A stretch of DNA of 61,666 bases, the filler included, from Myxococcota bacterium (lineage in GTDB: Bacteria; Myxococcota_C; UBA6777), in NCBI GenBank assembly GCA_023150835.1. It is 9 parts of 9 records of this genome, joined end to end, with 100 filler letters (N's around TTAATTAATTAA, not from the genome) between each part and the next. Parts side by side here need not be neighbours in the genome. Positions count along the whole stretch, not along the records: positions 55,911 to 61,666 come from JAKLKB010000213.1; 8 more parts are not named here. The stretch is one strand, 5' to 3'. The notes under the pieces were generated by a model that searched no databases, was not told the origin of the DNA, and worked only from the letters and a program-made list of their open reading frames with translations. The translations under genes were made by a program, and so were the position numbers. Position 1 is the stretch's first letter, and each line of letters starts with the position of its first letter. This document shows positions 1 to 61,666 of the stretch, in pieces.

Positions 1-1
1 C

Positions 2-2134
2 GTACATCAGCGGAGGCTCACCCACCGCTTTGGACTTAAAGATCGCGTAGGGACTGCCCGCGAGATCGAGGGACTCGACACGCAACTGTTCGGGAACGGC
101 GAAGATATCGGGGACTTTGTACGTGCTGAGCGCGTTGGAGAGCAAGCGACCTTGCTCGTTAAAGCGAAGTTCTTCCATCGTCATCCATCCGATGCCTTGG
201 ACGATCCCGCCTTCTGCTTGACCGAGATCGACATCGCGGTTCATGCAGTCGCCAAAGTCATGGATCACATGCACGCGATCAAAGGAGTAGATCCCACGAA
301 GGCAGTCGACCGTAGCGATCAACGCGGCACATCCGTACACATGGTACGCAAAAGGATGTCCTTTTTCGAGGGTGGTGTCAAAGGAAAGGCCGGGCGTAGC
401 GTAATGCGCGTATTCAGACAGGCTCACCCGTTGGTTGTAGGCTTCAAGGGCGATCTGATCGAAGGAGAGTTCGACCGCTTGGCCGTCTCGACAGATGCGG
501 CCTTGTTGGAGCTTGAGAGCGGAGGCATCGCATCCAAGCATCACAGCGGCAACGCCGATCAAGCGTTGGTGGACGCGTTCACAGGCTTGGGCGAGGGCTT
601 TTCCGTTGAGGTCAGCGGTGGCGCTTGCGGCGCTTGGAGAAGTGTTGGCGATCCGCGAAGTGTTGGTGGCCTCGATGCGCACGCGATCAGCGTGGATGCC
701 AAGGGTGTGGCTGGCGACTTGGATCATCTTGGTGGAGACGCCTTGCCCCATCTCGACAGCCCCTGTGCTGATGCTGACACTGCCGTCTTGATAGACGTGA
801 ACAAGCGCCCCTGCTTGGTTGAGGGTCTTTTTGGTAAAGGAGATCCCAAAACAGATCGGCATCAAAGCCAGTCCCTTTTTTTGGAAGGGATGGGATTGAT
901 TGAATGCCTCGATCTGTTCGGATAATCGGCCTATATCGATGCGCTGTTCAAGAGTCTTCCAAGCATCGTGGGCGCGGACATCTTGGGCCGTTTGACCATA
1001 CGGGAAGGTATCGCCTTCGCGAAGCAAGTTCGCGGCTTGGATGCGATAGGCGGGAAGGGACAAGGCTTCTGCGGCATGAGCGATGGCAGTTTCGATCGCA
1101 AACATACCTTGGGGGCCGCCGAATCCGCGAAAAGCGGTGTGTGAAGTGGTATTGGTTCGACAGGATGCAGCGGTGGCACGAGCGTTGGGGACAAAATAAC
1201 TGTTCGTAAAGTGAAACAAGCTGCGTTCCAAGACGGCAGGCGAAAGATCAGCGGAAGCACCGGCATCTTGGTAGAGGAAGACTTCATAAGCGAGGATGCG
1301 CAGATCTGGATCGAGGCCGATCTTGTAGTCGAACTCGTAGGGGTGTCGTTTGCCAGTCATCGCCATATCATCAAGGCGGTGGAGGATCAGCTTGACAGGC
1401 CGATGAAGTTTGAGGGCCGCGAGGGCCGCCATCACGGCCCAAGGAGTGGCCTGATCTTCTTTTCCACCGAATCCACCGCCAAGACGGAGGACATCGACTT
1501 CGATCGAGTGCATGGGCAGAGCGAGGACACGGGAGGCTGTGCGCTGAACAGCGGTTGGGCCTTGGGTGGAAGAAAGGACGCGCAAGTGACCTGTTTCGGT
1601 GGGGTAGGCGTAGGCTCCTTGGGTTTCGATGTAAAGGTGTTCTTGGCCGCCACAAGAGCCTTTCCCTGAGAAGAGATGCGTGCATTGCTCCCAAACCACC
1701 GAAGGATCGCCGATCTGGAAAGTGCGGACGCGCCCGATCACTTCGCCGATGGCGTAGGCTTCGCGAGGACTGGTGACAGGGCGAAGCGGTTCGATATCGA
1801 GTTTGATCAAGTCGCGTGCAAGGCGTGCGTGGTGCTCCGAGTCAGCAACGATGATCGCGATGGGTTGGGCGCGGTAGTGGACTTCACCGTCCGCAAGCAA
1901 TGGCTCATCGGGAAAGATCCCGCCGATCTGATTTTCGCCCGGGATATCTTTGGCGGTCAGGATCGCCACCACACCTTGGGCTTGAAGGGCCTGATCGAGA
2001 TGGATCGCACGCAGCTTTCCGTGAGCTTCGGAAGATCCAAGGAGAACAGCATGCAACGTTCCTTCGCGTTGGGGGACGTCGTCGACGTAGAGGGAGCGTC
2101 CTGTGACGTGTTTTTGAGCGTCGATGTGTTTCAC
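2..2134 (-). CDS. xdhB: Xanthine dehydrogenase molybdopterin-binding subunit, 3'-truncated by the window edge (absent from the ORF track)
   Basis: Manual translation: GTG at 2134 overlaps the xdhA stop (GTGA) and reads MKHIDAQKHVTGRSLYVDDV. The sequence at the window edge reads YAIFKSKAVGEPPLMY, the XDH SKAVGEPP motif. Confidence 0.92.
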   Translation of the reverse strand, partial: MKHIDAQKHVTGRSLYVDDVPQREGTLHAVLLGSSEAHGKLRAIHLDQALQAQGVVAILTAKDIPGENQIGGIFPDEPLLADGEVHYRAQPIAIIVADSEHHARLARDLIKLDIEPLRPVTSPREAYAIGEVIGRVRTFQIGDPSVVWEQCTHLFSGKGSCGGQEHLYIETQGAYAYPTETGHLRVLSSTQGPTAVQRTASRVLALPMHSIEVDVLRLGGGFGGKEDQATPWAVMAALAALKLHRPVKLILHRLDDMAMTGKRHPYEFDYKIGLDPDLRILAYEVFLYQDAGASADLSPAVLERSLFHFTNSYFVPNARATAASCRTNTTSHTAFRGFGGPQGMFAIETAIAHAAEALSLPAYRIQAANLLREGDTFPYGQTAQDVRAHDAWKTLEQRIDIGRLSEQIEAFNQSHPFQKKGLALMPICFGISFTKKTLNQAGALVHVYQDGSVSISTGAVEMGQGVSTKMIQVASHTLGIHADRVRIEATNTSRIANTSPSAASATADLNGKALAQACERVHQRLIGVAAVMLGCDASALKLQQGRICRDGQAVELSFDQIALEAYNQRVSLSEYAHYATPGLSFDTTLEKGHPFAYHVYGCAALIATVDCLRGIYSFDRVHVIHDFGDCMNRDVDLGQAEGGIVQGIGWMTMEELRFNEQGRLLSNALSTYKVPDIFAVPEQLRVESLDLAGSPYAIFKSKAVGEPPLMY

Positions 2135-3552
2135 AGTAGAGCCTCCTTGACGACGGGGATCGCGGTTGCTTCGGCAAAATGCGCCATGACAAGCTGGCGC
2201 AACAGCAGTCGTTTGTAATCCGCAGAACCACGGATATCACTAATCGGTTGGACTTCGGACTGAGCGCGTTGGGCGGCTTCGAGAGCGGTCTCCCCCGTCA
2301 GCGGTTGGCCGACGAGCCATCGAGAAGTCTCGCGCAAAAGCTTGGGGATCGGTGCGACGCCTCCTGCGGAAAGGCGGGCTTTTTGGATGATGTCACCTTG
2401 GACTTCAAGACGCATCGCTGCGTTGACACTGGCGATATCGAGAAACGTGCGCTTGCTCACCTTTTCAAAGTTGACGCGGCTTTGGGGTGTCGTGGAAGGA
2501 AAGCGCAGGCGCGAGAGGATCTCGCCTTGTTGTTTGGAGAGCGTCTTGTAGCCGAGATAAAGCTCTTCGAGCGGCAACCAGCGCTGTGCGTGTTGGGCGG
2601 AGAGTTCGATCTCTGCGCCCAAAGCGAGCATCAAGATCGTGACATCGCCGATCGGAGAAGCATTCACAAGATTGCCTGCGATAGAAGCGATGGTACGGAT
2701 CGGCGTCGAGGCGACGAGTCGCATCCATGCTCGGATCGAGGGGAGCGTTTGGGCGATCAAGGGCGAACGGTTGAGATCTTCCATTGTGGCCGCCCCACCG
2801 ATGTAAACAAAACCATCTTGCTCCTCGATCGCTGTGGAGGCGTAGTCTTGGGCAAAAGCAACGTCAGCATCGCGGATCGCTTCGGGGCGTTGGACATTGA
2901 GATCACTGCCTCCCCCCAACAGGACGGTGGGAGCGGAGGTTGAAGAGGTAAGCTCAGCGGGGCGACGTGCAGGGATAGCGCGAAGCCGCGCAGGAATACC
3001 GGCAAAATAAGGCGGAACAAAGCCTTTTTCGATCAACCACGCCATCTGCTCGGAGCCTTGGGGCTTTTGTTGAAGTTGTTCGGAAACTTCGGAGAGTGCG
3101 CGCTCAATCGACTTATAACCTGTGCAACGACAGATGTTTCCGCTGATCGCGTCGCGGGGATCGTCTTGATAGACCGAGCTGGATTCGAGTGCAAAGCCCG
3201 TCATCGAAACCACAAACCCCGGCGTACAAAAGCCGCATTGCGTCCCCGAATGTTCCACCATCGCCCGCTGTACAGGCGTCAACGTCTCTTTGCTCAGCCC
3301 CTCCACCGTCACCACGTGCATCCCATGTACACGCCCCAACGGGAAAAGACACGAAGTCACAGGAAGATACTTGACGCCCTCCCCTTCGAGTGTACCGATC
3401 AGCACCGAACACGCACCGCAATCCCCCTCACGACAACCGATCTTGGTCCCTGTCAGGCGTTGGTGTTCACGAACAAAATCCAGTAAAACAAGACCCTCTT
3501 GTGACGAAGTCTTGATCAGTCGGTCGTTTAACAAAAATTGAATCTCTGCCAT
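2131..3552 (-). CDS. xdhA: Xanthine dehydrogenase small subunit (2Fe-2S + FAD)
   Basis: GTKIGCREGDCGAC, QCGFCTPG and GNICRCTGY Fe-S motifs; FAD domain with ASIAGNLVNASPIGD; PISDIRGSADY. Confidence 0.93.
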   Translation of the reverse strand: MAEIQFLLNDRLIKTSSQEGLVLLDFVREHQRLTGTKIGCREGDCGACSVLIGTLEGEGVKYLPVTSCLFPLGRVHGMHVVTVEGLSKETLTPVQRAMVEHSGTQCGFCTPGFVVSMTGFALESSSVYQDDPRDAISGNICRCTGYKSIERALSEVSEQLQQKPQGSEQMAWLIEKGFVPPYFAGIPARLRAIPARRPAELTSSTSAPTVLLGGGSDLNVQRPEAIRDADVAFAQDYASTAIEEQDGFVYIGGAATMEDLNRSPLIAQTLPSIRAWMRLVASTPIRTIASIAGNLVNASPIGDVTILMLALGAEIELSAQHAQRWLPLEELYLGYKTLSKQQGEILSRLRFPSTTPQSRVNFEKVSKRTFLDIASVNAAMRLEVQGDIIQKARLSAGGVAPIPKLLRETSRWLVGQPLTGETALEAAQRAQSEVQPISDIRGSADYKRLLLRQLVMAHFAEATAIPVVKEALL

Positions 3553-3629
3553 GATCTTCATCCTTCTCTACAGCAGCGCAGCGAAAGGCCAGAATGTACC
3601 GCGCCCCACAACAAACCGTCAAGAACAGT

Positions 3630-3694
3630 CCACGGAACACACGGAACACACGGAAAGAAGAGCCCACAAAACACACAGAAAGCACGGAAAAAAC
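3630..3694 (+). repeat. Short 9-bp-type tandem repeats (CACGGAACA/CACAGAAAG)
   Basis: ccacggaacacacggaacacacggaaag...cacacagaaagcacggaaaaa in the intergenic region between xdhA and the hydrolase. Confidence 0.55.
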
Positions 3695-3707
3695 AGGAGA
3701 GTTACGA

Positions 3708-5729
3708 ATGGAGCGAAGTATACGAAAGCTCGGGTGGTTGTTGGTTTTGGCTTGTGCGGGGGTAGTCAACGCAAGTCCGCCCTCCAAACCACCGATGCGA
3801 CGGGCAGAAAGCCGCCCCGTAGAGACGAAAGAGACGAACAAGCTCGCAGCATCGCAGGCTCCCGCCAACGGTGCGGCAGGATCCGAGGCGACGTTGGGGA
3901 TGAGGTCGGATATGTCGGAGCAGACGCTGCGAAAGTTCTTTGAGGCTCAGATACCTCGGCTGACGAAGAAACATCACCTTGCGGGAGCGACGTTTTCGGT
4001 AGTGTATCGGGGCAAGATCTTGTTGCAGCAAGGGATAGGAGAGGCGGATCGCGAATCAAAGCGCAAAGTCGATCCCAACAAGACGTTGTTTCGGGTGGGA
4101 TCGATCTCAAAGCTGTTCACTTGGATCGCGGTGATGCAGTTGGTGGAGGCTGGAAAACTCGATCTGCACACCGATATCCAGCGCTACCTTCCGAAGCTCA
4201 AGCTGCCCGCAACCTTTGGAAAACCGATCACGATCGCGCATCTGATGTCGCATACACCCGGATTTGAAGACATCTTGCTGGGGCTGTTCACCAAAGATCC
4301 CAAAGCCCTCAAACCGCTCGAACAAGCTGTGTTGGAACGCATTCCGCTGCGTGTGCGTCCGCCCGGGGAGAGCGTGGCCTACTCAAACTACGGAACCACT
4401 CTTGCGGGCTATCTCGTCGAGCAGGTGAGCGGCGTCCCATTTGAGAAGTATGTGCAGCAAAAGATCTTCGATCCCTTGGGGATGACAGACGCGACTTTTT
4501 CACAGATCGACACCGCCAAAAGCGCTGCGATGGCAAAGGGTTATACCTTTCTTGGCAAAGACGCCAAAAGCCAGCAGCCGACATGGAAGCCACAAGGATT
4601 CGAATACATCTCGCAGTCCCCTGCGGGCGCGATGTCTGCATCGGCCCACGCGATGGCGCGCTTCATGTTGGGGTATCTTCAAGGCGGTGCGTTGGAGGGC
4701 AAACGCATCTTGCGCGAAGAGACGATCCGACGGATGGATCAGGCGCACTTTCGGCCCCATCCAAAGGCAAGGTCTTTCGCACACGGATGGATCGAGATCA
4801 ATCGACAGAATCCGCGAATCATCGGTCATCTCGGAGATACGATCTATTTTCATAGTGCTTGTTTTCTTGTGCCATCCGAACAGTTGGGGGTATTTTTTTC
4901 GACAAACACCTCGACGGGGATGATGGCTTCTTTTTCGTTGGCAACAGCGTTTTTGAAGCGTTTCGCCCGAAGCATCGAGGGTCGTGCTTTGGCAGCGCGT
5001 CGTCCTGTCCCGTCCAAAGAGTATCTGTCGCAGTTTGCAGGAGTATTCGCCACCAATCGGCGCTCGGAGTCGGACATGACGAAGCTGGCGGGTTTGGGGA
5101 TGCGTGTCGAGGCCCGAGTGAGCGAGACCGTCGGCCAATTGGAGATCTTTGATTTTCTACAAGGAAAGCGGATCAAACACATCGAAGTCGAACCCGATGT
5201 ATTTCAAGAAGTCGAAGGGCTTGGTCGGTGGATCTTTTTACGGAACAAACAAAAACAAGTGGTGGGTTTGTTTGGCAACGGCTTTCCTGTGATGACCTTC
5301 GTTCGGCCACCTTGGTATGAGTCGACTTTGCTGAATGTGGGGATCGTGGTGTTGTTTTTGTTGTGTCTATTGATGGGGTTGTTTGCCCGTCCGACGGGGA
5401 TATGGGGATGGTTGATGGCAAAGTCTCGACTGCAAGGGGAAGAACGCACCGCAGGGCTGTTTGGTTTAGGGGTGTTGGTGGGCTATATTCTGTTTTTTCT
5501 TTCGATCTTGGCGACGATCTCGGATGATTTTATTTTTGAGATACCGCGCCGCTGGGTGTTCTGGCTGCCGTATCTCCCGATGCTGCTGACAATTGGGATG
5601 TTGTATTACGCCGTGTTGGTGTGGCGTCGGAGTTTGTTTGGTTGGATTGGGAGAGGGTTTTATACGCTGTTTGCGGTGAGCGCATCGGCATTTGGCTGGT
5701 TTTTGATGTACTGGAAGATCGTGGCTTAA
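3708..5729 (+). CDS. Serine hydrolase, beta-lactamase/AmpC-like family, with signal peptide and C-terminal TM helices
   Basis: SxxK (GSISK), LMSHTPG, YSNYG and GHLGD motifs; hydrophobic N-terminus; about 4 TM segments at the C-terminus; GGAG upstream of ATG 3708. Confidence 0.88.
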   Translation: MERSIRKLGWLLVLACAGVVNASPPSKPPMRRAESRPVETKETNKLAASQAPANGAAGSEATLGMRSDMSEQTLRKFFEAQIPRLTKKHHLAGATFSVVYRGKILLQQGIGEADRESKRKVDPNKTLFRVGSISKLFTWIAVMQLVEAGKLDLHTDIQRYLPKLKLPATFGKPITIAHLMSHTPGFEDILLGLFTKDPKALKPLEQAVLERIPLRVRPPGESVAYSNYGTTLAGYLVEQVSGVPFEKYVQQKIFDPLGMTDATFSQIDTAKSAAMAKGYTFLGKDAKSQQPTWKPQGFEYISQSPAGAMSASAHAMARFMLGYLQGGALEGKRILREETIRRMDQAHFRPHPKARSFAHGWIEINRQNPRIIGHLGDTIYFHSACFLVPSEQLGVFFSTNTSTGMMASFSLATAFLKRFARSIEGRALAARRPVPSKEYLSQFAGVFATNRRSESDMTKLAGLGMRVEARVSETVGQLEIFDFLQGKRIKHIEVEPDVFQEVEGLGRWIFLRNKQKQVVGLFGNGFPVMTFVRPPWYESTLLNVGIVVLFLLCLLMGLFARPTGIWGWLMAKSRLQGEERTAGLFGLGVLVGYILFFLSILATISDDFIFEIPRRWVFWLPYLPMLLTIGMLYYAVLVWRRSLFGWIGRGFYTLFAVSASAFGWFLMYWKIVA

Positions 5730-5731
5730 CG

Positions 5732-6000
5732 ACGTGAGTTCGAGCAAGAAAAAAGTTGTACCCGCTTGTTTTCTCAGACAAAATGTAGTTGCAAAACGAA
5801 CACCCAAAGAAAGCAAGGGGCACGCTCATGGATCGAACCGAAATCTTTTGCCATGTCGATGATTTTTATCAAGCCTTCGAGAAGGATTGGACGGATTACG
5901 TCGAAGAGATGGAGTTTTCCGTCGCAAAAAGAAAGCGGAAAAAGCCAACGTCGATGACCGCAGCCTTGTCCCCGATATGATGACGGTCTTTTTGGCCGAC
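5732..6000 (+). mobile_element. IS982-family remnant (left end plus truncated transposase N-terminus)
   Basis: ACGTGAGTTCG at 5732 resembles IS982-type terminal repeats (recalled). ORF from 5828 reads MDRTEIFCHVDDFY...KRKRK, like IS982 transposase N-termini, then frameshifts/stops. Confidence 0.6.
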
Positions 6001-6074
6001 TCTACGGGGATCGCGGATACATCTCGCAAGATTTATCCGAGGACTTGTTCAGAAGATCGAAGTCTATGGAAAGG

Positions 6075-6566
6075 CTATTTCTTTTTTTCTCTCAGTGTGC
6101 TTTCCAATACAGGTAAAACAGCAAGATCTTTTTCTCTACCAATTTCTCGTTTTAGTTGGATGAGGCTTTCCAGTCCTTGCGAGCGAAAAGTAAAATCTTC
6201 TACCTCAAACGCTTCGGATTCTCCGAGTAAATCTTCATAAGACCTCGCATGATCTGCTTTCCCCACGAGGCAAAGGACATCAAGAGGACCGGCATCTGTG
6301 AGAAGTAAATTGTGCCCTTGACCCATGAGAGCCGACTTGGAGGGTTCGATCCGTACATCTTTTCTGGCTCGGTAGTAAGCGTTCAGTTCTTTTAGTGCGG
6401 TAAGAAGGCGCTCCACGTTTTCTTCCGAGCGAAGGTGGAGAATATCCAGATCGAATGTTGTGACAGGTGCTCCATGAAGAACAGCACTGACGCCTCCTAC
6501 AACGATAAAAGCGACATTGTGTTTGTGTAGTATGCTGAGGACTTTGACAAAATCAGTTTTTTGCAC
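6075..6566 (-). CDS. Nucleotidyltransferase-fold protein (DUF6036/AbiEii-like)
   Basis: FIVVGGVSAVLHG-x-TTFDLDI (GG...DxD) and C-terminal K-x3-GREKDL; probable GTG start at 6566. Confidence 0.75.
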   Translation of the reverse strand: MQKTDFVKVLSILHKHNVAFIVVGGVSAVLHGAPVTTFDLDILHLRSEENVERLLTALKELNAYYRARKDVRIEPSKSALMGQGHNLLLTDAGPLDVLCLVGKADHARSYEDLLGESEAFEVEDFTFRSQGLESLIQLKREIGREKDLAVLPVLESTLREKKK

Positions 6567-6777
6567 GGATGCTTCCTCGGAGAACAATGAGGCTGTTCAC
6601 GCTCGATTGAAGGTGGTGGAGTCTTTCTGTGGGAGAGAGAGAAAGCATCCAGCGAATTAAGGTCAAGTCCACTCCTTCCGAATTGTAGAGACTTTCGTTC
6701 TGATCTTTATGCACTGTTTCTTTGTTTTTTTGTGTTTGTTGTTCTGGCATCTTTGTTCTCCTTTGTTGTTCCGCCAA
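6553..6777 (-). CDS. Small hypothetical protein overlapping the nucleotidyltransferase (putative antitoxin/partner)
   Basis: 74-aa ORF containing GVDLTLIRWMLSLSPTERL; 14-nt overlap with the downstream gene. Start could be 6750. Confidence 0.6.
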   Translation of the reverse strand: MAEQQRRTKMPEQQTQKNKETVHKDQNESLYNSEGVDLTLIRWMLSLSPTERLHHLQSSVNSLIVLRGSIRAKN

Positions 6778-6932
6778 AGATATCCTCGATTCAGTGACTT
6801 CGCAAGCTTTTTCTTTTGTACCCTTCTTGCTGAAGGGCGCGATGTTTCAGCAGAAGATCGGTTCGATCTGTTCGGAAAGAACGGTAGCAAGTGAAGTTCG
6901 GAAGGCTCATGTTGTGTTTTGAGGTCTTCTAA

Positions 6933-7035
6933 TACGAGATCCGCCCGTTGTTTGCGTAGGGGCAGACCCCTGTGTCTGCCCAATAATCGGGCGTCTACGT
7001 ACTCTCCTTTGTGTACACATCATTCGGATATCGTA
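6933..7035 (+). mobile_element. TA-flanked MITE-like element (family A) containing a GTAG-REP hairpin
   Basis: TA-CGAGATCCG...CGGATATCG-TA inverted ends; internal GTAGGGGCAGACccctgtGTCTGCCC at 6956-6981. Confidence 0.7.
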
Positions 7036-7135
7036 TAAGGTACCTCACGGGCGACGTTTTTGATCGAGTGGGTCCGTTCAAACCAACGCCATGAGAGAGG
7101 TATCAAGAGGTAACACTTCTCAGCGAGGGCAACCA

Positions 7136-7235
7136 NNNNNNNNNNNNNNNNNNNNNNNNNNNNNNNNNNNNNNNNNNNNTTAATTAATTAANNNNNNNNN
7201 NNNNNNNNNNNNNNNNNNNNNNNNNNNNNNNNNNN
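7136..7235. other. Artificial contig linker (first of eight)
   Basis: N-run around TTAATTAATTAA (stops in all six frames). Others at 14335-14434, 21465-21564, 28584-28683, 36686-36785, 43175-43274, 49530-49629 and 55811-55910. Confidence 0.99.
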
Positions 7236-7353
7236 AGCGTCTGCGCGTCGTGCATACAGCGTGTGTCATGAAAAAACAAAATCCCCGCTGCTTCCGACTT
7301 TCGCTCCCTCCCCTGTTCACGGGGGAGGGCTGGGGTGGGGGGGCCAACAAGCG

Positions 7354-7371
7354 CTTAACCTAACGCCTATG
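7354..7371 (-). mobile_element. IS4-family (IS231/IS186-like) terminal inverted repeat
   Basis: CATAGGCGTTAGGTTAAG on the minus strand, similar to 14201-14218 and 55705-55722; abuts the GC-rich palindrome GGGGCCACGCCCC. Confidence 0.55.
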
Positions 7372-7569
7372 GGGCCACGCCCCACCGAACACACCCAGCC
7401 GCATAAGTTCTTGCATCAAAAAATATACCACCGCCAGATCGGCAAACAAAGAAAACACCAGATATCCCGTCAATAGGGAGATCTGGTGCGTGTCCTGTGT
7501 GTGATGAGATGCGTTGGAGAGGAAGTTGGATTCGTGGTGAGAGAGTCGCCTTTGCGCAGAGGAGGTCGG

Positions 7570-10500
7570 ATGTTGCGAGGAAGTCGCATGAACGATAAGG
7601 GATCTTGGATGTTTTGGCTGTGGCTTGTTGGAGGTTGTGGTGGAGGGGGCGGTTTGGCACACGCTGAAGAGCCGAAGCATCGGGAAACATCGCACAGAGA
7701 GGCTACAAAGGGAGCGAAGCCCGAGGGGGTAGGGAAGCAGGGTTCTCAAAATGAAACAAGCGAGACAACAAAGGTGTTGTTGGCGGATTGGCGGGAGGGT
7801 GTAGCGCGGTGGAAGGAGTGGGAGGCGCGGGGCGTGGCTTGGCGGCAGGAGGGGGCGTTGCGTTCGGTGCAGGCTCGGCTTGTGGAGGTGGAGCGTTCGT
7901 TGTTGTCGATGAGTCCGACGCAAGCAGCAGGTGTCTGGCTGGGTTTGTTGCGTGCAAAACACCCGTTGTTGCGTCGTTTTGGGGCAGAGGCGTTGGGGAA
8001 GATGGGAGAGGGCGGACGATTGTATCGGAATGAGATGGTGCGTCTGCTTGGGGAGGATCAGCCAGAGGCGCAAGAAGCGGCGTTGAGGGCGTTGAGGTCG
8101 TTGGGCGTGCCGCGAGATGCACAGGAAAAGATCGCGGTGTTGAGGCGGTCGGTGTGGCCGAAGGTGAGGGAGGCGGCTTGGTGGGCGCTTGGTGCGGTGG
8201 AGGGGAGCGCAAAGCTCCGAAGCAAGGAGCTTTGGGGGTGGTGGCCGGAGGCCGTGAGGGAGGGATATGGTGCGGCGATCTTGGCGGGGTTTGTGCGGGC
8301 GGGGAGTCGGAGTCGGCGGATCGAGCGAGAGATGCGGAAGGCATTGGAGGGAGCAGATGAAGCGGGAGTGCGTTGGGCTTGTCGGTATCTGTCGCGTGGG
8401 AAGGTGCCTTTTGAACGAGTGCGGGTGCGATTGTGGGGATGGTTCTTGTCGAAGGAGGCGAGTACACGTCTTGAAGTGTTGCGGGTTTTGCGCAAGGACG
8501 ACAAAAAAGAAGAAGTGAGGCGATTGTTTGTGCGGGCGTTGGAAGACCAAGCAGAGGGGGTGCGGCGGTTGGCTGCGGAAGTGTTGATGGAGGAGGGTTG
8601 GTCGGCGTGGGAGGAAGTGAAGGTGCGGTTAGAGCGTGCAGACAAGGCGATTCAGGAGGGAGTGATCGCTGGGATCGTTGCACAGGGGAAAGAGGGTTGG
8701 GAGCGGGTGCGGTCGTTGTTGCGGGAGGAGCGGGAGATCTTTTTGAGGACAGGGCTGCGAGCGTTGGAGGCGCAAGGCAAGGCGGCTTCTGGATTGTGCG
8801 AAGCGATCCATGAGAAGACGAGCGAGCGGCGTTGGGGGGTGCGGCTGGCTGCGGTGCGTGCGATCGGGAAGGTCTGTTCGGAGCAGACGGCGTCACAGCG
8901 TTGGTTGGCGGGGTTGTTGGGAGACTCGTCCGAAGAAGTGCGCTTTGCGGCGGCGGATGCGCTTGGAGATGGGGTGGTGAGTCCGTTGTCGTTGTTGCAG
9001 GATGCGGTGTCAAGCCGGAGTTGGCGGACACGGCAAGCGACGGCGCGGGCGTTGGGATCGTTGGGAGGGGAGATCGGTGTGGTGCGACCGTTGTTGTTGA
9101 AGCTGTTGGAAGATGAGTCGTGGGCGGTGCGGCGAGCGGTGGTGGATGCGGTGGGTCGGTTGGGGGCGTTGATGGTCGGGGAGCGTGGGCGCTTGCGGAG
9201 GTTGTTGAAGGATCAGGATCGAGACGTGAAGTATGCGGCGATGCGGGCGTTGGTGGCGTTGGAAGAAAAAGAAGAAGCGAAGCAACAGATGTTGTTGCGA
9301 TGGATCGAAGGGCGTGGGGGGAAAGCGTTGCGCTTGGAGGCGTTGCGTTGGTGGTCTGTGTTGGGTATGCGTGTGCGAAAGCGCACGCAGCGAGGGAGGC
9401 TGACAGGGCCGATTCGACGGTGGTTGCGGGGGGGGACGTTAAGCGAGCGCCAAGTGGTGTTGCGTAGTTTGCGCAAGATGGGGACGGTGGGACGAGAAGT
9501 TTGGCCTGAGTTGGTGATGTTGGCGCGGGGGCGTCATCGGAGTTTGCAGTTGGGGGCGTTGCGTGCGATCGGGGCGGTCGCCGATCCGCCGATGTCGTTG
9601 GTGCGTTCGCTGCTGGTGTGGGCAACGGAGGAAGTCTCGGTGAGACGGCGTGTTGCGCGTGAGGTGTTGCGCGAAGTCTGCGGTCGTGTGGTGTTTTCGC
9701 GGGGCTTTTGGGAGCCGTGGTTGCGGGAAAAGCATATCGAAAAGCGGAGTTTGGTGTTGGGATGTTTGGAGCGCGGAGGGTGGCGTGCGTTGACGAGCTT
9801 GGAGGGGATCGAGTCGTTGTTGTCGGATGCGGATCATACGGTCCGTCGGGCGTCTTGGCGGATATGGAGAGGATTTGGTTCTTGGGGGGCGGTGGGATTG
9901 AGGCGGCTGTGGGACAGTCGTCCGCGTGGTGTGGAGAGGTTCGGGGAGGACGGTCGTTTGTGGGTTGAGGTGTTCGAGGGGGCGGGGGTTCATGCGCCGC
10001 AGCTTTGGTATGGCTTGATCGATGCGGTGGGGCGGAGTCGATGGGAGCGGAGGGTGGAGGTTGGGGCGTTGGGAGTGTGGTTTCGTGCGATGCTGGCGTC
10101 AAAAGAGGCTATTGGGCAGGGGTATCTGTGGTCTTGTGTTCAGAGGGGGCCTTGGTGGTTGCGGGGGCCTTGTGCGCGGCGTTTGGGAAAAGTGGCGGAG
10201 ACGAAAAGTCTGCTGCATGCGTTTGCGTTGGCGGCGGGAGTGGAGCGGGTGTTGTTGCGAAAAGCCTTGGGGCAGCGCAGCAGCGGTGTTTTGGTGATGG
10301 CCTTGCGTGGGTTGGCGGAGGAGCCTGCGCAAAAAGACCGATGGTTGGAGTATCTGAACGATGCGACGCTGTGGCAAGGCGAAAGCGGGGAAGCAAAGGA
10401 CGCGAAGCTTTTGGATGCGTTGCGTGGATTGTTGGTGTCGAAAGATCCGATATCGCGGCGTTTTGGAGCGCGAGGTTATGCGCATTGGCAGGAGTTCGCG

Positions 10501-11631
10501 TCTCGGGACGTGGGGGCGTTGGTGGAGCGCCTTGTGGAAGAGGATGTGGTGGCGCGACGTTGGGTGGTGGCCGCGTTGTTGCGGTTGCGTGTCAAGGGGA
10601 TCTTGGCGTTGGTCGAGGCGTTGCGAAAGCCCGACTGGGCGGGAGCGGAGTTTGCGGTGGCGTTGTTGTTGAAGATGGGAGAAGAGGCTGTGCCGATCTT
10701 GCGGGAGAAGTTGGCCTCGGGCAGTCCACAAGAGCGATTGTATGCGGTGTATGCGTTGTCTGAGATGGGGGCTGTAGCGCGGGCGGCACGACGGGAGTTT
10801 TTGATGGCGCTGCGTGATCAACAGGAGGAAGTGCAGATCGCATCGGCGTTTGCGTTGTGTCGTTTGCGTATCCAGTCTGCGCAAGCAGAAGGCATCTTGC
10901 GGCGTTATCTTGTTCATGTAGAGGAAGAAAAGAGATTGGCTGCTGCGTTGGCCTTGGCGCGGATCGAACCGCTTTCCAAAGAGACTTTGCGGATGTTGGT
11001 CGCACGCAAAAAGACGCAGGAGAGCGCCATGAAAGCTCCGATATTTCGGGCTTTAGGGCGTCATCTTCATTTGAGTCGACAAGATTACGGTTTCTTTTTG
11101 GAGGGTCTTCAAGAGACGGATGTAGCGCGTCGGCGTTATGCAGCGCGCAGTTTCTTTTTGTTTGTGCAGGCTTTGGGTGGGCGTTGTAAGACACAAACCG
11201 CCGATTGCTCGGCTTCTTGGGAGGTCTTGATGCGTCCTACATTTTTGGAGGTGTGGTTGCGGTTGTTAAAAAACGATACTTTGCCCGTACAGCGTCCATT
11301 GTTGAGGGCTTTGGCGTATTTACCGCATTATCCGATGCTTGTGATGCGTGCTTTGTTCGAGGCTTTGTCCCATCCTGAGCCAGAGATGCGTCTTGTGGCT
11401 GTGCGGATCGTCGGACAGGTCGGGATGGCGGGAGTGGGGGCGATGCCTTTGTTGTTGGGGATCTTGCGTAGTGATACCGAAGCCGCCGTACGAAAAGAAG
11501 CTGTGGTGACGTTGCGCAAGCTCTATGCTTTGTTCTTGGTCGTTCCACAGGCCCTGAAAGAAGCCTCCAGCGATATGGATACGGGCGTCGCACAAGAAGC
11601 CCAAAAAGCCTTGCGCGATATCGAGCGATAA
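7570..11631 (+). CDS. Large HEAT/PBS-lyase repeat protein, probably exported
   Basis: Many D-x3-VR-x-AA-x-ALG repeats (DSSEEVRFAAADALG, DESWAVRRAVVDAVG, DRDVKYAAMRAL); signal-like N-terminus ending AHA; GGAGG before ATG 7570. Start uncertain. Confidence 0.8.
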   Translation: MLRGSRMNDKGSWMFWLWLVGGCGGGGGLAHAEEPKHRETSHREATKGAKPEGVGKQGSQNETSETTKVLLADWREGVARWKEWEARGVAWRQEGALRSVQARLVEVERSLLSMSPTQAAGVWLGLLRAKHPLLRRFGAEALGKMGEGGRLYRNEMVRLLGEDQPEAQEAALRALRSLGVPRDAQEKIAVLRRSVWPKVREAAWWALGAVEGSAKLRSKELWGWWPEAVREGYGAAILAGFVRAGSRSRRIEREMRKALEGADEAGVRWACRYLSRGKVPFERVRVRLWGWFLSKEASTRLEVLRVLRKDDKKEEVRRLFVRALEDQAEGVRRLAAEVLMEEGWSAWEEVKVRLERADKAIQEGVIAGIVAQGKEGWERVRSLLREEREIFLRTGLRALEAQGKAASGLCEAIHEKTSERRWGVRLAAVRAIGKVCSEQTASQRWLAGLLGDSSEEVRFAAADALGDGVVSPLSLLQDAVSSRSWRTRQATARALGSLGGEIGVVRPLLLKLLEDESWAVRRAVVDAVGRLGALMVGERGRLRRLLKDQDRDVKYAAMRALVALEEKEEAKQQMLLRWIEGRGGKALRLEALRWWSVLGMRVRKRTQRGRLTGPIRRWLRGGTLSERQVVLRSLRKMGTVGREVWPELVMLARGRHRSLQLGALRAIGAVADPPMSLVRSLLVWATEEVSVRRRVAREVLREVCGRVVFSRGFWEPWLREKHIEKRSLVLGCLERGGWRALTSLEGIESLLSDADHTVRRASWRIWRGFGSWGAVGLRRLWDSRPRGVERFGEDGRLWVEVFEGAGVHAPQLWYGLIDAVGRSRWERRVEVGALGVWFRAMLASKEAIGQGYLWSCVQRGPWWLRGPCARRLGKVAETKSLLHAFALAAGVERVLLRKALGQRSSGVLVMALRGLAEEPAQKDRWLEYLNDATLWQGESGEAKDAKLLDALRGLLVSKDPISRRFGARGYAHWQEFASRDVGALVERLVEEDVVARRWVVAALLRLRVKGILALVEALRKPDWAGAEFAVALLLKMGEEAVPILREKLASGSPQERLYAVYALSEMGAVARAARREFLMALRDQQEEVQIASAFALCRLRIQSAQAEGILRRYLVHVEEEKRLAAALALARIEPLSKETLRMLVARKKTQESAMKAPIFRALGRHLHLSRQDYGFFLEGLQETDVARRRYAARSFFLFVQALGGRCKTQTADCSASWEVLMRPTFLEVWLRLLKNDTLPVQRPLLRALAYLPHYPMLVMRALFEALSHPEPEMRLVAVRIVGQVGMAGVGAMPLLLGILRSDTEAAVRKEAVVTLRKLYALFLVVPQALKEASSDMDTGVAQEAQKALRDIER

Positions 11632-11647
11632 GCCCAACACAGATATC

Positions 11648-12310
11648 TCAGCGATAGACGAACTCTGTTTGCCATGCTTCGGGGGATTGGTTGTGGAGAT
11701 CCCAGTAGACTTCGGCGATATTGGCGGGATCGAAGTGCGTTTCGGGTTTGACGATGCCGCAGACCGTCACGGTGGCGACGTGGACGCCATCTTCTGCGAC
11801 TTCACCCGCCAGCGCGTAAGCCAAGTTGCGGATGCCCGCTTTGCCGATGCCCAATGAGGCATACTGCGGAAACGGCGTCAGCGCAAAGCCCCCTCCCGTC
11901 AACAAGATCGTGCCGCTGCGCTGCTGTCGCATATGCGGCAGGACGGCTTGGGCCGAAACCACTGCCCCCAAAACGTTCACACGGAAGTCGTTCAACGCAT
12001 CTTCGTAGATCAGCTCGGATGGGTGGGCGTGGTTGAGCGCGGCTGCGTTGTACACCAATACCTCGGTTTTGGCTTCCAACTCCTCGTGCAACCGATAAAA
12101 CGATTGGTGCAGCGAGTCCTCATCCGCTGCATCTGTAGGATACGTGTGGACGGTATAGCCCTCATCGTGAAGCTCTTTGGCGTAGTCGTGCAGCTTTTTG
12201 GTGTTCCGTGCCAACAACGCCAACTGATAACCTTCTTGTGCAAAACGGCGCGCAACCGCCATCCCAATCCCGGGACCCACTCCAACAATCGAACACAACG
12301 GCTTGGTCAT
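11648..12310 (-). CDS. Short-chain dehydrogenase/reductase (SDR)
   Basis: IVGVGPGIG Rossmann motif, LVYNAA, LGIGKAG. Confidence 0.88.
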   Translation of the reverse strand: MTKPLCSIVGVGPGIGMAVARRFAQEGYQLALLARNTKKLHDYAKELHDEGYTVHTYPTDAADEDSLHQSFYRLHEELEAKTEVLVYNAAALNHAHPSELIYEDALNDFRVNVLGAVVSAQAVLPHMRQQRSGTILLTGGGFALTPFPQYASLGIGKAGIRNLAYALAGEVAEDGVHVATVTVCGIVKPETHFDPANIAEVYWDLHNQSPEAWQTEFVYR

Positions 12311-12496
12311 GCGAGGCTCCTTTGCGTGTAGTCGCGAACAAACCACACGACCTTGTGTGGCTCTTTTGTGCGTAGCGCACCGCGAACCTCGGCACAAGAT
12401 GAGGATGCCCCCTCAGATCGCAATCTCTCTCTCCATCGGAATTTCGCAACAGGATGATCTTTGTGGAGGAAAGAAAGTTCGCCTCGGGATGATCTT

Positions 12497-12625
12497 TGTG
12501 GGGTGTCACCCCATACCCCACAAGGGGCAAAGCCCCCTTGACCCCGTATCGGCGAAGAGATCACAGGTTTTTCACACCGACGACTCTGTCGCTTCAAGCG
12601 GCACGAGTGCGGCTTTTTTGTCCAC
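12497..12625 (+). repeat. Dispersed ~130-bp intergenic repeat (family B), copy 1
   Basis: Aligns by eye with 42403-42530: GGGG..CCCC..CCCCTTGACCCCG..GGCGAA.AGATCA..TTTTTCA..CTGTCGCTT..TTTGTCCAC. Confidence 0.65.
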
Positions 12626-12693
12626 TGCGCCCCATCAGGCGTTGAAAAAGAGATGTTGCGCTTGGAACGTGGTGTGAGCGCAGAACGCGTCTA

Positions 12694-12759
12694 CAGATAC
12701 ATGTCTCGAAAGAGGGGGGCGCAATTCAGATACATGTCTCGAAAGAGGGGGACGCAATT
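12694..12759 (+). repeat. Two tandem 33-bp direct repeats at the murA 3' end
   Basis: CAGATACATGTCTCGAAAGAGGGGG(G/A)CGCAATT x2, 1 mismatch. Confidence 0.9.
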
Positions 12760-14075
12760 TAAGATTCGCCGCTGGTGCGGTGGATCTGTGCGCCAAGAGC
12801 GAGCAAGCGTTCTTCGATCCGCTCGTAGCCACGGTCGATTTGTTCGATATTGCGGATGGTGCTGCGGCCTTCGGCAGAGAGCGCAGCGATCAAGAGCGCC
12901 ACCCCTGCCCGAATATCGGGCGAAGTCATCAAGATCCCACGCAGCGGAGTGACGCGATCTAAGCCGATGACCGTCGCACGGTGCGGATCGCAAAGGATGA
13001 TCTTGGCTCCCATATCGATCAGCTTGTCGACGAAAAACAGGCGGCTTTCAAACATCTTTTGATGGATCAAGACCGTCCCTCGGGCCTGTGTGGCCGTCAC
13101 CAACACCACGCTCAACAAGTCAGGCGTAAAACCCGGCCACGGCGCATCCGCCACCGTCAAGATCGAACCGTCGATAAAGGTGTCGATCTCGTAATGCTTT
13201 TGGGCTGGGATGTGGATATCGTCGCCCCGAAATTCCAGTTGGATGCCCAAACGCCGAAAGACATCGGGGATCATCCCAAGCTGGTCGATTCGACAGTTTT
13301 TGATCGTGATCGCCGATGCTGTCATCGCCGCAAGACCGATAAAACTGCCGATCTCGATCATATCGGGCAACAGCGTATGCTCCGTCCCATGCAAACTTCC
13401 AACGCCTTCGATCCGCAACAGATTCGAGCCGATGCCTTCGATCTTTGCACCCATCGAAACCAACATCCGACAAAGCTGTTGTAGATAAGGCTCACAGGCG
13501 GCGTTATACAGCGTGGTCGTTCCTTCGGCCATCACAGCCGCCATGACGATGTTTGCAGTCCCCGTGACCGATGCCTCGTCAAGCAACAGATAGGTCCCAC
13601 GAAGCTTTTCGGCATGGATGCGAAACTGCCCGTCCTCTCGGCGAAAATCGAAGGTCGCGCCAAGTTGTTGAAAGCCCAGAAAGTGCGTATCCAGACGTCG
13701 CCGCCCGATCTTGTCGCCGCCCGGACGCGGTACACTGGCTTGGCCATAACGCGCAAGCAACGGGCCGATCAGCATAATCGAACCCCGTATCCGTGCCGCT
13801 TTTTGGCGAAACTCTTCGGTTTCCAGATAATCAAGCCGAAGATCTCGCGATGTAAAGCGAAAGTCGTTGGGACCGAGCTTTTTGACTTCCACGCCCAGAT
13901 CGCTCAATAGATCCATCAACAAGATCACATCGCGGATCTGGGGAATGTTGTAGATGGTGACGGACTCGTCCGTGAGCAGGACGGCGCACAAGATCTGCAA
14001 GGCTTCGTTTTTCGCGCCTTGGGGGATGAGTTCTCCTGAGAGCGGTTGGCCGCCGATGATCTCAAAGGCAGACAT
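12759..14075 (-). CDS. murA: UDP-N-acetylglucosamine 1-carboxyvinyltransferase (Asp-type active-site loop)
   Basis: GAKN, RPGGDKIGRRRLDTH, SVTGT, PWPGFTPD, FESR, SPDIRAG and IDRGYE motifs. Confidence 0.96.
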   Translation of the reverse strand: MSAFEIIGGQPLSGELIPQGAKNEALQILCAVLLTDESVTIYNIPQIRDVILLMDLLSDLGVEVKKLGPNDFRFTSRDLRLDYLETEEFRQKAARIRGSIMLIGPLLARYGQASVPRPGGDKIGRRRLDTHFLGFQQLGATFDFRREDGQFRIHAEKLRGTYLLLDEASVTGTANIVMAAVMAEGTTTLYNAACEPYLQQLCRMLVSMGAKIEGIGSNLLRIEGVGSLHGTEHTLLPDMIEIGSFIGLAAMTASAITIKNCRIDQLGMIPDVFRRLGIQLEFRGDDIHIPAQKHYEIDTFIDGSILTVADAPWPGFTPDLLSVVLVTATQARGTVLIHQKMFESRLFFVDKLIDMGAKIILCDPHRATVIGLDRVTPLRGILMTSPDIRAGVALLIAALSAEGRSTIRNIEQIDRGYERIEERLLALGAQIHRTSGES

Positions 14076-14200
14076 GCGTATTCCTTCGGTGCTGGGGGTC
14101 GATGGGGCTTGCTTGTGTCATCGCACGCGCTCATACAATATCCAAAAGAAGTGTGAGCGAATGTAGACGCCCTGTTGTTGGGCAGCCACAGGGGCTGCCC

Positions 14201-14334
14201 CATTGGCATCAGGTTAAGCAATGACATCGGAAACAACAAGAGGATCGGGAGTATTGTGTTGCCATGTTGACGGTCGTTTTCGACGCGAACTGATTTTACA
14301 ATTGTTACGGATGACAAGGGAAAGAGCCTCAAGC
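14201..14334 (-). mobile_element. 3' end of an IS4-family (IS231-like) element with transposase C-terminus
   Basis: Minus strand 14333-14214 reads LEALSLVIRNNCKISSRRKRPSTWQ...*, with the stop inside the TIR CATTGGCATCAGGTTAAG (14201-14218); joined to a REP hairpin; contig breaks inside the element. Confidence 0.6.
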
Positions 14335-14466
14335 NNNNNNNNNNNNNNNNNNNNNNNNNNNNNNNNNNNNNNNNNNNNTTAATTAATTAANNNNNNNNNN
14401 NNNNNNNNNNNNNNNNNNNNNNNNNNNNNNNNNNCATACAATTAGGCGGATTTCGTATAAATACGA

Positions 14467-14582
14467 TAGGAGTTACGCAGTTGAAAAGGAAAACCCTGAG
14501 ATGTCAGCACATTGTAGGGGCGGTTCGCGAACCGCCCGCGCCCGAACATGGGCCTTTTTCGTATCCAACTGCGTAAGTCCTA
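14467..14582. mobile_element. MITE-like element (family C) with 17-bp TIRs enclosing a GTAG-REP hairpin
   Basis: TAGGAGTTACGCAGTTG...CAACTGCGTAAGTCCTA (1 mismatch); internal GTAGGGGCGGTTCGCGAACCGCCC at 14514-14537. Confidence 0.7.
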
Positions 14583-14624
14583 TACGAGTTGACAGAGAGG
14601 TAGATTCGACGCAGAGAAGGAGGG

Positions 14625-16067
14625 TTATTTGGGGAGGGGAGCGGTGGCCCATTCTTGGGTCCAAAAGTCGTCCGGCCCCATGGCACCGAGGTAATCGGTT
14701 TTGGTGAAGAAGGTGTCGTCGATTTGAGCGAAAGGGCCTTTGCGTGCGGGAGATTCTTTGGGGGGTCGAAAGTCGAGTTGTTGAAGGGCCGTTGCGGAGG
14801 GAAGGATGAGTCCAACGCTAGAGTTAGAGGGGTTAAGTGATCCAAAAAAGTCTTGGAGTGAAAAGGGTGCGTTGGGTGGGGAGGGGGCGAAGAGAGCGCT
14901 ACAGGAGAAGATGGAGTGTGAGAGAATCAGTCGGTTGGTTAGCTTCCCATTTTCCCACGCATTTTGATATGTTTCGAGATCAGGGATGGAGAGACAGGCT
15001 TGTTTGAAGCCAGAGACAAGGAAGTGATAGAGGATCGCGCCTGTGCCTTCGCGTAGCGTGATGCCGATGTTTCCGAGCGTGGGGAGTGTATGAAGGGAGA
15101 CGTTGGCGAGTGTGGGTTGTGCGCGTGGGAGGGGAGCGTTTTCTTTGGGGAGGGGGCCGTTGCGTCCTTCGAGGGCGTTGGTGGAGGGGACATTTTGGTA
15201 GATGAGCAGGAATTGGGCTTTTCCACGCCAGCCATCGGTCCATGCGAGGCCATTTTGTGCCGCGTTGGTGATCAGGATGCGCTTGAGTTGGGCGTTTCCG
15301 CCTGTGATCGAGAGTCCGTCAGCGCTGCTTGCGTGGAGGCGCACGAATTCGATCGTGGTTTGTGAACCGACGGAGCGAAGGGAAAGCGCAGCGTTGGTGG
15401 TTGGTGTGGCCCCTGCGTATTCGATGCGGACATAACGGAGGATGCCGCTATTGTCCTCGGGCTTGTCGCCGCCAAAGCGCCCACCGTGAGAGGCGTAGTT
15501 TTGGCAAGGGGAAGTCGAGGCGGTGCAATGATTTTGGGGGGCGTTACCGTTGAGCAGAAGGCCGCCCCAATCGCCTGCGCGGGGGCTTGGAGAAGCCGAA
15601 GAAAAAAAGATCGGTTTTTCGCGGGTTCCTTCGGCGAGGATGCGGGCGTTTCGTGCGATATGGAGGGTGGCGCGGGTGGAGGGATCGGCGAGGATCTTGG
15701 TGCCGGGGTCGATGCGCAAGGTGACGGGGGTTTGGTCGTCGCCAAAGATGACGTTTCCGCGCAAGAGCCAAGTCGTGTCGGCGGTCAGACGGATATCTCT
15801 GTTGTAGATGCCCGAGATGACGCAAGGTTCGTTGGGTTTGGCGGAGCATTCGGGTTTTTGGTTGAGTTTGGAGGAAGAGCAGACAGTGCCAAGGCAAGTG
15901 GCGTAGGGAGCGCAGTCTTCGTCTGCTTTGCAGGTGGCTGGGCCTTGGTATTTGTCGTCGTAGGGGTTGGTGCGTTGGAGTTGCGCGTCAAGGTAGCACG
16001 AAGCCGAGAAACACAAGCACAACAGCAAGAGCACGGATGAAGCGGGCCTTGACATGGGGATTCTCAT
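14625..16067 (-). CDS. Lipoprotein with short Cys-rich region and beta-helix-like DNSGILRYVRIEYAG domain
   Basis: Lipobox FSASC; GDWGGLLLNGNA, DNSGILRYVRIEYAG, GWRGKAQF, YLGAM...WT; paralog of 19744-21338. Confidence 0.8.
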   Translation of the reverse strand: MRIPMSRPASSVLLLLCLCFSASCYLDAQLQRTNPYDDKYQGPATCKADEDCAPYATCLGTVCSSSKLNQKPECSAKPNEPCVISGIYNRDIRLTADTTWLLRGNVIFGDDQTPVTLRIDPGTKILADPSTRATLHIARNARILAEGTREKPIFFSSASPSPRAGDWGGLLLNGNAPQNHCTASTSPCQNYASHGGRFGGDKPEDNSGILRYVRIEYAGATPTTNAALSLRSVGSQTTIEFVRLHASSADGLSITGGNAQLKRILITNAAQNGLAWTDGWRGKAQFLLIYQNVPSTNALEGRNGPLPKENAPLPRAQPTLANVSLHTLPTLGNIGITLREGTGAILYHFLVSGFKQACLSIPDLETYQNAWENGKLTNRLILSHSIFSCSALFAPSPPNAPFSLQDFFGSLNPSNSSVGLILPSATALQQLDFRPPKESPARKGPFAQIDDTFFTKTDYLGAMGPDDFWTQEWATAPLPK

Positions 16068-17581
16068 AGCTTTGTTCTTTTCAGGGTTTCTTGTCCGACG
16101 TCACAACCGAGGGCTTGTGGGGAAGGAAGTTGGGATTGGGAGAGAAAGAAGATCCCAATTCCGATGGCTGTGGCCCCCAGAGGGGCGCTGATGTGTCCGA
16201 CCGTCATCCAAGCGTTGGCGGATTGGGCTTGGGCGGCGTAGGCATCGGCGTATTGGTCAAAGTTGGAGCGTGCGACGCGGTAAGCGGTTTGCTGTCGGAT
16301 CGCATCTTGGTGGGCGAGATTTCCTGCGGTGTAGCCGGAGGCTGCGAGGACACCGAGGGCGATCCCGCCGATCAACACGGACCAACCGAGGACCCGTTTT
16401 GTGGGGAGAGCGGCTTGTTGTTGACGCCACGTTTGGTAACGGGGTTCGGGGATCAGATCGAAGTGGATCGTTTGGGAGGATTTGGGTTGGACAAGGATCT
16501 TTTTTTGAAGGATCTGGTGGCAAAAACTGCGGATATGGAGCAGAAAATCGCCATCCGGAACAAGGACCGTGAGGGGGGTTGTTCCGCTATAGCGCTCTTC
16601 GATGAAGATCTGTGCGCCCGTTGGAGAGGAGGTGATGGCGATCTGTGCGGAAGGACGGGGATAAGAGAGGGTGAGTTTTTCGGCGAGGGAGACTTGGAAG
16701 GTGCGTCGAAAGGGCAGCGCGTTGGGGTAGTGGATATCGAGCGAATAAGGGCCGGGAGGGAGTTTGACGATCCATTGTTGGCCGATGTATCGGAGAGGTT
16801 CAAAGAGGGCGGCTCCACGCAGAAGCAGACGGGTTTTGGGGTCTTCGGTGGTGATCTGAACGAGGCTTTCGCTAGAGAGGGGCGAAAAGCCGTGGTGATA
16901 GGTTTCGAGGGCAGAGAGTTGGAGCGGGCGTATGATCGGGGCAGAGTCGGGGTAGATCACGGAGGCTTGATAGCGGCCTGCGGGGAGATACCGTGTCCAT
17001 GTATAGGCGATCTTGCAGCGTTTGGGAGCGGTGGGGGATTCGATGCAGAGTTGGGCTTTTGCGTCGTAAGAGGAGAGTCGGAGTTTGGCGAAGTTGTGGC
17101 GTTTTTGGAGTCGGTTGTGTTCGGTTTGGGCGGTGCGTTGGCGGTTTTGGTTTTCAAAGAGGGATTCATCGAGGTAGCGGTCAAAGAGTTGTAAGGAGCG
17201 GTGGAGCAGATGATCGTGCAAGGGGGATTCTTTGGTTTGTTGTGCAGCGCGGGTAAAGAGGCGGGAAGCGTTGAGCAGGAGGCGGCCTTTTTTGAATCGA
17301 TCGATGGGTTTGATCTTGTCGGAAGGTCCGATGGATTCGGCGGCTAGGATGAAGCAATCGCCAGCTTCGACGAGTTTTTTTTGACGAAACAACAGGGCGC
17401 ATTGTTGGAGATCTTGGGCATAGAGCGTAGAAGGAAGCCACGTCAAAAAGAAGACAGAGAGGAAAAAAGCAGCAAGGTATGTTCTGTTTTTTGAGGAAAA
17501 AACAGCGATGGAAGGGAAGTTTTGGGGGAGAAGGGGGATGGAAGAGAGGGGAGAAACCGAACGAAGGGGAAAGCGCGGCAT
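16064..17581 (-). CDS. PEGA-domain protein with C-terminal TM segments
   Basis: ITSSPTGAQIFIEERYSGTTPL PEGA signature; signal-like segment; two hydrophobic C-terminal helices. Start uncertain. Confidence 0.75.
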   Translation of the reverse strand: MPRFPLRSVSPLSSIPLLPQNFPSIAVFSSKNRTYLAAFFLSVFFLTWLPSTLYAQDLQQCALLFRQKKLVEAGDCFILAAESIGPSDKIKPIDRFKKGRLLLNASRLFTRAAQQTKESPLHDHLLHRSLQLFDRYLDESLFENQNRQRTAQTEHNRLQKRHNFAKLRLSSYDAKAQLCIESPTAPKRCKIAYTWTRYLPAGRYQASVIYPDSAPIIRPLQLSALETYHHGFSPLSSESLVQITTEDPKTRLLLRGAALFEPLRYIGQQWIVKLPPGPYSLDIHYPNALPFRRTFQVSLAEKLTLSYPRPSAQIAITSSPTGAQIFIEERYSGTTPLTVLVPDGDFLLHIRSFCHQILQKKILVQPKSSQTIHFDLIPEPRYQTWRQQQAALPTKRVLGWSVLIGGIALGVLAASGYTAGNLAHQDAIRQQTAYRVARSNFDQYADAYAAQAQSANAWMTVGHISAPLGATAIGIGIFFLSQSQLPSPQALGCDVGQETLKRTKL

Positions 17582-17607
17582 GGAGTCGGCTCCTTCGGGA
17601 GGGGTGA

Positions 17608-19503
17608 TCAGTGGAGGCAATAATCGGGGCTTTCTTCGAGGAAAGATTTTTTCTTCATTTTGAGGCGAAGACCTTGTCGGAGTTTTTTGACGGGGATGAC
17701 GCAAAGTTCGTATCCCGGAGAGGAGAGAGTCAGGTTACCACGCCAAGCGTTGATGGGGAAGCAGATGTGTTTTTGGGCTTCGAGTGTGGTGTAGCGTTTG
17801 TGTTCGAGGGTAAAAGCGACGTCTTCAGGCGAGAGATAGAGGGAGAAGGTGCGGCGTTTGGTCTGGTTGGGATCCGCTTTGCATTGGATCTGTCCATCGT
17901 TTGTGCATTGCCATGTGCCGAGGCCTTTGCATTGATCGGGGTTGGCGTAGCAGGGTTGTCCTTTTTGGGGGAAATTTTCGTCGATCTTGCCGTTGCAGTC
18001 GTCGTCTTGGTTGTTGCAGATCTCTTCTTTGGGGAGGATTTGACCTACACAAGCAGACCATTTGCCGTCGATACAAGACTGTTGACCAGATTTGCAGGCT
18101 CCTTTGTCGCGGGTTTCTTGGGAATCTGTGTAGCAGGATTGGGTTTGCCCTGAGGTGCATTCTGTGAGGAGTAGCTTGGGTGGTTTGGGTTTGGGCAAGG
18201 CGGTGATCACGGTAGGTTTGGAGTAGCGGGAGGCATACAAGCCTCCAAACAGACCGATGGCGAGAAGGAGGATTGCACCGAGGAGCAACGGCCAACGAGA
18301 AGGACGGGGTGGGGGTGGCAAGGCGACGGAGTCATCAGGGTGGATGTGCTGTGGGTGGGCGAGTTGTGCGAGTTTGAGTCCACTGCCGTTGGAGGGGTCT
18401 TGGGAGAGGGGTTGTGTCAGAATAGAGGTCGGCGGAGGGGGAGGTTGCGGGGCGTTTTTGTCTACGAGATCTTCGCTTGCGTATTCGACGCTACTGCTGT
18501 TGTCGAAGTCTTTGAGTTGGACCACGTCTTCGGCAGAGAGTTGGACGGTGAAGTCGGCATCCATTTGGATGGTTTTTTTGGCGTCGCGGATCTGGAAGCG
18601 TTTTTCGAGTGTATGGAGTTTTCCGTCGGGTGGGAGGGCTTGGGCGATGGCTTCTTGGAGTTCGCGACAATTGCTGTAACGCTGGCTGGGGTTTTTTTCG
18701 AGGCAGCGCATGATGATATCGCCGAAGGTGGGGGGGAGGCGCTTGTTGAGTTCGGTGGGATGGGGAGGGACTTCGTGCATATGTTGATAGAGGATGGTTT
18801 GCAAACCGCCGCGAAAGGGGACGTGTCCGACAGCGAGTTGGTACATCATCACGCCCATGGCGTAGATATCGACGCGGTGATCGACTTTTTTGCTGTCTTT
18901 GATCTGTTCGGGGGCGGTGTACTTGAAGGTGCCGAGGATGGAACCTGTGGTGGTTTTTTCGTCGACGTCATCGAGAAATTTAGCGATGCCAAAGTCACCG
19001 AGTTTTGGGGCGTAGGTATCGGGTCCGTTGGGGGTGAGCATGACGTTGCCGGGCTTGAGATCGCGGTGGATGATGCCTTCACCGTGAGCGTAAGCGAGGG
19101 CGTCAAGAAGCGGGAGGAGGAGGACGCGGAGTTCTTCGGGAGAGAGGAGGTGTTTTCCTTGGATCAGATATTGTTTGAGGTCGGGTCCGTCGATCCATTC
19201 TTGGACCATGCCGAGGAAGTCGCCATCGTCAAGGAGTTCGACGACTCGGACGATGGCGTCGTGTTGCATCCGAAATTGGATCTCGGCTTCGCTAATAAAG
19301 CGCCCTCGAACGACGCGGTCAACGGCGAGGTGGGGGAAGAGAAGTTTGAGGGCCATCGGGCGTTTTAGCGGGCGATGGTGGACTTTATAGATCCACGCCA
19401 TGCCGCCTTGCGCGACAAATTGTTGGACGTGGTACCGTTCGGCGATGATCTGGCCGACGATGCAATGGGGGTCTTTTGTGAGATCCTGCGCGGTGATTGT
19501 CAT
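17608..19503 (-). CDS. Membrane Ser/Thr protein kinase with Cys-rich extracytoplasmic region (MopE-like putative metal-binding motif)
   Basis: GGMAWIY, ALK, IIHRDLKPGN, DFGIAK, GTFKYTAPEQ; TM helix; EICNNQDDDCNGKIDE. Confidence 0.92.
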   Translation of the reverse strand: MTITAQDLTKDPHCIVGQIIAERYHVQQFVAQGGMAWIYKVHHRPLKRPMALKLLFPHLAVDRVVRGRFISEAEIQFRMQHDAIVRVVELLDDGDFLGMVQEWIDGPDLKQYLIQGKHLLSPEELRVLLLPLLDALAYAHGEGIIHRDLKPGNVMLTPNGPDTYAPKLGDFGIAKFLDDVDEKTTTGSILGTFKYTAPEQIKDSKKVDHRVDIYAMGVMMYQLAVGHVPFRGGLQTILYQHMHEVPPHPTELNKRLPPTFGDIIMRCLEKNPSQRYSNCRELQEAIAQALPPDGKLHTLEKRFQIRDAKKTIQMDADFTVQLSAEDVVQLKDFDNSSSVEYASEDLVDKNAPQPPPPPTSILTQPLSQDPSNGSGLKLAQLAHPQHIHPDDSVALPPPPRPSRWPLLLGAILLLAIGLFGGLYASRYSKPTVITALPKPKPPKLLLTECTSGQTQSCYTDSQETRDKGACKSGQQSCIDGKWSACVGQILPKEEICNNQDDDCNGKIDENFPQKGQPCYANPDQCKGLGTWQCTNDGQIQCKADPNQTKRRTFSLYLSPEDVAFTLEHKRYTTLEAQKHICFPINAWRGNLTLSSPGYELCVIPVKKLRQGLRLKMKKKSFLEESPDYCLH

Positions 19504-19743
19504 CGTTTTTGCGATACCTGCCGATTTTACGGTCCGAAGAGTGATTCTCTCTGGATGGCTTAAACGTACAGAGCGAAGTGGCGGCGAAGCCACGAAACTC
19601 AAACAGAGGGACTGTAGCAGGAAACAAAAAAATCCTCAATTCCTTAGGAAATAGGCGATTGAGAAGAAATGGCGATCTTGTCCGATAGACGGGTAGAATC
19701 GTTGAAAAGAAGGATGAGTATGGGTGGAGAGATCGAGGGTAGT

Positions 19744-21338
19744 TCAGTTGGGTTGGTGGTTGGTCCAACCTGTGGTCCAGTCGTTTTTGGGGTCAACTCC
19801 ACCGAGGAAATCGACCTTTTCGAGAAAGGCGTTGCCTTGGATCTGTTTGGCTCCTGTGAGGGCGGGAGATCCGGCTTTGGGGCGAAGGTCGGGTTTGGTG
19901 TAGTTGAAGGGGTCAGTCAGCATGGGATCAGCGATGCGGTTGTTTGGATTGAGGGTGTTAAAGAAATCCTCAACGCTGAAAGGGATATCGGGGCCGGATG
20001 CGCTTTTGAAAGGGCTTGCGCATTGAACGAGCGAGTGTTCGATGGCGAGCGTACCGTTGATTTTTGAGGTGGTGCTGTCCCATGATTTTTTGTAAGTGTC
20101 TGCATCATCGACGCGGATACATCCGCCTGTATAGTTCATAAAGATGGCGTTGTAGATCTTGCTGCCGACACCGCGTCGAAGTCGGAGGGCAGAGCCTTGT
20201 CCTGTGGTGTTTGCGCCGACGAAGGTCACGTTGGCGAGGGTGGGTTGGGTGCGGGGGGTGGCGTTGAAGTCGTTGACATTGTTGTCCGCTTCGATGCCGC
20301 TGTCTCCGAGGTTGGGGTATTGGAGTGCTACAAAGAATTGTCCTGTGCCACGCCATCCAAAGTCGTAGTCAAGGCTGTCATCGCCAGCGCCCGTGACGAG
20401 GATGTATTTGAAATTGACCGCACCGCCGAAGAATTCGACGCCATCGTCTTCGTTTCTGTGGACTTGGATGTATTCGACGGTGGTTCCCGAGCCGACGGCG
20501 TTAAAGGTGATGCCGTTGAGTTCGTTGTCGGGGCTGACAAGCCGCCCTGCGAATTCGACACGGACATAGCGCAAGACGCCGCTGCTGTCGTTGTCGTTGC
20601 TGCCGCCGTACCAGCCAGAACCACCTTCTCCGAAACCCTCGCAGGTTCCGAGTGGACTGTTGGGAACACAGTTGTTGAGGGTGGCGTTTCCGTTGAGGAC
20701 GAGGCCACCCCAGTCGCTTGGCTTGCGTTGTCCTTGGGGTTTGGCGGAAGTGGAGACAATGGGTTTTTCGCGTGTGCCTTCGGCAAAGATCTTGCTGTTG
20801 CGTCGGATGATCAAGATGCCGGGGGTTGTTGTTCGCCGACGATGGTGGTTCCGGGATCGATGCGCAAGTTGGCGGGTTTGACGTCATCACCGATGTTGAC
20901 GAGTCCGCGCAAGATCCATTTGATATCGGCGGTGAGGCGGACATCTTCGGTGTAGGTTCCTGTGAGGATGCAGGTTCCGGGTTCTTCGGAAGGGCAAGAT
21001 CCACAAGCGCCATCACGACAAACTTGTCCAGAGCCACAATCACTACTGGTCTTGCAGGGGCTACATTTTTTCTCGATACAAGCCAGACCTGCGCCACAAT
21101 CTTTGGCGGACTGGCAGGCTTGGCAGACACCTGCAACACAAGCGAGTTGATCAGCGCAATCGTTGCTGTCTTTGCATTGGGCGCATTTTCCGCTGACGCA
21201 AAAGCCGACGCGTGCGCAATCGGCGTCAGCACGGCAGTTGAGCGTTTTGTCGAAGGATTGATCGTAGGGGTTGTTGCGTTGGAGTTTTTCTTCGAGGTAA
21301 CAAGCTTGCAAAAAGAAAAAGAGGTAAGTAAGTATCAC
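19744..21338 (-). pseudogene. Frameshifted Cys-rich lipoprotein, paralog of 14625-16067 (ORFs 20811-21338 and 19744-20814)
   Basis: LQACYLEEKLQRNNPYD matches the paralog's SCYLDAQLQRTNPYD. The frame shifts at a C5 run (G5 on +, 20821-20825); adding one base gives ...GEQQPPGILIIRRNSKIFAEG. Confidence 0.8.
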
Positions 21339-21369
21339 TAAGTTTCTTCAACTTTCGCGCCCGAAGAAC

Positions 21370-21447
21370 GGGTTCGTTCAAAAAAGATGGCGATGAAGAG
21401 GTCACCGACGCAACAGAGATCGGGCAGGCACGGGGGCCTGCCCCTAC
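21370..21447 (-). repeat. Extended REP unit shared with 49449-49526
   Basis: GGGTTC.TTCAAAA..GCGATGAAGAGGTCA.CGACGCAACAGAG..GGGCAGGCACGGGGGCCTGCCCCTAC occurs at both contig ends. Confidence 0.8.
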
Positions 21448-21566
21448 GAAACACCGTGTGATTTNNNNNNNNNNNNNNNNNNNNNNNNNNNNNNNNNNNN
21501 NNNNNNNNTTAATTAATTAANNNNNNNNNNNNNNNNNNNNNNNNNNNNNNNNNNNNNNNNNNNNTT

Positions 21567-21668
21567 GGGCAGCCACAGGGGGCTGCCCCTACATTTGTAT
21601 GGTCGCATGATGTAGGGGCGGTTCGCGAACCGCCCGATTCTTGGGCAGCCACGCCTTGCTGCCCCTAC
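21567..21668. repeat. Cluster of three GTAG-type REP hairpins (BIME/REPIN-like)
   Basis: 21567-21592 (-), 21612-21635 (+), 21643-21668 (-); all are GGGC...GCCC stems with a GTAG/CTAC foot. Confidence 0.85.
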
Positions 21669-21760
21669 ATTTTTCGAATACGCAACGAGCGTATTTCGTA
21701 CAATCCGAAAAATACCGCGTTCTGCTTTGCATGGATGGTGCATCATCCGAAAGGTGTGGC

Positions 21761-22471
21761 ATGACCGAGTCTTCCGAACCTTCGCGCTCCTTGGCGGAGT
21801 CTTCCGCAATCGAACCTTCGCATCCTTTGGCTGGATCTTCCGCAACCGCGCCTTCGTTGTTTCGGAGTCCGTTTTTTTATGCGACGTTGTTGGGATTGAT
21901 CGGGATCCCGCTGCTTTATCTTGTGCTGCCAAGGCGCATCCCCAAACCGCCGCCCGTTTTGGGGCAATTGCCCGCCTTTGTCTTGCAAGATCAAGAAGGA
22001 AAGCCGTTTGGTTTAGAACAGATGAAAGGCTCGGTGTCTGTGGTGAGCTTTTTCTTTACACGCTGCCCAACGATCTGTCCCCGTCTGATGGGGCAAGTCG
22101 CCAAGTTGCAACGTCGCTACGAACAAGCGCAACTGCCGATGCGGCTGGTGAGTATCTCGGTGGACCCAGAACACGACCATTCGGTGCGTTTGCGTTCCTA
22201 TGGTCAGCGTTTGCGGGCGGACTTCAAGCGCTGGCGCTTTTTAACAGGCCCCCAAAAAAAGATCTACGCTCTCGCAGAGGCTGGTTTTTTAACCGCCGTT
22301 AACACCCAAAAAGAACGTCCATCGGTGATGGAATTGACGCACACAGAAAAGCTGATCTTGATCGATCAACGCGGGCAGATTCGGGGTTATTACGAGTCTT
22401 CTGATCTGGGGATCGATGAAGTGTTTCATCGCTCGATTCACGTTCTTCGACAACGCAACCTTGGGAGGTGA
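21761..22471 (+). CDS. SCO family copper chaperone
   Basis: FFFTRCPTICP (CxxxC), SISVDPEHD, conserved His in LTHTEK; N-terminal TM anchor. Confidence 0.9.
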   Translation: MTESSEPSRSLAESSAIEPSHPLAGSSATAPSLFRSPFFYATLLGLIGIPLLYLVLPRRIPKPPPVLGQLPAFVLQDQEGKPFGLEQMKGSVSVVSFFFTRCPTICPRLMGQVAKLQRRYEQAQLPMRLVSISVDPEHDHSVRLRSYGQRLRADFKRWRFLTGPQKKIYALAEAGFLTAVNTQKERPSVMELTHTEKLILIDQRGQIRGYYESSDLGIDEVFHRSIHVLRQRNLGR

Positions 22472-22551
22472 ACAATTCGATTTGCCGATTTTTCAAGTGG
22501 ATAGTGATCGTTGCTCGAAAACCCTACAAAGAAACTCTGGAATTCAAAGGC

Positions 22552-22580
22552 TTGCATCACAAAAAGAAGCGTGCTAATAC
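22552..22580 (+). promoter_or_regulatory. Candidate sigma70 promoter for the act operon
   Basis: TTGCAT-N17-TAATAC with extended -10 TG, about 230 nt upstream of actA. Confidence 0.35.
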
Positions 22581-22807
22581 GCAGGGCGCGATTCGGAAGA
22601 GGTTTGTGGAAGCGCGAGAATACACGAAAAAAAGCGTGGAAGATCAAACGTTTCAGTAGAAAGTGAGTCATCGTGCGATCCTGATCTTGCAGGGCCGAAA
22701 CACACGATCACAAAGCTCAGCCACCCAAGACCCTCCGTCTCCTACGCGTTCTCTTTGTAGCAGGTGATCTCCGCTTAACTCTCTTAGACAAACAAAGGTG
22801 AAAGACC

Positions 22808-23539
22808 GTGGCCGTCATCTTTCCGCGTTGGACCAACCGATTGCCCCTAATGCTGCTTGGATTTGTAGCGGCAGGGGGCGCATTTGCAACCTTTGGCGTA
22901 TGGTACTGGTTTTCTCCCGAGTTTACGGACGTGGGGTATGCCCCCGTCCAACCCGTGGCGTTCAGTCATAAACTGCACGCGGGCGAACTTGGGATGGATT
23001 GCCGTTATTGCCATTCGACCGTCGAAAAAGCTGCGCACGCCGCTGTGCCGCCGACGGCGGTCTGTATGGGATGCCATACCCAAGTCCTCCCCAAAAGCCC
23101 CAAGCTCGAACTCGTGCGCCAAAGCTATCAAACAGGCAAGCCGATTCCTTGGGTGCGTGTGCATATGCTCCCTGATTACTCGTTCTTTGATCACAGCGTA
23201 CACGTTGCAGCAGGCGTTGGATGCGCCAGTTGTCACGGTCGGATCGACAAGATGACCCGCGTGTACCAGCACCAACCACTGAGTATGGGCTGGTGTCTCG
23301 ATTGCCACCGCGATCCGAACAAACACCTCCGCCCAAGCAACAAAGTGACGCAGATGGATTGGGAGGGTTCCACTCAACAAGTGGCCTATAATCCGTCGAA
23401 AGATCCAAGCCGCGCACGTCGCAAAGATATCGCAGCGCACCGCGACTTGATGAAAAAAGGTCACACGATCCGCGTTGCCAAAAATCCCCATGATGTAGTT
23501 GTCAATCCACCCGAACATTGCTCTGGATGCCACCGATGA
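22808..23539 (+). CDS. actA: Alternative complex III pentaheme cytochrome c subunit
   Basis: Five CxxCH motifs (CRYCH, CMGCH, CASCH, CLDCH, CSGCH), N-terminal TM, QPVAFSHKLH. Confidence 0.92.
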   Translation: MAVIFPRWTNRLPLMLLGFVAAGGAFATFGVWYWFSPEFTDVGYAPVQPVAFSHKLHAGELGMDCRYCHSTVEKAAHAAVPPTAVCMGCHTQVLPKSPKLELVRQSYQTGKPIPWVRVHMLPDYSFFDHSVHVAAGVGCASCHGRIDKMTRVYQHQPLSMGWCLDCHRDPNKHLRPSNKVTQMDWEGSTQQVAYNPSKDPSRARRKDIAAHRDLMKKGHTIRVAKNPHDVVVNPPEHCSGCHR

Positions 23540-26500
23540 AAAAAGACTTGCAAGATCCAAAATATGCTGCGGTGAGCGAGAGTGCAGAGGTCAGCGTATC
23601 CGAACCACAGGATGCACAGACCGAGCCGCAGGCTTTCTGGCGAAGTATCGAAGATAAAGAAGGAAATCCCACCTTCCCAGCCTCTTGGGATTACGAATAC
23701 ACTCCCGATGCACAAGAGATCGCCGAGTATACCAACGTCAGCCGTCGTCAATTTCTCGGACTGATGGGTGCATCGGCTGCTCTTGCGGGTGTCGTTTCGA
23801 CAGGTTGTTTGCGTAAGCCAGTCGAGCGCATCTTGCCGTATGCCAAACGACCCGAAGAACTGATCCCGGGCAAACCGCTGTTTTTTGCAACGGCTACCCA
23901 CATTGGAAACGCTGTGTTGGGCTTGTTGGTGGAAAGCCAAGATGGCCGACCCACCAAGGTTGAAGGAAACCCCGAACATCCGATGAGCTACGGAGCGACG
24001 GATGTGTGGGCGCAGTCCTCTGTTCTCGATCTGTATGATCCCGATCGTGGGCAGTTTCCGACCCATGCTCAAAAACAAGCGACATGGGATGCCGTGTTTC
24101 AAGCCCTCAAAGGCCAACTCGAAACACTCGGAAAGAAGGGCGGCGAAGGGCTTGCTATCCTCAGCGAAGCGATTCCGTCCCCGACGTTCCACGATCTGCT
24201 TGCAACGCTGAAAGCGCGCCTGCCCAAGTCTCGGTACTTTTGTTATGACACGGCGGATACTCCCCAAACATCCGAAGGTTTGGCGATGGCTGGAGCCGCC
24301 GAGACTCAAGTCAGCTACGCCCTCAACAAAGCCGATGTGATCCTTTCGCTCGAATACGATTTCCTCGGACACGAGGGAGATTCCGTTCGCCAAGCGCGTT
24401 TGTTTGCAGCACGTCGCAAGATCGACAAACAGATGTGCCGTTTGTATGCCGTCGAAGGGACATTTACAACGACGGGCGCAGCCGCTGATCACCGCCTCCG
24501 CGTTCAAAGTAGCCAAGTCGGCGAATTCTTGGGTGCGTTGGTCGCTCATCTGGCCGAGCAAAAACACATCGCGGTGGAGGCTGGATTGCTTGCCAACTTG
24601 AGCAAGCGTGCGGAAGCTGCGAAAAAGACCCACGGTGGGGACTTTGCGAAGTGGATTCCAGTTGTTGCGGAAGATCTGGTCGCCCACAAAGGCCGCGCTG
24701 CGGTGATGGTGGGTGAGTCGCAATCGAAGCATGTCCACGCACTCGGTGCGTTGCTCAACGATGCGCTCGGAAACATCGGCCAAGACAAGCCTGTTCAATT
24801 CTTCTCAAAAGGCAACACCGCAGCGGCAGGTTCGCTGCTTGATCTGGTGGCCTCTGCGTTCAAAGGCCAAGTGCAAACCTTGATCATCCTCGGCGGAAAC
24901 CCCGTATACAACGCCCCCGCCGATGTGGACTTTGCAAAGCTGTTGCAGCGTATCCCGTTCTCGTTGCATCACAGCTTCTATTCGGACGAAACATCCGCGC
25001 TGACGACGTGGTACGCGCCGATGAGCCATTATCTCGAAGCATGGGGCGATCTGCGCGCAACCGACGGCACCACAGCGATCCGTCAACCGTTGATCGCACC
25101 GCTGTTTGACACGATTTCAGAGATCGAGATGTTGTCGTTTGTTGCGGGCGAAGCAAGCAACAAAGGCCATGATCTTGTGCGCGCCTACTGGAAAAAAACA
25201 GTCGGCGATGTCGGGTTTGAAGGCAAATGGCGCGCTTGGTTACACGACGGTGTGATCGATGGAACCCGTGAGAAAGTCAAAGGCGTCTCCGTAAAAGCTT
25301 CCAAACTGGTCGATGCGTGGGGCGGATCCCCTGAGGCGGTATCCAAAGGCAACAGCTTTGAGCTTCGCTTTGTTCTGGACAACAAAGTCCACGACGGTCG
25401 TTTTGCCAACAACGCTTGGCTCCAAGAACTGCCTGATCCGATGACCAAACTGACGTGGGACAACGCAGCGTTGCTGTCACCCAAAACAGCCGCAGCACTC
25501 GGCGTCAGCAACGGGACATGGGTCGAGATCAGCATCCAAGGTCGAAAGGCCGAGATGCCCGTGTTTTTTGCGCCCGGTATCGCCGAGAATACGATCGCCT
25601 TGCCGCTCGGTTATGGTCGCGCTTGGGGCCGCGTCTCGAAGGGATGCGGATTCAATACCTATCCGCTGCGTAGCTCGCTGACGATGTACCACGCCAAGGG
25701 CGCGTCGGTGAAAAAGCTCGACAAAGAAAATTACGAACTGGCTTCGACCCAAGAACACGGTCGTCTCGAAGAACCGATTACAGGGCGCAGCCGAAAAGAT
25801 GCGATCTTCCGCGAACTGCCGCTTGCGGGTTATCTCGAACTCAAAGAGAAAAATCCGGGCTTCATGGAAGATTACGAACTGATGCCCAAGAACAAGATCA
25901 AGTCCTTGTGGAAAGAACCCAATGAGCGTGGCGGCCATCAATGGGGGATGACCATCGACTTGACGTCTTGCACAGGTTGCAACGTTTGTACAGTCGCATG
26001 CCAAGCCGAAAACAACATCCCAGTGGTCGGAAAAGCTCGCGTGCTCAAAGGCCGAGAGATGCACTGGATCCGCTTGGATCGCTACTACACCGGACCTGTG
26101 GAGAATCCCGAAGCCGCGTTGCAGCCCGTCGCTTGTGTTCACTGCGAAACAGCGCCTTGCGAAAACGTCTGCCCAGTTGCTGCAACGGCCCACAGCCCCG
26201 AAGGGATGAACGATATCGCGTACAACCGCTGTATCGGAACACGTTATTGCGCCAACAACTGCCCCTACAAAGTGCGTCGTTTTAACTACTTCAACTTTAA
26301 CAAAGAAAACGACGAACAAAACGCGCTGCTACAGATGCAACGCAACCCCGATGTGACAGTTCGTTTCCGTGGTGTGATCGAGAAATGCAGCTACTGCGTG
26401 CAGCGCGTTAGCGAAGCCAAGATCTACGCCAAAGCCAACGGTGACGGCTATGTCAAAGATGCCTATGCGTTCGCCAAAGTGAACGCCGATGGTGTCGAGG

Positions 26501-26859
26501 TCGTCAACGCGACTGAACTCAAAGAGTCGGTGGTTCCGGCCTGTGCGCAAGCCTGCCCGTCGCAAGCCATCGTATTCGGAGATATCAACAATCCTCAAAG
26601 TCGCGTCTCTCAACACAAAAAAGAAGCACGCGATTATGCGGTGTTGCGCGAATTGAACATTCGCCCGCGCACGACTTATTTGGCGCAGATCCGCAATCGC
26701 AACCCCAAGATCGCGCCGAAGTTGCAAGGCAAGGCAGCGGAACTCCTCGAAGGTGGTGTGAAACCCGCCAAGGCAGGCCATGCTGCACATCACGGACACG
26801 ACAAGCACCACGACAAGAGCAAAGGCGGCCAACACGACAAGGGAAAGAGCGGCCACTAA
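23536..26859 (+). CDS. actB: Alternative complex III subunit B (Tat-exported molybdopterin-oxidoreductase-like domain fused to Fe-S domain)
   Basis: SRRQFL Tat motif, GRPTKVEGNPEHP, CTGCNVCTVAC, CVHCETAPC, CIGTRYCANNCPY, CSYC; ATGA overlap with actA. Confidence 0.93.
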   Translation: MKKDLQDPKYAAVSESAEVSVSEPQDAQTEPQAFWRSIEDKEGNPTFPASWDYEYTPDAQEIAEYTNVSRRQFLGLMGASAALAGVVSTGCLRKPVERILPYAKRPEELIPGKPLFFATATHIGNAVLGLLVESQDGRPTKVEGNPEHPMSYGATDVWAQSSVLDLYDPDRGQFPTHAQKQATWDAVFQALKGQLETLGKKGGEGLAILSEAIPSPTFHDLLATLKARLPKSRYFCYDTADTPQTSEGLAMAGAAETQVSYALNKADVILSLEYDFLGHEGDSVRQARLFAARRKIDKQMCRLYAVEGTFTTTGAAADHRLRVQSSQVGEFLGALVAHLAEQKHIAVEAGLLANLSKRAEAAKKTHGGDFAKWIPVVAEDLVAHKGRAAVMVGESQSKHVHALGALLNDALGNIGQDKPVQFFSKGNTAAAGSLLDLVASAFKGQVQTLIILGGNPVYNAPADVDFAKLLQRIPFSLHHSFYSDETSALTTWYAPMSHYLEAWGDLRATDGTTAIRQPLIAPLFDTISEIEMLSFVAGEASNKGHDLVRAYWKKTVGDVGFEGKWRAWLHDGVIDGTREKVKGVSVKASKLVDAWGGSPEAVSKGNSFELRFVLDNKVHDGRFANNAWLQELPDPMTKLTWDNAALLSPKTAAALGVSNGTWVEISIQGRKAEMPVFFAPGIAENTIALPLGYGRAWGRVSKGCGFNTYPLRSSLTMYHAKGASVKKLDKENYELASTQEHGRLEEPITGRSRKDAIFRELPLAGYLELKEKNPGFMEDYELMPKNKIKSLWKEPNERGGHQWGMTIDLTSCTGCNVCTVACQAENNIPVVGKARVLKGREMHWIRLDRYYTGPVENPEAALQPVACVHCETAPCENVCPVAATAHSPEGMNDIAYNRCIGTRYCANNCPYKVRRFNYFNFNKENDEQNALLQMQRNPDVTVRFRGVIEKCSYCVQRVSEAKIYAKANGDGYVKDAYAFAKVNADGVEVVNATELKESVVPACAQACPSQAIVFGDINNPQSRVSQHKKEARDYAVLRELNIRPRTTYLAQIRNRNPKIAPKLQGKAAELLEGGVKPAKAGHAAHHGHDKHHDKSKGGQHDKGKSGH

Positions 26860-26880
26860 GAACGGCGGTTCGTCTCTTTC

Positions 26881-26964
26881 TCTCGTTGTATCCGTCTTCA
26901 AGACGGGTGGGCATTGAAACATTCATCTCGTTGCATCCGTCTCAAAGACGGGTGGGCATTGAAA
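26881..26964 (+). repeat. Two 39-bp hairpin-containing direct repeats (period 45) between actB and actC
   Basis: TCTCGTTG(T/C)ATCCGTCT(TCA/CAA)AGACGGGTGGGCATTGAAA x2. Confidence 0.85.
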
Positions 26965-26980
26965 TTGGGTAGTGAAGATC

Positions 26981-28405
26981 ATGGTTTCACGTTCTGAATA
27001 CTACGATTCACAGGTTCGCTATGCTGATCCGACCGAAGGTCGTGCCCCGCTGGTGTTGGGTGACACTTCTTTCCACCGAATCACCGAGTCCGTGACACAA
27101 CCGATCGAGTCCCCGACACCGATCGGCTGGTTTATGTTCTTTTTCGTCGCGTTGTGTGGTCTGGCGATCTTGGGCGCAAGTGTCGGCTACTTGTTTTGGG
27201 AAGGCGTCGGGATCTGGGGCGTCAACAACCCTGTTGGATGGGGTTGGGCGATCGTTAACTTCGTCTTTTGGGTGGGTATCGGCCACGCTGGGACGCTGAT
27301 CTCCGCTGTGTTGTTCTTGTTCCGCCAAAAATGGCGCACCTCGATCAACCGTGCCGCCGAAGCGATGACGCTTTTTGCGGTGGCGTGCGCGTTGATCTTC
27401 CCCGGTATCCACACAGGTCGGGTCTGGATGGCGTACTACATGTTGCCGATCCCCAACCAGATGCTGATGTGGCCGCAGTTCCGCAGTCCGCTGATCTGGG
27501 ATATCTTTGCGGTCAGCATCTACGGAACCGTCTCGCTGTTGTTTTGGTACGTGGGTTTGATCCCTGACCTCGCGACCATGCGCGACCGCGCAAAGACCAA
27601 ACTTCGTCGCATCTTGTACGGCTTCTTTGCGCTCGGTTGGCGCGGTTCGCACCGTCATTGGCTGAACTACGAACGCGCCTATCTGTTGCTTGCTGCACTC
27701 GCTACACCGCTCGTTCTTTCCGTCCACTCGATCGTCTCCTTCGACTTTGCCACCTCCCAACTTCCGGGATGGCACACCACGATCTTCCCGCCTTACTTCG
27801 TTGCAGGCGCGATCTTCTCGGGCTTTGCGATGGTGATCACGCTGATGGTCTTTACGCGGGTGATCTTCAAACTCGAACACCTGATCACGATCCGCCACTT
27901 TGAGAATATGGCCAAGATCATCCTGTTGACGGGTTCTTTGGTCGGCTATGCTTATACGATGGAGTTCTTCATCGCATGGTACAGCGGCAACGGTTACGAA
28001 ACCTTTGCCTTTATCAACCGCGCTTTTGGTCCCTATTATTGGGCGTATTGGACGATGTTTAGCTGCAACGTCTTTGTTCCTCAGATCTTTTGGTTCAAAT
28101 GGGCGCGCACCAATATCGTGGTGCTCTTTATCGTCTCGATCTTCGTCAACATCGGGATGTGGTTTGAGCGTTTCGTGATCACGGTGACGTCCTTGCATCG
28201 GGACTTTTTGCCTTCGAGCTGGGGCTATTTTGTTCCGACGATCTGGGACGTGCTGACCTTTGTGGGCAGCTTTGGATTGTTCTTTACCTTGTACTCGCTG
28301 TTTGTGCGCTTTTTGCCTGTCGTGGCGATCGCCGAAGTCAAAACCGTTGTACCCGAAGCAGACCCCCATTTTCACCCCAAAGAAGACGCCGGACACGCGG
28401 CGTAA
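26981..28405 (+). CDS. actC: Alternative complex III membrane subunit C (NrfD/PsrC family)
   Basis: [46 protein letters not shown]; multiple TM helices. Confidence 0.94.
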
Positions 28406-28443
28406 GCCCACGGCTTTTGCTTTGCAAAAAGGATCTACGGTCA

Positions 28444-28583
28444 GTCAATGACCCACCCCTAAAGGGGCGGGCTTGTTTCGGCAAGTCCGGTTGACCAGAC
28501 GACAACAGAGGAAGTGGCGCAAGCCAAGTTGTTTGTAAACGATAGAGAGTATGTAGAGACCCTCGGATGCCGCCTCAGTTCGG
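28444..28583 (+). ncRNA. 5' part of an IscB omegaRNA/HEARO RNA (IS200/IS605-superfamily element end), truncated by the contig end
   Basis: GTCAATGACCCACCCCTAAAGGGGCGGGCTTG...CAAGTCCGGTTGACCAG...ACCCTCGGATGCCGCCTCAGTTCGG follows the GTCAA...GTTGACCAG and CGGATG...CAGT pattern of HEARO RNAs. Confidence 0.8.
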
Positions 28584-28683
28584 NNNNNNNNNNNNNNNNN
28601 NNNNNNNNNNNNNNNNNNNNNNNNNNNTTAATTAATTAANNNNNNNNNNNNNNNNNNNNNNNNNNNNNNNNNNNNNNNNNNNN

Positions 28684-28818
28684 AAACCCTCGCCACTTCC
28701 GTCAATGTCAAGAAGGCCACCACTCGGCTGGCCGCACGAACCACCACCCTCACAACACAAAGAAAGGGCGGCGCTTCCTCCCCCCTCTAAAGAAGGGGGT
28801 CTCCGCGCCTTAAAAACG
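28684..28818 (+). mobile_element. iscB: 3' end of an IscB element: IscB C-terminal tail plus terminal hairpin
   Basis: 28686-28790 reads TLATSVNVKKATTRLAARTTTLTTQRKGGASSPL*. Hairpin GGCGCTTCCTCCCCCCTCTAAAGAAGGGGGTCTCCGCGCC parallels the end at 35839-35890; followed by ATGA. Confidence 0.7.
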
Positions 28819-29844
28819 ATGAAACGGACTCGTGTAGGAATGTTGGCTGCTTTGATTCTATCTTTGATGATGGCTGCTTGTGGTCCTCCCCCCCCACCGA
28901 CGGCCCCCACAGGACTCAAGACCAATCTTGAGCTGAACGTCGAAGGCGTGATCGTGTTGTCATGGGACGCACACGCCGACGAGACCGTCACTTTGTACCG
29001 CATCTTCCGTGATACCAAAGGAGACGGGGCGTTCAGCGAAAAAGTCTATGAAGGCTCGGAGTTGCAGTTCTTCGACCGCAACGTGCTTCCCGGTGGAAAA
29101 TACGAAGTCGAATTCTTTTATAAGATCGCTGCCGTGCGCAAGGTTCCCGGTCAAGCCGAACAAGAAGGCCCTAAAAGTACCGCTGTCCCCGCCAAGACCA
29201 CAAACTTATTGCCACCCAAGCCCCCCGAAGGTTTGACGATCCGCGCAGAAAACCTTGCGGGTGAATCCCCCCGCATCACTATCCTTTGGCAGCCCAACAA
29301 AGAGATCGATATCAAAGGTTACTATGTCTTCCGCAAAGAAGGCCAAGATCAGCAGTTCATCGGAACCGACCGCGACCCCAATAAGGCCATCTCCCGCTTG
29401 CTCGATCACAAAACCCAAGGCCCCTTGTTCTTCCAAGACACCGCAGCCGAAGTCGGAAAGCCTTACAGTTACACCGTTCTGGCTGTGGACTTTGATGATC
29501 TTTACAGCCAAAACCCCTCCAGCATCCGCGTGTCTGACCTCTTGCTGAGCCAAGTCGAACCCGTATCCCCCGACAACAACGCTACTGTCGCCGCAAGCAA
29601 CTTGTCTTTTTCGTGGAAAGCCGTTCAAGGCGCAGCCGCTTATGTGGTGGTGATCCGCAACGCCGCCAACGACCAAGTCTGGCGCTCCGCTGTCACCAAA
29701 GAAACCACCGCCCAATACGGCGGTCCCACCCTCGATCCCACCCGCACCTATAGCTGGAGCGTCAACGCTTTCAGCAAAAACCCCGCCGACAACAAAGCCG
29801 ACAGCAACGCCAACTCCCCAAGTCGAACCTTCAAAGTGCAATAA
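28819..29844 (+). CDS. Lipoprotein with fibronectin type III-like domains
   Basis: Lipobox MMAAC; PTAPTGL, LSW, Y-x-V-x-AVD FN3-like patterns. Confidence 0.8.
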   Translation: MKRTRVGMLAALILSLMMAACGPPPPPTAPTGLKTNLELNVEGVIVLSWDAHADETVTLYRIFRDTKGDGAFSEKVYEGSELQFFDRNVLPGGKYEVEFFYKIAAVRKVPGQAEQEGPKSTAVPAKTTNLLPPKPPEGLTIRAENLAGESPRITILWQPNKEIDIKGYYVFRKEGQDQQFIGTDRDPNKAISRLLDHKTQGPLFFQDTAAEVGKPYSYTVLAVDFDDLYSQNPSSIRVSDLLLSQVEPVSPDNNATVAASNLSFSWKAVQGAAAYVVVIRNAANDQVWRSAVTKETTAQYGGPTLDPTRTYSWSVNAFSKNPADNKADSNANSPSRTFKVQ

Positions 29845-29956
29845 TACAAGATCTGCCCGTTGTGTACTGTAAAGACGCAGGGGCAGCCCTTTGTGACTGC
29901 CCAAGAACAGGGCGTCTCCGCGCTCTCCTTCGATCACACATCACTCGGATATCGTA
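29845..29956 (+). mobile_element. MITE family A copy filling the whole intergenic space
   Basis: TA-CAAGATCTG...GGGGCAGCCCTTTGTGACTGCCC...CGGATATCG-TA; starts right after the TAA at 29844 and its last A is the A of ATG 29956. Confidence 0.7.
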
Positions 29957-30852
29957 TGATGCCCCACAGTCCCTATCTATCCGAAGAAACCGAAGGCGCT
30001 TCTGCCCTTCGATTTTACAACCACGAGCGTGCAGAAGAAGGCATCCGAGAGCTTGCGACGTGGCTTCAAGGCCGACGCATCGCGGTCCTCACAGGGGCAG
30101 GATGCAGCACAGACTCAGGGATCCCCGATTATCGGAGCGAAGAAAGCCTCAAGCGCAAGCGTAACCCGATCCAATACAACCAATTTCTGCGTGATCTGTC
30201 GGCACGTCGGCGGTATTGGGCGCGCAGCTTTGTGGGCTGGCCGAGGTTTCGCGACAAAGAACCGAATCTCACGCATCAGATCTTGGCCCGCATTGAACAA
30301 CAAGGCCGAATGACGGGCTTGATCACGCAAAACGTCGATCGGCTTCATCACAAAGCAGGGTCCTCTCGGATCGTCGAGCTTCACGGCGCACTCGCCGACG
30401 TTCGCTGTCTGGATTGCGGTTTGTTTGAACCACGCGATGATGTGCAAGCCCGTCTTGCCGAATGCAACGCAGCGTGGCATGCAGAAGTCCTCTCGATCGC
30501 TCCCGATGGTGACGTCGATCTGCCACAAGAAGCCTACGACAGCTTTGAGATGGTGAGTTGTTTGCGCTGTCACGGCCCCCTCAAGCCCCATGTGGTCTTC
30601 TTTGGCGAGAATGTCGCCCAAGAGGTCGTCCAAGCAGCATGGGAGATCGTCTTACAAGCCGATGCGCTGCTTGTCTTGGGTTCCTCGCTCACGGTCTATT
30701 CGGGTTATCGCTTTGTGAAAGGGGCCGCCGAGCAAGAAAAGCCCGTAGCCATCGTCAATCTCGGCGCAACACGTGGCGATCCCCACGCTTCTTTGCGCCT
30801 CGATCTACCGCTCAAAACAGTGATGCCTCACCTCGAAACGCTACTGTCCTAG
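29956..30852 (+). CDS. NAD-dependent protein deacylase, sirtuin (class II/SIRT4-like)
   Basis: GAGCSTDSGIPDYR, RYWARSFVGW, ITQNVDRLH, ELHG, CxxC...CxxC, KPHVVFFGE, GSSL. Confidence 0.92.
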   Translation: MMPHSPYLSEETEGASALRFYNHERAEEGIRELATWLQGRRIAVLTGAGCSTDSGIPDYRSEESLKRKRNPIQYNQFLRDLSARRRYWARSFVGWPRFRDKEPNLTHQILARIEQQGRMTGLITQNVDRLHHKAGSSRIVELHGALADVRCLDCGLFEPRDDVQARLAECNAAWHAEVLSIAPDGDVDLPQEAYDSFEMVSCLRCHGPLKPHVVFFGENVAQEVVQAAWEIVLQADALLVLGSSLTVYSGYRFVKGAAEQEKPVAIVNLGATRGDPHASLRLDLPLKTVMPHLETLLS

Positions 30853-32189
30853 GAACGAAACTGATCGGGATGAAGGTCGTGGCGTTTCATCATATCGTAG
30901 ATGGCTTTGCGTGAGATGCCAGCGATCTCGGAAGTGCGGTTGATGTTGCCTCGCGTGATGCGCAGAAGGTAAGTGATATAACGGCGTTCAAAGCTGGATT
31001 TGGCGCGTTCGTAGGAAAGCGGCATATCGTTGGCGAGGGGATCTTCGGGGAGGGAGATGTGGTGGGCATCGATCCAGCTTTGTTCGGTGGCGAGGAGTGC
31101 TTCGTGGACGCGGTTTTTGAGTTCGCGAACATTGCCGGGCCACCCATAAGACAACAGTTTTTCTTGGGCTTGGGGCGTAAAGTCGATCACGTCGATGGAT
31201 TCTTCACGAGCGAGATCTTCGAGGAGATGGCGGGCAAGGGGGACGATATCGGAGGGGCGTTCGCGCAGAGGCGGTATCTCGACGGAGATCACGGCGAGGC
31301 GGTAGTAGAGGTCTTCGCGGAAGGCTCCTTCTTTGACAAGGCGTTGGAGATCGCGGTGAGTCGCGGCGATCAGGCGAAAGTCGACGGGATAGGCTTTTTT
31401 GGCTCCGAGGGGTTGGACTTTGCGTTCTTCGAGCAAGCGCAAGAGCTTGGCTTGAGAAGTCAGCGAGAGGTCGCCGATCTCGTCCATGAATAGGGTGCCA
31501 CCGTCGGCAAGGCGAGCGTATCCGTCGTGATCGCGGATGGCGTCGGTAAATGCGCCTTTTTGATAGCCAAAAAACTCCGCTTCAAACAAGGTTTCGGGGA
31601 TAGCGGAGACGTTAACGCCGACAAATCGGCCTTGTTCGCTGCGTTGCGAACATTCGTGGAGCATATTGGAGAGCACTTCTTTTCCAGTTCCGCTTTCGCC
31701 GGTCAACAAGATACTGGCCTTGCTACGGGCGATGCGAGACAGCTTACGCAAGATCTCTTGCATCTGTGGGCTACGGGCGATGATGGTGCGTCCAAGTCGG
31801 TTAAACAGAACCTCTTCTTCGAGGGTTTGTTTTTCGATGTAAGCGCTGACCTTGCGCAAGAGTTCTTCGCGAGAGACGGGCTTGAGGACATAATCGGCGA
31901 CACCCGATTTGAGGGCTTGAACGGCCACATCGAAATTCCCAAAGGCCGTCATCAAGAGGAAAGGGCAATGTAGCCCGATTTTGCGGGCGCTGAGATAGGT
32001 TTGGAAGCCATTTTGTGCGGGCAAGATGTAGTCGCAAAGGACGAGGGCATAGCGTTCGTTGTCTCTTTGGAGACTGCTGAGGAAGTCTTCTCCACAAGCA
32101 AAAGTAGCGACTTGATAGCCTTCGATCTGGAGAAAGTTGGTGAAGAGCAGGTTGAGATCCTGATCGTCTTCGATCAAAGCAATCAGCAT
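30849..32189 (-). CDS. Sigma-54-dependent response regulator (REC-AAA+-Fis HTH)
   Basis: IEDD...LCD...K receiver; GESGTGKE; GAFTDA; LFMDEIG; FREDLYYRL; WPGNVREL; C-terminal HTH. Confidence 0.93.
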   Translation of the reverse strand: MLIALIEDDQDLNLLFTNFLQIEGYQVATFACGEDFLSSLQRDNERYALVLCDYILPAQNGFQTYLSARKIGLHCPFLLMTAFGNFDVAVQALKSGVADYVLKPVSREELLRKVSAYIEKQTLEEEVLFNRLGRTIIARSPQMQEILRKLSRIARSKASILLTGESGTGKEVLSNMLHECSQRSEQGRFVGVNVSAIPETLFEAEFFGYQKGAFTDAIRDHDGYARLADGGTLFMDEIGDLSLTSQAKLLRLLEERKVQPLGAKKAYPVDFRLIAATHRDLQRLVKEGAFREDLYYRLAVISVEIPPLRERPSDIVPLARHLLEDLAREESIDVIDFTPQAQEKLLSYGWPGNVRELKNRVHEALLATEQSWIDAHHISLPEDPLANDMPLSYERAKSSFERRYITYLLRITRGNINRTSEIAGISRKAIYDMMKRHDLHPDQFRS

Positions 32190-32438
32190 AGCTTTCTCCC
32201 ATCGTGTGCTTTGGGGGGGGGGTGAGCATGGGGCGCGTGGCGAAGGCATCGCAGAAGCGTTGTACGCAGAAACTACAAAAGAAAAAAAGCCCCTCAAAGC
32301 GCGCCGTGTTGCGGCCTGTTGGTTGGGTCCGATCATCAAGGATAATCTGTCGTAGTGTAGAGAAGACGCCCAGCGATGCGCAAGAGGCATCTCCAAGATC
32401 GCGATGGTTTGGGGAGAAACAAAAGCAAACAAGAAAGT

Positions 32439-34211
32439 TCAAGGAGAGGGCGGGCAGACGAGGATAGTGCCTTGGATGCTGACTCGTGCGCATTGTCGGT
32501 TGTTTCCGACGTTAAAACACTGATAACCGACGGGGCAGGTGGTGGTGCTGCAATCTTGTCCACAAAAGGAGCCGAGATTGTTGGGATAGGTCAAGCAGAG
32601 ATCCTTGGTTGTGCCGCATTCAAGGGCATTTGTGCAAGGGTCACACAGCTTTTTGCTGCTTGGGACAAGACAAGTGCCAGAGGCGGGGACACAAACTTCT
32701 TTGGGTTGTGTGCAGGTGACGCCTTTGCACTTGTTTCGACAGGAGCCGATCAGAGGCAAACAAAAGGGGATATTGTTTTGAACACAGGTATTTTGGGTGG
32801 TGTCGCAAGTGAACCCCGCAGCGCACTGTCCCGCGACACAGCTTCCGCCCGTGAGGTTGATGCGAACGCACTCAAAGTTTTTGGAATCCGTGCAAGATCC
32901 GCTGTCACAGCGCTCGATGCAAAACCGATCGTCAGGCGTATTTCCGAGCCCACCAAGGCACACCGAAGTAGGGTTGGCGCAAGTGCCTGTGGCATCGCAA
33001 GCTGTGCAAGGAGGATCATCGACAGGGGGGGGTTCGCAAAGCCCTGTGGTGGTGTTGCAAGAATAAAGAGCAGGGCAAACGACTTCGGTGGGGCAGCGTT
33101 TTTTGCGGCAACGGCCTGTTTCGCAGAGTTCGTCTTGTGCGCATTTGAGCCGTTCGCAAGGAAGGGGAGGATCACAACGCCCGTTGTTGCAGAGAAATCC
33201 GTCAGGGCAAGGTCGCCCGGGTCCGCAGGGATCGCGCTCTTCGACACAAGAGAATTGTTTTTCGTTGGTCTCATAGCATTCTTCGCCCGGGCTACAGCGC
33301 GATCGAGCAGGATCGCAAGGGAGCGAGCAGACTTTTTTTGCTTTCCAAGAGATGCACAACAGATCGCGTTCGCAAGGAGCGGCGTCACAGGCCTCCCCGG
33401 GCTGTTTTCCGCCGTTGCGAGGGAGACAGACGCCCTCGTTTCCTTGGAGTTGACGACAAGCAAAAGTGGCGGAGCATTGGGGTTGGAATGTCGGGCATTT
33501 GAGGCGGCAGAGGCTGTCTGCTGCGCCTGTATCTTTGAAACAAAGCATCGATTCTGCGCAAGGTTTGGATTGCGGATCGCATACTTGGCCTTCTTTGGGC
33601 CGATTGTCTGCGGAGCAGCGTTGCGTGAGGCAAAGCGGCTTGCTTGGGTCTTTGCAGTCGTCGCTGCTTTCGCATCCGTCGGTGGCAAGGCAATTTCCGC
33701 GCAAGCACTTGGGTTTGGTGGTGTCGGTGCAATCCTTGTTTTCAAGACATTCGGTGTTGGGTGGGAAGCAGCGATTGTTTTGGCACTTGGGTTTGGTGAT
33801 GTCGGTACATTCGGCGTCTTGGGTGCATTCGGGGCTGCACTTGTTTTGGCGGCATTTGGGCTTGGTGGCGTCTTTGCATTCGGCGTCCGTTTCGCACTCA
33901 GGGCGAGGTTCACAACGGGATTGTCGGCAACGTTGTTCCGTTGGGCAATCGCTGTTGACTTGGCAGGTGTTGTTGGCGCAACGCTTTTTGCTTGCATCAC
34001 AACGCCATCCCTCGCGGCAATCGGCGGCGGTTGAACACTCGATATCAACGCACTTTCCGGTTGTTGTGTCGCAGCGTTGCGCAAGGTTGGTACATTCGCC
34101 ATTTCGCACACATCCCGGTTCAGGGGGTTTGGTTTCACAAGCCAAAGAAACACACAACAACGCGAGGATGGCCAAACGCCATCCTGTCCAAAAAACAACG
34201 CGCATCTCCAT
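32439..34211 (-). CDS. Cys-rich repeat lipoprotein (Dickkopf-like C-x4-C repeats)
   Basis: Lipobox VSLAC; repeated EC-x4-C-D-TKPKC-x4-C units; GGAGG RBS. Confidence 0.82.
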   Translation of the reverse strand: MEMRVVFWTGWRLAILALLCVSLACETKPPEPGCVRNGECTNLAQRCDTTTGKCVDIECSTAADCREGWRCDASKKRCANNTCQVNSDCPTEQRCRQSRCEPRPECETDAECKDATKPKCRQNKCSPECTQDAECTDITKPKCQNNRCFPPNTECLENKDCTDTTKPKCLRGNCLATDGCESSDDCKDPSKPLCLTQRCSADNRPKEGQVCDPQSKPCAESMLCFKDTGAADSLCRLKCPTFQPQCSATFACRQLQGNEGVCLPRNGGKQPGEACDAAPCERDLLCISWKAKKVCSLPCDPARSRCSPGEECYETNEKQFSCVEERDPCGPGRPCPDGFLCNNGRCDPPLPCERLKCAQDELCETGRCRKKRCPTEVVCPALYSCNTTTGLCEPPPVDDPPCTACDATGTCANPTSVCLGGLGNTPDDRFCIERCDSGSCTDSKNFECVRINLTGGSCVAGQCAAGFTCDTTQNTCVQNNIPFCLPLIGSCRNKCKGVTCTQPKEVCVPASGTCLVPSSKKLCDPCTNALECGTTKDLCLTYPNNLGSFCGQDCSTTTCPVGYQCFNVGNNRQCARVSIQGTILVCPPSP

Positions 34212-34474
34212 AATTCCTCCCACAAACCGACATGGGGCAGCGCCCCATCCAACAGAGCCACCGCGTCATACGCCATCCGAGGGATCTGTGCTCGATGGTC
34301 GGTGCGATCCGCTATGACCCCCTATTCTCGGGCAGCCCCCTGTGGCCCCTACACCTTTACGATCACACCACAGACGGATTTCGTACACGTCCTCTGGTTG
34401 TACGTCGAGATCCGCTTGGAATCAAGAACGAGGATGAAAACGTGGCTTGTTTTATCAGCTTCGCTGTGGGGGAG

Positions 34475-34719
34475 GGAGTATCGGGGCAGATCGGTGTGAA
34501 GCGAAAGGCGGAGTATCGGGGCAGATCGGTGTGAAGCGAAAGGCGGAGTATCGGGGCAGATCGGTGTGAAGTGGAGGGCGGAGTATCGGGGCAGATCGGT
34601 GTAAAGTGGAGGGCGGAGTATCGGGGCAGATCGGTGTGAAGTGGAGGGCGGAGTATCGGGGCAGATCGGTGTGATGCGAAAGGCGGAGTATCGGGGCAGA
34701 TCGGTGTGAAGTGGAGGGG
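34475..34719 (+). repeat. Tandem array of seven 35-bp units
   Basis: GGAGTATCGGGGCAGATCGGTGT plus GAAGCGAAAGGC or GAAGTGGAGGGC variants; units start at 34475, 34510, 34545, 34580, 34615, 34650 and 34685. Confidence 0.95.
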
Positions 34720-34758
34720 GAGTGTTCGAGCCGATGTAGCGGGCGTGAGGGAAAGAGA

Positions 34759-35616
34759 TCAGGGGCAGGTGATCCCGTCGTCGACGAGGCCGTTGCAGTC
34801 GTTGTCTTTTTTGTCGCAAGTCTCGGTCGCGGGGATGACTTGGCCGAGGCAGATCGGTTTGTCGTCTTTGCACGAAGTCAGTCCAGCGCGGCACTCGCCC
34901 CGTCCAAGGGTTCCCGAAGCGCCTTCGTAGCAAGGATTGGGCGTGATGTTGTCGACAAGGCCGTCGCAGTTGGTGTCTTTGCCGTTGCAAAATTCGACGG
35001 CGTTGGGATTGCGTGCGGGGTCGTTGTCGTCGCAATCGCGGTCGTTGGTAAAGCCGTCTTTGTCGGCATCTTGGAGGGTGCGGCAGGTACCGTTTTGGCA
35101 AAATTGGCCTTTGGTGCAATCGGGGTTGCAGCGTTTTTGGCAGACGCCGTCAACGCAAACTTCGCCGTTGGCGCATTCAGGAGCGCAGATGCGTTTGCAC
35201 AAGCCGTTGTCGCAGATATAGCCGAGTTGCGGGCAAGGCGGATTGCATTCGACGCGAAGAACACAGCTTCCACGGAAGCAAGTGTATCCTTGGGGACAGG
35301 CCGACTTACAACCTTCGACGGAGACGCAACGACCGAGCTTTTCATCACAAAAGAACCCGGCCTCGCAAGGTGTAGCGCAAGCGATGGTGTTGCTGTCTGG
35401 ATAACGATCTACGCACTTACCGTCGAGGCAACGTTGATCGGCGGGGCAATCGGGGTTGCAGATGACTGCGGTTAACTCACAGCCCTTGGAGGTCAAGGTG
35501 TAGCCGGGGCCGCAATTTTGGACGGGAGGATCGCTGATGATGGCGCAGTTGAGGAGCCAAAGGCCCATCGTAAACAAAGAGACGCGAAGAGCAATACTGC
35601 GAAACGCAAGCTTCAT
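34759..35616 (-). CDS. Cys-rich lipoprotein with MopE-like putative metal-binding motifs
   Basis: Lipobox-like LLNC; CNPxC repeats; DADKDGF...DCDD...EFCNGKDTNCDGLVD; ETCDKKDNDCNGLVDD. Confidence 0.82.
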   Translation of the reverse strand: MKLAFRSIALRVSLFTMGLWLLNCAIISDPPVQNCGPGYTLTSKGCELTAVICNPDCPADQRCLDGKCVDRYPDSNTIACATPCEAGFFCDEKLGRCVSVEGCKSACPQGYTCFRGSCVLRVECNPPCPQLGYICDNGLCKRICAPECANGEVCVDGVCQKRCNPDCTKGQFCQNGTCRTLQDADKDGFTNDRDCDDNDPARNPNAVEFCNGKDTNCDGLVDNITPNPCYEGASGTLGRGECRAGLTSCKDDKPICLGQVIPATETCDKKDNDCNGLVDDGITCP

Positions 35617-35834
35617 GATGTGGATTCCTACATCTTTTTTGCGCAAGGTGCGCAACATCCAAAAGGAGAGGTATCTCGCCAGAGGGCGCGAGGGTCAAAA
35701 CAAAGTTAGCAAAACGAAGGTCTATTCAGCGAGATGATTTTATCGAAGGAGAAGACATTTCTTCTGAACGCACCCAGAGGGATGGATTGCTTTTGCAGAA
35801 CCCAAACGATTTGTCAAGTCTTTTTGGCTGCTCG

Positions 35835-36467
35835 TCATCGACTCTTCGGCGTGGAAACCCCCTTATGGGCGAGGGGGGAGGAAACGCCGTCATGTCTTCG
35901 TGTGTAAGCGTATCCATCGGTGTGTTGAAGGATACGACAATGTTTGTAAGAAATGCCTTGTGTGGTACCATTTCGGGTTTTGATGTTGAAGCTGCCGGAA
36001 CTTCGCACCGCCACTCTTCCCACATAACACCCTGCTTTCTTTCCCTTGACGATGACAGCTTTCACCATGTCTCCTGTTTGAAAGCCATGCACCTTCTTTT
36101 GTCTTGTTTTCGGGCCTGTTCGGGGGAAGACGACCCTTGGGAGTCTCGCGCTTCGCAACCCGAACAGATCCATTCTGCACTTCTGCCGACTTCCCCGTCC
36201 CATCGCCTTGATCTCCGGCACTTCTTGCTCTGCCTCCACGAGCACACGTTCTCCCGACACGCCCACACACACCGCATCGAGCCAGTGTGTTTTCGCATAC
36301 CCTTGTCGGCTACCGTTGTACTTCGTCTGCCCACCGCTGCCGACTTCCAACGGTACACCCAACCCACACAACCGCTCTCGCGATGCCAGTTGGCGAGCGC
36401 GAGCAGGATGACAAGGCATCAGGGGTTGATGGTTGAAGTCCAAGACGAGGACTCTGTTTTGTGCCAT
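35835..36467 (-). CDS. iscB: Internally deleted IscB (PLMP + RuvC-III + C-terminal domain; RuvC-I/II, bridge helix and HNH absent)
   Basis: VLVLD..QPLMPCHPARARQL is fused in frame to GSGGQTKYN...KTHWLDAVCVG...GRGSRQ...GFQTGD...GRVAVRSSGSFNI...DGYAY. Confidence 0.88.
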   Translation of the reverse strand: MAQNRVLVLDFNHQPLMPCHPARARQLASRERLCGLGVPLEVGSGGQTKYNGSRQGYAKTHWLDAVCVGVSGERVLVEAEQEVPEIKAMGRGSRQKCRMDLFGLRSARLPRVVFPRTGPKTRQKKVHGFQTGDMVKAVIVKGKKAGCYVGRVAVRSSGSFNIKTRNGTTQGISYKHCRILQHTDGYAYTRRHDGVSSPLAHKGVSTPKSR

Positions 36468-36685
36468 GAAGACGTTACCTTTCCCCGTGTTGACGGGGTG
36501 TTCTCGAAACTTGCGTTTCGGTCAAGTTCTTAAGGCCCGGTTGGGCGAGAGGTTTTGAAGACACGAAGCAGCCTTACCCAAGGACTGTCCGCGTGTCGCG
36601 CAGAGGCATCGGACTGGAGAAGCATCCGACTGTGCCTCTCTATTCTCTCCCAACGTTTCCTCCACCAAAGTTTCCCTCGGCTTCT
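36468..36685 (-). ncRNA. omegaRNA/HEARO RNA upstream of the mini-IscB (5' part lost at the contig end)
   Basis: Minus strand ACGTTGGGAGAGAATAGAGAGGCACAGTCGGATGCTTCTCCAGTCCGATGCCTCTGCG..., ending in the hairpin CCCCGTCAACACGGGG before the RBS/ATG. Confidence 0.75.
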
Positions 36686-36785
36686 NNNNNNNNNNNNNNN
36701 NNNNNNNNNNNNNNNNNNNNNNNNNNNNNTTAATTAATTAANNNNNNNNNNNNNNNNNNNNNNNNNNNNNNNNNNNNNNNNNNNN

Positions 36786-37244
36786 CTTGCTGGACTCCCC
36801 CAAAAGATCACCTATGACTACTCCGGCAGCACCTATGACTACCTACAGGTAGACTTTCATGGTGCGGATCTGCCCGATGGTACCTACCCTGTGTGGATCG
36901 AATCCAAAGGCCGCCGCTCCAACACTATCCTCGTCAACGTTGTACGCACCGGCATCCACCCCAACGCTGCACCGCGCTTCCAAGCGCTCATCCCTGCGAG
37001 CGTTAGCAAAACTTCGCTCACCAGCCTCAACAACAAGATGCGTCTCGCCATCGCGGGTGAGGGCTTCCGCGAAGATTACAAGGTCAACTTCAACGGGCAG
37101 CAACTGAACGTGATTTTCTACAGCAGCCAAGTCGTGTTTGTCGAACTTGATCTGAGCAGCGTGGCCGCTGGCAACTACCCGATCAGTATCCAAGACGCTT
37201 CGGGCAAACTCAAGTCCTTCGACTTGGAACTTGTCGTCGAGTGA
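36786..37244 (+). CDS. C-terminal fragment of an Ig-like/IPT-domain surface protein
   Basis: Open frame from the contig start; GTYPVWIESKGRRSNTI and ELDLSSVAAGNY parallel the C-terminus of the next gene. Confidence 0.7.
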   Translation, partial: LAGLPQKITYDYSGSTYDYLQVDFHGADLPDGTYPVWIESKGRRSNTILVNVVRTGIHPNAAPRFQALIPASVSKTSLTSLNNKMRLAIAGEGFREDYKVNFNGQQLNVIFYSSQVVFVELDLSSVAAGNYPISIQDASGKLKSFDLELVVE

Positions 37245-37360
37245 TCGATTCGCCTTCAACCCAAGATCCCCGATACATGGGGATCTTGGGTGACGTTCCT
37301 CCGCTCATTTCTTTGTTATGTCAACGCTCCGTCAGATACATAAGGAGGGTTTCAGTGAAT

Positions 37361-40300
37361 ATGCGACGAACGAATCTCTGGATGGTTTTCGCACTATGCC
37401 TGTCTGTAGGCGTAAGCGTCGTCACTTCCGCTTGTGGACCACCCGCCCCCAAAAACAAGGGCGAAGAATGCAAAACCAACCAAGACTGCAACAGCAGTCT
37501 GATCTGCAACAGCGGCAAATGCGTGGATGCGCGGTTGCCGAACGATACCCGCAAACCCACCGCCAACGCTGGCAACGATCGTAGTGTCAAAGTCGGCGAA
37601 GAAGTGGCGCTCGATGGCTCCGGCAGCAAAAGCATCGAAGGCAAGCCGTTTACCTACAAGTGGGAACTTAAAACCAAACCCGAAGGCAGCACAGCCAGCC
37701 TCAACGGGGCCGATCAAGCAGGCCCCAAGTTCACCCCCGATAAAGTCGGCGTCTATGTCGCCAGTCTGATCGTCAATGACGGTAAAGCCAGCGATCCTGA
37801 CGAAGTCACCGTCAATGTCGCCTCCGCCAACCGCCCTCCCGTTGCCAATGCCGGCCAAAATGTCCGTGTCGAAGTCGGGAACAAGGTCGATCTCGATGGC
37901 TCCAAGAGTTCGGACCCCGATACGGGCGACAAACTCACTTATACGTGGGAAGTCTTCAAAAAGCCCGATGGTAGCAGCGCCAACCTCTCGGACTCCAAAG
38001 TCGAAAAGCCCTCCATTACACCCGACAAGGTCGGTAGCTACGGCCTCCGCTTGACTGTTAGTGATGGTTCGCTCTCCGCAAGCGCTACCGCCTTTATCGA
38101 GGCCGTCATCAACAACCCCGCTCCCCAACTCAGCAGCCTCAACCCTGCTGCGGGTGCCACCAAAACCAAAACCCGCGTCCAGATCGCCGGAAAGAACTTC
38201 CTCTTTGGTCTCAAACTGCTCTTCGACAAAAAAGAAGTCGCTGGCTATGAGTTCAAAGCCCCCGATCAACTGGTCGCAACCTTCGATCTCACCGCTGTTC
38301 CTGTTGGCAAGTACAAGATCGAAGTCACCAACCCCGATAACAAAACCTCCAACGCCCTCGACTTTGAAGTCGTCGAAGGCGGCACCCCGACCATTACCAA
38401 GCTCTCTCCCGAACTGTTGATCACCGGCCAGTCTCTCCGCCTTGTGGTTGAGGGAACCAACTTCATTGACGGTGCCAAGGTCGTCTTCAACAACAAAGAC
38501 CTCACCACCTTCTTTGATTCCGCCACCAAACTCAACGCTGCGCTCACAGCCCCCGCACCGGGCGAATACGACGTTAAAGTCGTCAACCCCAACGCCAAAG
38601 AAAGCCCCGCGCTCAAGGTGGTCGTCTCAGGTGTCCAAGCCATCCTCACGGACCTATCGCTCGATCGCGCAGGAAGCGATTGTCAAAAAGAAACCATTAC
38701 CGTTCGCGGAAACAACTTCCAACAGGGCCTCTCTGCCGAACTCGTTGACAAAACCGACCCCTCCAAGAAGTTTCCTGCCGTCAAGATCGACGTCGTCTCG
38801 CTCGCCGAAGTCAAACTCGAATTCGACTTCACCAAAGTTCCTGTCGGGGCCTACGACGTGATCGTCAAAAACCCCGATACACCCGCCAGCAAGCCGCTCA
38901 GCTTCTGGGTGACTCCACCCCCCGGAAAACCCGAAGTCCTCAGCATCTTGCCCAACAAGTTCTTCTATGGCGGAAAAACCAAGGTATACGTCACAGGACT
39001 CAACCTCGACAAATCCGCAAGCGTCATCGCTACCGGCTTTACAGGCAAAGTGACGAAAGCCTTTAACTCCGTCTCCTACGAACTTGAGATCGACACCACC
39101 AACGTCACACAAGCCGGAAAACTCACCTTTGAACTTTCCGCCTCTTGTGGACGCAAAAGCGCTCCCATCGAAGTCCAAGCCATCGACGAAGACAAACCCA
39201 AGATCACCCGCGTCGACATCGGCGTCTTCAGCGGAACACCGCCCACCAAAGCGACGATCGTCGGCGAAGGCTTTGGCCTCGCTCCCATCGTCACCGTCAA
39301 CGGAACCGCTGTCACCCCCGTCAAACGCATCGACAGCTACACCCTCGATATCCCCGGCACGCCTTTCACCGCCGTAGGCGATTACAAGTTCGTCGTCGAA
39401 AACAAAGGCGGCAAAAAATCCGATGAATTCACCGCCAAGATGATCCAAGGCAACACACCTGACCCCGGCATGGTGATCGCCAACGCACCTGATAGCACCG
39501 TCTATATCTACCTCGGTGGTACGGGTCTGCGCAGCGGCGAAGGCCCCGCAGGTACCCCGCTCGTGCTGTTCTTTGACCTCAATGGAGTGGCTGTCTGCAC
39601 CGCCAACGGTTTGTCCTCCACCAACAGCGGCGTTTACACCGACGCGATCTATGTGGACTATCCCCTCTCTTGTGAGACGGGCTTGCCCCCCTTGCCCACC
39701 GGCAACTTCTACACACAAGTCGTCAAAGACGACGCCGGCACCAAGCGCTACTCCAACCTCTACCTCATCACAAACAAAGGCGGCGGCGGATCCACCACAA
39801 CCCCCACAGCCACGATCTACCCGCTGTTGCGCTATGCCAGTCCCTCCTCCTTCGTCAATCCCAGCGGGACGACGATCTCCACACAACTTTACTACTACAA
39901 CGCCGGCGCAACCTCCGACACCATCGACGTCTACCTCAACGGCGTAAAACTCGATACCACGGTCGATACCAACTTTACGCTCACACGCACCAGTTCTTAC
40001 TTCACGCTCACGATCAGCAAACCCGCCAACGATACCGCTCACACCGTCGAGATCGCCCTCACCGGAAAAGCTGAAAAGTCCAACACCCTCCAACTCCATG
40101 TGGACGCGACCAGCAAAGTTCGGATGAAAAGCAACGGCTTCTCTAGCTCCTACGAGATGGTCTATGATATCGATACCCCCACAAGCGTCGACTTCGAAAT
40201 CTACGGCGATTTGATCGGCCAAACAGGCAACAAAGTTTCCGTCGGCGGCGTCGAAGAAACCTTGTCGGGAAGCAGCACCCACTACCGTTGGAAAACGTAC

Positions 40301-41332
40301 TCCAGCACCGTCTTCCCCACCAAGTTCCCCACCGCTGGCCCCGTTGCTTACTTCCTCACCAACGGCACCGGCACCAAGATCAGCAACGAAAACATCTACC
40401 AGTTTATCTCCGCCAAAGCGAACGGTTGGGGAACGTACAAGCTGCCGCTAGAGTTGATGTTCCTCTCTCAAGCACTTGCTGCTTACCCCGGTGAAAAAGT
40501 TAAACTACGCCTCGCAGGTGCCGGCTTCCTCAAAGAAGACGCCAGCATGAACAAAGGCGAAATCCTCTACGACGGCAAAGCCACCACCGAATTCACCGTG
40601 ACAGCCCCCACAAGCACCGCCCTCGGCTACGTCGAGACCCAAGAACTTACCATCGACGGAGCCGATCGCGTCTTCCCCGTTCAATTCGCAAACCCCGACA
40701 AAACCAAAACCCGCAGCCTGTACTTTACCGTTCACACCGCAGGTATGCCGATCATCCGCAACTATCTCGTCGATACCAGCACCCTCAACTACACCTTCTC
40801 TGCCTTCATCAAACCCGACCTCAAACGCACCATCGTTCTCGTCGGTGAAGGCTTTGAAAAGAGCAACACGACCTTCTATTTTGCTGGTCGTACCGTGACA
40901 GGCAGCGTCGACGGACCCGGCACCGCCAAAGTCGAGTTGGATACCCGCGAACTCACCCCCGGCTTCTATCCCTTGTGGGTCGAAACCAACGGCAAAAGCA
41001 CCAACACCATCTGGATCAACATCAACAGCGGCGAAAAACCCATCACCGCTGTGCCAAAGTTCAAGATATTCGGGCCGTTCTATCTCGACTCCAAAACCAT
41101 CAAAGGCACCAACACCAAAGCCCGCTTTCTTGTCCAAGGCGATGACCTCTCCTCCGCCCTCACCCTTGTGGTCGGCACCAAAAAAGCCAACCTCGCTTAC
41201 TCCGGATACAGCAACACTTACTTCATCGCCGAGATCGATCTTTCGGGTATGACCGCAGGAAACTACGACGCCTACCTCGAAAATACCGCCGTCGGATACA
41301 CCTCCCCCAAACTCCGCCTCACCCTCGAATAA
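37361..41332 (+). CDS. Large surface lipoprotein with PKD/REJ-like and IPT/TIG repeats
   Basis: Lipobox VTSAC; two P-x-ANAG...LDGS-S...YxW PKD units; several P-x-I-x-x-LSP...G-NF IPT units; AAGGAGG RBS. Confidence 0.87.
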   Translation: MRRTNLWMVFALCLSVGVSVVTSACGPPAPKNKGEECKTNQDCNSSLICNSGKCVDARLPNDTRKPTANAGNDRSVKVGEEVALDGSGSKSIEGKPFTYKWELKTKPEGSTASLNGADQAGPKFTPDKVGVYVASLIVNDGKASDPDEVTVNVASANRPPVANAGQNVRVEVGNKVDLDGSKSSDPDTGDKLTYTWEVFKKPDGSSANLSDSKVEKPSITPDKVGSYGLRLTVSDGSLSASATAFIEAVINNPAPQLSSLNPAAGATKTKTRVQIAGKNFLFGLKLLFDKKEVAGYEFKAPDQLVATFDLTAVPVGKYKIEVTNPDNKTSNALDFEVVEGGTPTITKLSPELLITGQSLRLVVEGTNFIDGAKVVFNNKDLTTFFDSATKLNAALTAPAPGEYDVKVVNPNAKESPALKVVVSGVQAILTDLSLDRAGSDCQKETITVRGNNFQQGLSAELVDKTDPSKKFPAVKIDVVSLAEVKLEFDFTKVPVGAYDVIVKNPDTPASKPLSFWVTPPPGKPEVLSILPNKFFYGGKTKVYVTGLNLDKSASVIATGFTGKVTKAFNSVSYELEIDTTNVTQAGKLTFELSASCGRKSAPIEVQAIDEDKPKITRVDIGVFSGTPPTKATIVGEGFGLAPIVTVNGTAVTPVKRIDSYTLDIPGTPFTAVGDYKFVVENKGGKKSDEFTAKMIQGNTPDPGMVIANAPDSTVYIYLGGTGLRSGEGPAGTPLVLFFDLNGVAVCTANGLSSTNSGVYTDAIYVDYPLSCETGLPPLPTGNFYTQVVKDDAGTKRYSNLYLITNKGGGGSTTTPTATIYPLLRYASPSSFVNPSGTTISTQLYYYNAGATSDTIDVYLNGVKLDTTVDTNFTLTRTSSYFTLTISKPANDTAHTVEIALTGKAEKSNTLQLHVDATSKVRMKSNGFSSSYEMVYDIDTPTSVDFEIYGDLIGQTGNKVSVGGVEETLSGSSTHYRWKTYSSTVFPTKFPTAGPVAYFLTNGTGTKISNENIYQFISAKANGWGTYKLPLELMFLSQALAAYPGEKVKLRLAGAGFLKEDASMNKGEILYDGKATTEFTVTAPTSTALGYVETQELTIDGADRVFPVQFANPDKTKTRSLYFTVHTAGMPIIRNYLVDTSTLNYTFSAFIKPDLKRTIVLVGEGFEKSNTTFYFAGRTVTGSVDGPGTAKVELDTRELTPGFYPLWVETNGKSTNTIWININSGEKPITAVPKFKIFGPFYLDSKTIKGTNTKARFLVQGDDLSSALTLVVGTKKANLAYSGYSNTYFIAEIDLSGMTAGNYDAYLENTAVGYTSPKLRLTLE

Positions 41333-41466
41333 TCCGCCCTCTCTGCCCTCTCCCTTTCTTTCCCTCTCGCCAATCCTCCCCACACCTTGTAAAGTGCTCG
41401 GCTCAAAAAGGCCGATGTACCGATGCCTCCCCGTCTTCGATCTCTGCACTTGATCAGGAGCTTTGA

Positions 41467-42372
41467 ATGGTCCGAATCGCCCATCTGTCCGACATCCACA
41501 TCTCTTCGCCCACCGCCACCCTCGCTCGCCTGTGGCAAGGAAAACGCCTGCTCGGTGGCATGAATATGTTATTATTCCGCCGCCATGAACTCCAAAACCT
41601 CCGATTCCCCGCCCTCCTCCATCACCTCGAAGCACAACACGTCGATCACATCATCCTCTCGGGCGATCTCACCACCACCTCCCTCCATGCCGAATTCCAA
41701 CACGCTCGCCTCGAACTCAACCCCTTCTTCAAAAACCACACCCTCACCACCATCCCCGGAAACCACGACATCTACACCCCTCGCGAAGCCGACGAACGCC
41801 GATACGAACATTATTTCGCCGAAACACACGGCCCTTCCGAGTCCTCACACGGCTACCCTTTTGTCAAGATCATCCACCCCCATATCGCGGTCATCGGACT
41901 CAATAGCTGCGTTCCCACCGGCCTCTCAGGAGCATGGGGCCTGCTCGACGACGAGCAACTGCAACGCCTCCCTGCCCTGCTTCGCGCACACCAAGACCAC
42001 TTCCGCATCCTTGTCCTACATCACTTTTTGCTCGATCGTCACGGATATCACGGCCTCCCACGACGCGGACTGCGCAACCGCGACGCCCTTCTCTCCATCC
42101 TCCAAAAAGAAGGGTGCGAACTCGTCCTACACGGCCACGAACACGCCCGCTACCGCTACTCCCTCGACGGACCACATCGCCCCATCCCCGTCCATAACCC
42201 CGGCCCCGCCACCTGCGTAAGCTCCGCACGCCATCACCCCGGTGGATACTTGATCTACGATATCCAAGATCAACGCATCGCCTCCATCCAAGGCTTTGTC
42301 CTCTCTTATCCCGACGGACACATCCAACCCGACGACACCTTCCCCTCGATCAGCCCCCTCCCTGCTTCCTGA
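41467..42372 (+). CDS. Metallophosphoesterase (calcineurin-like, CpdA/Icc type)
   Basis: HLSDIH, SGDLT, PGNHD, LHH and LHGHEH motifs. Confidence 0.9.
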   Translation: MVRIAHLSDIHISSPTATLARLWQGKRLLGGMNMLLFRRHELQNLRFPALLHHLEAQHVDHIILSGDLTTTSLHAEFQHARLELNPFFKNHTLTTIPGNHDIYTPREADERRYEHYFAETHGPSESSHGYPFVKIIHPHIAVIGLNSCVPTGLSGAWGLLDDEQLQRLPALLRAHQDHFRILVLHHFLLDRHGYHGLPRRGLRNRDALLSILQKEGCELVLHGHEHARYRYSLDGPHRPIPVHNPGPATCVSSARHHPGGYLIYDIQDQRIASIQGFVLSYPDGHIQPDDTFPSISPLPAS

Positions 42373-42402
42373 TCCAACAGAATGTGGCTTAGAGTTTGTT
42401 TT

Positions 42403-42530
42403 GGTGGGGCGCTGCCCCACGCCCCGCCATAGACTGTCGCCCCTTGACCCCGCGTTGGCGAACAGATCATCGTTTTTCAAAACAACAACGCTGTCGCTTG
42501 ATAGGGCGCGAACACGGGGGGTTTGTCCAC
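42403..42530 (+). repeat. Dispersed ~130-bp intergenic repeat (family B), copy 2
   Basis: Homologous to 12497-12625. Confidence 0.65.
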
Positions 42531-42568
42531 AAGCCACACAGGCCCTGCTCAGGCGCAAACAACGCACC

Positions 42569-43165
42569 CTATTCTTTCTTTCCTTCGATCTGATACACGA
42601 TCACCAACGAGCTTTGATACTCCACCTCCACCCGCGTTGATCCTCCCGCCACCGTCACTCTCGCCCCCGCTCCCCCCTGAATTCCTAGCCACAACGGACC
42701 CAACCGCCCCATCAACCAGATATCCAACAGCGATGACTGCCGAAACTGCATCGGTTGCGTAGATTGCAACGCCACAGGCAACACCAGCTGCACCGAAAAC
42801 AACAACCGATCCAAACGCAAATGCCCCCCCAATGCCGGCGAAAAGACCCCTTCCACCGAGGGATTGTTCACAGGATACCGCACACTCGCCGCCAACAACA
42901 AATCGATCTGCCAACCCCTCCCCTCCCCCCACAATGGAATCCGACCCCCCATCGATCCACCAATCGCCGCATCCAACGGGCGAAACTCCAAACTCGCCCC
43001 CACATACTCCAAGATCCAACCCCCCACCGATATCTCAGGAAATCCACCCACCAACCCCACACTCTGCCCCCTCAACGGCAAACGCAAATACAACGCATCC
43101 GCCTCCACCCGAAACACCACCCCCACCCACAACAACACCACCACAACACTCCGAACCCACCACAT
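42569..43165 (-). CDS. Hypothetical exported protein, possibly an outer-membrane beta-barrel; start at the contig edge uncertain
   Basis: Signal-like N-terminus and alternating hydrophobic beta-strand pattern. Confidence 0.55.
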   Translation of the reverse strand: MWWVRSVVVVLLWVGVVFRVEADALYLRLPLRGQSVGLVGGFPEISVGGWILEYVGASLEFRPLDAAIGGSMGGRIPLWGEGRGWQIDLLLAASVRYPVNNPSVEGVFSPALGGHLRLDRLLFSVQLVLPVALQSTQPMQFRQSSLLDIWLMGRLGPLWLGIQGGAGARVTVAGGSTRVEVEYQSSLVIVYQIEGKKE

Positions 43166-43305
43166 CCTTCTCTCNNNNNNNNNNNNNNNNNNNNNNNNNN
43201 NNNNNNNNNNNNNNNNNNTTAATTAATTAANNNNNNNNNNNNNNNNNNNNNNNNNNNNNNNNNNNNNNNNNNNNAAGTGCTTTTGGACGAATGGATCTGC
43301 TCGGG

Positions 43306-44682
43306 CTACATACCCGTTTTGTCGCTGTGAGCGGTCTTTTGGGGGGATCTTGCGGGAGGTGCTTTGGGGGGGGCCTCTTCTTTTTTCTTGTCGTCCAGTA
43401 CCTTGACGCGGACGCCCGGCTTGTAAAAGTTTTGCCCTTCGATGATCAGTCGCTGGTTGGCTTGTAGCCCTGATGTCACTTGAACCATCGTATTATCGGG
43501 CGATTCCAACCCGATGCGGATCTGTTGACGGCGGGGGATATTGTCTTCTTCCATCAACAAGACGGCGAGATCTTTTTGTTGGAGGGCGGCGTTGTAGCCG
43601 AAAGAGTTGTTGAGAAGGGCCGTAAGGGGGATCATCAGTGCGTTTCGATGCACTTTGACGAGCAGGGTGACGCGTGCGATCATGCCGGGTTTGAGGGGGT
43701 GAAGCTCGGCACAGCGGTTTTGGTGACACTGGGTTCCTTTGGCACAAGGGGGGGCGGGTTTTTTGGCGGAAGGCGGTGTGCAAGAGCGCTCAGGCTGGAC
43801 GGGATAGAAGTTGGGGATACGGATCTCGACAGGGGCGGTGCGGGTATCGAGATCGAGGGTGGGCGCGATTTTGTTCACGCGCCCCTCAAATACGCGCTCT
43901 CCGTATGCTGCGACTGTGATCGAGGCTTTGTCGCCGATGCGGATCTTCATCAGATCGCGTTCGGTGACGTTGATCTGGACCTTGACTTCGTCCATATCGG
44001 CGATCGAAAACAGCGGAAACTGCGCGGTCGCCATCTCGCCGATCTGTCGATAGCGACGACCCACGATACCTTTGATCGGAGAGCGCACGATCGCGTTTTG
44101 TTTGGCGGTTTGGGCTTGACCGACGGCGGCTCTCAGCGAGGCGATCTGGGCTTGGAGGGCGCGGATCTGGGCTTCTGCGGCTTGCACTTGTGTGGTGGCG
44201 CTGTCGTACTGGCTTTTGAGTTGATCGACTTGTTGCTCGCCGACGGCTCCGCTTTTGTATAAGCGCCGCAGGCGCTTGAGTTCGCGTAGCGCCGATTCAC
44301 GCGACAACACGGCCCCCGACAGCTGCACCCGCGCCCCCGCAAGATTTGCATACGTCGCTGCGAGTTGCGCTTCGGCTTGGGCCACCGCTTGCCGCAGTCG
44401 TGTGTGTTCGATCACGGCCAACAGTTGGCCTTGTTTGACTTCTTCTCCCACATCCGCATGGAGCGATTTGATGCGATCAGGAACCGTCGCATACACCTGC
44501 ACTTGGGCTTCGCCCTCGATATCACCTGTAAAGCGCAGCAATTCCGGCAGATCCGTTTGCACGACCTTCCCCACCTGCACATAAATAGGCGGTTCTTCTT
44601 TTTTGGTCTCGGGCTTTTTGCATCCCCAAAGCATCCACACGCTGCACAACACCAAACACACCGATCTCCACCGCATTCCCAT
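43306..44682 (-). CDS. RND efflux periplasmic adaptor (membrane fusion lipoprotein)
   Basis: Lipobox LWGC; biotinyl-like VGEEVKQGQLL; coiled coil; VRSPIKGIV; LDTRT; LKPGM. Confidence 0.9.
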   Translation of the reverse strand: MGMRWRSVCLVLCSVWMLWGCKKPETKKEEPPIYVQVGKVVQTDLPELLRFTGDIEGEAQVQVYATVPDRIKSLHADVGEEVKQGQLLAVIEHTRLRQAVAQAEAQLAATYANLAGARVQLSGAVLSRESALRELKRLRRLYKSGAVGEQQVDQLKSQYDSATTQVQAAEAQIRALQAQIASLRAAVGQAQTAKQNAIVRSPIKGIVGRRYRQIGEMATAQFPLFSIADMDEVKVQINVTERDLMKIRIGDKASITVAAYGERVFEGRVNKIAPTLDLDTRTAPVEIRIPNFYPVQPERSCTPPSAKKPAPPCAKGTQCHQNRCAELHPLKPGMIARVTLLVKVHRNALMIPLTALLNNSFGYNAALQQKDLAVLLMEEDNIPRRQQIRIGLESPDNTMVQVTSGLQANQRLIIEGQNFYKPGVRVKVLDDKKKEEAPPKAPPARSPQKTAHSDKTGM

Positions 44683-44844
44683 GACACTCACTCGCTTGTT
44701 CTGGTCCACCTGACTTTGTGCGTCCACCAACCGACAGATCGCGACCTTTTTGATGCAATTTTTTTTCGGTTCATCAACCGAAAAAACATTCGCAGGAAAG
44801 TAGGCTGTGTGTTGTGGGGTGTCAAGGATGGAAAATCGGGTTTG

Positions 44845-46254
44845 TCAAGGAGAGGCGGGAGGGGGTAGGGCGGAGCGGATCTTGGTGGGCCGTCGGGGAT
44901 TTTTTTCGTCGAGGATGGCTCTTGCGGCGCGAAGGGCTTCGCGAAATGTTTGTTCGAGACTCCAAGAGCGAAAGCTGCTGTGCATACCGATGGCGCGGAG
45001 TCTGCGTGTGCCGGTGATGAAGGCTTGGAGTGGGCGGAGGTTTTCTTCTTGAGCGAGATCAGGATCGGGAAAAGCAAAGGCTTCGCGGTGGACGGTGGCT
45101 TCGAGGATCTGGTGAGGGACGACGAGTTGGGCTTCTTGGAGGCCGGGGAGGCAACGTTGGAGGATCTCTTCGGCGGGGGCGCGAAGGAGGGGGTGATCTT
45201 CGGGGAAGATGCACTCGACGCTCAAACAAGCCCGATCTTTGGGGAGAGTGGAAGAGGAGAGAGGTTGGGCAAAGCTTGCGCGGAAAAAGGGGTATTGTTT
45301 GGCGGGGAAATAAAACCAGCGTTGCGTGTCGGCTTTTTCTTGTTGCACGATGAGTCGGAGCATGAGCAAGGAGCGATGTCGCAAGCGGGCCATCTGTTCG
45401 AGGAGTGCGTGGTTGGGCAGGGGATCAAGGAGCGGAAACAGCGAAGGCAAGGGGATGGTGGAAAAGACGTACTCTGTGGGGACGTGTTGGACGCGTTGGC
45501 CGTCATCAAAGACGACCGCGCTGACTTCGCCATGAGGGATGAGGATGCGTTGGACGCGGGCGTTGGTGTGGATGATCCCGCCTGATTGGAGGATGCGCGA
45601 TTGGAGGCGTTTGGCGATGGAGCCGATGCCTTCGCTTGGAAAGTGTAGGCTTTGTGTGTAGGGGGTGGGTGGGCGAAAGGCTTCGCGCAAGAGGCTTGCG
45701 ATACCTCCGTTTGAGGGAGGTAGTGGGGTGTTTTGGGTGCTCCACGAGGGCGACAAAAAAGCAGAATCCTCCTGCCAGATCGGGTGGGTTTGTTCGCTGA
45801 GTAGGAGCTGATCGAGCAGGGTGCCGTAGCGTGCTTTGCCTTGGGCGAGATGTTCGCGGCCTTGTTCGCCTTGGAGGCGATAACGCATCTGCAACGAGGC
45901 AAATTCGGCGGTGGCTTGGAGCAAGATCGGCCAAGGGATATCGACCAAAGAGCGCGTCGTTAAGGGATAATTGATCCATCTTCCTTTGAACCACAGCCGT
46001 GATTGGCGCACAGGCACTTGATAACTTCCGCCCATCAGTGCCTTGATCTCGTCGAGCAATAGAGCCTCTCGGGGCATGAACAGATGGGGGCCGACATCAA
46101 AGCGAAACCCTTTCCAAAACAGGCTTTTCGCAAGACCGCCGACTTCGGGTTGGGCTTCCAAGACGCGTGTTTGTACCCCGGCTTCTTGGAGTTTCCATGC
46201 GGTGGTTAATCCGCAAAGACCCCCTCCCAAGATCGTCACATCCTTGATCCCCAT
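44845..46254 (-). CDS. FAD-dependent oxidoreductase (protoporphyrinogen oxidase/amine oxidase-like)
   Basis: ILGGGLCGL, EAQPEVGGL, FDVGPHLF and STIPL motifs. Confidence 0.8.
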   Translation of the reverse strand: MGIKDVTILGGGLCGLTTAWKLQEAGVQTRVLEAQPEVGGLAKSLFWKGFRFDVGPHLFMPREALLLDEIKALMGGSYQVPVRQSRLWFKGRWINYPLTTRSLVDIPWPILLQATAEFASLQMRYRLQGEQGREHLAQGKARYGTLLDQLLLSEQTHPIWQEDSAFLSPSWSTQNTPLPPSNGGIASLLREAFRPPTPYTQSLHFPSEGIGSIAKRLQSRILQSGGIIHTNARVQRILIPHGEVSAVVFDDGQRVQHVPTEYVFSTIPLPSLFPLLDPLPNHALLEQMARLRHRSLLMLRLIVQQEKADTQRWFYFPAKQYPFFRASFAQPLSSSTLPKDRACLSVECIFPEDHPLLRAPAEEILQRCLPGLQEAQLVVPHQILEATVHREAFAFPDPDLAQEENLRPLQAFITGTRRLRAIGMHSSFRSWSLEQTFREALRAARAILDEKNPRRPTKIRSALPPPASP

Positions 46255-46429
46255 CACTTTTCTCCTTCTTCTTTGAAAGAATGGCTTGCCATCTTGATGA
46301 TCTTGTGCTATGCAATCCAACCTTTTCAAGCGTTGGGGCGCTTCCTTTCATACCGCGCCTCATCACAAAGCGCAAACAACAGCCACATATCACGGCTTTT
46401 TGTCACACCATACAAAGGAGAACTCCGTC

Positions 46430-46591
46430 ATGGCCAAGAAAGACGACCGCGTCAACATCAAGCTCAAAAGCACCGAAAGCACCTACATCTACCACACCAT
46501 CAAAAACAAGCGAAACACCACAGAGCGCCTCGAACTGCGCAAGTATGATCCGATCTTGCGCCGTCATGTGAACTTCAAAGAAAGTAAATAG
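46430..46591 (+). CDS. rpmG: 50S ribosomal protein L33 (Cys-free form)
   Basis: [15 protein letters not shown]...[33 protein letters not shown]. Confidence 0.96.
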
Positions 46592-46710
46592 CGCGCACCG
46601 CGCCGAAGCTGCTTTCTCGCACGCTCTCTGTTCGATCCCTCCGCTTCTTTTGCTCTCTACCTTTCTTTCGCTTCGCGTTCCATCCATCCCATCATTCGGA
46701 GGCTTTTCTG

Positions 46711-47394
46711 ATGACGGTACACCCGATCCGCATCGCTCCTTCTCTTCTTTCCGCAGATCTCGCCCATCTTGCCGATGAAGTCCGCGCCGTTGAACAAGGT
46801 GGCGCGGATTGGCTTCATATCGATGTGATGGATGGTCGCTTTGTCCCCAACTTGACCTTTGGGATGCCGCTGGTTCGGTCTCTTCGGCCTGTGACGAAGC
46901 TTCCGCTTGACGTCCACTTGATGATCGTCGAACCAGAGCGATACATCGACGTATTCGCCCAAGCGGGAGCGGATCACATCACGGTTCACGCCGAAGCTTG
47001 CCCCCATCTCGAACGGACCCTTGCACAGATCCAAGAGGCGGGATGCAAGGCGGGGGTTGCGCTCAATCCCTCGACTCCGCTTCACGCGCTCGACTATGTC
47101 TGGCATCGCCTCGATCTTGTGTTGATCATGACCGTCAATCCGGGCTTTGGCGGGCAATCTTTCATTCAGGCGACACTCCCAAAGATCCAAGCCTTGTCGC
47201 AAGCTCTCCAACACCACAAACCAGATGCGTTGATCGCGGTCGATGGCGGTGTTTCTCCGCAAACTGCCCCCGCGATCGCGGAGGCTGGGGCTTCTGTGTT
47301 TGTTGCCGGAAATGCGGTCTTTTCAGCAGCTTCTGAGTTGTATGCGCAAAAGATCCACGCCATCCGAGAGGCCGCTGCGTCTGCCCGTCGTTAA
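46711..47394 (+). CDS. rpe: Ribulose-phosphate 3-epimerase
   Basis: IAPSLLSAD, HIDVMDGRFVPN, DVHLM, MTVNPGFGGQ, VDGG. Confidence 0.96.
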   Translation: MTVHPIRIAPSLLSADLAHLADEVRAVEQGGADWLHIDVMDGRFVPNLTFGMPLVRSLRPVTKLPLDVHLMIVEPERYIDVFAQAGADHITVHAEACPHLERTLAQIQEAGCKAGVALNPSTPLHALDYVWHRLDLVLIMTVNPGFGGQSFIQATLPKIQALSQALQHHKPDALIAVDGGVSPQTAPAIAEAGASVFVAGNAVFSAASELYAQKIHAIREAAASARR

Positions 47395-47505
47395 CGCCAT
47401 CGCCACACAAAGCTCCCCACATCGCTTGGTTTGGCGCAGACTCTTCTTTTGATCTGCTCTTTGCTTCGGACAATGCCAGTAGATCGCTACATGACGAGGT
47501 TTTCG

Positions 47506-49392
47506 ATGTTTTCCAACCTCCGCACCTTTGATGTTTTGGTGGTCGGGTCGGGCCATGCGGGTTGTGAGGCTGCGCTTGCGGCTTCGCGCATGGGCTGCCA
47601 CACGGCTGTCGTGACGACACAACCCGATCGTTCGGGATGGATGCCTTGTAACCCTGCTGTGGGTGGCGTTGGCAAAGGCCATCTGGTCCGTGAGATCGAT
47701 GCGCTCGGTGGTGAGATGGCCCACAACATCGACGAAACAGGCATCCAGTTTCGTCGCCTCAACACCCGCAAAGGCCCTGCTGTCCAGTCTCGCCGCGCAC
47801 AAGCCGATATGTTTGCCTACGCGCAGCGGATGTCGCGAGTGATCCAATCCACGCCCAACTTGACGGTGATCGCTTCGATGGTGGGCGGCCTTCATCAAGA
47901 AGGCGAGCGCATCGCAGGTGTGACACTTTCGGATGGTTCGCTTGTTCGGGCCAAAACGGTGGTGATCACCACAGGAACCTTTTTGCGTGGCCTCTTGCAT
48001 ACGGGCCTACAATCGACCCCGGGAGGGCGTGTCGGTGAAGCACCTAGCAACGCGCTTTCTCAACATCTCGCGGCGCTGGGACTCCCGTTGCTTCGCCTCA
48101 AAACAGGCACACCCGCACGCCTTGACAGAAACTCCATCGCGTGGGAACGCCTCGAAGCTCAGCCCGGTGATGAACGCCCGCTTCCTTTTTCCTTTATGCG
48201 CTCGACACTTGGACCACTCCAACAAGTCGACTGTTACATCACATACACCAACCAACAAACGCATGACATCATCCAATCCAACCTTCATCAATCCCCCATG
48301 TATTCGGGCGTGATCGAAGGCATCGGACCACGTTATTGCCCAAGTATCGAAGACAAAGTGGTGCGCTTCTCCGACAAAGATCGGCATCAGATATTTCTCG
48401 AACCTGTGGCCCGAAACAGTGATCTGATCTATCCCAATGGCATCAGCACCAGTCTTCCTGCCGATGTTCAAGAAGCCATGATCCACTCGATCGAAGGTCT
48501 CGAACAAGCGCGCATCGTGATTCCCGGTTATGCCGTTGAATACGATGCCGTCGATCCGCGCAGCCTTCGACCTTGGCTCGAACTCAAAGACGTACCCGGG
48601 CTGTTTCTCGCAGGGCAGATCAACGGCACAAGCGGCTACGAAGAAGCCGCAGGCCAAGGCATCCTTGCCGGCATCAACGCTGCCCTTCAAAGCCAAGCCA
48701 AAGATCCGTTGATCCTCGATCGCACACAAAGCTACATCGGTGTGATGGTCGATGATCTGACAACGCGTGGTGCGCCTGAGCCGTATCGGATGTTTACGTC
48801 TCGCGCCGAGTATCGGCTGTTGCTGCGAGAAGACAACGCCGATAAGCGCCTGACTCCGATCGGTCGGACTATCGGCTTGGTCGATGAACACCGATGGCAG
48901 CGCTTTTTGCAAAAGTGTGAAGATGAAGAACGCCTCCGCGTCCAGCTCGACAAGACGTTGCTTGTTCCAAACGAAGAAGGAACACGATGGGCCGAGATCC
49001 TTCAGATCCCGCCCATGCGCAATCCGTCTTCTTTGCGCCGCTTGATCGGTCGTGCCGATGTCGATTACACGCGCTTGTTGTCGCTCGATCTTGGGCTGAC
49101 AGAAGATCACCTCGAAGCTCTCGAACAGATCTCGATCCAAGAGCGCTACGAAGGTTATCTCCAAAAACAAGAAGCCGAGGCCAAGATCTTCCGTGAAGGC
49201 GAAACCATCGCCATCCCCGAAGATCTCGATTACGATACCATCCCAAGCCTCAGTACCGAGATCCGACACATCCTCAAAGCGACGCGCCCTCACTCCATCG
49301 GCCAAGCCGCCCGTATCCCGGGCGTTACACCCGCATCTCTTCAGATCCTTACGCTTTCCCTTCACGCTCACAAAAAGAAACAAGCTGCCTGA
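47506..49392 (+). CDS. mnmG: tRNA uridine-5-carboxymethylaminomethyl modification enzyme
   Basis: [62 protein letters not shown]. Confidence 0.97.
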
Positions 49393-49629
49393 GAGGGTGT
49401 TTGCGAAACTCGCTACATGACAGTTGAAGAAAACAACGAAAACTCGAGGGGTTCATTCAAAACAGATAGCGATGAAGAGGTCAGCGACGCAACAGAGCGA
49501 GGGCAGGCACGGGGGCCTGCCCCTACCTCNNNNNNNNNNNNNNNNNNNNNNNNNNNNNNNNNNNNNNNNNNNNTTAATTAATTAANNNNNNNNNNNNNNN
49601 NNNNNNNNNNNNNNNNNNNNNNNNNNNNN

Positions 49630-51467
49630 CCGTCTTCGTCCAACGTCGCTTTGTGTTGAAGAGAGACCTTCAACCTGTCCGCAAACCATCGTACCCAACG
49701 ATGTGCAACCTCTGGAGTAGGCCGTAAAAAGCGCGTTCCGATGGTGCTTTCGGGATCGGCCACCAAACAACGCGCCGAAAACCCCAGATCCGTCAACATC
49801 CCATCCGCAAGCAGATCGGCGCTGGCTTTTGGCTGGATCTGCAAATGCAGCGACAAGCGCCGCCCACTCAACACTTCGTAATCTGCGGCCCTTGGGCGAT
49901 CCAGATCCCCTCCATCCCATAGCTTATTGAGCGTGCTGACGGTACGCATCCGTTGCTCTTTGGACATGGAGAAACCACCGAGAAACGTACCGCCTTCGTC
50001 ATTTAGCAAACCTTGGGCAAGCTGCCCGACCTTGAGGATGCGAAACAAGCCCTCTTGCGTAGGTTCTTTGACCTGTAGGATCGGTTGCCTCGGTGGTTTC
50101 GGTGGTTCTGTGGGTGGCCCACTTTCGTTGCGTAAGCGTTCTTTTTCGCTGGTTTGCCAACGCCACAACGCGTCGTTGTAGTCCAACTTCTCTTGTTTGT
50201 AGTCGGCTTCCAATTGCCGCTGGTATTCGTGGATGCCGAGTGTTGCGAGGCGATCAATCGCGGTTTTTCGTTCGCCGGATTGGGCGACCGAGACGAAAAA
50301 GCACGAAGTGGGCTGCGAAGAAGTCTCGGGGCCACCGAGACCCGGTATGGAGATGTCGGCGATGTGCTGCGTTGCGACCGCTGTTGCGGCCAGAACAGAC
50401 TGCGCGCAAAGAACGTAGGGAGCGCGTGTGATCTCATGGATTGCTTCGATCACGGGATGGAGGGAGATCTGCGGAAACTCCCCAGCCTTCGGGCGTTCGG
50501 GAACAATGGGCAGGGGATCCATCGGCAGACCTTGTGCGATGCGATAAAGCTCCGGCCAACGCTTGAAGTTCTCAAAAGCCCCCTTGTCAGCGGAGCCAGA
50601 AAGACCAGCGGTATCCTCGAAGACAAAGGGGGTTTCCGCCACAAGTTGTTTGATCTGCTCGGATGTTCGGCCAAGTCGGTGATACCAATCGTAGACATCT
50701 TCGCCTTTTTCGAGATCAGGAAGCTCGACGATCTTGATCGTTCGTACGCCAACCCCTTTGAGGATATCCGCCACTTCTTGTGCGTATTTTTTTCCTGCGA
50801 TATCGGCATCTGGGAGGATCACGATGTCGCGTCCTTGAAGTGCCGTCCAATCGGTTTTGGCGGCGGCGTTTGCGCCTCCTGCGCTCGTCACCGAAAACAA
50901 GCCCTGTTGGGTGTTTGCAACGCACTTTTTCTCGCCTTCGACCACATAGATCGGGCCGTTTGGAGGGAGTGCTTCGCTTTGGTAGAGCGGGCGCGGCCCT
51001 TCGAGATGCGCTTGATACCAACGCTCCCCGATCTTCGAGACGGGGCGGATGATCTTTTTCCCATCACGCCCTTCCCATCGGCAAACCACACAGGCGGGTT
51101 GGCCTTCTCGCATGTAGATCCACGTTCCCGAAGGCTTGCCGAGCTTATAGGCTTGGATCGCTTCGTTGGCTGTGGAAAAAGCCTTGCCTTCGGGCTGTTT
51201 TGTCGGTGGGGTTGTGGTGGAAGAAGCCGCATTCGGCAAGTCCAAGGCCGAAAGGATGTCCTCGAAAGAGCAACCTGCGTGGCAACACAACAGGACGTTG
51301 CCATCGGCATCGGTTCCAATCGAAAGCGAACGGTGCTGATCGTCATGAGAGGGACACTTTGCCTCCCATTGACCGTGTTTTCGGGTCGCTTTGACACTTT
51401 CCAGACGGCCTAGAATCGTGGAGATACTCCTGTTCCTTCGGGCGTTTTGGCCTTGGTGAGCAGTCAT
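49630..51467 (-). CDS. Primase-like replication protein (Zn-binding + TOPRIM + DUF3987/YfjI-like P-loop), 3'-truncated
   Basis: CPSHDD...SLSI...CHAGC; VVEGEK and ILPDAD TOPRIM; AQSGERKT; DEGG. Confidence 0.85.
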
Positions 51468-51588
51468 CTTTCTGTCCTTGCCCGTTATAACGCACGAGAG
51501 TCGGGCTGTTTGGGATGTGGCCCTCTCGGCCTGTCGGTTGGAGAAGAGATACTCTCGGATATAGGCGAGAGCAGAGGAGGTAAGAGGG

Positions 51589-51870
51589 TTATCTCTCCGA
51601 ACAATTCGGCTGAATCACGTATGTTGTGCAAGCAGGCGTTCTTTGAATCGATGTTTCTTCGCTTGTGGGAGGAACTTCGTTGTGTTCGGGTGCAAAATCC
51701 CACATCAGCACATCAAAGTTTGTGGCTTGCTCAATTCGCCTTGCCATCGCGATGGAGGGTGTTCTCCTACCCGCCACATAATGCCCAACGGTAGAGCACG
51801 AAACACCAAGCTTGTCAGCGAATTGCTGAAGCGTGATCTGGTTCTTCTTCAAATAGTCTTTGAGCTTCAT
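51589..51870 (-). CDS. Cro-like XRE HTH regulator
   Basis: MKLKDYL...TLQQFADKLGVSCSTVGHYVAGRRTPS; GGAGG RBS. Confidence 0.85.
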   Translation of the reverse strand: MKLKDYLKKNQITLQQFADKLGVSCSTVGHYVAGRRTPSIAMARRIEQATNFDVLMWDFAPEHNEVPPTSEETSIQRTPACTTYVIQPNCSER

Positions 51871-51887
51871 GGGTACCTCCTGCGACA

Positions 51888-51973
51888 GTTGTACATAATG
51901 CGGAATCACTTGTCAAGATCGTGTTGTACAAATAGTGCAATGTCTTGCTATCGCTGTACGCCATGTATAAGAT
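51888..51973. promoter_or_regulatory. Divergent promoter pair with operator-like boxes
   Basis: Minus: TTGACA(51916-51911)-N17-TACAAC. Plus: TTGCTA(51945)-N17-TAAGAT. Boxes TGTACATAATGCGG, TGTACAAATAGTGCA and TGTACGCCATGTATA. Confidence 0.6.
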
Positions 51974-52000
51974 GAGACAGATTCAAGCACGGAGGGATAT

Positions 52001-52315
52001 ATGTTAGGCGAACGAATCAGGGCGCTAAGAAAGCAGAAAGGCTGGACGCTAAAGGACTTGGCAGAAAGGGCAGACGTAAGCTGGTCGATGATCTCTCATA
52101 TCGAAAGGGGAGAGCGGACGGGAACCATGCAGATACTCGCCAAGATCGCCGAAGCCTTGGATGTCAGTCCTTCTCTTCTTCAAGAGGATGTGGAGCCAGA
52201 ACAATTGGAGGACATTTCTCGGGCGCTGGAAGGGATGGCGACTCTGTCGCGTGAGCAAATGAAAATCGTTCTCTCTGTGATCGAAGGTCTTCGATCAACT
52301 TCAAAACAACCTTAA
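52001..52315 (+). CDS. CI-like XRE HTH repressor (no peptidase domain)
   Basis: LGERIRALRKQKGWTLKDLAERADVS..MISHIERG; GGAGG RBS. Confidence 0.9.
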   Translation: MLGERIRALRKQKGWTLKDLAERADVSWSMISHIERGERTGTMQILAKIAEALDVSPSLLQEDVEPEQLEDISRALEGMATLSREQMKIVLSVIEGLRSTSKQP

Positions 52316-52502
52316 GATCTTTTCTTGATAATTCCAAAATCCCTATAAACCCGCACTTGAGCAACTCTTCTTTGGATAAGTTGTCGTACATTTTCTCACC
52401 TGCCGTGCAACCCGCCTCACTGAACTTATACAACGCTGATCTTATGAGATACTGCGTACATGCACAGAAGTCAACGCATTATACACTTTGGAGATAAAGA
52501 AT

Positions 52503-52531
52503 TTGACAAAACATTTTACATAATGTAAAAC
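52503..52531 (+). promoter_or_regulatory. Sigma70-like promoter overlapped by a perfect palindrome
   Basis: TTGACA-N17-TAAAAC, with TTTTACAT-A-ATGTAAAA at 52514-52530. Confidence 0.7.
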
Positions 52532-52585
52532 ACTCCTATGCCTGCAACATCACCCGTTGCGTTCCGCAACGGCATAGGAGGCCCC

Positions 52586-53197
52586 ATGAACCAATCATCC
52601 TCCCCAAATTACCGCTATGTTCCTGCGTCTTTGTTGGTTGCGTGGATGGAAGAGGCACGCCGCCAGTCCGAAGAACTCACTCGACAGAAGACGACGATCA
52701 CCAAGAATTTGAGCGCAACACGCCAAACGCTCGTGGATATCCACGCAGAGATCCAACGCCGCGCAGAAGTCTCATGGCGCAACCGTCTTCGTCTTGGTCT
52801 TCGCCCGATTCCTCCGATGGTCTCGACCCCTTCATCCATCCCCCCGACCCCTTCATCCATCCACCCAACTCCTGCGCCCGTTCCTCCGCCACCACCGCCG
52901 ACTCCTGCCATCGCCTCGATCCCCATCAAAGAGCAGGGCAACGAGCAAGGCTGGGTGGAGCTTCGCCTCGACGAGTCCCGAACTTGCGGAGAGTGCGCGA
53001 ACTTCCGTATCGAGAGAACTGGTGTGGAAGAACACCGTGGATACTGCTTTTATGTGGACGATTCTGTTGGGAGCCGCGCACCCGCGAGTGGATGCCCTCG
53101 CTTTGATCCGCTCCCCAAACCCTCTCCCCAAGCTGTATCTGCGCTTGATTCGCTCGCAACCCCCGAAGAGATGGAGATATGCGATGTGCGCCGCTAA
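52586..53197 (+). CDS. Hypothetical protein (coiled coil, Pro-rich linker, Cys4 cluster)
   Basis: GGAGG RBS; CGEC...GYC...GCPRF. Confidence 0.65.
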   Translation: MNQSSSPNYRYVPASLLVAWMEEARRQSEELTRQKTTITKNLSATRQTLVDIHAEIQRRAEVSWRNRLRLGLRPIPPMVSTPSSIPPTPSSIHPTPAPVPPPPPPTPAIASIPIKEQGNEQGWVELRLDESRTCGECANFRIERTGVEEHRGYCFYVDDSVGSRAPASGCPRFDPLPKPSPQAVSALDSLATPEEMEICDVRR

Positions 53198-53900
53198 GCT
53201 TTTGACGGTGGCCACGTTGCCCCGCCAAAAGACGGGCCGACTTTGTGCGACCATCGCCAACAAGGTTCTTTTGTTAAAACGCGAAAAGACCCCGATTTTG
53301 CTCGTGGATACAAGCAAACTTCAAGCAGCACAGACCTTTTCTGAGCACAACGAACATCGCATCGAGCTGATTCTGAACAAAGGCGTTTCGGCACTTTCGC
53401 ATGATAGCTTTTGGGTTTCCACAACGAGCCTCGAAGAGTCGGAAGCTGTGATGGATTGGGTCTTTTGGGCGATGGCAGGTGAACAAGGAGACTTTCTCTT
53501 CTCTCTCGAAGACGAAAGTATGTTTTCAACCAAGTGCGAAGCAGCACAAGTAGAAAAGAAAAATCCGCAACATGCGGAAGAGTGCGCCCCAGAGGACACA
53601 GCATGGAGCCGCCACAAGACACTTGCGCGGCTCCACGCTGCTGCAAAGGAAGTGGGGTTGGATCACGCTGGTATCAAGTCGTTGTTGCCGGTGGAGTGGT
53701 CTTTTCGGACATTAGAACAGCGGATGTTGGATGTGGTGATGAGGCTTCTTGGTGCAAAGCACATCGGGGCTTTACGCGAGGCGTGGGATGCCCATCCGTG
53801 CGCGGCATTGGTTCGCCTCAAAGATTACATGAAAGAGCAACTCTTTCTCAAAGAAATGGGATGCGCGGACGTGTCAACGCGCCGAGGAGGTGGATCTTGA
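53184..53900 (+). CDS. Hypothetical protein
   Basis: Open frame overlapping its neighbours in operon fashion (MCAAKLL...); no recognised motif. Confidence 0.5.
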   Translation: MCAAKLLTVATLPRQKTGRLCATIANKVLLLKREKTPILLVDTSKLQAAQTFSEHNEHRIELILNKGVSALSHDSFWVSTTSLEESEAVMDWVFWAMAGEQGDFLFSLEDESMFSTKCEAAQVEKKNPQHAEECAPEDTAWSRHKTLARLHAAAKEVGLDHAGIKSLLPVEWSFRTLEQRMLDVVMRLLGAKHIGALREAWDAHPCAALVRLKDYMKEQLFLKEMGCADVSTRRGGGS

Positions 53901-54319
53901 TGCTGCCGCTTAGACTTCGACACGGCGATGAAACCGCCAAGATGCTCGGCTATCCGAGCGCACACGCGCTACGTGCAGCGCGTTGTCGTGGCTACCTTCC
54001 CAAAGGTTCTTGTTACAAAGAGGGAGGTCATTGGTATTACTTGCCACACGTCTTTTTGGAGAAACAAGATGGCCAAGAAATTACCCAGCGGGATACAGAG
54101 ATCAGGCAAAACCTACCGCATTCAATTTCGGTCACGCCATACCAACCCAGGCATGATCTACAGCGAACGTCTTCCACAAGGCACAACCCTACGGAGTGCC
54201 GAGGCATATCTAGCGAAGCTGCGAGAAGAAGATCGCCAAGAGACGCTTCAATGGAGAGACGAGAAGAAACGAGAAAAAGAATCGCATCGGATCTGGACCA
54301 TTGGCGACTTCGCAACTGA
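53900..54319 (+). CDS. Putative excisionase-like HTH protein (3' part overlaps the integrase)
   Basis: GGAGG RBS and TGATG coupling; ETAKMLGY...ALRAARCRG.LP...KEGGHWYY is HTH_17-like. Confidence 0.5.
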   Translation: MLPLRLRHGDETAKMLGYPSAHALRAARCRGYLPKGSCYKEGGHWYYLPHVFLEKQDGQEITQRDTEIRQNLPHSISVTPYQPRHDLQRTSSTRHNPTECRGISSEAARRRSPRDASMERREETRKRIASDLDHWRLRN

Positions 54320-55178
54320 GATCTACCTACCACACTGTGCGGCTTCCAATCGACCCTCAACGTTAGAGAGAAAGGTTCAAGAATTTAAACGCATCGGCCC
54401 TTGGTTTTGGGATCTGCGCCTGGATGGTGTGGATGCGGCGACGGTGAGTCGCTTTGCAGCGGAGAGAAAAGCGGAGGGAGTAAGGGCGAGAACAGTCAAC
54501 ATAGGAATCGCGCAGATCAAGCACCTACTGAATGTTGCTCATGAATTGGGCTTTCTTATCCATCCCCCACCGAAGTTTCGCCGTCTTCCTGAAAAGGATA
54601 AGAAGTCTGTGCGTTGGCTATCAAGAGACGAGATAGAACTCGCCCTCGCCAACGCAACAGCAAAAGGGGAAGTTTGGAGGGCGCTATGTTTGTTTTTGCT
54701 GGGGACAGGGGCTAGGTGGGGCGAAACACGCGCTCTTCGCTGGAGCGATCTCGACTTGGAAGAGGGCATCGTGACCTTTCACGGCCACACAACGAAAGGG
54801 GGGAAGGATCGGATGATACCGTTATTGCCCGAAGTGGTTAGCGCCTTGGCTTCGCTGACTCGTCTTGGTGATCTGGTGTTTATGCATCGGTGGCGAGAGA
54901 AAGTCTGCCCCATGCCCGTAGATGGAAAACTGGGTGGGGATGTCTATCCGTGGGATGGTGAAGGGTTATCGGCCTCACCACACGTATTGCGTCATACGTT
55001 TGCGGCGATGAGACTGAGGGGAGGAGTGGGAATGGAAAAAGTCCAAAAATGGCTCGGTCACAGCACCATCAGTCTAACCGTCGATACATACGGTCACATC
55101 GTGCCGGAGGAACATGCAGAAGAGATAGCGAAGGGGTATCATGCAGGGACAAGACCGACCTTGCGAGCGGTGAAATAG
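54069..55178 (+). CDS. Tyrosine recombinase/integrase
   Basis: GARWGE (R), TKGG (K), HVLRHT (HxxR), LGH and T..YGH (catalytic Y). Confidence 0.95.
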   Translation: MAKKLPSGIQRSGKTYRIQFRSRHTNPGMIYSERLPQGTTLRSAEAYLAKLREEDRQETLQWRDEKKREKESHRIWTIGDFATEIYLPHCAASNRPSTLERKVQEFKRIGPWFWDLRLDGVDAATVSRFAAERKAEGVRARTVNIGIAQIKHLLNVAHELGFLIHPPPKFRRLPEKDKKSVRWLSRDEIELALANATAKGEVWRALCLFLLGTGARWGETRALRWSDLDLEEGIVTFHGHTTKGGKDRMIPLLPEVVSALASLTRLGDLVFMHRWREKVCPMPVDGKLGGDVYPWDGEGLSASPHVLRHTFAAMRLRGGVGMEKVQKWLGHSTISLTVDTYGHIVPEEHAEEIAKGYHAGTRPTLRAVK

Positions 55179-55273
55179 GCGAGTGCAGATTTGTCACCAC
55201 CTTGTCACCAGAGGGAAAAAAGGAGAGGAAGGAGCGATGTGTAGATGCGGCGAAAGTCGCGGATGGAAGGGGA

Positions 55274-55346
55274 TGAGCGAGGTGGGACTCGAACCCACAC
55301 TGGAAGGATTTTAAGTCCTTTGTCTCTACCTTTGGACTACTCGCCC
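55274..55346 (-). tRNA. tRNA-Leu(TAA), 73 nt, short variable loop, CCA not encoded
   Basis: GGGCGAG/CTCGCTC acceptor stem; AAGGA-CTTAAAA-TCCTT anticodon arm; GTGGG-TTCGAGT-CCCAC T arm; discriminator A. Confidence 0.93.
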
Positions 55347-55512
55347 GAGAAAGCAGGATCAGCCTAAAAAAAACAGGGAACCGATATAGCCAAAAGCACA
55401 CGCCCTGTCAAGCGCTATCTTCTGTTTGCGGGTGGGGTGCGCAGGAGTGCGGTTTGCTGGTAGGGTTGCGTGAAGGTGTGATCTGCAGGGTGATACGAAA
55501 TCCGCCTCTTGA

Positions 55513-55624
55513 TACGAGATCCGCAGGGTGTGTGATCGCAAAACGTAGGGGCAGACAGGTGTGGCTGCCCAACGATCGGGTGTCTACGCACTATCCTACG
55601 GGAACACTTCACACGGATATCGTA
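55513..55624 (+). mobile_element. MITE family A copy with GTAG-REP
   Basis: TA-CGAGATCCG...GTAGGGGCAGACAGGTGTGGCTGCCC...CGGATATCG-TA. Confidence 0.7.
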
Positions 55625-55704
55625 TGATACGAAATCCTGTGATTGTGTGATCATGTCCGCTCGCTCCTCAATATCCCGATAGACGGGCGGTTCGCGAACC
55701 GCCC

Positions 55705-55810
55705 CATTGGCATCAGGTTAAGAAGTAAAAGCAGATTCTTGTGGCATAATGGCGCACCTCAAAACGCGAAAGGGGAATAGAGATGTTCACACAAAGCGCC
55801 GAAGCACAAG
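55705..55810 (+). mobile_element. 5' end of an IS4-family (IS231-like) element
   Basis: TIR CATTGGCATCAGGTTAAG is identical to 14201-14218; followed by CATAAT, AGGGGA and ATG 55783 (MFTQSAEAQ...) at the contig end. Confidence 0.6.
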
Positions 55811-55910
55811 NNNNNNNNNNNNNNNNNNNNNNNNNNNNNNNNNNNNNNNNNNNNTTAATTAATTAANNNNNNNNNNNNNNNNNNNNNNNNNNNNNNNNNN
55901 NNNNNNNNNN

Positions 55911-56171
55911 ATTAAAACCCGCCCGTTTTGTGATCGTACAGAGGTAGTGGCAGCCCCCTGTGGCTGCCCAATAATCGGGCGTCTATGTATTAAAACCCGC
56001 CCGTTTTGTGATCGTACAGAGGTAGTGGCAGCCCCCTGTGTTGCCCAATAATCGGGCGTCTACGTATTAAAACCCCGCCCGTTTTGTGATCGTACAGAGG
56101 TAGTGGCAGCCCCCTGTGGCTGCCTAATAATCGGGCGTCTACGTATTCGCACACATCACTTGGATATCGTA
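55911..56171 (+). repeat. Three tandem ~78-bp REP-containing units ending in a family A right end
   Basis: ATTAAAACCCGCCCGTTTTGTGATCGTACAGAGGTAGTGGCAGCCCCCTGTGGCTGCCCAATAATCGGGCGTCTA at 55911, 55989 and 56066; ends TGGATATCGTA. Confidence 0.9.
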
Positions 56172-56216
56172 TCGTCGCCTCCGTCACAGGAGACATAAAG
56201 AACAGGAGTCAGGAGT

Positions 56217-58238
56217 ATGTTGCGCAAGATGGCAGTGTGGCTGGTGGGCTTGGTGCTGTTGGCGGGTGTGGTGGGGTTGGAGGCGCGAAGCAAGGGTGAG
56301 ATCGTGTTGGAGGTTGTGGGAGAAGGGCAGAATGTAGGCGCGCAAAAGCCGGGTGGGAAGGTGGTTGCGGTGTTGGTGGGGATCAACACGTACAAGGACG
56401 ATCGGTTTCGTCGGCTGCGGTATGCGGAAAAAGATGCGCGGGATATGAAGAAGTATCTGCTTTCGATGGGTGTGAAGTCTCGGGATATCAAGCTATTGGT
56501 GGGGCAGCAAGCGACGCGGCGAGCGATCCAGCGCGCATTGTATGTATGGCTGCCGAAGAAGGTAGGCCCGAAGGACGGGGTGTTTGTGTTCTTTAGTGGA
56601 CATGGCGAAAAGTGGGGCGTGAAGGACTATATCGTGCCGTACGATGCAGAAGCGGATGCGTTGGAGATATCGGGATTGTTGGGTGCTGCGGTGGAGCGTT
56701 CGTTGAATCGGCTGCGTGTGCGGCAGCAAGTGTTGGTGTTGGATACGTGCTTTAGTCGTGCGATAGCATCGGAGTATGTGGCGATGATGGCGAATGTGCG
56801 ACCGCGAAGCAACTTCTTGCCGAACACACACTTGAAGCGATTTCAAGGGCGTGGGCGTGTGGTGTTCGCGTCGTCGGATGGAAATGAAGTGTCGCTGGAG
56901 CCAAAGAACCTAGGGAATGGGCTGTACACGCACTACTTCTTGAAAGGACTACGAGGGGAAGCGGACAAGGACGGAGACAAGTGCATCACAGCGCGAGAAG
57001 TCCACGATTATGTGAGCGTCAAGGTCTCGGTACACGCAAAGGGAAAACAAACGCCCGCATGGGATCAAAACAGCACAAAAGAGATCTTATTGGTGCGGAT
57101 GCCGGGGTGTGGGCAACGGGTGGCCTCGACAGGAACGAGTGGAACGGGCGGTAGCAGCGGAACGCCTCCAAGCGGCGGAGGGTGGGGCGTGTTGGTGGTG
57201 TCGGCAGATGTGGGGGGCGTGGAGGTGTATGTGGGCCCTGTGTACAGGGCGCTTCTGCTGAAATCGGGAGAGAGAACGCGGTTGCGGCTACGAGCGGGAC
57301 AGCACGAAGTGACGTTGAAGAAGCAGGGCTATAAAGACCAGAGCGTGCTTGTGCAAGTCGAAGCAGGCGGAGAACTGCCGTTGGAAAGGCGGATGATCCG
57401 AGATGATGCGGAGGCGGTGGTGCAACGTCCGACACCGCCAAGACAACCGCCCCTTGTGGCATCCGCGCAACCGAGCCGTGCGAGTTGGCCAACAGAGCCT
57501 AGTGCAGGGCAAGGACATCAGTTCATGGTGAAACGACAGACCTTCAGGGTGCGATGGATCCCCGCAGGTTCGTTTGTGATGGGGAGTCCAGAGAACGAGT
57601 CGGGGCGTGATAGTGATGAAGGGCCACAGCGGAGTGTCACGATTAGCAAAGGGTATTGGATGCTAGAGAGCGAGGTGACACAAGGGCAGTACAAGGCGCT
57701 GATGGGGTCGAATCCATCGCGTTTCTCGTCGTGCGGCGACAACTGCCCTGTGGAGCGGGTGAGTTGGCATCAAGCGCGGGCGTTTGCGGATAAGCTGTCG
57801 AGAGTGCAAGGTCTTGCACCTTGTACGACGACGGGCAGGGGGATTTTTCGGTGCAAAGGATGGCGGTTGCCAACGGAAGCAGAGTGGGAATACGCAGCGC
57901 GAGCGAGAAGTACAGGAGCGCGGTATGGGGAGGTCGACGATGTGGCTTGGTATGGTGGCAATAGCAAGGGCAAAACGCATCCGGTGGGCAAACAGAGCGC
58001 GAATGGTTGGGGATTGAAGGATATGTTGGGGAATGTGTGGGAGTGGACAATGGATGTGGAGGGTTCGTACGCAGGTATGTCTACGCAGGATCCACTACGT
58101 AGCAGTGGCAGTACGAAGCGGGTGTTTCGAGGTGGTAGGTGGGCCTCCGTCGCGAGGTTCGTGCGCTCGGCGTTTCGCTACTTCAGTGCGCCGACGTATC
58201 GCGGCTACTTCCTCGGTTTCCGTTTGCTCAGGTACTGA
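56217..58238 (+). CDS. Secreted caspase (peptidase C14) - PEGA - FGE-sulfatase/C-type-lectin-fold protein; candidate DGR target
   Basis: Signal peptide; FSGHG and LDTC dyad; PEGA-like segment; IPAGSFVMGS, RLPTEAEWEYAAR, DMLGNVWEW, RGGxW...GFRL. Confidence 0.9.
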   Translation: MLRKMAVWLVGLVLLAGVVGLEARSKGEIVLEVVGEGQNVGAQKPGGKVVAVLVGINTYKDDRFRRLRYAEKDARDMKKYLLSMGVKSRDIKLLVGQQATRRAIQRALYVWLPKKVGPKDGVFVFFSGHGEKWGVKDYIVPYDAEADALEISGLLGAAVERSLNRLRVRQQVLVLDTCFSRAIASEYVAMMANVRPRSNFLPNTHLKRFQGRGRVVFASSDGNEVSLEPKNLGNGLYTHYFLKGLRGEADKDGDKCITAREVHDYVSVKVSVHAKGKQTPAWDQNSTKEILLVRMPGCGQRVASTGTSGTGGSSGTPPSGGGWGVLVVSADVGGVEVYVGPVYRALLLKSGERTRLRLRAGQHEVTLKKQGYKDQSVLVQVEAGGELPLERRMIRDDAEAVVQRPTPPRQPPLVASAQPSRASWPTEPSAGQGHQFMVKRQTFRVRWIPAGSFVMGSPENESGRDSDEGPQRSVTISKGYWMLESEVTQGQYKALMGSNPSRFSSCGDNCPVERVSWHQARAFADKLSRVQGLAPCTTTGRGIFRCKGWRLPTEAEWEYAARARSTGARYGEVDDVAWYGGNSKGKTHPVGKQSANGWGLKDMLGNVWEWTMDVEGSYAGMSTQDPLRSSGSTKRVFRGGRWASVARFVRSAFRYFSAPTYRGYFLGFRLLRY

Positions 58239-58286
58239 CGCTTGTCCCTTTTACCCTTTTTCCCTTGGCCGAACGCAGGCGAGGTC
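58107..58286 (+). other. Putative DGR variable region plus downstream cis elements
   Basis: NNC/NNT codons at the usual Asn template positions; post-stop CCCTTTTACCCTTTTTCCCTT and small hairpin GGCCGAACGCAGGCGAGGTC. Confidence 0.6.
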
Positions 58287-58547
58287 TACGTAGAGGGTGG
58301 TGGCGGAAGTGGCCGAAACGGAGACGCGGGAGTCTGAAGCGAAGAAAGCGCAGCAAGCGGAGCGTTAAGCGGAGCGGCAAGCGACCGAAGCGGAAGACCT
58401 CCCGCAAGGCGAAGAGAAGGCCTCGATGAGAAGGGGGGTTTGGGGGGAAGTCCCCCCAACGATTCTGGCGGGGGTGAGATTGCGGACAGTTTGAAATGGG
58501 CTGCGGACAGTGTATGTTCCGATCATGGGTCTGTTTGGAGGTGTAGC

Positions 58548-61331
58548 ATGAGGTCGCGGATTCGGGTGTTTGGGTGGTTGTGTGGAGCAGCGGTGCTGTG
58601 TTGTGTGGGGGCGTGTGAGCCGACGAAGCCGCCTGTTCCAGCGGTGGGTTGGGATGGAAAGATCTACGAACTACCGATACCCGAGCGTTCGGCGACTTGT
58701 GCGGTGGCGGAGAGTGCAGAGAAGTTGAAGCCGTGTGCGGAGGGTTCGGGAGCCTTTGGGTTTTGGCGGATCGATGAGCAAGGGCTGCCGGCGTATGAGT
58801 ACACGCTAGACCAACGCAGCGATCCCAAGGCGTTTTACAAACATTCTCGGAACAAAGAGCCGCGCACCCATCTTCATCAGATCGGAAACGACCGACTCAA
58901 CGGGATCGCATACAACGAAGGCTATGTCGAGCTGATGAGCCAAGAGCGCGGTGTGACTTACCACAATCGCTTTGATGAAAAGTATCGCAACTACACAGGC
59001 GGTTTTTCTTTGCTCGAAGAAGACGGGGTGGTGTGGAATACGGCGCAGCGTTGGATGCCTGCGGAAGCCAAGGCAAGGCGAGTATTTGGGGCGGGTTATG
59101 TGACGTATATCACGCAGTATCGGGGGATTCGGTTGACCAAGACGATCCATGCGGCCTCGGGTGATCTGCCTGCGCTGGTCAGCGATGTGGTGATCGAAAA
59201 CCTTACGCCCAACCAGCGGGAGATCCGGCATTACGAGTATTGGGATGTGAATCGCCATCAGGCGGTGTTTCAACCGCTGCGCACAAAAGAGGCGGGAGAT
59301 GCAGGAGATATCGAGCGAGATCTGTTGAACAAAAGCTTTACGCAAAAAGTGCAATGGGACGCCAAAGCCCAACGTGTGTGGGTGGAGTTTGTCAAAAAGC
59401 CCGATATCAGCGTCCCTGCAAAAGAGGCCGTCTCTACGGCTGATCTGCATCCCTCGCCGATCTTTTTGGCGGCGGTCGCTCCATCCGCAGTCGTCGAAGC
59501 CAACGATCTTTTTACTGATCAATCAGCTTTTTGGGGACAGGGCGGCCCGACACAGCCCGAAGCCGTCAAGCAACGCGCTCAAGGCTCGCTGCTCGAACAA
59601 GGCGAAGCCTTCCGCCAAAATGCGATGTTTGCGATGCGCCACAGTCTTTCTATCGCCCCCAAAGCAACGCTCTCGCTGCGTTTTGTGTACGGTTATCTGC
59701 CAAGCGGCCACGATGCCAGCTTTTTGCAGCGATATGCCGATCCCGAAACACAGCAGAAGCCGCACATCCAACGCTTTCAGGACAAGTTGGCCTACTTTGT
59801 CGCGCCTGATGCGCCGTTTCTTTCGCGGGAAGTGCCTTGGCACGCTTACAACCTGCTTTCGTCGGTCAACACGTTGGACTACTTCAAAGCGGCGGTGACA
59901 CCGCAGGGATCGGCGTATCTGTACTTGCATGGATTTGATGGAGCGCCCCGCGATCATGCGCTGTTTTCGATGCCGTTGGTGTATCTGCGCCCTGATCTGG
60001 CACGCGGCAACTTGCGCTTGATCATGGGGATGACGCGAGCAGAAGATGGCGGTATCAGCTACAGCTATCACGGAAACGGATACTTGGAGAATGCGATCAT
60101 CCACAAATATCCGTCGGATCTGGATATCTTCTTTTTGGCGTCGATGGCAGAATATCTCGCCGCTACGGGAGATCGGGCCTTTTTGAAAGAAAAGATCGCT
60201 TTTCACCCCGGCAATCAAAACGAGTTCGCAGGAAAGCGCCCTTCGTATGTGAAAGACGATACGGTGTTGGATCACATCCGTTGTGCATTTTATCATCTGA
60301 AAGGGTTTGTAAAGCGCGGACCGAACGGCTTGATTCGGATCTGGGACGGCGATTGGTCAGACGGGATCGTCTGGGAAAATGGCGAAAAGTACGATGCCAA
60401 CAAAAGCATCCAGTCTGGGGAATCGATCCCGAATACGCAGATGGCCTTGTATGCGCTGCCTTTGATGGCCGAAGTGATCGAGCCGGATGATGCGGTGCTT
60501 GCGGGAGAGATGCGGGCCTTTGCAGCGGAGCTATTGGAGCCGATCCGAAAAGAGTTTTTGGGGAAGTATTTTGCGCGGGCATGGCTGCGAGATCGCAATG
60601 ATCAGCCTGTTCATGTGGGGGTGGGCGGTGTGGATTTGGAGTCGCAGCCTTGGGGGATCATGGCGGAGCAGATCCTCGATCCTGCCCAAAAGACGGCGCT
60701 GCTCGACCACATACACGAGCGGCTGGACAAGGATTCACCGATCGGACCGCCTTTTACGCCCGGGGGCGCGGTGTGGCCGGCGATATCGCAGCTTGTGACG
60801 TGGGCGTATGCGCTTCATCAACCCGAACGGGCGTGGCAGACGCTGCTTCGACAGACGTATCATGCACACGCGACGCAGTGGCCGGATCTCTGGTTTGGGA
60901 TCTGGTCAGGGGCCGATGGTTTCTTTTCCAAGTCGGGCAATGCGTGGGATAGCGTCGCTACGCCGATGACGGACTGGCCTGTGATGAACCTGAACCAAGA
61001 TGCGATGTTTTTGCTCGGTTTGTTGCGGGTGGCAGGGATCCGACCCCATCGCAAGGGCATCTTGATCCAGCCGACAGGAGCGCCCAAGACTTTTTCGCTG
61101 AAGTTTCCGCTGGTGTCGTTGACGGTCGAAGCAAAGAGCGCAAAGGGCGAATACACCGCAGCCAACGACGGCGAAGTTTGGCTGTATTTCAATGCACCGT
61201 TTGGACAGACCTTGAAACAAGCGACGTTGCAAACAGCCCAAGGGACGGAGATCTTGACGGGTGCAGGGCCGTTGGGGAAAGCCGTACAGGTCAAAACAGG
61301 CGAGATCGTGCGTTATACGATCGCTTGGTGA
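58548..61331 (+). CDS. Lipoprotein, GH94-like glycoside phosphorylase/(alpha/alpha)6 glycosidase
   Basis: Lipobox VGAC; IGNDR N-terminal domain; PRD, EYLAATGD, GDWSDG, LESQPW and GAVW motifs. Confidence 0.7.
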   Translation: MRSRIRVFGWLCGAAVLCCVGACEPTKPPVPAVGWDGKIYELPIPERSATCAVAESAEKLKPCAEGSGAFGFWRIDEQGLPAYEYTLDQRSDPKAFYKHSRNKEPRTHLHQIGNDRLNGIAYNEGYVELMSQERGVTYHNRFDEKYRNYTGGFSLLEEDGVVWNTAQRWMPAEAKARRVFGAGYVTYITQYRGIRLTKTIHAASGDLPALVSDVVIENLTPNQREIRHYEYWDVNRHQAVFQPLRTKEAGDAGDIERDLLNKSFTQKVQWDAKAQRVWVEFVKKPDISVPAKEAVSTADLHPSPIFLAAVAPSAVVEANDLFTDQSAFWGQGGPTQPEAVKQRAQGSLLEQGEAFRQNAMFAMRHSLSIAPKATLSLRFVYGYLPSGHDASFLQRYADPETQQKPHIQRFQDKLAYFVAPDAPFLSREVPWHAYNLLSSVNTLDYFKAAVTPQGSAYLYLHGFDGAPRDHALFSMPLVYLRPDLARGNLRLIMGMTRAEDGGISYSYHGNGYLENAIIHKYPSDLDIFFLASMAEYLAATGDRAFLKEKIAFHPGNQNEFAGKRPSYVKDDTVLDHIRCAFYHLKGFVKRGPNGLIRIWDGDWSDGIVWENGEKYDANKSIQSGESIPNTQMALYALPLMAEVIEPDDAVLAGEMRAFAAELLEPIRKEFLGKYFARAWLRDRNDQPVHVGVGGVDLESQPWGIMAEQILDPAQKTALLDHIHERLDKDSPIGPPFTPGGAVWPAISQLVTWAYALHQPERAWQTLLRQTYHAHATQWPDLWFGIWSGADGFFSKSGNAWDSVATPMTDWPVMNLNQDAMFLLGLLRVAGIRPHRKGILIQPTGAPKTFSLKFPLVSLTVEAKSAKGEYTAANDGEVWLYFNAPFGQTLKQATLQTAQGTEILTGAGPLGKAVQVKTGEIVRYTIAW

Positions 61332-61346
61332 GGGGATGGCGGATTA

Positions 61347-61524
61347 TACGAGATCCGCCCGTTTTGTGATCGTAAAAATGGTGGGGCAGACAGGTGTGGC
61401 TGCCTAAGAATCGGGCGATCCGCCCGTTGTGTGATCGTAAAAATGGTGGGGCAGACAGGTGTGGCTGCCCAAGAATCGGGCGTCTAGGCGATATCTTACG
61501 AGCACACTTCGCTCGGATATCGTA
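61347..61524 (+). mobile_element. MITE family A copy with an internally duplicated REP unit
   Basis: TA-CGAGATCCG, two ~65-bp units containing GGGGCAGACAGGTGTGGCTGCC, then CGGATATCG-TA. Confidence 0.75.
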
Positions 61525-61609
61525 TGAGAGGGTGTCTAAAACAGTGAGATCTTTTGGATGTGTACACAGAAACATCGAAGGAATGGACGTCTTGTGATTC
61601 CCCTCACCC

Positions 61610-61658
61610 CAAGAGGCAACACTTCTCAGCGAGGGCAACCGCGCATGGTTGCCCCTAC
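61610..61658 (-). repeat. REP unit shared with 7104-7135
   Basis: CAAGAGG(C/T)AACACTTCTCAGCGAGGGCAACC at both sites; here completed by GGTTGCCCCTAC. Confidence 0.8.
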
Positions 61659-61666
61659 GTGTCGGA

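Follow-up and report, generated by a model that had tools for sequence, protein, structure and literature searches.

In the window, by which we mean the whole 61,666-nt stretch of Myxococcota DNA that was analysed, one open reading frame (ORF) encodes an apparently exported caspase-like protease with a C-terminal FGE-type lectin domain, the last ~40 codons of which are very probably a variable region (VR) written by a DGR. A DGR-type hypervariable C-terminal FGE/C-lectin domain had been put forward in the original prediction, and it was borne out by comparison with the ortholog in G001, the nearest genome, and by the proteins that share the VR scaffold. The ortholog comparison is much stronger evidence for the VR than the codon endings.

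A predicted exported caspase fused to a C-type-lectin fold domain

The predicted ORF and its quoted last 40 residues were both present, but the predicted end of the gene, 58286, lies 48 nt beyond the stop codon (Table 1). Secretion, also predicted, stands as a putative assignment: the hydrophobic N-terminal segment, which was assigned by eye, is kept in orthologs, and a similar N-terminus is found in P0121 (75% identical) and P0122 (54%). Judged by its sequence features, the caspase-lectin protein most likely resides outside the cytoplasm.

Table 1. Positions of the gene, its domains and neighbouring features along the window.
Feature	Position	Strand	Details
78-nt tandem repeat (minisatellite), 3.0 copies	55911..56147	.	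TRF: period 78, 95% matches; N linker ends at 55910
Whole ORF	56217..58238	+	673 aa: signal/anchor, caspase, PEGA-like spacer, linker, FGE-type C-lectin domain with VR
N-terminal Arg/Lys then hydrophobic stretch, aa 1-24	56217..56288	+	Putative signal anchor or Sec signal peptide, from inspection of the sequence
Peptidase_C14 (caspase) domain, aa 50-289	56364..57083	+	Profile match and metacaspase alignment
PEGA-like beta-sandwich spacer, aa 323-386	57183..57374	+	19.8 bits, slightly under the 20.8 cut-off
FGE-sulfatase (C-type-lectin fold) domain, aa 447-672	57555..58232	+	Pfam 150.4 bits
Mosaic segment inside FGE domain	57920..58085	+	59.6% identical to G001 ortholog, 39 gap columns
Variable core of DGR VR	58113..58211	+	30 sites, in 17 codons, differ from G001 ortholog
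Invariant VR 3′ end (LGFRLLRY and stop) and intergenic region	58212..58439	+	3 mismatches in 228 nt compared with G001

The caspase fusion was likewise confirmed, with a PF00656 score of 68.2 bits against a cut-off of 21.4. His129 (codon 56601-56603) lies in an SGHG motif that aligns to the SGHG of the yeast metacaspase 4F6O (E = 0.003), the metacaspase catalytic-His motif, while Cys178 (codon 56748-56750), in a DTC motif, falls beyond the 4F6O alignment and was placed by motif and spacing only. The two residues are most likely the predicted catalytic dyad of a caspase-like protease. Assignment to the EACC1-associated caspase subfamily of NCBIfam was rejected, the score of 86.7 being below the cut-off of 140. 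The caspase is followed by the PEGA-like spacer, which scores 31.8 bits in the 75%-identical ortholog, and by a Pro-rich linker that leads into the C-terminal domain. In the part of the source drawn on here, PEGA is described as a cell-wall-associating domain placed after a TM segment (PMC7159879).

The protein ends in a C-lectin domain of FGE type, one of the non-enzymatic kind to which TvpA belongs. Its best relative of solved structure is TvpA (2Y3C, E = 5.1e-31), compared with approximately 2e-10 for true FGEs. That the domain is an ordinary FGE or a related enzyme (PvdO, EgtB, GldK) fused to a protease is extremely unlikely. The Pfam FGE-sulfatase match of 150 bits speaks for an enzyme, as do weak hits to PvdO, GldK and EgtB in NCBIfam, but all 10 NCBIfam matches listed fall far below their cut-offs (e.g. 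98.9 against 500 for PvdO) and no enzyme comes close to TvpA as a match. Moreover, the segment that corresponds to the FGE catalytic cysteine pair, which we take to be located in the C-terminal segment, contains no Cys; none occurs in the final 62 residues of the protein.

Differences from the nearest ortholog are concentrated in the variable region

The ortholog G001:C12 was used as the reference for DNA comparison. The two genes are 97.0% identical upstream of the VR (49 mismatches in 1660 nt) and the 228 nt after it are 98.7% identical, while the VR core between them is only 71% identical. The density of differences is 30/99 in the VR against 180/4780 in the flanks (P=2e-18). Variation dominated by third codon positions, which would have counted against the original prediction, was not seen: 28 of the 30 differences within 58113-58211 are at codon positions 1 and 2. 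Over 58119-58211, 27 of 93 nt differ, distributed over codon positions 1, 2 and 3 as 12, 13 and 2. In the downstream gene the distribution is reversed, position 3 accounting for 89 differences and positions 1 and 2 together for 39 (Fisher P=1.4e-10 compared with the VR). The type of substitution differs as well: the transition-to-transversion ratio is 7:23 in the VR against 184:97 elsewhere (P=1.4e-5). The scaffold codons of the VR are base-for-base identical between the window and G001. The last variable site lies 27 nt before the stop codon, placing the VR at the 3′ end of the gene within the C-type-lectin fold domain. Any homing (IMH-type) sequences should lie where the invariant stretch 58212-58439 begins.

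Just upstream of the VR, the mosaic segment 57920-58085 resembles another G001 paralog, C293 (87%), and is probably the product of paralog recombination, not of a DGR. This segment, together with the 33 FGE-domain matches found in G001, could be taken as a sign that the VR as well arose by gene conversion among FGE paralogs with diversifying selection on the binding surface, with no retroelement involved. Gene conversion would, however, bring third-position and scaffold differences, against the position 1 and 2 bias and the identical scaffold codons of the VR; transversions dominate there, the residues are those of the NNY alphabet, and the variable positions fall on the Asn codons of an actual template repeat (TR) in genome G003 of the same phylum. 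An origin by gene conversion and selection is thus very unlikely, and DGR writing of the VR is preferred.

Residues at the variable positions follow the NNY alphabet

The VR scaffold is common to eight proteins, namely the window protein, G001:C12, P0074, P0121, P0208, P0209, P0210 and P0216, whose N-terminal parts carry a caspase, a Sel1-like or no recognised domain. Across these eight proteins, 14 positions have four or more distinct residues, and each of the 13 positions that are Asn in the G003 TR is among them (Fisher P=1.2e-9). The residues K, E, Q, M and W are not encodable by NNY codons. They occupy 1 of 104 places at the variable positions against 342 of 1520 (22.5%) over the 190 aa that come before in these eight proteins (P=4e-10), a test that is not fully blind, the positions being the Asn positions of the G003 TR plus one picked for varying. 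The sole exception to the alphabet, which the other 103 of 104 residues fit, is a Lys in the more distant P0121. A second VR scaffold, with seven copies (six in G001 and one on a JGI contig), shows the same NNC pattern.

All 13 codons named in the original prediction do end in C or T. Nine of them encode Phe, Tyr or AGY-Ser and are obligatorily C/T-ending, and therefore only GCC, TCC, GTC and GGC are informative on codon endings. These four, as predicted, are all C-ending in a gene that prefers G at the third base: of the 333 four-fold codons among its first 630, 190 end in G, 73 in A, 39 in T and 31 in C. Because C accounts for only 31/333, four C-endings are unlikely by composition (~0.09^4). 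The objection that the AGG of GGRW does not fit an AAY origin could be resolved, since that codon itself varies (AGG in the window, AGT in G001, Gly in P0074) and its template therefore need not be AAY.

Features flanking the gene

The window consists of nine pieces with N44-12nt-N44 linkers between them, and the piece that carries the gene, 55911-61666, is 5.8 kb long. It is true, as the original prediction had it, that RT, Avd and TR are absent from the window, but only these 5.8 kb are physically linked to the gene. Because the window is nine joined contigs, absence of a cassette is uninformative beyond 306 nt upstream and 3.4 kb downstream, and the orphan status with diversification in trans put forward in the original prediction stays a candidate arrangement. 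The conserved gene downstream is GH94-like, and G001 lengthens the cassette-free downstream stretch to 8.8 kb. An integrase and a tRNA-Leu at 53928-55346 were considered as gene neighbours and ruled out, since the N linker 55811-55910 intervenes.

On the upstream side, the gene's contig piece opens with the 78-nt tandem repeat, which comes to within 70 nt of the start codon and is the probable cause of the contig break. In G001, C12 stops at the contig end 36 nt into the ORF. That both assemblies break at the gene 5′ end could mean that the gene is a cis target with its cassette directly upstream, past the minisatellite, a VR-like TR being a classic cause of assembly breaks. This arrangement is nevertheless improbable: the minisatellite suffices to explain the break in the window, and no assembled G001 contig carries an RT, Avd or TR. 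In most DGRs, Avd-TR-RT is located downstream of the target, and here that side is occupied by the conserved GH94-like gene.

A CCCTTTT-type repeat and a small hairpin, both claimed to follow the stop codon, did not hold up. The former amounts to two 9-nt copies, not above chance, and the latter is a 4-bp stem across the stop codon. The 126-nt DNA fold has an energy of −14.1 kcal/mol against −18.3 ± 3.0 kcal/mol for shuffles (z = +1.42), so that there is no hairpin or cruciform above chance downstream of the VR, and inverted repeats in this region numbered 0. A GC-rich hairpin or cruciform is found shortly after the VR in many DGR targets, not in all.

Search for a template repeat and a DGR cassette

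No second VR copy at ≥55% identity was found in the window. With ≤3 mismatches, the 3′ anchor pattern matched solely the ortholog in G001-G005, and the scaffold-A pattern likewise matched the ortholog alone in these genomes. The latter gave 0 matches in JGI metagenome contigs, for which it was too strict, the first base of its AGN being itself variable. In IMG/VR, both the scaffold-A 3′ pattern and the scaffold-B pattern gave 0 matches, and a blastn query with the VR found nothing in phage or plasmid records. An AAY-rich stretch at 42690, a candidate TR, was rejected because it is an ordinary gene, on a different contig piece, read on its reverse strand.

The RT/Avd profiles PF00078, PF05635 and NF033474, run on G001-G005, detected neither a DGR-type RT nor Avd in G001 (86% complete), G002 (64%), G004 or G005, and these four genomes yielded no TR-like copy either. 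The RTs that did appear were of group II intron type, retron-like single RTs or a tandem retron-type double RT, none of them DGR type except that on G003:C901. This contig carries a canonical DGR cassette with an HRDC-like protein, Avd and an RT (IGNLTSQ, YMDD), followed by the TR. No VR matching this TR was found in G003 itself. With the G003 RT protein as query, no DGR-type relative was found in the other genomes of the phylum (five in all, G001-G005) or in IMG/VR. An A-tolerant scan of 180 loci with the G003 TR matched at best 0.76 of the non-A sites, in unrelated genomes, and 2 of 80 genome_contigs loci that encode relatives had a DGR-RT-like motif anywhere in the locus, which is of no help for the window gene. 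As a cognate TR was seen in none of the sequences searched, we can only infer the adenine specificity of the VR. The MAGs of this phylum are fragmented, and TR and VR are often not assembled or binned together; G003 exemplifies a cassette without a matching VR.

Read-level data and the age of the variation

Four read runs were examined, all as Logan contigs at 85% likeness. Contigs identical to the window end at 58014, 58044 and 58079, and coverage begins again at 58204, 58274 and, with 9 differences, 58186. Bin 58151-58181 is uncovered in all four runs, a hole that proves nothing. The contig breaks near the VR coincide with k-mers shared among paralogs and were not counted as population heterogeneity. 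One Logan contig of run X6 bridges 58096 to 58213 over a stretch that does not align to the window at 85%.

A VR once written by a DGR may also have become a frozen relic, with the cassette since lost, ordinary evolution now at work and the strain differences being inherited or exchanged old alleles. The failure to find a DGR RT, Avd and TR in four of the five phylum genomes, including both of the nearest genus, favours this possibility, which we consider doubtful but not negligible. On the other side, 30 VR sites differ in spite of 97% upstream and 98.7% downstream identity, and 30 differences between near-identical flanks require homing or allele import after a recent split. Moreover, the genomes are fragmented MAGs, of which G003 has a cassette but no VR matching its TR, and the divergent stretch bridged by the X6 contig argues, weakly, in the same direction.

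Discussion

In the favoured reading, a DGR-written VR, the DGR RT would copy the TR into cDNA with random bases placed opposite template adenines, and the mutated cDNA would replace the VR, such that 13 NNY-type codons and a few single sites are randomised and the codons of the scaffold left as they were. One or more homing events would have occurred after the split of the window strain and G001, whose flanks are 96-99% identical. One template probably serves several targets, since the same scaffold is carried by several genes whose N-terminal modules are different. For the location of the cassette, we lean slightly towards a site elsewhere in the genome from which it would act in trans; DGR action in trans on the VR is likely but unproven, and the DGR may well be active at present. 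The variable lectin face might then bind changing ligands and bring or activate the protease.

To our knowledge, DGRs are the only bacterial system that rewrites a protein binding site at will. Coupling of such a site to a caspase suggests a recognise-then-cleave device, possibly directed at prey, neighbouring cells, phage or matrix; the part in predation or defence that the original prediction proposed is speculative. A bolder proposal, which we judge unlikely, sees an extracellular retargetable protease, a secreted or wall-associated caspase, in a multi-gene set (at least two scaffolds; caspase, Ser/Thr-kinase, Sel1-like and other modules) of a barely sampled phylum, with the diversifier either on a mobile or extrachromosomal element shared in the sludge community or being a non-canonical enzyme. 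If true, the recognition repertoire of the host would depend on an element that the host does not stably encode. As a practical warning, VR and cassette are often split in fragmented MAGs, and windows of concatenated contigs make 'no RT nearby' meaningless.

For TvpA of Treponema denticola (2Y3C), among known systems, the VR aligns column-wise with the C-terminal RV.RGG.W...LGFRL segment. TvpA is a lipoprotein that adjoins its own cassette and has no protease domain, whereas the window protein carries a caspase. In Thiohalocapsa PB-PSB1, the DGR targets are diversified in trans and have been interpreted as pairing a hypervariable sensor with an effector (Dore et al. 2024, PMC10907252). As far as the portion of that study used here goes, its authors demonstrated that the TR matches at every non-adenine site and measured diversification in populations, neither of which applies to the window gene, and the targets mostly have STAND NTPase or vWA modules in place of the caspase found here (PMC10907252).

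The closest likeness is to cyanobacterial DGR variable proteins, which, in the portion of the published account considered, combine an N-terminal orthocaspase with a C-terminal CLec, 'remote' ones included (Vallota-Eastman et al. 2020, PMC7517822). These cyanobacterial targets share with the window gene a caspase-type protease followed by a C-terminal CLec/FGE domain and a VR at the 3′ end, and they belong to large paralog families with kinase, caspase and other N-terminal modules, with remote targets located away from the cassette (PMC7517822). They differ in that no cognate TR or RT was found for the window gene in the window or in G001-G005, and in that the cyanobacterial variable proteins are, in the same portion, mostly predicted to be cytosolic, while the window protein has a putative signal or anchor and a PEGA-like domain (PMC7517822). 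The lineage also differs, being a phylum of five genomes from activated sludge and wastewater. Thus, caspase-lectin DGR targets, remote ones among them, are already published for cyanobacteria (PMC7517822, as far as drawn on here), and what appears to be new is their extension to a five-species wastewater phylum and, judging from the predicted N-terminus, to a protein apparently acting outside the cytoplasm.

Physical context and domain architecture of the gene

The 16 N runs of 44 in the window form eight linkers, each built as N44, 12 bases (TTAATTAATTAA in one linker) and N44, and the window therefore consists of nine contigs of approximately 6–8 kb placed end to end. Since this joining is artificial, adjacency across linkers is not physical. 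The piece that carries the gene is 5,756 nt long (55911–61666), and an identical protein is recorded on one 5,756-nt contig. The DNA physically linked to the gene thus extends 306 nt upstream of it and 3.4 kb downstream, where a GH94-like gene lies. A 78-nt tandem repeat opens this contig, ending 70 nt upstream of the start codon, and by eye each of its units contains a GC-rich palindrome. The integrase, tRNA-Leu and DUF3987 primase found at 49.6–55.8 kb were rejected as gene neighbours because they lie on another contig piece (49630–55810), a small integrative island with unknown ORFs among its genes.

By Pfam, the encoded protein combines a caspase domain, a PEGA-like stretch and an FGE-type lectin domain (see table), and the PEGA match of the ortholog P0121 (75% identical) scores 31.8 bits. 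Its N-terminus, Arg/Lys followed by a long hydrophobic stretch, is conserved in the orthologs P0121 and P0122 and, on visual inspection, resembles a signal peptide or signal anchor. His129 belongs to an SGHG motif matched, weakly (E 0.003), by the SGHG of yeast metacaspase, and Cys178, in a DTC motif, is a putative catalytic residue by its motif. All 10 NCBIfam matches listed scored far under their cut-offs, and the protein is therefore not a named FGE-fold enzyme. The best solved relative of the FGE-type domain is TvpA (E 5.1e-31, versus ~2e-10 for true FGEs), a variable protein diversified in Treponema denticola by a diversity-generating retroelement (DGR). The catalytic cysteine pair of FGEs sits in the C-terminal segment corresponding to the final 62 residues of the window protein, and those residues contain no cysteine.

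Features of the gene, its comparison with the nearest genome (G001), and the contig structure of the window
Feature	Position	Strand	Details
Whole ORF	56217..58238	+	673 aa
Peptidase_C14 (PF00656)	aa 50-289		Pfam, 68.2 bits
PEGA-like stretch	aa 323-386		Pfam, 19.8 bits, slightly below 20.8 cut-off
FGE-sulfatase (PF03781)	aa 447-672		Pfam, 150.4 bits
Window vs G001	56260-57919		49/1660 mismatches, 97.0% identity
Window vs G001	58119-58211		27/93 mismatches, 71.0% identity
Window vs G001	58212-58439		3/228 mismatches, 98.7% identity
Window vs G001	downstream gene		128/2892 mismatches, 95.6% identity
Linkers	7136-7235, 14335-14434, 21465-21564, 28584-28683, 36686-36785, 43175-43274, 49530-49629, 55811-55910		
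78-nt tandem repeat	55911-56147		3.0 copies, 95% matches
DUF3987/Toprim primase	49578-51467	-	Island piece; ORF as listed crosses N linker 49530-49629
Tyrosine recombinase (integrase)	53928-55178	+	Island piece
tRNA-Leu(taa)	55274-55346	-	Island piece

The lectin tail is hypervariable between two close strains

For comparison we used G001, the nearest available genome (21% of 31-mers in common with the window), whose contig C12 carries the ortholog and the same downstream gene. The mismatches in 58119–58211 were distributed 12/13/2 over the three codon positions, and three extra A-bearing variable sites (58113, 58116 and 58117) bring this variable region (VR) to 30 sites over 58113–58211. The density of differences was 30/99 in the VR versus 180/4780 in the flanks (p=2e-18), and the ratio of transitions to transversions was 7:23 versus 184:97 in the flanks (p=1.4e-5). 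As anticipated in the original prediction, the variation fell mostly on codon positions 1 and 2 rather than on the third (28/30 VR sites versus 39/128 in the downstream gene, p=1.4e-10), and all 13 codons that it had named as diversified vary against G001 with the third base fixed in each. Its doubt over an AGG codon was also answered, as AGG/AGT is itself among the codons that vary, together with TCG/TCA, ACG/GCG and AAG/TTG. The hypervariable tail on this caspase protein is real and far beyond chance, and its reading as a DGR product is well supported.

Upstream, the 49 differences in 56260–57919 were distributed 17/13/19 by codon position, versus 23/16/89 in the downstream gene, and the caspase-to-lectin part, VR aside, seems to be under relaxed or diversifying selection. 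Directly upstream of the VR, 57920–58085 (within the FGE domain) matches the G001 ortholog at 59.6% identity, with 39 gap columns in the alignment, and the G001 paralog C293 at 87%, a pattern that looks like recombination among paralogs. The intergenic 58212–58439 has proportionally fewer differences from G001 than both flanking coding regions and carries purine-rich AAGCG-type short repeats.

Search for the DGR cassette

Among five genomes of the phylum (G001–G005; G001 86% and G002 64% complete), a textbook cassette was found in G003, on a 2.3-kb contig (C901; locus L035 1–2280) encoding an HRDC-like protein, the accessory protein Avd, and a reverse transcriptase (RT) with IGNLTSQ and YMDD motifs, along with a template repeat (TR). 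A masked stretch splits the Avd gene, which scored 65.9 bits against NF033474 in the genome search, under the cut-off of 80. The TR, at ~1750–1866 of L035, translates to the usual Asn-rich version of the fixed VR framework of the window gene (scaffold A). No VR matching this TR was found in G003 or in the other loci retrieved; cassette and target are therefore often not assembled or binned together in these metagenome-assembled genomes. G001, G002, G004 and G005 yielded neither a DGR RT nor an Avd or a TR-like copy; their RTs are of group II intron, retron-like or tandem double retron type. Likewise, no cassette lies within 3.4 kb downstream of the window gene or 8.8 kb downstream of its ortholog on G001:C12, the scaffold-A (cognate-TR) pattern had no match in JGI contigs or IMG/VR, and blastn of the VR gave no match in phage and plasmid records. 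The hairpin expected behind many VRs is absent, and the small one noted originally downstream of this gene is not supported.

The double RT (720–723 aa, two retron-type RT domains in tandem) does not belong to the DGR clade. It occurs in all five genomes (G001:C386, L009 241–2403; G002:C17; G003:C709; G004:C35; G005:C7), matches PADLOC RT_XIII at 360 bits and the NCBIfam retron St85 family at 308 bits, and is unusual as a conserved double retron RT.

The VR scaffold is shared by several different proteins

Searching with the C-terminal 78 residues, combined with earlier searches, showed that scaffold A ends eight proteins (the window protein, G001:C12, P0074, P0121, P0208, P0209, P0210 and P0216). 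Towards the N-terminus these carry caspase, Sel1-like or unassigned parts. Across them, 14/40 positions hold at least four different residues, and these cover all 13 Asn positions of the G003 TR (Fisher p=1.2e-9). NNY codons cannot encode K, E, Q, M or W. At 13 positions that were not chosen blind (12 TR Asn positions plus one extra variable position, with TR Asn position 1 left out as a non-NNY codon occupies it here), these five residues occurred 1/104 times, versus 342/1520 across the 190 residues before this stretch in the eight proteins (p=4e-10).

A second scaffold (scaffold B, ...IGFRVVRSSP) with the same NNC pattern is present at six places in G001, which has 33 FGE-domain matches in all, and one gene with this scaffold encodes a Ser/Thr kinase fused to an FGE domain. 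The scaffold-B pattern gave one further VR copy, and no TR, in JGI contigs and no match in IMG/VR. A free-standing ~100-nt 3′ piece of a scaffold-B VR also exists in G001 (C409; L011 5906–6160), with no FGE domain upstream and a 48-nt unit repeated twice behind it; it may represent either a shortened target or the outcome of ectopic homing. In the tail-alone search, PF00656 and PF03781 occurred together in 23/76 proteins, and caspase-FGE fusion is therefore common in metagenomes.

Proposed working and relation to known systems

Since the divergence of two close strains, the lectin tail of this caspase-PEGA-lectin protein has been rewritten at approximately 17 codons, and the changes bear all sequence hallmarks of DGR mutagenic homing, the template itself excepted. 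Several different genes bear the same scaffold. Diversification in trans is likely, whereby a cassette elsewhere in the genome would serve the scaffold-bearing targets. The sole hint on present DGR activity is one contig from sequencing run X6, in which 58096 and 58213 are connected by a stretch that does not resemble the window. PEGA is described in PMC7159879 as a wall-associating domain following a TM segment. The protein probably works outside the cytoplasm, where its variable face may bind ligands and thereby direct or trigger the protease.

Related systems are described in three reports: orthocaspase-CLec variable proteins in cyanobacteria, with paralog families bearing kinase and other modules and with “remote” variable proteins (PMC7517822); diversification in trans in Thiohalocapsa, where targets include proteins that bear caspase-like or peptidase domains (PMC10907252); and FGE-type domains linked to both DGRs and conflict systems (PMC7159879). 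A full-text literature search did not find “diversity-generating retroelement” together with “Myxococcota”, and with “PEGA” it returned one paper, which mentions PEGA in other systems. Part or all of the gene was present in 20 runs from 9 studies, among the runs listed. Two modest features set the window protein apart from described caspase-CLec DGR targets: its probable extracytoplasmic location, and its origin in a phylum that has been sampled very thinly and is found in activated sludge and wastewater.
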